Assembly: GCA_044238215.1 (NCBI GenBank)
Contig: JBIIDW010000001.1
Span: 1 to 26,604, forward strand
Source of the DNA: Steroidobacteraceae bacterium
Lineage (GTDB): Bacteria > Pseudomonadota > Gammaproteobacteria > Steroidobacterales > Steroidobacteraceae
Length of the DNA stretch: 26,604 nucleotides
Direction of reading: 5' to 3'
Below are positions 1-26,604 of this stretch, piece by piece. Below the pieces are notes generated by a model. It was given only the letters and a program-made list of their open reading frames with translations. It searched no databases and had not been told where the DNA came from. Each line of letters starts with the position of its first letter. The stretch's first letter is position 1. The translations under genes were made by a program, and so were the position numbers.

Positions 1-11438: not shown

Positions 11439-12362
11439 TCACTCGCCGCCGGAGCGTGCCCGCGGCCGACCGCTCCAGTTGGTGAGGCTGACGCCGGCTA
11501 CCGCAATGACTCCGCCGAGCAGCAGCGATGCGGCCAGCGGTTCGTCGAGCAGCAGCGCCCCCGCCAGCACGCCGAACACCGGCACCAGGTTGTTGAACAC
11601 GGCCGTGCGCGCCGGTCCGAGCACCTTCACTCCGCGGGCGTACCAGACGAACGCCAGTGCCGTGCCGCCGGCCCCCAGGTAGAAGATCGAGCCGCCGACT
11701 GCCGGCGTCAGGTCGGCGAGGCGCCAGTCCGCCCATTCGGCGGGCATGCCCAGCGTCAGCATCGCCGCGCCCCACAGCGTGCTGACCGCGGTGGTGGCGA
11801 GCGGCGACGGCGCCGCCGGGCCCGCGAGTGCGTAGCGTCCGACGATCGTGTAGGCCGCCCAGGACAGCGCGCCGCCGAACATCAGCCACTCGCCTGCGCC
11901 CACCCGCTGCAGCAGGGCCGCCGGTTCGCCCCGCGACAGCACCAGCGTCACACCGAACAGCGCCAGCGCGATCCCGCACCAGCGGTGGAGCGGCAGCGAC
12001 TCGCGGAACACCAGCGCCATCCCGATCGCCGTCAGGATGGGATTGAGCGCCACCACCAGCGCCGTCCGGCTCGCGGGGATCCGCTCCAGCGCGCCGAGGA
12101 AGAACAGGTTGTAGGCGACCAGCCCGGTGGCGGCCAGCAATGCCGTGCTGACCAGGTCGCGCGGCCGTAGCCGCGGCCAGCCGCCCTCGACCACGCGCAG
12201 CACCGCGGCCAGGATCGCGAAGCCCACCCAGAAACGCAGCGCCGCCAGCGTGAAGTGCGGCAGCACGGGAGCCGCCACGCGACCCGCGACGAAGGTGCCG
12301 CCCCACAGCGCCGCCACGGCGGTGAGCCGCAGGTACAGGCCCGCGTGGCCGGCGTCGCTCAC
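11439..12362 (-). CDS. DMT/EamA-family transporter
   Basis: GTG start. About 10 hydrophobic segments in two repeats: LWGGTFVAGR, LAALRFWV, YNLFFLGALERIPAS..ALVVALNPI, AFVWYARGVKVLGP.RTAVFNNLVPVFGVLAGALLLDE. Confidence 0.92.
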   Translation of the reverse strand: MSDAGHAGLYLRLTAVAALWGGTFVAGRVAAPVLPHFTLAALRFWVGFAILAAVLRVVEGGWPRLRPRDLVSTALLAATGLVAYNLFFLGALERIPASRTALVVALNPILTAIGMALVFRESLPLHRWCGIALALFGVTLVLSRGEPAALLQRVGAGEWLMFGGALSWAAYTIVGRYALAGPAAPSPLATTAVSTLWGAAMLTLGMPAEWADWRLADLTPAVGGSIFYLGAGGTALAFVWYARGVKVLGPARTAVFNNLVPVFGVLAGALLLDEPLAASLLLGGVIAVAGVSLTNWSGRPRARSGGE

Positions 12363-12387
12363 GGCCGCGGTGCGGGAACGAGGGGGA

Positions 12388-13230
12388 TCATCCGGCGATT
12401 GTCCCTGCCGGTCCGCGTTCCCGCCAGATCACGTAGAGCCCTGCCGCGACCACCAGCGCCGCGCCGAGCATCATGTTCGCGGTGGGGATCGCGGCCCAGA
12501 ACACCCAGTCGATGCCGACGCCCCACAGCAGCGCGCTGTACTCGATCGGCGCGACCGTTGAGGCGGGGGCGTGGCGGAACGCCTCGGTGATGTAGTGCTG
12601 GCCGATCGCCCCGAGCGCGCCGGTCGCGGCCACGAGTGCGAGGTGCTCCGGGCGCAGCGCCACCCAACCGGGCGCGGCGATGGCCGTCGACACCACGCCG
12701 GCGACCAGCAGGAAGGACGTCACCAGCGAGGCCGGGCGGTCGGTGCGCAGCGCCAGCCGCGCCGTCACCGCCGCCAGCGCGTAGCACAGCGCCGAGACCG
12801 CGGCGACCAGGCCGGCCCACAGCGGCAGCCCGCCGGCGGCCGGACGCAGGATCACCAGCACGCCCGCCATGCCGACCAGCACCGCGACCCACAGGCCCGC
12901 GGTCGGCCGCTCGCCGAGCAGCAGCACCGCGAGCGCGACGATCAGCAGCGGCGCGGCCATGTAGACCGCGTATACGCCGGCCAGCGAGGCCTCGCGAACC
13001 GCCCAGACGAAGGTGAACAGCATCGCCACGCCGAGCAGGCCGCGCAGCAGGTGCAGCCCCGGTCGCGTCGGACGGATCTCGTGCAGGCGGCCGGCCCACC
13101 ACAGGGGCAGCAGCAGGAACGGCAGCGACGACAGCGCGCGCATCGCCGTGACCTGCATCGGCGGGTAGTGCGCCGCGAAGGTCTTGAGCAGCGCGTCCAT
13201 GAACGAGAAGGCGGCCACGGCCACGAACAT
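12388..13230 (-). CDS. Second DMT/EamA-family transporter (start uncertain: ATG 13230 or in-frame TTG 13365)
   Basis: FSFMDALLK...PPMQV..MR, LHLLRGLLG, APLLIVALAVLLLGER, GVLVILRP, EAFRHAPAS.VAPIEYSALLW and AAGLYVIWRE. Confidence 0.9.
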   Translation of the reverse strand: MFVAVAAFSFMDALLKTFAAHYPPMQVTAMRALSSLPFLLLPLWWAGRLHEIRPTRPGLHLLRGLLGVAMLFTFVWAVREASLAGVYAVYMAAPLLIVALAVLLLGERPTAGLWVAVLVGMAGVLVILRPAAGGLPLWAGLVAAVSALCYALAAVTARLALRTDRPASLVTSFLLVAGVVSTAIAAPGWVALRPEHLALVAATGALGAIGQHYITEAFRHAPASTVAPIEYSALLWGVGIDWVFWAAIPTANMMLGAALVVAAGLYVIWRERGPAGTIAG

Positions 13231-13419
13231 CGCGACGATGCCGCGCCGTACCGTCCCCGGGTCTTCCCCGGTCGGTCGCCGCGCGCGAGTCGCCCCGGGG
13301 CCGCCGGTCGCCGCAGGGCTGCCCGCCGCCGGAACCTCAAAGATTTGGGATGTCTTGTCCGTCAAGGGGTTAATTTGCGAAAAATTTCCCAGAAAGCGGC
13401 TTGAAACAGTTTGGCGATG

Positions 13420-13470
13420 GGATTTTGTTGTCGCAAAATCCGCACAAAGGGGCGCGTGCAGTTTTGCACG
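13420..13470. promoter_or_regulatory. Two palindromes in an AT-rich divergent intergenic region
   Basis: GGATTTTG-N6-CAAAATCC (13420-13441) and CGTGCA-N4-TGCACG (13455-13470), between the EamA pair and the wHTH gene. Confidence 0.45.
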
Positions 13471-13508
13471 GAAAAACAAGTCAAAAATGCAGATCATCAA
13501 TAGCTAGC

Positions 13509-13778
13509 ATGAAAGATATCAGCTACGCACCGGCACTCCTGCTCGCGGCGCAGAACGACCGGTGCTCGATCTCCCTGCTGGTGCTCACCTACCGAATCAA
13601 CGGACTGGGCGGTGACCGGGCCTGCCGCAAGCTGATCGACGACCTCGCGCGCCTCGACTACGTGGAGATCCGCCGCAGCGACGGCGAGGACCGGCGCGAG
13701 AAATCCGTGCACGTCACGCCGCGCGCGCGAGACTGGCTCGCGCAGCTGCACGCCACGCTGGCGGTGCTGGCGCGCTGA
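13509..13778 (+). CDS. Small MarR-like winged-helix protein (89 aa)
   Basis: CRKLIDDLARLDYVEIRRSDGEDRREKSVHVTPRARDWL resembles the MarR recognition helix plus the DxxDRR-wing-(L/V)T motif. The start could extend to TTG 13401, but that region is AT-rich and looks intergenic. Confidence 0.7.
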   Translation: MKDISYAPALLLAAQNDRCSISLLVLTYRINGLGGDRACRKLIDDLARLDYVEIRRSDGEDRREKSVHVTPRARDWLAQLHATLAVLAR

Positions 13779-13785
13779 GGCGCGT

Positions 13786-14460
13786 TCAGCCGGCCTTCTG
13801 CTGCACCGGCACGATCGTGATCTCGACGCGCCGGTTCTGCTGCCGCCCCTCGGGCGTGTCGTTGCTGGCCACGGGGTAATCCTGCCCGGCGCCGACCGGG
13901 ATCATGCGCTGCCGCTGCACGCCGCGGCTCTGCATGTAGGCGATCACCGACTCCGCACGGCGTTCCGAGAGCGTCTTGTTGTAAGCCGCGGATCCGGTGG
14001 AGTCCGTGTGGCCGGCGACCTCGATGACCGTCTGGTTGTACTCGGCCAGCGTGCCGGCGACCTGGTCGAGCACCGGGTAGAACTGCGCGCTGAGGTCGGC
14101 GCTGTTGGTCGCGAACGTGACGCCGCCCGGCATGTTCAGCGTGATGTTGTCGCCGACGCGCTGGACCTCGACACCGGTGCCGGCCAGCTGCTGGCGCAGC
14201 TTGCGCTCCTGGCGGTCCTGGTAGTTGCCGATGGCGCCGCCGGCGAGCCCGCCGATCGAGGCGCCGATCATGGCGTTCTGCAGCTTGTCGCCCTTGCTCA
14301 GCAGGCCGATCACCGCGCCGGCCGCGGCGCCGATGGCCGCGCCGCGCCGCGTCTTCTGGTAGTCCGGGCTCGTGGTCGCCGTCTCCATGGTCTGGCAGCC
14401 GGCGAGCGCGAGCGTGGCGGCGACGACGACGAGGGCGACGGGAGCGCGCAGGGTCTTCAT
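13786..14460 (-). CDS. OmpA-family lipoprotein (YiaD-like, glycine zipper plus OmpA C-terminal domain)
   Basis: GAGGTG SD and lipobox LALAG-C. Glycine zippers GAAIGAAAGAVIG and GASIGGLAGGAIG. OmpA domain VTFATNSADL, IEVAGHTDSTGS..YN..LSERRAESV and GRQQNRRVEI. Confidence 0.95.
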   Translation of the reverse strand: MKTLRAPVALVVVAATLALAGCQTMETATTSPDYQKTRRGAAIGAAAGAVIGLLSKGDKLQNAMIGASIGGLAGGAIGNYQDRQERKLRQQLAGTGVEVQRVGDNITLNMPGGVTFATNSADLSAQFYPVLDQVAGTLAEYNQTVIEVAGHTDSTGSAAYNKTLSERRAESVIAYMQSRGVQRQRMIPVGAGQDYPVASNDTPEGRQQNRRVEITIVPVQQKAG

Positions 14461-14465
14461 GAGGA

Positions 14466-15170
14466 TCACCTCTTCGGTGCGGGGCCGGGCAGCACGATGG
14501 TCGGGTCGGTCAGCAGGCGCCGCAGGTAGTCGGGCGCGATGAACTGGCAGTGGTGGCGTGTGGTGGCCGACTCGGCGGCCTTGCCACGTGCGCCAGGCGG
14601 CGCGTCGGTCCAGGCGCGGGCGACGATGCGCAGCGCGCCGCGCCGGTCGACCGAGGCGAATTCGTAGGGCTCGAAGGCCGCGTCGGCGCCCGCCACGGTG
14701 GCGTCGACGTCGATCACGACCTTGCGCGCCTTGCCGAAGGTGGCGCGCGCCAGCTCCGCGGGCGAGAGCGCGCCGCGCACGGCTTCGAGCGTGTTGCGGT
14801 TGACCTGGCCGCAGGTCGCCTCGCGGCCCGCGCTGCCCTCGCCGTGCGCCGTGCGGATCGCCGCCGCTGCGATGAGCTTGCAGGAGATCGTGCGGGCGCC
14901 GCTGCGGCCCGGGCCGTCGTAGGTCGTGTACTGGTGGACCGTCAGCGGCTGCACCGCGGCTGCGGCGCGCGCGAACGATGCGGCGCCGTCGTGCACCTGG
15001 CTGGTGCTGCGCAGGCCCGTGCCCGCGATGTAGTTCTGGGCACGGCCGCAGAACTCGGCCTCGGGCCAGACCGCGGGCGGTGCGGCGGCCCGCGCGGGCC
15101 CGGCCACGGTTCCCGCGATGGCGAGCAGCCCCGCGCAGAGTGCGGCGACGGGCATGGGGCGACGGTTCAT
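14466..15170 (-). CDS. Secreted hypothetical protein with four cysteines
   Basis: Signal-peptide-like N-terminus (MNRRPMPVAALCAGLLAIAGTVAGPARA) and high GC3 codon pattern. Mature-region Cys in EFCGR, ISCKL, ATCGQ and HHCQF. The stop is 5 bp before the OmpA ATG. No family recognised. Confidence 0.7.
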   Translation of the reverse strand: MNRRPMPVAALCAGLLAIAGTVAGPARAAAPPAVWPEAEFCGRAQNYIAGTGLRSTSQVHDGAASFARAAAAVQPLTVHQYTTYDGPGRSGARTISCKLIAAAAIRTAHGEGSAGREATCGQVNRNTLEAVRGALSPAELARATFGKARKVVIDVDATVAGADAAFEPYEFASVDRRGALRIVARAWTDAPPGARGKAAESATTRHHCQFIAPDYLRRLLTDPTIVLPGPAPKR

Positions 15171-15246
15171 CTGGGCTCCGGTGTGGCCACGGTTGGCTGT
15201 GGTGAATTCTACCGCTTTGCCGTCCCGCATCCGTACCATATGCCCC

Positions 15247-16356
15247 ATGAGGACATGCCGCAGTCGAATGGGGTTCCGCGCAGCGGCGGTCGTTGCCCTG
15301 GCGCTCGCGGTCTGCGCCGCCGTACCCGCTGCGCCCGCTGCCACGGCGGCGGCCACGCGTGCCGTGGCGCCCGGTCCCGTCGCCGACTGCGACCGCCTCG
15401 CAGCGCACCCGGAGGATCCGCAGAAGGTCACGCCCGGGCTGCCGGCGGAGCAGGTCGACTACCCGGCGGCCATCGCGGCCTGCGAGGCGGCCGTCGCTGC
15501 CGAGCCCGCCAACATGCGCGTGCGCTACCAGCTCGCCCGCGTGCTCTTCTACTCGAACTCGAACGAGCGCGCGGTCGAGCAGATGCGCATCGCCGCCGAC
15601 GCCGGCTACGTGCAGGCCCAGTACATCTTCGCGACCTTCATCGCCCGCGGCCGACCCTACGCGCCCACCGACATCTGCCTCGCCGAGCAGTACTGGCGCA
15701 AGGCCGCGGACGCGCGCCGCCAGTCGGCGCGCGTGCAGTACGTGCGCTACGCGCTGCGCGAGCGCTTCGCCGGTTGCCCCGGCGCCGCCGGCTGGGCCGA
15801 GATGCGCGCGATGCTCGACGCCGCCGCGAAGGACGCGGTCGGCATCTACCAGCAGGCCATCGTCGAGGACCTCGGCGCGGCGCTGGCGGCGCGGCTGCCC
15901 GACGCGCCGCTCGCCGCGTGGCGCGCCTGCGCCGCCCAGCTCGGCATGCCGGCCGACCAGCCGGTGCGGCTGCGCCGCTTCGGTGACAACCCGCGCAGCA
16001 CCGGCTGGATCAATGCGCTGATCCTGTCCGGCGAGAAGACGATGACCGCGATGACCCCCTGGGTCTACGAGCGCGACCCGGCGCAGCGCCCGTTCGAGGG
16101 CGGCTACTCGGTGATGGCGGATGCGGACGGCAAGCCACTCGCCGTGCTGCGCACGACGCAGCTGCGGACCAAGGCCTTCGACGCGGTCACCGCCGACGAC
16201 AGCCAGTACGAGGGCAAGCCGGTGCGCCCGCTCGAGGAGTGGCGGCGCGTGCACCGCGACTACTTCACGCGCACGCTGGCGCCGCTCGGCCGCCAGTGGG
16301 CGCCGGACATGCCCGTGACGCTGGAGCGGTTCGAGGTCGCCTGCCGCGTGCCGTGA
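15247..16356 (+). CDS. Signal peptide plus Sel1/TPR-like helical region plus C-terminal ASCH (PUA-like) domain fusion
   Basis: Start is ATG 15247 or 15268. Leader RAAAVVALALAVCAAVPAAPA, cap CDRLAAHPEDP, and Sel1-like AADAGYVQAQY...AEQYWRKAAD. From about 15979: FGD...LILSGEKTMT...GGYSVMADADGKPLAVLRTT..AFDAVT.DDSQYEG...LEEWRRVHRDYF...VTLERFEV, a typical stand-alone ASCH sequence pattern. Confidence 0.8.
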   Translation: MRTCRSRMGFRAAAVVALALAVCAAVPAAPAATAAATRAVAPGPVADCDRLAAHPEDPQKVTPGLPAEQVDYPAAIAACEAAVAAEPANMRVRYQLARVLFYSNSNERAVEQMRIAADAGYVQAQYIFATFIARGRPYAPTDICLAEQYWRKAADARRQSARVQYVRYALRERFAGCPGAAGWAEMRAMLDAAAKDAVGIYQQAIVEDLGAALAARLPDAPLAAWRACAAQLGMPADQPVRLRRFGDNPRSTGWINALILSGEKTMTAMTPWVYERDPAQRPFEGGYSVMADADGKPLAVLRTTQLRTKAFDAVTADDSQYEGKPVRPLEEWRRVHRDYFTRTLAPLGRQWAPDMPVTLERFEVACRVP

Positions 16357-17174
16357 GCGCGCCGCTGCTGACCGCCGCCGTGCATCGCGCGCTGCGCGCC
16401 GCGCTCGAGGCCGGCGCGGCGGGGTGCCGCTGCTCGCTCGACCTCGGCCGGACCACCGTCGAGGCCGGCGTCGCACCCGCCGGATGGACGTTCGCCGGCA
16501 CGGCCTACCCGTGGATGGCAGCCTGCCGCGAGCGCACCGTCTATGCGTGGAACGGCACGGCCTTCGAGCCGCTGGCGTACTACGGCGCCGCGCTGGTCAA
16601 GCTGGTGCCCACCGACTGGGGGCCGCCGACCTTCGAGATCGACGGCATCAAGATGCTGCCGACCGCAGCGGTCTCGCCGCTCGAGGACGCGCGCCGCAAG
16701 GTCGCGCTCGTGCGGCCTGCAGGCGCGGCGATCCTCGACACCTGCGGCGGACTCGGTTACTTCGCCGCCTGCGCGCTCGAGGCCGGGGCCGCCAGCGTGC
16801 TGTCCTTCGAGAAGAGTCCCGAGGTGCGCTGGCTGCGCGAGCACAACCCCTGGTCGCCGCCCGCAGGCGGCGCGCTGACGCTGGTCGCCGACGACGTCGC
16901 CGCGCGACTTCCGCAGCTGCCGGCGCGCGGCTTCGACGCGATCCTGCACGATCCCCCGCGCTTCGGCATCGCCGGCGAGCTGTACTCGGCCGCGTTCTAC
17001 GCCGGTCTGGCGCGTGTGCTGCGCCCCGGCGGCCGGCTGTTCCACTGGACCGGGGCGCCCAACAGCCGTTCGCGCGGCCGCGACCTCGCGCGGGAGGTGA
17101 TCCGGCGGCTCGCGGCGGCCGGCTTCGACGCGCGGCCCGAGGGCGACGGCGTGTTCGCCATCCGGCGACGTTGA
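16353..17174 (+). CDS. Class I SAM-dependent methyltransferase, COG2521 / MnmC-methyltransferase-like family
   Basis: GTG 16353 overlaps the upstream TGA. SLDLGRT, KLVPT.WGPPTFEIDGIKM, motif I ILDTCGGLGY, LSFEK, FDAILHDPPRF and RVLRPGGRLFHWTG. Confidence 0.8.
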   Translation: MSAPLLTAAVHRALRAALEAGAAGCRCSLDLGRTTVEAGVAPAGWTFAGTAYPWMAACRERTVYAWNGTAFEPLAYYGAALVKLVPTDWGPPTFEIDGIKMLPTAAVSPLEDARRKVALVRPAGAAILDTCGGLGYFAACALEAGAASVLSFEKSPEVRWLREHNPWSPPAGGALTLVADDVAARLPQLPARGFDAILHDPPRFGIAGELYSAAFYAGLARVLRPGGRLFHWTGAPNSRSRGRDLAREVIRRLAAAGFDARPEGDGVFAIRRR

Positions 17175-17199
17175 AGCGTCATCGGTGCCGCCGTAGTCT
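17171..17199 (+). promoter_or_regulatory. Putative sigma70 promoter for the HNH gene, possibly giving a leaderless mRNA
   Basis: TTGAAG (17171-17176), 17 bp, TAGTCT (17194-17199). The HNH ATG starts at 17206 and has no SD. Confidence 0.4.
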
Positions 17200-17205
17200 A
17201 GGCGC

Positions 17206-17883
17206 ATGAGCGGCATCGACGTGGAGGCGGGCGGTCTCGGGATCGACGACGAATTCCGCGTGGTCGCGCACCCCGCGGAAGGCGTCTCGCTGCACCAGCA
17301 CGTGCTGCGCACCGACGTGTCCGGCATGCCGCTGGAGTGGATCGACTACCGCGAAGCGGCCCGGCTCTACCACCAGGACCAGGTGGCCTACACCTGCGGT
17401 ACGCCGATCTTCCGGCTGATGGGCGGCACCAACGCGCTCACCGGCGAGCGCACGGTGCTCGAGGTCAACTCGATCGTCGCCACCCGCGGGCACACCGGCA
17501 ACCCCGGCCACTCCCGCCACGACTACGTGCCGCCGCTCAACAACCAGACGCTGTTCCGGCGCGACGGCTACCTCTGTCTCTACTGCGGCCAGCGCTTCGC
17601 CCCGCGCGAGCTGTCGCGCGACCACGTGCGGCCGTTCTGCCAGGGCGGCCGCGACGCCTGGAACAACGTCGTCACGGCCTGCCGTCGCTGCAACAACTTC
17701 AAGGCCTACCGCACGCCCGAACAGGCGCGGATGCAGCTGATCGCGGTGCCGTTCACGCCGACCTACGCCGAGTACATCTTCCTGAAGGGCCGCCGGGTGC
17801 TGTTCGACCAGATGGCCTACCTGATCGCCCACTTCCCCCGCAGCAGCCCGTTGCACGGCCGGCTGCGCCAACTGCTGAGCTGA
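17206..17883 (+). CDS. HNH endonuclease (zinc-binding McrA/HNH_5 type)
   Basis: LFRRDGYLCLYCG...LSRDHVRP..QGG.DAWNNVVTACRRCNNFK.RTPEQA.M.L: CxxC, DH, N, CxxC and N motifs. Confidence 0.92.
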   Translation: MSGIDVEAGGLGIDDEFRVVAHPAEGVSLHQHVLRTDVSGMPLEWIDYREAARLYHQDQVAYTCGTPIFRLMGGTNALTGERTVLEVNSIVATRGHTGNPGHSRHDYVPPLNNQTLFRRDGYLCLYCGQRFAPRELSRDHVRPFCQGGRDAWNNVVTACRRCNNFKAYRTPEQARMQLIAVPFTPTYAEYIFLKGRRVLFDQMAYLIAHFPRSSPLHGRLRQLLS

Positions 17884-17888
17884 ACCCC

Positions 17889-18410
17889 ATGCCCCACGTC
17901 AGTCAGATGGTCCGCGCCGCGCTGATGGTCTCCGACCTCGACGCCAGCCGCGAGTTCTACGGCACCGTGCTCGGCCTCACCGAGGTCTACATGGAAGGCG
18001 TCGCCAAGGGCGGCACGATGCACGCGCTGATCGGCATGCCCGCCACGATTACCACGCGCACCTGCATCCTCAAGGCGCCGGGGCGGCCTTCCTGGGGCAT
18101 GGTCGGCCTGTTCGAGGTGCGCGACCCGCAGCCGCCGCGCCTGCAGCGCAACAACACCACGTCGAACGTCGGCGAGCTGTGCATGGTCTTCTACTGCGAC
18201 GATCTCGACCCGGTGTACGCCGAGGCGCAGCGGCGCGGCCTGCCGGTGCTCGCGCCGCCGCAGCCGCTGCGCGTGCGCGGCCACGTCAAGCAGCGCGAGA
18301 TGACCTTCCGCGGCCCCGACGGCGAGAAGATCAACCTGATCGAGTGGGACATCGCGCGCGCCGAGTCGGGCGACCGGCCCGAGCTCTGGCCCGGCGTGCC
18401 CGAAGGCTGA
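17889..18410 (+). CDS. VOC/glyoxalase-superfamily protein
   Basis: AALMVSDLDASREFYGTVLGL, LCMVFYCDDLDPVY and REMTFRGPDGEKINLIE. Confidence 0.85.
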   Translation: MPHVSQMVRAALMVSDLDASREFYGTVLGLTEVYMEGVAKGGTMHALIGMPATITTRTCILKAPGRPSWGMVGLFEVRDPQPPRLQRNNTTSNVGELCMVFYCDDLDPVYAEAQRRGLPVLAPPQPLRVRGHVKQREMTFRGPDGEKINLIEWDIARAESGDRPELWPGVPEG

Positions 18411-18420
18411 GCCGGCCCGG

Positions 18421-18473
18421 CTGCCCCTGGGGGCAGTCCGCCGCAGCCCGCCGGGCCCGTATATTCCGGGCCC
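18421..18473. repeat. Two GC-rich inverted repeats between the VOC gene and mscS
   Basis: CTGCCCC-TG-GGGGCAG (18421-18436) and GGGCCCG-TATATTC-CGGGCCC (18453-18473). There is no U-tract, so they are not called as an intrinsic terminator. Confidence 0.4.
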
Positions 18474-18510
18474 TCGCCACCTGACAACAACGACGCCTAC
18501 GGAGGGGAAC

Positions 18511-19323
18511 ATGGACGCTTCGTCGATCGAGAATTTCCTGCGCACGACCGCCACCGACCTCGCGATCAAGGTGCTGGCCGCCATCGCGTTCTGGATCGTG
18601 GGCCGCTGGCTGATCGGCAAGGTCGTGTCGATGATGCAGGCGGCGATGAACCGCAACGCTGTCGACCCGACGCTGACCAAGTACCTGGGGTCGATCGTCG
18701 CGATCTCGCTGAACATCGCGCTGGTGCTCGGCATCCTCGGCTACTTCGGCATCCAGACCACCTCGGTCGCGGCGATGCTGGCCGGCGCCGGCGTCGCGAT
18801 CGGCGCGGCCTGGAGCGGCATGCTCGGCAACTTCGCCGCGGGCGCGTTCATGCTGGTGCTGCGGCCGTTCAAGGTCGGCGACTTCGTGCAGATCGGCGGC
18901 ATCACGGGCACCGTGCACGAGCTCGGCCTGTTCGGCACCACGATCATCACGCCCGACAACGTCATGACGCTGGTCGGCAACGGCAAGATCTTCGCCGACA
19001 CCATCCAGAACTTCACCGCCCTGCCGGAGCGCCGCGTCGAGCGCACGGCCCAGCTCGCCGGCAGCGTGAACCCCACGGAGGCCATCGAGCGCTTCCGTGC
19101 CGCCGTCGCGAAGATCCCGAACGTGTCGACCGAGAAGGCCCCCGAAGTCAGCCTGCTCGACATGAACCTCGTCGGCCCCGTGATCGCCGTGCGGCCCTAC
19201 TGCCACAACGACCACTACTGGCAGGTCTACTTCGACACGAACGAGGCGATCGTGCGCACCTGCGCCGAGGCCGGCTGGCCTGCGCCGACGCCGGCTACGA
19301 AGATGATCCAGGTGGCGGGCTGA
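18511..19323 (+). CDS. mscS: Small-conductance mechanosensitive channel (MscS family)
   Basis: GGAGGGG SD and three TM segments. AMLAGAGVAIGAAWSGMLGNFAAG..LVLRPFKVGDFVQIGG.TGTV.ELGLF.T.I.TPDN...VGN. Confidence 0.92.
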   Translation: MDASSIENFLRTTATDLAIKVLAAIAFWIVGRWLIGKVVSMMQAAMNRNAVDPTLTKYLGSIVAISLNIALVLGILGYFGIQTTSVAAMLAGAGVAIGAAWSGMLGNFAAGAFMLVLRPFKVGDFVQIGGITGTVHELGLFGTTIITPDNVMTLVGNGKIFADTIQNFTALPERRVERTAQLAGSVNPTEAIERFRAAVAKIPNVSTEKAPEVSLLDMNLVGPVIAVRPYCHNDHYWQVYFDTNEAIVRTCAEAGWPAPTPATKMIQVAG

Positions 19324-20230
19324 GAGCCGCCAGCGCCGCCAGGGTGGCGGCACGAAACGCCAGGCTGACCGGGACGCGCGTGCCGTCCCGAAGCAGGAGT
19401 TCGAGGCTGCGTCCCCGGTCGGTCCAGGACTGGACCCGATCGGGTCGGACCCACCACGAGCGGTGCACCTGGAGTCCGGTCCCGAGGGCGCCCATCTCCT
19501 CGAGGGCGTCGGCGAAGCGGTAGCGCACCAGATCCGTGCCGCGGTCCGAATGGATGCGGACGTAGTGCTCTTCCGCCGTCAGCGCCCAGATCTCGCAGTC
19601 GCGGGGCAGCCGTGAGCGTTCGAGGATCTGCGGCGCCGCGGCGGCTGCCGACGCCTCCAGCGGGGGCAGTGGCGGCGGTGGCGACACCCCCGGCGCCACC
19701 GGCGCGGAAGGCGCAGCCGGTGCCGCATAGCGCAGGCGCGGATACCCCAGCAGTCGGTCGTAGGCGTAGGTGATCGCGGTCATCACGATGGCGCCCGGCG
19801 CCACGGCGCTCGCCAGTTCGAGTCCGTAGATCATCGAGAACTCCGGCAGGGGCGGGTTGCCATACAGCCGGCCCGCGCCCGCGGTGGTTCCGATCCAGCC
19901 GAAGGCCCATCTGTAGAGAGGGCTGAGCAGCAGAGCCTGGCCGACCGCACCGACGAGGCACAGGAACCACAGCGGCGGAGTCCACGGGCGCAGCGCGACC
20001 CAGGCACACCGCGCCACCAGGTGAGCGGTCCACCAGCCCGGAAAGATGAGCAGCAACTGGATGCCCAGCGCGAGGTGCATCGGCAGGACCGCGGCCGGCC
20101 CCGCGCGCATCAGGGTGTAGAGGACCGCCAACCCGGCGGGCACGCCCAGGTAGAACGACAGCCGGATCGCCTGCGGCGACCACGGCCGCCCGTCGGGCTT
20201 GGCCAGCCCCAAACTGCGCTCGAGATTCAT
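19295..20230 (-). CDS. Membrane-anchored LytTR-domain regulator with no receiver domain
   Basis: Four hydrophobic segments, a Pro/Ala linker, then LTAEEHYVRIHS.RG.DLVRYRFADAL.E...GLQVHRSWWV...L.L.DGTRVPVS. Start is ATG 20230 or 20248. The 3' end overlaps mscS by 29 bp. Confidence 0.85.
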   Translation of the reverse strand: MNLERSLGLAKPDGRPWSPQAIRLSFYLGVPAGLAVLYTLMRAGPAAVLPMHLALGIQLLLIFPGWWTAHLVARCAWVALRPWTPPLWFLCLVGAVGQALLLSPLYRWAFGWIGTTAGAGRLYGNPPLPEFSMIYGLELASAVAPGAIVMTAITYAYDRLLGYPRLRYAAPAAPSAPVAPGVSPPPPLPPLEASAAAAAPQILERSRLPRDCEIWALTAEEHYVRIHSDRGTDLVRYRFADALEEMGALGTGLQVHRSWWVRPDRVQSWTDRGRSLELLLRDGTRVPVSLAFRAATLAALAALSPPPGSSS

Positions 20231-20291
20231 GCCAGACCCCCCAGGCACGAAAGCGTCTTTACGCCTTCATCCTACTCCACGACCGCAACTA

Positions 20292-20319
20292 CGCGACATT
20301 TTCCGTCCTGTCCGTGACA
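20292..20319 (+). promoter_or_regulatory. Candidate LytTR direct-repeat binding site
   Basis: CGCGACA (20292-20298) and CGTGACA (20313-20319) repeat with a 21 bp period in the divergent LytTR/DUF1838 intergenic region. Confidence 0.3.
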
Positions 20320-20403
20320 GCGTGGTGGTCGCGCGACCCCCGTGGCGCGGACATTTGACCGGGTGCAGGCGTCGCCTGCAGCCACCTCAGGGGGGGAACG
20401 CAG

Positions 20404-21288
20404 ATGTCCGAAGGAACACGCGGCCGGATGGAGCCGGGTCGAAGGGACGTGCTCGGCGCGCTCGGCGCCGCCGTCATGGCGCCCTGGGTTGCCACGTCGT
20501 CGCCCGCTGCTGCGGCGGGCGCTCCGGTGTCTGCGGCAGGGCGCTGGACCTCGAGCTTCATCCAGCTCGATCCCGTGGAGCAGTTTCGTCAGGTGATGCG
20601 GCTGCAGCGCAGCCTCAGCGATGCCGACGACATCCTGCACTGGTACCACTTCATGATGTTCGCCGTGACCCCCGATGCGCCCACGGCGGCCGTGGTCCGC
20701 TGGGAGGGCATCGAGCTGTCGCGGCACGAACTCATCGGCGAGAACCGCTACCTCATGCACGGCCACAACCTGTCGTATCCACGCGACCTCGACAGCGGCG
20801 AATTCGTCGACACCGTGCTCAATCCGCTGAGCGGCCAGCGCGTGCCGATCGGCCCCATGCGTCTGACCGAGGACCCCGGGCTGATCCGCTCCCCCGAGGG
20901 TACGCTGACGCTCGACCGCCTCGGCCAGCCGCCGCGCCGCGACTACCGCGTGCTGCGGCGCGAGGGCGGCTACGTCAAGGTCGACACCATCCGCGTCCCG
21001 CCCGCGACCTGGCCCAAGCCCTTCATCGAGGGCGGCTTCGAGGGTACGCGGGCTGAACTGTTCGACGATCCGTCGCAGCGCTGGCTGCCCACCGAGGTTT
21101 CCGGGGCCTACGTCTTCCCGTGGCCCAAGTGGATGCAGATGGGCAGTGCCCCCGGACACATGCTCGGCATCTGGAGCGGGCACAAGCTGCGCTCGGTCGA
21201 TGAACTGCCCGACGGGTTCCGGCAGCGGGCGGAGCGCGAGGATCCGCAGCTTCTGCGGGTCGACCGGCGGCGATTCGCCGCGAAGTAG
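20404..21288 (+). CDS. Tat-exported DUF1838-family protein (copy 1)
   Basis: GGGGGG SD and twin-arginine leader GRRDVLGALGAAVMAP...AAA. DPVEQFRQ.MRLQ.SL, HWY...MFAV, RWEG, RDLDSGEFVDT.LNPLSG..VP and PWPKWMQMG..PGH. The family call is from recalled motif pattern. Confidence 0.72.
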   Translation: MSEGTRGRMEPGRRDVLGALGAAVMAPWVATSSPAAAAGAPVSAAGRWTSSFIQLDPVEQFRQVMRLQRSLSDADDILHWYHFMMFAVTPDAPTAAVVRWEGIELSRHELIGENRYLMHGHNLSYPRDLDSGEFVDTVLNPLSGQRVPIGPMRLTEDPGLIRSPEGTLTLDRLGQPPRRDYRVLRREGGYVKVDTIRVPPATWPKPFIEGGFEGTRAELFDDPSQRWLPTEVSGAYVFPWPKWMQMGSAPGHMLGIWSGHKLRSVDELPDGFRQRAEREDPQLLRVDRRRFAAK

Positions 21289-21347
21289 TCGCAGGACATT
21301 CGATATCGGGATCCGGGGGATCCCATGGCAATCAGGGGGGATTCAGC

Positions 21348-23705
21348 ATGAACAATCAGAGCGTGGTGTCGGTTGCGGTAGGCCTGGCGCTGGCGGCTGC
21401 TGCGGGTGCCGCCGGTGCGCAGTCCGGAACGGGCGCGGAGGGCATCGAGGAAGTCGTCGTGACGGCCCGCAAGCGGGTGGAGTCGATCCAGGAAGCTCCG
21501 CTCACGATCCAGGCCTTCACGGCCGACCAGATCGAGGAGCGGGGCGCCGATTCGCTCGCCGACCTCGCGAAATTCGCGCCGGGCCTCACGCTGAACGCCG
21601 GCTCCTCGCGCTCGGCGAGCGACTTCTCCATCCGCGGCATGACGCAGATCTCGCCGGTGGGTGACAACCGCAAGGACCTCGTCACGGTGTTCGTCGACGG
21701 CGTGCCGTACATCGGCAACCCGCTGGGGATCGGCACCGAGGACCTCGCGCGGGTCGAGGTGATCAAGGGACCGCAGTCGGCGCTGTTCGGCCGCGCCACG
21801 TTCGGCGGCGCGATCAGCCTCATCACCACCACGCCGGGCAACGACCTGAAGGGCAAGGTCAGCGCCACGGTCGGCTCCTACGGCGACTATCGGCTGAGCG
21901 GCGCGATCGAGGGCCCGATCCTGCAGGACAAGCTGTCCGGTCGCCTCGTCGTCGACGGCCGCAGCTTCGACGGTTTCTACAAGAACGCCTTCGGGGGGCG
22001 GCTCGGCGAGACCGACCAGCGCTACGTGGCGGGCACGCTCAACTTCACGCCGACCGACAACCTCTCCGTGCGCCTGCGCTGGAGCGACCGGCACGACGAG
22101 GACGGGCCGGCGGCATCGACGCTCATCGCGCGCTACACCGACCACAACTGCGGCCCTTTCCCCAACTTCACGGCCCGTCCGACGGCCGGACTGCCCGCGG
22201 GCATGACGCTGGCGCAGTCGCGCCGCGTGTATTGCGGCGAGCTGCGCGCACCCAGCGGGCCGATCGGCATCAATACGACGCTGCCGGCGAGCACCCTGCC
22301 GCTCATTCCGCTCGATGAACACAAGCTGATCCTCGACCACCAGCTCGGCTCATTGTCGGCGGACTGGAGCTTTGGCGGCGGCTACACGGTCTCGGCGATC
22401 GTCAGCACCCAGGAGCAGAACATCGAGCAGGTGCGCGACTTCGAACTCGCTCCGGAGGACCGCTACCAGGTTTACCTGACCAACGACCAGACCCAGGATA
22501 CCTACGAGCTGCGGCTGACCTCGCCGGCCGATCAGCGACTCAGCTGGATGGTTGGCGTCGCGCGTCTCGACACGACCTTCGAGACGATCGGTGCCTTCAT
22601 CAACGGTGCGCTGTTTGGCACGACCGGCACCCCGACGCCCGGCGCGGCCTCGCTGGTGCCCCAGCGCAGCGCGTCGCAGGCCGACTCGCTCTTCGGCAGC
22701 ATCGGGTTCAGGGTCACCGACGCCTTCGACATCAGCGTCGAGGCGCGGCGCCAGAAGGACCTGCAGACCACGGGGGTGGGTCTGCCGACCCGGTTCAGCG
22801 TCGAGACCACCGCGACGCTGCCGCGCGTGCTGCTGAAGTACGCGCTGAGCGACGCCACCAATCTCTACGCGAACTACGCCAAGGGCAACCAGCCGACCCA
22901 GGGCTATGCCACCTACTTCCAGCTGACGCCGGCGCAGCAGGTGATCGCTTCCGCCAACGGCGTCAACCCTTCGGCACCCGAGGCCGAGGTGGAAAACTAC
23001 GAGATCGGCATCAAGCACCGGTCGGAGGACGGGCGCTGGTACCTCAACGCCTCGCTCTACTACCTCGAGTGGGTGGGGCGCCAGGGCGTGCGCACGGTCC
23101 AGGTGGACCTGAACGGTGACGGCGTGATCACCAACCTGCCGGCGCCCGCGGGCGAGAACTTCAACGTGGTGCCGTTCGCCGCCGGCGACAGCAACAGCCG
23201 CGGCCTCGAGCTCGACGGTGCGGTCCGGCTCGGTGACAACTGGACCGTGGGCGGCAGCGCCGCCTACGCCGACACCGAGATCACCAAGGCACTGAACGAG
23301 ACGGTTCCGCTGCGCTTCCTCGGGATCACCGATGCCAAGGGCTTCGATTTCCCGCTGGTGCCGAAGCTCAGCGGTGCGGCGTACGCCCAGTACTCCAGCG
23401 CCTTGTCCGACAGCCGAAGCTGGTTCGCGCGCGCCGACCTGACCTACATCGGCAAGCGCTACGACAGCATCGCGAACTTCGCCTACGTGCCCGGACAGTT
23501 CCGCGCCAACCTCCGCGCGGGCCTCACCGGGGACCGTTGGGAAGTCGTGGCCTTCGTCAACAACCTGTTCGATGACGACACCCTGGAAGCGTCGCGGTAC
23601 AACAGCGACAGCGCTGCGGACCCGTTCTTCTTCCAGCTGGCGTCGTCCGAGGCAGTGCTGCCGCACAAGCGGCAGGTGGGCGTGACGGCGACGTTCAGGT
23701 TCTGA
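21348..23705 (+). CDS. TonB-dependent outer-membrane receptor
   Basis: Sec leader, IEEVVVTARKRVESIQEAPLTI, plug motifs FSIRG, VFVDGV and RVEVIKGPQSALFGRATFGGAI, then alternating beta-strand pattern and a terminal Phe (RQVGVTATFRF). Confidence 0.96.
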   Translation: MNNQSVVSVAVGLALAAAAGAAGAQSGTGAEGIEEVVVTARKRVESIQEAPLTIQAFTADQIEERGADSLADLAKFAPGLTLNAGSSRSASDFSIRGMTQISPVGDNRKDLVTVFVDGVPYIGNPLGIGTEDLARVEVIKGPQSALFGRATFGGAISLITTTPGNDLKGKVSATVGSYGDYRLSGAIEGPILQDKLSGRLVVDGRSFDGFYKNAFGGRLGETDQRYVAGTLNFTPTDNLSVRLRWSDRHDEDGPAASTLIARYTDHNCGPFPNFTARPTAGLPAGMTLAQSRRVYCGELRAPSGPIGINTTLPASTLPLIPLDEHKLILDHQLGSLSADWSFGGGYTVSAIVSTQEQNIEQVRDFELAPEDRYQVYLTNDQTQDTYELRLTSPADQRLSWMVGVARLDTTFETIGAFINGALFGTTGTPTPGAASLVPQRSASQADSLFGSIGFRVTDAFDISVEARRQKDLQTTGVGLPTRFSVETTATLPRVLLKYALSDATNLYANYAKGNQPTQGYATYFQLTPAQQVIASANGVNPSAPEAEVENYEIGIKHRSEDGRWYLNASLYYLEWVGRQGVRTVQVDLNGDGVITNLPAPAGENFNVVPFAAGDSNSRGLELDGAVRLGDNWTVGGSAAYADTEITKALNETVPLRFLGITDAKGFDFPLVPKLSGAAYAQYSSALSDSRSWFARADLTYIGKRYDSIANFAYVPGQFRANLRAGLTGDRWEVVAFVNNLFDDDTLEASRYNSDSAADPFFFQLASSEAVLPHKRQVGVTATFRF

Positions 23706-24607
23706 TGCGGCGGCGCACGATTCTCGGCGGCGGGGCGCTTGCCCTCGGGCTCGCGGCGGGGCGGCTCCCCGCCGCGACCGACCCGACCACGACGCCGTCC
23801 GTCCGCGAGCTGGCGGCGCGGTTGCGTGGCGGGCCGGCCCTGCTCGAGGCCTTCGTGCGGATGCGCGGCCGCACGGACGGCAAACTCGTCCACGGCTGGC
23901 TGCGCTCGCAGCGCTCCGCCGTCATCGACGGCGAAGTGACACCGCTTTGCGGCGTGCTGGCAGGCGCGGTGCAGCGCTTCGAGCGCCGCTCGGAGGATCT
24001 CTTCGAGGCCACGATCCTCGAGGTGGCGCACTACACGCATCCGGTGACGGGAGAACTGCTCGAGTCCGTGACGATGCCCGGCACCGGCCGCAGCGTGCGG
24101 GTTCCCGCCTACCGCTTCGGTCCGGTCAAGGCGCGCTTCGCCGTGGCGCTCGACGAATGGGAGGAATTCGACCCGCCGCAGGGGGGCTCGGGTGCCGCGG
24201 CCTTCGTCCCCCGGTCCTCCGTGCACCTCGTGCGCTCGCTCGAGCCGGTGGCGTCCCACGGCGATCACATCGCGCTGCGTGCCAACGAATACGGCAGGGT
24301 TCATCCCGAGCGCTCGGCTCCGCCGACGATCTACTACCGCGAGTGGATGGTCTGGAAGGCGCTTGCGAGCGAACTCGCCAGGGAAGGCACGCCTGGAATC
24401 CAGGCCGACTATGCCTACACCGCGCTGACCAGCTGGCGCCCCTGGATGCAGATGGGCGAGCTGCGGGGGCATACGATCGACAGCGGCATCGGCGCCAAGG
24501 CGTTCGACTGGTCGGCCTGTCCGCCCGAGTTCCTGGAGTTGACGCGGCGCCTGCACCCGGACGTCCTCGACGATCCCGAGCGCGCGCTGCGCGCACTGCC
24601 CGCGTGA
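23705..24607 (+). CDS. Tat-exported DUF1838-family protein (copy 2)
   Basis: ATG overlaps the TBDR stop (TGATG). Leader MRRRTILGGGALALGLAA. LEAFVRMRGRTDGKLVHGW, HPVTGELLESV.MP.TG..V.VP and SWRPWMQMG..RGH; visibly homologous to copy 1. Confidence 0.75.
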   Translation: MRRRTILGGGALALGLAAGRLPAATDPTTTPSVRELAARLRGGPALLEAFVRMRGRTDGKLVHGWLRSQRSAVIDGEVTPLCGVLAGAVQRFERRSEDLFEATILEVAHYTHPVTGELLESVTMPGTGRSVRVPAYRFGPVKARFAVALDEWEEFDPPQGGSGAAAFVPRSSVHLVRSLEPVASHGDHIALRANEYGRVHPERSAPPTIYYREWMVWKALASELAREGTPGIQADYAYTALTSWRPWMQMGELRGHTIDSGIGAKAFDWSACPPEFLELTRRLHPDVLDDPERALRALPA

Positions 24608-25545
24608 GGACGCTGGCGCTGTGGTTGGGGCTCGTCGTCGCCTGGGGTGCTGACGCCCAGGCCGGGACCCGGGACTGCGACGTCTGCCCAGAGCTGGTGG
24701 CGATCGCACCCGGTGCATTCACGATGGGCGCCGAGATCGACGAGCCGCGCCGCCTTGGACTGCCGGAATTCTGGGCGACCCGTGAGCAGCCGCGGCACCG
24801 GGTCGTGATCGCGAAGGGCTTCTCCATCGGTCGCTACGAGGTCACGCGCGGCGAGTTCGCGGTTTTCGCCCGCGAGACCGGCTACGGTCCTGCGCCCGGC
24901 TGCTGGCACTTCGTCGGCTCGGAGTGGCTGCTGGACGAGTCGCGCAGCTGGCGCGAGGCCGGCACCGACCAGACCGACGGGCACCCCGTGACCTGCGTGA
25001 ACTGGCACGACGCGCAGGCCTATCTGGCGTGGCTGTCCGCGAAGACCGGCAGGCGATACCGGCTCGCCAGCGAGGCGGAGTGGGAATACGTGGCTCGCGC
25101 CGGGACCGCCACGGCTTACTGGTTCGGTGACGATCCCGCGCAGATCTGCCGCTACGTGAATCTCGGCGATCTCGACACCCGGGACCGCTTTGGCTGGGAC
25201 AAGACCGAGATCAAGTACGAGGTGCTCGAGGACTGGAAGGGCGAGCCCTGCCGTGACGGGTTTGCGGCGATGGCGCCCGTGACCGCGACAGCCGCCAATC
25301 CCTTTGGCGTGCACGGCCTGCTCGGCAACGCCAACGAGTGGATGGCCGACTGCTGGAACGACACTCACGCAGGCGCCCCGGCGGGCGGCGAGGCGCGCCT
25401 GCTCGGGGCCGATTGCGGATTGCGCGTGATGAAGGGCCAGGGCTGGACGGCGATCGCCGCCAGCGTGCGCCCGGCCTTTCGCCTGAAAATGAACGCCACG
25501 GATCGCCGATTCACTTTCGGCTTCCGCGTCGTCCGCGAGGACTGA
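24604..25545 (+). CDS. Secreted FGE-sulfatase-domain (SUMF1/EgtB/PvdO-like) protein
   Basis: GTG overlaps the upstream TGA and the leader ends in AQA. RDCDVCPELV.I.PG.FTMG, EQPRHRV, GRYEVTRGEF, HPVTCVNWHDAQAY..WLS.KTG.RYRL.SEAEWEY.ARAG, NPFGVHGLLGNANEW and FGFRVVRE. Confidence 0.9.
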   Translation: MRTLALWLGLVVAWGADAQAGTRDCDVCPELVAIAPGAFTMGAEIDEPRRLGLPEFWATREQPRHRVVIAKGFSIGRYEVTRGEFAVFARETGYGPAPGCWHFVGSEWLLDESRSWREAGTDQTDGHPVTCVNWHDAQAYLAWLSAKTGRRYRLASEAEWEYVARAGTATAYWFGDDPAQICRYVNLGDLDTRDRFGWDKTEIKYEVLEDWKGEPCRDGFAAMAPVTATAANPFGVHGLLGNANEWMADCWNDTHAGAPAGGEARLLGADCGLRVMKGQGWTAIAASVRPAFRLKMNATDRRFTFGFRVVRED

Positions 25546-25553
25546 ACCCCGGC

Positions 25554-26604
25554 CTAGGTGCGCACCGTGCCGCCCACCCGCTCGGGCACGCGGTAGAACC
25601 ACAGGAACAGCAGCCCCGCCGCGTAGGCGAACGCCGGGATCCAGACGAGGCTCAGCACGACGGCGAACTCCGCGCTCGCCGGCTGCTGCTCCAGCGGCAG
25701 GCTCTTGTCGAAGTGCATGGCCTCCAGCAGCTCGCCGAGCACCAGCGGCCCCAGCGAGTAGCCCAGCCGCTCGATGAACACGTAGACCGAGGTGTACATG
25801 CCCTCGCGGCGCAGGCCGGTCTTCTCGCGGTCGTAGTCGATGGTGTCGAGCCACATCGCCTGGCTGAACAGCAGGATCGCCGACGAGAAGATGCCGGCGA
25901 GCACGCCGCGGAAGATGAAGAAGGCTTCCGACTGGTCCGGGGTCGCCAGCAGCCAGCTCAGCACCGCGAAGACCTCGCCGATGATGCCGATCGCGAGGCC
26001 GGTGCGCTTGGTCATGTGGCGGCCGGCCCAGCGCCAGAACGGGATGAAGGTGATCGTGGCGCCGATCGTCGCGATCGCCAGCAGCGACATCAGCGAGAAG
26101 TCGCGCTTGAGCACCATGACCACGAAGAACGCCGTGGTGGCGCCGCCCGCCGAGAGGGCGAAGAACTGCAGCACCTTGATGCCGACCATCATCATGAACG
26201 GACGGTTGCCGATCACCGCGTTCACCTGGTCGCTGAACGAGTAGCGCGGCTGCACCGCTTCCACCTCGCCGCCGTGCGCACCGCGGGTGCCGAGGAAGGT
26301 CGCGAACATGATCGCGAACACCAGCGCCCCGCCGATCAGGCCCAGGTTCTGGAACGCCTCCGCGTCGCGGCCGAGTTTCTCGACGAGCAGGGGCGCCCCG
26401 GCGCTGCCGGCCACCGAGCCGAACATCATGAACACCGAGCGGTAGCCCATGATGCCGAGCCGCTGCATGCGGTCGTTAGTCATCTCGACCGGCATCGTGA
26501 GGTAGGGCACGTTGAACAGCGTGAAGCCGAGCGAGTAGATCACCAGCACCGCGAGGCACATCGCGACGACGGCGCCGTCGGTGCCGAACAGGTGCTGCGA
26601 ATAC
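25554..26604 (-). CDS. MFS transporter, GPH/MelB-like (5' end lies outside the window)
   Basis: The frame is open to the window edge. FNVPYLTMPVEMT.D...R..IMGYR, NRPFMM, DTIDYD..KTG.RREGMY.SV..FIE.RLG, with multiple TM segments. Confidence 0.9.
   Translation of the reverse strand, partial: YSQHLFGTDGAVVAMCLAVLVIYSLGFTLFNVPYLTMPVEMTNDRMQRLGIMGYRSVFMMFGSVAGSAGAPLLVEKLGRDAEAFQNLGLIGGALVFAIMFATFLGTRGAHGGEVEAVQPRYSFSDQVNAVIGNRPFMMMVGIKVLQFFALSAGGATTAFFVVMVLKRDFSLMSLLAIATIGATITFIPFWRWAGRHMTKRTGLAIGIIGEVFAVLSWLLATPDQSEAFFIFRGVLAGIFSSAILLFSQAMWLDTIDYDREKTGLRREGMYTSVYVFIERLGYSLGPLVLGELLEAMHFDKSLPLEQQPASAEFAVVLSLVWIPAFAYAAGLLFLWFYRVPERVGGTVRT

What the first reader, a model, noticed from the sequence alone, without database searches (positions are those of the whole stretch)
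15247..16356. Apparently exported protein fusing Sel1-like repeats to an ASCH domain
Seen: one uninterrupted frame with uniform codon bias joins a convincing Sec-type leader, a CDRLAAHPEDP cap with Sel1/TPR-like helices and five Cys after the leader, and a complete C-terminal ASCH domain with its GxKTxT motif (GEKTMT). Established: ASCH is a PUA-like nucleic-acid-binding fold, usually a small cytoplasmic stand-alone protein. Characterised members include the N4-acetylcytidine amidohydrolase YqfB and an RNase from Zymomonas. Sel1 repeats are typically envelope protein-interaction modules. Inference: a periplasmic ASCH would be unexpected and might scavenge or de-modify nucleosides or RNA fragments outside the cytoplasm. 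Alternatively, it is a recent read-through fusion of two formerly separate genes.
Basis: partly seen in the sequence, partly recalled or inferred. Interest (0 to 1): 0.72.

Follow-up and report, generated by a model that had tools for sequence, protein, structure and literature searches.

The report
Exported Sel1-like–ASCH two-domain protein
This is a real, conserved gene for a protein that is very probably exported to the periplasm and that joins a cysteine-braced helical-repeat module to an ASCH domain, a fold otherwise known from cytoplasmic RNA and nucleoside enzymes, so it points to an unstudied job for that fold outside the cytoplasm.

Summary
Window 15247-16356 (+) encodes one 369-aa protein with a Sec-type leader, a Sel1/TPR-like repeat domain opening with CDRLAAHPEDP, and a complete YhfF-type ASCH domain (Pfam E 4.9e-15). 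There are six Cys after the leader, not five.

It is not a read-through. About 50 protein clusters, 22 species genomes and about 25 metagenome contigs (Steroidobacteraceae/Acidibacter-like Gammaproteobacteria) carry the same fusion down to 49-52% identity. All six Cys are invariant and the leaders vary in sequence.

The ASCH half belongs to an undescribed exported group. Among 149 ASCH-domain relatives (cluster representatives), the 15 that have both C228- and C366-equivalent Cys all carry a hydrophobic leader. The leaderless ones lack the pair.

Split forms exist: repeat-domain gene, TonB-dependent receptor gene, ASCH gene, with a leader on each of the two small proteins. Fused genes usually sit beside Sec- or Tat-exported enzymes (VOC-like, M24 peptidase, flavoprotein). 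The window's own copy has lost these neighbours.

Best reading: a disulfide-stabilised periplasmic hydrolase acting on an imported small molecule, with the repeat domain as tether or adaptor. The Lys-Thr-Glu residues are kept, but the YqfB oxyanion Arg is absent. Export is well supported. Chemistry and substrate are inferred. The nucleoside/RNA-scavenging idea has no support from gene context.

The scan also noted this stretch once before in this genome (e1-5331312), not on other DNA.

The parts
15247..16356 (+). Whole CDS, 369 aa plus stop (alternative start ATG 15268)
   Evidence: The start is conserved in L001. GC3 is 0.95 overall.
15247..15375 (+). Sec-type leader plus variable Ala/Pro-rich segment (res 1-43). 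The hydrophobic core is about res 12-27. The cleavage site is not determined.
   Evidence: Hydrophobicity heuristic. This segment is variable in sequence and length in all 20 aligned homologues, while conservation starts at res 44-48. AF2 pLDDT is below 50 for res 1-38.
15376..15894 (+). Sel1/TPR-like helical-repeat domain (res 44-216): a cap helix plus about four helix pairs
   Evidence: AF2 helices. Foldseek matches to Sel1-repeat proteins 6orc, 6ork, HcpC 1ouv and AlgK. phmmer to 6ok3, E 2.9e-4. Stand-alone paralogues cover exactly this part.
15388..15420 (+). Cap motif CDRLAAHPEDP (res 48-58)
   Evidence: C48, D49, A52, P55 and D57 are invariant in alignments A1 and A2.
15388..15777 (+). 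Span holding the four invariant Cys of the repeat domain: C48 (15388-15390), C79 (15481-15483), C144 (15676-15678), C177 (15775-15777). Inferred to form two disulfides.
   Evidence: Invariant in 20 fused proteins and 12 stand-alone repeat-domain proteins. The pairing is inferred, not measured.
15901..16353 (+). ASCH module (res 219-369), including its N-terminal helix. Pfam ASCH core is res 257-364 (16015-16338).
   Evidence: Pfam. 1t62 and 3s9x by sequence and by fold, TM 0.81 and 0.74.
15928..15930 (+). C228, in the N-terminal helix of the ASCH module. Inferred disulfide partner of C366.
   Evidence: Found together with the C366 equivalent only in leader-bearing ASCH relatives: 15 of 15, against 0 of the others.
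16342..16344 (+). C366, in the last beta-strand. Inferred disulfide partner of C228.
16030..16053 (+). ASCH octapeptide G262-E-K264-T-M-T267-A-M269 (family consensus GEKTITAT)
   Evidence: G262, K264 and T267 are invariant. The position matching YqfB Arg26 is M here and T, S, G or A in relatives.
16210..16212 (+). E322, invariant acidic residue. Inferred counterpart of YqfB Glu74.
   Evidence: Invariant in A1. It is E or D in nearly all 149 relatives. The equivalence to Glu74 is inferred.

Best explanation
The gene encodes a Sec-exported, soluble periplasmic protein made of two modules. After export, three disulfides are inferred to form: two inside the Sel1-like repeat domain (C48, C79, C144, C177) and one clamping the N-terminal helix of the ASCH module to its last strand (C228-C366). 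The ASCH module is a YhfF-type PUA-like barrel. It keeps the Lys/Thr of the ASCH octapeptide and an invariant Glu, so it most likely hydrolyses an amide (N-acyl-type) bond in a small molecule that reaches the periplasm through a TonB-dependent receptor. This would be one step of a periplasmic trimming pathway that also uses exported VOC-like, M24 and flavoprotein enzymes, before uptake by an MFS transporter. The repeat domain is a protein-interaction module that tethers or positions the ASCH enzyme. In some genomes it is a separate exported protein encoded on the other side of the receptor gene. Shown here: gene reality, conservation of the fusion, the leader/Cys signature, fold assignments and gene neighbourhoods. 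Inferred: actual export and cleavage, disulfide pairing, hydrolase chemistry, the nature of the substrate, and the role of the repeat domain.
For: Conservation:
- The fusion is conserved in about 50 clusters at 90% identity, 22 species genomes and about 25 metagenome contigs.
- All 49 fused homologues that show the cap motif (one cluster, P0038, did not match the motif pattern) have exactly six Cys from the cap onward.
- 42 of those 49 pass a strict leader heuristic. The rest are near threshold or N-terminally truncated.
- Leaders vary freely, while the mature part is 52-96% identical.

Leader/Cys signature:
- Among 149 representatives found with the ASCH half, 15 have both Cys, and all 15 have a 23-71-residue pre-region with a hydrophobic core.
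- Leaderless 150-160-aa relatives lack the pair.
- The cytoplasmic 1t62 has no Cys at the first position.
- Stand-alone repeat-domain proteins keep only the first four Cys.
- In a tree of the ASCH core with the Cys columns removed, 59 leaderless proteins form one 100/100 clade apart from the fused and leader-bearing forms.

Split and variant architectures:
- The split operon repeat-domain / TonB receptor / ASCH, each small protein with its own leader, occurs in L026, L027, L084 and L086.
- The receptor gene lies directly upstream of the stand-alone ASCH in 6 of 6 such contigs.
- L054: leader + alpha/beta-hydrolase + ASCH, beside a Tat-M24 peptidase.
- P0059: leader + ASCH + RidA.
- L030: an ASCH gene 2 kb from a tandem repeat-domain protein.

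Neighbours of the fused gene:
- A convergent Sec-leader VOC-like protein in 12 of 28 genome-derived loci (11 of them beside the fused gene) and in most longer metagenome contigs.
- A Tat-signal FAD_binding_2 protein and a Tat-signal M24 peptidase.
- MFS, a methyltransferase and an alpha/beta-hydrolase.

Structure and motif:
- AF2 model pLDDT 87. The C-terminal domain matches 1t62 (TM 0.81) and YqfB 9kyf (TM 0.74). The N-terminal domain matches Sel1-repeat proteins.
- K264, T267 and E322 are invariant. Lys, Thr and Glu are the catalytic residues of YqfB (PMC6972931).
Against: - There is no experimental datum for any member. All sequences come from metagenome-assembled genomes or metagenomes.
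- The leader call rests on a hydrophobicity heuristic plus comparison. SignalP was not available.
- I had no model coordinates, so the disulfide geometry was not checked.
- The octapeptide lacks the terminal Arg (M269 here). In YqfB that Arg is essential (Arg26Ala is inactive). The non-Arg variants have not been tested by anyone, so catalytic competence is uncertain.
- The window's own copy, and its closest kin L001-L003, lack the receptor, VOC, M24 and flavoprotein neighbours. It sits between housekeeping-type genes.
- The neighbour families are multi-copy in this genome, so some adjacency may be chance.
- The fused-locus contigs come from related lineages and are not independent.
- Whether fusion or split came first is unresolved.
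Confidence: 0.6

Rival explanations
1. Periplasmic nucleoside or RNA-fragment de-modification. The exported ASCH removes N-acyl groups such as ac4C from nucleosides or oligonucleotides outside the cytoplasm, for salvage.
For: Characterised ASCH proteins act on ac4C as a free nucleoside or in tRNA. Lys and Thr of the octapeptide are kept. The fold matches YqfB, TM 0.74 by target.
Against: The Arg26 equivalent, essential in YqfB, is missing. No nuclease, nucleotidase or nucleoside-transporter gene recurs next to any of about 60 loci. The recurrent partners are VOC-like, M24, flavoprotein, alpha/beta-hydrolase and RidA. The genome keeps a separate leaderless ASCH for cytoplasmic duty (C38).
Confidence: 0.12
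2. A non-catalytic periplasmic binding or adaptor protein. The ASCH barrel only binds a ligand, or a partner protein, delivered by the TonB-dependent receptor. Together with the repeat domain it acts as a shuttle, sensor or scaffold.
For: PUA-like barrels are often pure binding modules. The oxyanion Arg is absent. The gene sits next to a receptor in the way periplasmic binding proteins do. Sel1-like repeats are interaction modules.
Against: K264, T267 and E322 are invariant across the fused family and nearly so across 149 relatives, which is typical of catalytic residues. The ASCH domain is repeatedly fused to enzymes: alpha/beta-hydrolase and RidA here, and deacetylase, RibD and aminotransferase in AlphaFold DB entries.
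Confidence: 0.15
3. Not released into the periplasm. The N-terminal hydrophobic stretch is an uncleaved signal-anchor, or is not used, so the protein is membrane-tethered or cytoplasmic.
For: The c-region of the window protein is Ala/Pro-rich, with no single clear AxA site. No experimental localisation exists.
Against: Many homologues have canonical sites such as AKA/D, AQA/E or VHA/A a few residues before the conserved cap. Six invariant Cys in an even-numbered, module-wise pattern argue for an oxidising compartment. A signal-anchor would still place both domains outside the cytoplasm.
Confidence: 0.07
4. Assembly or annotation artefact: a missed stop or frameshift joins two separate genes.
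For: One relative (L022) has the two halves in different frames, with the break at about 4313-4318. Genuine split forms exist (L026, L027).
Against: The same uninterrupted frame occurs in about 50 independent clusters from different samples and assemblers. GC3 is 0.97 on both sides. The linker varies in length but stays in frame. In true split forms a 2.3-kb receptor gene lies between the halves, and the ASCH half has its own leader.
Confidence: 0.01

Closest known systems
EF3133 of Enterococcus faecalis (PDB 1t62, former DUF984, 'YhfF' type) and the Lactobacillus crispatus ASCH domain (PDB 3s9x)
   Same: This is the closest solved relative of the C-terminal half. phmmer E 2.2e-15; profile of exported relatives E 1.7e-26. 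Foldseek TM 0.81, rmsd 1.8 A. It has the same N-terminal helix before the barrel and the same G-x-K-T-x-T motif without a terminal Arg.
   Different: Those are leaderless, single-domain, presumably cytoplasmic proteins from structural genomics with no known function. They lack the Cys pair. There is no repeat domain and no receptor-linked gene context.
YqfB, the E. coli N4-acetylcytidine amidohydrolase (PDB 9kyf/9kyh; PMC6972931)
   Same: ASCH barrel (Foldseek TM 0.74 by target). Octapeptide Lys and Thr are present at the same spacing. There is an invariant Glu later in the domain.
   Different: YqfB is a 103-aa cytoplasmic protein. No sequence similarity is detectable by HMMER. Arg26 (the oxyanion hole, essential) is replaced by M, T, S or G. 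The protein here is exported, disulfide-bearing and fused to a repeat domain.
Cysteine-rich Sel1-like repeat proteins (Helicobacter HcpC, PDB 1ouv; Oxalobacter formigenes SLR proteins 6orc/6ok3; AlgK 3e4b)
   Same: Exported helical-hairpin repeat arrays. The N-terminal half matches them by fold (6orc TM 0.74) and weakly by sequence (6ok3, E 2.9e-4). As in the Hcp proteins (from my own knowledge), Cys residues sit at helix ends in a repeat-wise pattern.
   Different: The Pfam Sel1 model does not hit. Only sub-threshold TPR-clan models do. There is a distinctive CDRLAAHPEDP cap. The array is short (about four hairpins) and is fused to an enzyme-type domain.
TonB-dependent substrate-utilisation loci (my own comparison: Xanthomonas CUT loci, Bacteroidota PULs)
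   Same: An outer-membrane TonB-dependent receptor is encoded with exported processing enzymes and an inner-membrane transporter.
   Different: There are no glycoside hydrolases or SusD-type partners. The enzyme set is ASCH, VOC-like, M24, flavoprotein and cupin DUF4437. The substrate is unknown. The window's own copy is not in such a locus.

Membership tests
ASCH domain superfamily (Pfam PF04266) | Match to the family HMM above the gathering score | tested here: met
   56.5 bits against a cutoff of 21.2, E 4.9e-15, res 257-364, profile positions 9-101 of 103.
ASCH domain superfamily (Pfam PF04266) | PUA-like beta-barrel fold | tested here: met
   In the AF2 model (mean pLDDT 87) the 10-residue-block pLDDT of this half is 86-97. 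Foldseek 1t62 TM 0.81, 3s9x 0.74, YqfB 0.74.
ASCH domain superfamily (Pfam PF04266) | Octapeptide G-x-K-x-x-[E/T/S]-x-R | tested here: inconclusive
   G262, K264 and T267 are present and invariant. The terminal R is replaced (M269 here; T in most fused homologues). Such non-R bacterial variants are acknowledged but untested in 10.64898/2026.02.27.708502.
YqfB-type N4-acylcytidine amidohydrolase | Lys21/Thr24/Glu74 plus Arg26 as oxyanion hole (all needed for activity) | tested here: not met
   The Lys and Thr equivalents are present and E322 is a plausible Glu. The Arg26 equivalent is absent in the whole family.
YqfB-type N4-acylcytidine amidohydrolase | Hydrolysis of ac4C and N4-acylcytosines | not testable with these tools
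   Needs an enzyme assay.
YhfF/DUF984-type ASCH (1t62-like) | Significant sequence similarity over the whole module, including the N-terminal helix | tested here: met
   phmmer 2.2e-15 over res 244-365. Profile of exported relatives against 1t62, E 1.7e-26, covering chain residues 4-149.
Sel1-like repeat (SLR) proteins (Pfam PF08238) | Match to the Sel1 HMM | tested here: not met
   No Sel1 hit at E <= 0.1. TPR_Slam, TPR_19/20 and ANAPC3 are all below their cutoffs. Distant homologues of the cap + repeat region (P0065-P0070) do carry PF08238.
Sel1-like repeat (SLR) proteins (Pfam PF08238) | Array of antiparallel helix pairs forming a superhelix, similar to solved SLR proteins | tested here: met
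   Eight repeat helices plus a cap helix between res 44 and 215. Foldseek 6orc E 3.6e-4, TM 0.74; also 6ork, 5b26, 1ouv, 3e4b. phmmer 6ok3 2.9e-4.
Sec (SPase I) secretory proteins | Tripartite signal peptide (basic n-region, hydrophobic h-region, c-region with small residues at -3 and -1) | tested here: inconclusive
   n- and h-regions are clear (4 Arg; KD 2.99). The c-region is Ala/Pro-rich with several candidate sites. Homologues show canonical AxA sites. No dedicated predictor was available.
Sec (SPase I) secretory proteins | No twin-arginine motif and no lipobox (which would mean another route) | tested here: met
   There is no RR-x-F-L-K motif. LAVC at res 20-23 has Val at -1 and is not conserved in homologues.
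Sec (SPase I) secretory proteins | Actual translocation and cleavage | not testable with these tools
   Needs fractionation, a PhoA fusion or N-terminal sequencing.

The most novel reading that the evidence does not exclude
The leader-bearing, Cys-pair ASCH proteins are the first extracytoplasmic branch of the ASCH superfamily, and their substrate is not a nucleic acid. They would be periplasmic deacylases/amidohydrolases of a previously undescribed TonB-dependent import-and-trimming pathway, made of a receptor, the SLR adaptor, ASCH, an exported VOC-like enzyme, a Tat-M24 peptidase, a Tat-flavoprotein and an MFS transporter. The pathway would take up an N-acylated or peptide-like natural compound. 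The Sel1-like domain would dock the enzyme to the receptor or to partner enzymes. The fused gene in this window is the covalent version of that pair.
Probability: 0.3. Interest if true: 0.75.

Novelty: new variant of a known kind. Interest (0 to 1): 0.55.

Why it matters
ASCH domains are currently being defined as cytoplasmic or nuclear ac4C erasers and RNA-binding modules. A conserved, disulfide-braced ASCH branch that is exported would show that the fold has a second, non-RNA line of work. It is encoded with TonB-dependent receptors and other exported enzymes. The bacterial octapeptide variants lacking the terminal Arg were explicitly left untested in the latest survey. This branch gives a concrete handle on them. 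The fused, split and domain-swapped versions (SLR, alpha/beta-hydrolase, RidA) give a ready-made set of constructs and gene clusters from which the substrate could be found. They may also expose a periplasmic catabolic route in Steroidobacteraceae, common but uncultured soil and freshwater bacteria. The matter is still niche and no function has been demonstrated.

Tried and rejected
1. Complex prediction of the naturally split pair from L027 (repeat domain res 38-216 with ASCH res 38-190, own alignments) gave no verdict: score 0.05 against a mark of 0.32. I draw nothing from it.
2. I looked for function in the window's own neighbours.
   - The methyltransferase whose GTG start overlaps the stop (16353-17174), the HNH nuclease and the small VOC protein stay together in L001 (87% identity).
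   - There they lie about 4 kb away from the fusion gene, and they are absent from all other loci.
   - I reject a functional coupling.
3. Context look-ups for single exported-ASCH representatives (P0072, P0084, P0087) mostly hit contigs of 1-7 kb and gave little.
4. NCBIfam naming of the cluster proteins failed. All hits were far below the family cutoffs, so no pathway name emerged.
It was repeated with 6 sequences.
6. Literature searches for ASCH with periplasm, signal peptide or YhfF found nothing relevant.
7. HMMER could not link the exported clade to YqfB. Only the fold does.
8. The disulfide geometry could not be measured, because model coordinates are not exposed.
9. The tree could not order fusion against fission. 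The fused clade (98/89 support) also contains the split-form protein P0071.
10. Lipoprotein and Tat routes were considered for this protein and rejected: there is no conserved lipobox and no RR motif.
Full report
**Observation.** Window 15247-16356 (+) is one uninterrupted frame of 369 codons.
- Third-position GC is 0.97 in both halves, against 0.55 and 0.74 for the other two frames of that strand, so the frame is coding throughout and the bias does not change at the junction.
- The N-terminus has four Arg followed by a 15-residue hydrophobic core and an Ala/Pro-rich stretch.
- CDRLAAHPEDP is at residues 48-58, and GEKTMT at 262-267.
- Pfam finds a complete ASCH domain at 257-364 (E 4.9e-15, 56.5 bits against a cutoff of 21.2). 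It finds only sub-threshold TPR-clan hits at 68-129.
- There are six Cys after the leader (48, 79, 144, 177, 228, 366), not five.

**Not a read-through.** The 5.8-billion-protein search returned about 50 clusters with the same full-length architecture, at 96% down to 52% identity.
- A scan of one genome per species found 22 loci with the fused gene. All are metagenome-assembled Steroidobacteraceae, Acidibacter, Nevskiaceae or unclassified Gammaproteobacteria. A metagenome scan added about 25 more.
- In a 20-sequence alignment the mature protein is well conserved. The linker between the domains varies in length by up to about 30 Ala/Pro-rich residues yet always stays in frame.
- One relative (L022) has the halves in two frames. 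That is a frameshift or an assembly error in that MAG.
- The own genome (2.77 Mb, 555 contigs, 74% complete) has the fusion only in this window. It also has a stand-alone repeat-domain paralogue on C119 and a leaderless ASCH on C38.

**Evidence for export.** No signal-peptide predictor was available, so I relied on comparison.
1. All 49 fused homologues that show the cap motif (P0038 did not match the motif pattern) carry a pre-region before the cap that is unconserved in sequence and length.
   - 42 of the 49 pass a strict hydrophobic-core criterion. The others are near threshold or clearly N-terminally truncated.
   - Many show textbook AxA sites just before the cap.
2. All 49 have exactly six Cys from the cap onward, and these six are invariant.
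3. Stand-alone repeat-domain proteins keep only the first four Cys.
4. I searched 1.84 billion representatives with the ASCH half alone.
   - 15 of the best 149 hits have Cys at both the C228 and C366 positions.
   - All 15 have a 23-71-residue pre-region with a hydrophobic core.
   - The ordinary 150-160-aa leaderless relatives lack the pair.
   - The cytoplasmic crystal-structure protein 1t62 has no Cys at the first position.
5. In a maximum-likelihood tree of the ASCH core with both Cys columns left out, 59 leaderless proteins form one 100/100 clade. The fused and leader-bearing forms lie on the other side. Leader-bearing forms are not a single clean clade, and about ten leaderless or fragmentary rows sit among them.

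The module-wise, even-numbered Cys pattern tied to a leader is what one expects of periplasmic disulfides. The pairings 48-79, 144-177 and 228-366 are my inference from the helix positions in the model. They were not measured.

**What the two domains are.** The AF2 model is confident: mean pLDDT 87, pTM 0.74, with residues 1-38 disordered.
- The C-terminal half superposes on EF3133 (1t62, TM 0.81, rmsd 1.8 A), on 3s9x, and on the ac4C amidohydrolase YqfB (9kyf, TM 0.74).
- The N-terminal half matches Sel1-repeat proteins: 6orc at TM 0.74, plus 6ork, SEL1L, HcpC and AlgK.
- By sequence, the N-terminal half hits the Oxalobacter Sel1 protein 6ok3 at E 2.9e-4. Very distant homologues that share the cap motif carry Pfam Sel1, some together with a caspase domain.
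- AlphaFold DB clusters contain no entry that covers both halves.

**Catalytic motif.**
- In YqfB, Lys21, Thr24 and Arg26 are each essential for activity, and Glu74Ala lowers it 100-1000-fold (PMC6972931).
- The ASCH octapeptide is G-x-K-x-x-[T/E/S]-x-R.
- Here it reads G262-E-K264-T-M-T267-A-M269. G, K and T are invariant in the family, and E322 is invariant. The Arg position is M here and T in most fused homologues. It is S, G, T or A in nearly all 149 relatives.
- The 2026 survey of 19 ASCH proteins states that bacterial sequences with substitutions at this terminal position were not included.
- The protein is therefore a YhfF-type ASCH, not a YqfB-type enzyme, and the chemistry of its subgroup is unknown.

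**Gene context.**

*In the window.* The gene lies among ordinary chromosomal genes: fmt, a histidine kinase, argS, priA, EamA transporters and an OmpA-type lipoprotein.
- Its stop overlaps the GTG of a methyltransferase-like gene, followed by an HNH nuclease and a small VOC protein.
- In L001 (87% identity) that block lies about 4 kb away, and it is absent elsewhere. I therefore do not read a functional link into the overlap.

*Split operon.*
- Four contigs (L026, L027, L084, L086) carry an operon-like row: DUF4437 cupin, repeat-domain protein with its own leader, TonB-dependent receptor, ASCH protein with its own leader and the Cys pair.
- Two further contigs (L082, L085) are cut inside the receptor gene and show receptor then ASCH.
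- So the receptor gene directly precedes the stand-alone ASCH in 6 of 6 such contigs.

*Neighbours of the fused gene.*
- It is followed by a convergent VOC-like gene of about 340 aa (11 of the 12 genome-derived loci, out of 28, that have this family, and most longer metagenome contigs), then a methyltransferase of about 400 aa and a FAD_binding_2 protein.
- MFS, HbpS-like, alpha/beta-hydrolase and M24 genes are often nearby.
- The VOC-like protein has a Sec leader. The M24 peptidase (SRREWM) and the flavoprotein (KRRIFL) have twin-arginine leaders. Several neighbours are therefore predicted periplasmic enzymes too.

*Other architectures.*
- L054: leader + alpha/beta-hydrolase + ASCH, beside a Tat-M24 peptidase.
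- P0059: leader + ASCH + RidA.
- L030: an exported ASCH 2 kb from a tandem double repeat-domain protein.
- L073: a leader and a remnant of the cap joined directly to ASCH.

*Caveat.* The neighbour families are multi-copy in this genome, and the fused-locus contigs come from related lineages. The counts therefore overstate independence.

**Most likely mechanism.**
- *Shown:* a real, conserved, leader-bearing two-module protein; a leader/Cys signature shared by an exported ASCH group; and repeated linkage of the repeat module with the ASCH module as a fusion, a split operon and a neighbour gene.
- *Inferred:*
  1. Sec export and SPase I cleavage occur somewhere in residues 28-43.
  2. Three disulfides form.
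  3. The ASCH barrel uses Lys264/Thr267/Glu322 to hydrolyse an amide-type bond in a small molecule brought in by a TonB-dependent receptor, alongside other periplasmic enzymes and before MFS uptake.
  4. The repeat domain tethers or positions the enzyme. The variable flexible linker argues for tethering, not for a composite active site.
- I put export at about 0.85, and the whole statement at 0.6.
- Rivals: nucleoside/RNA de-modification 0.12; a non-catalytic binding or adaptor protein 0.15; membrane-anchored or not exported 0.07; artefact 0.01.

**Comparison and novelty.**
- The protein is a member of the ASCH superfamily and of its YhfF/1t62-like subgroup.
- It fails the YqfB membership test, because there is no Arg26 equivalent.
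- Its N-terminal half is SLR-like by fold but not by the Pfam Sel1 model.
- I found no paper on exported or periplasmic ASCH proteins.
- I rate it a new variant of a known kind: known folds in a new compartment, a new architecture and a new gene context.

**Earlier scan notes.**
The 4-nt overlap is real, but the adjacency is not conserved in relatives.
- Two other notes (e1-4245428, e1-3993703) describe TonB-linked periplasmic clusters with exported RidA in other genomes. They are unchecked leads that fit the ASCH-RidA fusion seen here.

**Dead ends.** They are listed under Tried and rejected. They include a complex prediction for the split pair that gave no verdict.

Noticed in passing
window 16353-17174 (+), 17206-17883 (+), 17898-18410 (+): A methyltransferase-like gene whose GTG start overlaps the ASCH gene's stop by 4 nt, then an HNH endonuclease (PF14279/PF01844) and a small VOC/glyoxalase protein. 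The three stay adjacent in L001 (82-96% identity), but there they lie about 4 kb from the fusion gene.
   Followed up: partly
window 14466-15170 (-): A divergently transcribed 234-aa protein with its own signal-peptide-like N-terminus and no Pfam or NCBIfam family. It is conserved (77% identity) and syntenic in L001 only.
   Followed up: no
L022 3600-4731: In this MAG the fusion gene is broken into two overlapping frames, with the break at about 4313-4318. This is a frameshift or an assembly error, and it is the only such case among about 47 fused loci.
   Followed up: partly
P0059 (330 aa, 1.3-kb contig): Leader + exported-type ASCH + C-terminal RidA/YjgF (PF01042) fusion. It hints that the ASCH product or substrate may be an imine or enamine-forming compound. 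It is a single cluster on a short contig.
   Followed up: partly
L054 8178-9545 (+) and 9564-11111 (-): A Sec leader + alpha/beta-hydrolase + exported-type ASCH in one 455-aa protein, convergent with a twin-arginine-signal M24 peptidase/creatinase-like gene.
   Followed up: partly
L073 6001-6555 (also L074): A 184-aa protein in which a leader and the first residues of the cap motif (ECDRQAA) run straight into the ASCH module. It looks like an internal deletion of the repeat domain from a fused ancestor.
   Followed up: no
P0051, P0052 (392 aa); L030 2520-3701: The CDRLAxxPEDxD-capped four-Cys repeat domain also occurs as a tandem duplicate in one exported protein. More distantly it occurs with caspase (PF00656) and Sel1 repeats (P0065-P0070). 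It behaves as a mobile module.
   Followed up: partly
L017 4522-5928, 7088-8107 (-), 11684-13075; L027 2177-3001: A recurrent, unnamed set of predicted periplasmic enzymes: Tat-signal M24 peptidase, Sec-signal two-domain VOC-like protein, Tat-signal FAD_binding_2 flavoprotein and cupin DUF4437. With them come an MFS transporter, an HbpS-like protein and a methyltransferase of about 400 aa paired with a conserved protein of about 95 aa of no family. All NCBIfam hits are far below cutoff.
   Followed up: partly
G000 contig C38 3210-3752 (-): The same genome keeps an ordinary leaderless YhfF-type ASCH (37% identity to the exported one) next to an Lrp/AsnC-like regulator.
   Followed up: no
AlphaFold DB cluster hits to res 217-369: YhfF-type ASCH modules are fused in other bacteria to a PgdA/CDA1-type deacetylase, RibD, a class III aminotransferase and an RNase BN-like protein. 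That is a small-molecule-enzyme flavour, not an RNA one. The names are automatic annotations.
   Followed up: no

What the first reader, a model, noticed from the sequence alone, without database searches (positions are those of the whole stretch)
20404..25545. Candidate undescribed TonB-dependent uptake and processing system: DUF1838 - TBDR - DUF1838 - FGE-like
Seen: four same-strand genes, all with export signals (Tat, Sec, Tat, Sec). The last three are translationally coupled (TGATG at 23703-23707, GTGA at 24604-24607). There is a dedicated divergent regulator and a convergent GPH-type MFS. No SusD-like, glycoside hydrolase, sulfatase or siderophore gene lies within the window. Established: TBDR-centred clusters generally pair the importer with enzymes for its cargo; DUF1838 has no assigned function that I know of. 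Inference: the two DUF1838 proteins and the FGE-fold protein are the periplasmic processing arm for an unknown organic substrate, so the locus offers a route to DUF1838 function.
Basis: partly seen in the sequence, partly recalled or inferred. Interest (0 to 1): 0.68.

Follow-up and report, generated by a model that had tools for sequence, protein, structure and literature searches.

The report
DUF1838 barrels, TonB receptor, PvdO-like operon
A lake bacterium carries a tight four-gene operon for an outer-membrane importer, two exported barrel proteins of an unstudied family (DUF1838) and a relative of the pyoverdine-maturation protein PvdO. The same gene set recurs, in shuffled order, in about 20 related species, so it is a real but still unassigned uptake-and-processing module.

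Summary
Genes at 20404-21288, 21348-23705, 23705-24607 and 24604-25545 (+) encode DUF1838, a TonB-dependent receptor, DUF1838 and an FGE-fold protein, and both stated overlaps are present.

- **Recurrence:** the combination recurs. All 19 species whose FGE-fold ortholog is at least 54% identical have a DUF1838 gene within 650 nt of it, and 9 have the receptor ortholog (69-81%) within 8 kb. Several also have a divergent membrane LytTR regulator. Gene order and the DUF1838 subfamily beside the FGE-fold gene vary, so this is a shuffled island, not a fixed operon.
- **FGE-fold protein:** it is PvdO-like (PDB 5HHA, E 4e-40) and lacks the catalytic cysteine pair. The genome's true FGE lies on another contig.
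- **DUF1838 proteins:** both model as closed beta-barrels nearest to bilin lyases, BFA1 and nitrobindins. The family has 29 mostly Tat-signalled paralogs here but was found in only 2 of 200 other genomes of the class.
- **MFS gene:** it is not conserved with the set.

Substrate and chemistry remain unknown, and no transcription evidence was found. The literature holds nothing on the family's function. This scan has noted DUF1838/receptor islands on other DNA before (114 notes).

The parts
19295..20248 (-). Divergent one-component regulator: four hydrophobic N-terminal segments plus a C-terminal LytTR DNA-binding domain (P0119)
   Evidence: PF04397 at 34.2 bits, residues 219-298. Hydropathy windows 28-46, 49-79, 90-113 and 137-163. 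LytTR homologs (28-43% id) lie divergently beside the TBDR/DUF1838 genes in L060, L061, L062, L076 and L081; one also lies in L077. Only 2 LytTR genes in the MAG.
20249..20403 (.). Divergent control region with CGCGACA (20292-20298) and CGTGACA (20313-20319) 21 bp apart
   Evidence: The relatives' LytTR spacers share related CGACATTTTCGCG / TTCGCGTAnCGCGAA-type repeats. No sigma-70 consensus promoter found. Regulator binding is inferred, not shown.
20404..21288 (+). DUFa: Tat-signalled DUF1838 protein (P0001, 294 aa)
   Evidence: PF08894 at 39.3 bits. hhalign against the DUFb group: probability 100%, E 1.8e-41 over 278 columns. AF2 pLDDT 86.3, beta-barrel. VIA Z 10.8 BFA1, 9.7 CpeS, 8.8 Rv2717c. 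Orthologs at 62-71% id in L073-L076, L078, L083-L085; they lie directly upstream of the FGE-fold gene in five of these (L075, L076, L078, L084, L085).
21308..21324 (+). Perfect 7-bp hairpin GGGATCC-GGG-GGATCCC in the 59-nt DUFa-TBDR spacer
   Evidence: The fold of the spacer is not better than shuffles (z -0.82) and no T-run follows, so its function is unknown and it is possibly none.
21348..23705 (+). TonB-dependent outer-membrane receptor (P0002, 785 aa)
   Evidence: Plug 73.9 bits and barrel 101.4 bits. Below every NCBIfam cut-off: best TIGR01783 at 158 vs 223.5; SusC TIGR04056 at 34.6 vs 368. PDB similarity is confined to the N-terminal, plug-containing part (FyuA, FpvA, CntO, FoxA). Orthologs at 68-81% id lie within about 3 kb of DUFb in 8 species.
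23705..24607 (+). DUFb: Tat-signalled DUF1838 protein (P0003, 300 aa); its start overlaps the TBDR stop
   Evidence: PF08894 at 35.9 bits. AF2 pLDDT 88.8, pTM 0.85. VIA Z 10.8 CpeS, 10.4 BFA1, 9.7 DUF3598, 9.6 Rv2717c. Orthologs at 59-77% id in 9 of 36 same-genus genomes searched.
24604..25545 (+). PvdO-like FGE-fold protein (P0004, 313 aa), Sec signal, GTG start overlapping the DUFb stop
   Evidence: PF03781 at 164.7 bits. NCBIfam PvdO at 171.7 bits, cut-off 500. PDB 5HHA PvdO E 4.4e-40. No Cys at the FGE Cys-pair positions in P0004 or 17 orthologs, whereas the paralog on C54 has FLCTDEYCARYR. Eight Cys are at least 90% conserved across the alignment.
25554..26603 (-). Convergent MFS_2/GPH-like transporter, 5' end cut by the window edge; context only
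   Evidence: PF13347 at 165.9 bits. Found in 0 of 19 ortholog loci. In this genome, however, MFS_2 genes also sit next to a DUF1838 gene (C174) and next to the second PvdO-like gene (C286).

Best explanation
The four genes form the envelope arm of a substrate-specific uptake and periplasmic handling module in an uncultured freshwater Steroidobacteraceae bacterium. The module is probably controlled by the divergent membrane-bound LytTR regulator.

Shown: the domain identities, the gene overlaps, the export motifs, the predicted folds and the recurrence of the same orthologous set in about 20 species.

Inferred:
(1) The TonB-dependent receptor imports an unidentified organic solute.
(2) The two Tat-exported DUF1838 proteins are closed calycin-like beta-barrels of the bilin-lyase / nitrobindin / fatty-acid-binding type. 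Each binds, and possibly converts, a small molecule in or at the mouth of the barrel. Each orthologous group has its own invariant set of polar residues.
(3) The Sec-exported, disulfide-rich PvdO-like protein cannot make formylglycine. It performs or assists an oxidative or tailoring step on the cargo, or on the product of a Tat-exported partner. PvdO plays such a role after the oxidase PvdP in pyoverdine maturation.

The substrate is unknown. The neighbours of DUF1838 islands (amine oxidase, CN-hydrolase, beta-lactamase-family and alpha/beta hydrolases) point to dissolved organic compounds, possibly nitrogen-containing or aromatic ones.
For: Operon anatomy.

Domains.

Recurrence: FGE-fold orthologs of at least 54% id have a DUF1838 gene within 650 nt in 19 of 19 species-representative loci. 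Only 1 of 21 loci with more distant FGE-fold genes (45% id or less) has a DUF1838 gene within 8 kb. The TBDR ortholog (69-81%), DUFb (69-77%), DUFa (62-71%) and a third subfamily (38-44% to DUFa) co-locate in shuffled orders. LytTR is divergent in at least 6 loci.

Export: the RR pair is invariant in both ortholog sets. About 22 of 26 own paralogs with an intact N-terminus carry RR motifs.

Fold: two independent models of paralogs with 20% identity give the same top soluble matches, namely CpeS, BFA1, DUF3598, Rv2717c/nitrobindin and CpeT.

Subfamily-specific invariant polar residues: the DUFa/DUFc group has R66 R69 Y81 E101 E104 S106 H119 H121 N122 S124 R127 D128 K192 R197 E209 Y236. The DUFb group has R54 R70 C82 R91 E106 Y110 Y136 R137 E151 R192 R198 Y211 E213.

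PvdO likeness and absence of the Cys pair. PvdO is needed in vivo for the last chromophore oxidation, is inactive alone and always occurs with PvdP (PMC6206403).

Parallel locus C286 in the same genome: a Tat-signalled flavin amine oxidase is followed by a second Cys-less FGE-fold gene, flanked by a TBDR and an MFS_2 gene.
Against: No transcription data: no RNA holder was found, so co-transcription is inferred from spacing only. No ligand, cofactor or activity is known for any DUF1838 protein. The DUF1838 subfamily adjacent to the FGE-fold gene differs between species, which argues against one fixed DUF1838/PvdO-like complex. Because the islands are dense in DUF1838 genes, adjacency to some DUF1838 gene is partly a by-product. 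Across 21 own paralogs only Pro/Gly/Trp/Met/Asn positions are conserved, so there is no family-wide catalytic signature. Most own paralogs sit beside unrelated genes. No conserved inner-membrane transporter or cytoplasmic catabolic genes were identified with the set.
Confidence: 0.55

Rival explanations
1. Metal-chelate or tetrapyrrole acquisition. The receptor imports a ferric xenosiderophore, haem or a bilin-like pigment. The DUF1838 barrels hold it in the periplasm, and the PvdO-like protein modifies the chromophore to release or recycle it.
For: The best NCBIfam and PDB similarities of the receptor are to siderophore, pyoverdine and metallophore receptors. The closest characterised relative of P0004 is PvdO of pyoverdine maturation. 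The nearest soluble folds to both DUF1838 models bind bilins or haem: CpeS, CpeT, CpcT, nitrobindin, UnaG and a haemophore.
Against: The receptor scores below the siderophore-family cut-off (158 vs 223.5), and its PDB similarity is confined to the N-terminal, plug-containing part. There is no STN/FecR signalling domain, no periplasmic-binding-protein/ABC importer, no reductase and no haem oxygenase in the window. A 29-copy family whose neighbours include hydrolases and amine oxidase fits nutrient catabolism better. Fold matches at Z 8-11 show barrel geometry only.
Confidence: 0.15
2. Maturation of a self-made secreted metabolite, by analogy with pyoverdine. The exported proteins tailor a product in the periplasm and the receptor takes the finished compound back up.
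For: PvdO acts in periplasmic biosynthesis. DUF1838 genes lie in or beside the aurantimycin and kettapeptin clusters of Streptomyces.
Against: No NRPS, PKS, exporter or precursor genes were found in the window ORFs scanned, and none were noticed in the related loci, where flanks were only partly annotated. The Streptomyces DUF1838 genes have no assigned role, and one sits at the cluster edge.
Confidence: 0.08
3. No joint function. DUF1838 genes are abundant general periplasmic proteins, and their adjacency to the receptor and the FGE-fold gene reflects paralog density and local synteny among close relatives.
For: There are 29 paralogs, most beside unrelated genes. The adjacent subfamily varies. 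Some flanking genes, such as the AMP-binding acs-like gene, are simply syntenic in several relatives.
Against: The same orthologous groups stay together despite inversions and re-ordering, including in other families of the order (L079 = G060). The window shows translational coupling. The contrast is 19/19 versus 1/21 between close and distant FGE-fold loci. In this genome there are about 5 DUF1838-TBDR adjacencies against about 1.2 expected; this is my own estimate from the counts.
Confidence: 0.1
4. P0004 is a true formylglycine-generating enzyme that matures a periplasmic sulfatase.
For: FGE-sulfatase domain. The genome has about 5-6 PF00884 hits.
Against: The Cys pair is absent in P0004 and in all 17 orthologs, while the paralog on C54 keeps it. 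No sulfatase gene lies in the window or on the related loci examined.
Confidence: 0.02

Closest known systems
PvdO of Pseudomonas aeruginosa (PDB 5HHA), the periplasmic FGE-fold protein of pyoverdine maturation
   Same: Best solved-structure match of P0004 (E 4.4e-40, two stretches covering residues 23-312) and best NCBIfam model. Shared features: the N-terminal DCxxCPE motif, aligned cysteines, exported location, no FGE Cys pair, and a gene that follows a Tat-exported partner.
   Different: Scores 171.7 bits against the equivalog cut-off of 500. No pvdP/M/N or NRPS genes nearby. The partner here is a DUF1838 barrel rather than the PvdP oxidase. The biochemical activity of PvdO itself has never been shown in vitro (PMC6206403).
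Pfam PF08894 (DUF1838), protein of unknown function
   Same: Both P0001 and P0003 exceed the gathering threshold and are homologous over their full length.
   Different: Nothing functional is known to compare with. These two belong to low-scoring, divergent subfamilies (36-39 bits, against up to 239 bits for other paralogs in the same genome).
TonB-dependent-receptor nutrient loci of Proteobacteria (for example the 'CUT' loci of Xanthomonas) and SusC/SusD loci of Bacteroidota (comparison from general knowledge)
   Same: An outer-membrane TonB-dependent importer is encoded with exported proteins and a dedicated regulator.
   Different: No SusD, no glycoside hydrolase, and the receptor is not SusC-type (34.6 bits vs 368). 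The accessory proteins are DUF1838 barrels and a PvdO-like protein.
S/T-type phycobiliprotein lyases (CpeS 4TQ2, CpeT 5HI8, CpcT 4O4O), BFA1 (5YVF) and nitrobindin-type barrels (2FR2, 3WJB, 3IA8)
   Same: Closest soluble structural matches of both DUF1838 models (Z 7-11, 125-157 aligned residues, rmsd 3.2-4.0 A): closed antiparallel barrels that enclose a ligand.
   Different: 4-9% sequence identity. No sequence or profile relation was detected. Outer-membrane barrels score just as high, so the match shows geometry, not homology. DUF1838 adds N- and C-terminal helices.

Membership tests
Pfam DUF1838 (PF08894) | HMM score above the gathering threshold (25 bits) | tested here: met
   P0001 39.3 bits, P0003 35.9 bits. 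Profile-profile comparison of the two groups: probability 100%.
TonB-dependent receptor | N-terminal plug domain plus C-terminal beta-barrel domain | tested here: met
   PF07715 73.9 bits, PF00593 101.4 bits.
TonB-dependent receptor | Signal peptide, TonB box and C-terminal aromatic residue | tested here: met
   Read from the translation: a signal-like N-terminus, IEEVVVTA after it, and a protein ending ...TATFRF. Judged by eye only.
TonB-dependent siderophore receptor (TIGR01783) | Score above the curated cut-off of 223.5 bits | tested here: not met
   158 bits.
SusC/RagA-type PUL transporter | TIGR04056 score above cut-off and an adjacent SusD gene | tested here: not met
   34.6 vs 368.25 bits. 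No SusD among the scanned window ORFs.
Formylglycine-generating enzyme (sensu stricto) | FGE-sulfatase fold domain | tested here: met
   PF03781 164.7 bits.
Formylglycine-generating enzyme (sensu stricto) | Two active-site cysteines that bind copper (feature as described in bioRxiv 10.1101/2021.05.21.445229) | tested here: not met
   In alignment A3 the C54 paralog has FLCTDEYC where P0004 and its 17 orthologs have WTAI---AAS.
Formylglycine-generating enzyme (sensu stricto) | A sulfatase substrate gene in the neighbourhood | tested here: not met
   None in the window ORFs scanned. The PF00884 hits lie on other contigs.
PvdO (dihydropyoverdine dehydrogenase, NF051459) | Equivalog score of at least 500 bits | tested here: not met
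   171.7 bits: a relative, not an ortholog.
PvdO (dihydropyoverdine dehydrogenase, NF051459) | Occurrence with pvdP and other pyoverdine genes | tested here: not met
   No such genes among the window ORFs scanned. The genome as a whole was not searched for pvdP.
LytTR transcription regulators | LytTR DNA-binding domain | tested here: met
   PF04397 34.2 bits vs 22.6. There is no receiver domain; four hydrophobic segments replace it.
Tat-exported proteins | Conserved twin-arginine motif before a hydrophobic stretch | tested here: met
   RR is invariant in A1 and A2 and present in about 22 of 26 own paralogs. Actual export is not testable with these tools.
Calycin-like ligand-binding barrels (bilin lyases, nitrobindin, FABP) | Structural match standing clearly above unrelated folds | tested here: inconclusive
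   Z 7-11 for these, but outer-membrane barrels score the same. Foldseek gave no clear hit.

The most novel reading that the evidence does not exclude
DUF1838 is a large, unrecognised family of Tat-exported periplasmic barrel enzymes, possibly carrying a metal or another cofactor (the DUFa/DUFc group has an invariant HxHN...RD constellation). Its subfamilies each transform a different imported organic compound. Cysteine-less PvdO-like FGE-fold proteins are their dedicated redox or tailoring partners. That would generalise the PvdP/PvdO relationship of pyoverdine maturation to the catabolism of dissolved organic matter.
Probability: 0.2. Interest if true: 0.75.

Novelty: new variant of a known kind. 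Interest (0 to 1): 0.5.

Why it matters
TonB-dependent receptors are the main route by which many aquatic Proteobacteria take up scarce organic compounds, yet what happens to the cargo in the periplasm is mostly unknown. This lineage has expanded one uncharacterised exported family to 29 copies. It keeps a defined subset of them together with one receptor, one regulator and a PvdO-like protein across about 20 species.

That gives a compact, testable set of four soluble or membrane proteins with clear orthologs. From it the function of DUF1838, and of the many orphan cysteine-less FGE-fold proteins, could be worked out. It may also shed light on PvdO itself, whose biochemical activity has never been reconstituted.

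Tried and rejected
- **Piperazate synthase idea.** The only two papers mentioning DUF1838 concern piperazate-containing peptides. I tested whether DUF1838 equals the piperazate synthase KtzT and rejected it: piperazate synthases are PaiB-like split barrels with haem (PMC13274692), and the Streptomyces DUF1838 genes have no assigned role.
I reconstructed neighbourhoods with the genome search, the fetch from genomes, the search for related loci and scripts instead.
- **Sequence and profile searches of the PDB** with P0001, P0003 and A1 found nothing. A cytochrome P460 hit at E 0.1 is not significant, and there is no CXXCH motif.
- **Foldseek against the PDB** gave no clear match.
- **ESM Atlas** was uninformative.
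- **Pfam at E up to 10** gave no second family for either DUF1838 protein.
- **Transcription.** No RNA holder was listed. Two metatranscriptome runs from a study that holds the DNA gave no usable cover, so there is no evidence either way on expression.
- **Spacer hairpin** 21308-21324 does not fold better than shuffles. No terminator or sigma-70 promoter consensus was found in the locus.
- **MFS_2 as a conserved member** is rejected for the ortholog loci.
- **A fixed DUFb/PvdO-like pair** is rejected, because the adjacent subfamily varies.
- **Upstream partners of distant FGE-fold genes** (L087-L108): I began a survey and abandoned it because my simple gene finder was too noisy there.
Full report
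**What is there**

The window is contig C553 of a 2.77-Mb, 74%-complete metagenome-assembled genome with about 72% G+C. Names on close database relatives and on related contigs place it among uncultured freshwater Steroidobacteraceae. The locus occurs nearly identically in at least 18 lake-water metagenome runs beyond the two possible source samples.

- 20404-21288: P0001, called DUFa here, DUF1838 at 39 bits.
- 21348-23705: P0002, plug plus barrel of a TonB-dependent receptor.
- 23705-24607: P0003, called DUFb here, DUF1838 at 36 bits.
- 24604-25545: P0004, FGE-sulfatase domain at 165 bits.

The TGATG and GTGA overlaps are real, and the first gap is 59 nt. Both DUF1838 proteins start with twin-arginine motifs that are invariant in their orthologs. 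The receptor and P0004 have Sec-like signals, judged by eye. Upstream and divergent lies a LytTR protein with four hydrophobic segments and no receiver domain. Downstream and convergent lies an MFS_2/GPH-like transporter, with 8 nt between the two stops.

The rest of the window is housekeeping or unrelated: fmt, a NtrY/NtrX-like pair, argS, priA, EamA transporters, an OmpA-like protein, ASCH, HNH, glyoxalase and MscS.

**The FGE-fold protein is PvdO-like, not an FGE**

Its best NCBIfam model is PvdO (172 bits, far below the 500-bit equivalog cut-off). Its best solved relative is PvdO 5HHA (E 4.4e-40).

The genome has three FGE-fold genes. The one on contig C54 keeps the canonical copper-binding pair (GGSFLCTDEYCARYR). 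P0004, all 17 orthologs aligned with it, and the third paralog on C286 have no cysteine at those positions. Eight other cysteines are conserved, as expected for a disulfide-bonded periplasmic protein.

According to the pyoverdine review (PMC6206403), PvdO is required in vivo for the last oxidation of the chromophore. It carries no detectable cofactor when purified, is inactive alone, and always co-occurs with the oxidase PvdP. FGE folds can also be purely binding modules, as in the T6SS immunity protein Tsi3 (bioRxiv 10.1101/2021.05.21.445229).

**DUF1838**

The MAG holds 29 DUF1838 ORFs, 56 TBDR ORFs and only 3 FGE-fold ORFs. In a sample of 200 other genomes drawn evenly from the class, the family was found in 2. 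It was found in none of 14 model genomes. This is therefore a lineage-specific expansion.

About 22 of 26 paralogs with an intact N-terminus have RR motifs. Across 21 full-length paralogs only Asn/Pro/Gly/Trp/Met positions are conserved, namely the NP..G and PWMxMG..PG motifs. Each orthologous group nevertheless has many invariant polar residues:
- DUFa/DUFc group: R66 R69 Y81 E101 E104 S106 H119 H121 N122 S124 R127 D128 K192 R197 E209 Y236.
- DUFb group: R54 R70 C82 R91 E106 Y110 Y136 R137 E151 and others.

DUFa and DUFb are 20% identical but clearly homologous over 278 columns.

AlphaFold models of both are confident (pLDDT 88.8 and 86.3). Each shows a closed antiparallel barrel with N- and C-terminal helices. 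Foldseek found nothing clear. The exhaustive aligner gave, for both models independently, the same best soluble matches:
- the bilin lyase CpeS (Z 10.8 and 9.7),
- BFA1 (10.4 and 10.8),
- DUF3598 (9.7 and 8.7),
- Rv2717c and nitrobindins (7.3-9.6),
- CpeT (7.5 and 7.8).

Outer-membrane barrels score equally, so this establishes the barrel architecture and not homology. No paper in the library assigns a function.

**Recurrence**

DUFb orthologs (59-77% id) occur in 9 of 36 same-genus genomes searched, and weaker relatives occur in four other families of the order. I fetched the flanks of these matches. I also fetched 40 loci encoding relatives of P0004 from species-representative genomes, and scanned both sets with profiles built from this genome's paralogs.

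All 19 loci whose FGE-fold gene is at least 54% identical have a DUF1838 gene within 650 nt of it. In 12 it is upstream on the same strand with a gap of -19 to +74 nt; in 6 it is upstream on the opposite strand; in 1 it is downstream. Among the 21 loci with more distant FGE-fold genes (45% id or less; Nitrotoga, alphaproteobacteria and others), only one has a DUF1838 gene within 8 kb.

Nine of the 19 also hold the receptor ortholog (69-81% id) within 8 kb. LytTR homologs sit divergently beside the receptor/DUF1838 genes in L060, L061, L062, L076 and L081, and one also lies in L077.

The order is not fixed. Examples:
- G009: TBDR-DUFb-FGE.
- G006 and L078: [DUFb<TBDR<] [>DUFc>DUFa>FGE].
- G028: LytTR< >DUF >DUF >TBDR <DUFc >DUFb >DUFd >FGE.

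The DUF1838 gene touching the FGE-fold gene is DUFb-type in the window, G009, L072 and L080. It is DUFa-type in five loci, a third subfamily (DUFc) in six, and others elsewhere. The window's operon reads as the DUFa>FGE unit with the TBDR>DUFb unit set between its two genes. In this MAG the DUFc and DUFd orthologs lie on other contigs (C437, C234).

In more distant relatives (G060, G056) the DUFb-like gene follows a TBDR and a beta-lactamase-family hydrolase. MFS_2 was not found in any of the 19 loci.

**A parallel inside the same genome**

Contig C286 encodes a Tat-signalled flavin amine oxidase followed directly by the second cysteine-less FGE-fold gene. It has a convergent TBDR and a nearby MFS_2 gene. 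Both PvdO-like genes of this organism therefore follow a Tat-exported gene and sit by a receptor. This recalls the PvdP/PvdO pairing and is the basis of the more novel reading.

**How it most likely works**

I read the locus as a LytTR-controlled envelope module with these steps:
- TonB-dependent import of an unidentified organic solute.
- Binding or conversion of it by two specialised DUF1838 barrels in the periplasm.
- An oxidative or tailoring step, or assistance to one, by the PvdO-like protein.

The steps that are shown are identity, spacing, export motifs, predicted fold and conserved co-location. Cargo, chemistry, physical interactions, regulation and co-transcription are all inferred.

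Points against the reading:
- There is no RNA evidence.
- The subfamily adjacency varies.
- No family-wide catalytic signature exists.
- Many paralogs sit in unrelated contexts.

The rival explanations, in order of weight, are metal-chelate or tetrapyrrole uptake, maturation of a self-made product, mere paralog density, and true FGE function (excluded by the missing cysteines).

**Comparison and novelty**

The general kind of system, a TonB-receptor locus with exported accessory proteins and its own regulator, is known. The accessory set here (DUF1838 barrels plus a PvdO-like protein) is not described in the literature searched.

Earlier notes of this scan report DUF1838/receptor islands in at least 65 other genomes and DUF1838-FGE pairs in a few. 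My results agree with them. They add the 19/19 association for this FGE-fold subfamily, the two-unit anatomy, the identification of the genome's true FGE, and the C286 parallel.

I rate it a new variant of a known kind, of moderate interest. It is a good experimental entry point, but no mechanism is established.

Noticed in passing
Own genome contig C286 (locus L109: 4515-12491): A second cysteine-less PvdO-like FGE-fold gene (about 8760-9707 +) directly follows a Tat-signalled flavin amine oxidase (about 7267-8742 +). It is flanked by an MFS_2 gene (4515-6344 -) and a convergent TonB-dependent receptor (10257-12491 -).
   Followed up: partly
Own genome contig C54 (locus L110: 4543-5715 +): The only FGE-fold gene of the MAG with the canonical Cys pair (GGSFLCTDEYCARYR). 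It is the likely true sulfatase-maturing enzyme; about 5-6 sulfatase-family hits lie on other contigs (C55, C552, C257, C163, C355).
   Followed up: partly
window 20292-20298 and 20313-20319; loci L060, L061, L062, L076, L081 upstream of their LytTR genes: The LytTR/DUFa spacer has CGCGACA and CGTGACA 21 bp apart. The equivalent spacers of relatives share CGACATTTTCGCG and repeated TTCGCGTAnCGCGAA-like elements, so this is a candidate conserved operator.
   Followed up: partly
window 21308-21324: A perfect hairpin GGGATCC-GGG-GGATCCC lies between the DUFa stop and the TBDR start. It has no T-run, and the fold is not better than shuffles.
   Followed up: yes
Own genome contigs C58 (260-3889) and C395 (7243-9584): Tandem arrays of three and of two DUF1838 genes. 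C395 also carries alpha/beta-hydrolase and molybdopterin-dehydrogenase-type genes next to them. On C226 the DUF1838 match lies in a stretch where the crude ORF map shows a long CN-hydrolase reading frame next to a metallo-beta-lactamase-fold gene.
   Followed up: partly
L089 7908-8873 and L086 7944-8872: In two related species the FGE-fold ortholog is split over two or three reading frames or ORFs (an in-frame stop or frameshifts). This suggests decay or assembly error in those genomes.
   Followed up: no
L064 2983-4179 (-) and L065 8223-9422 (+): In two other families of the order a beta-lactamase-family (PF00144) gene sits between a TonB-dependent receptor and the DUFb-like gene.
   Followed up: partly
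window 8933-11287 (-): priA is read as two ORFs (8933-9769 and 9851-11287).
   Followed up: no
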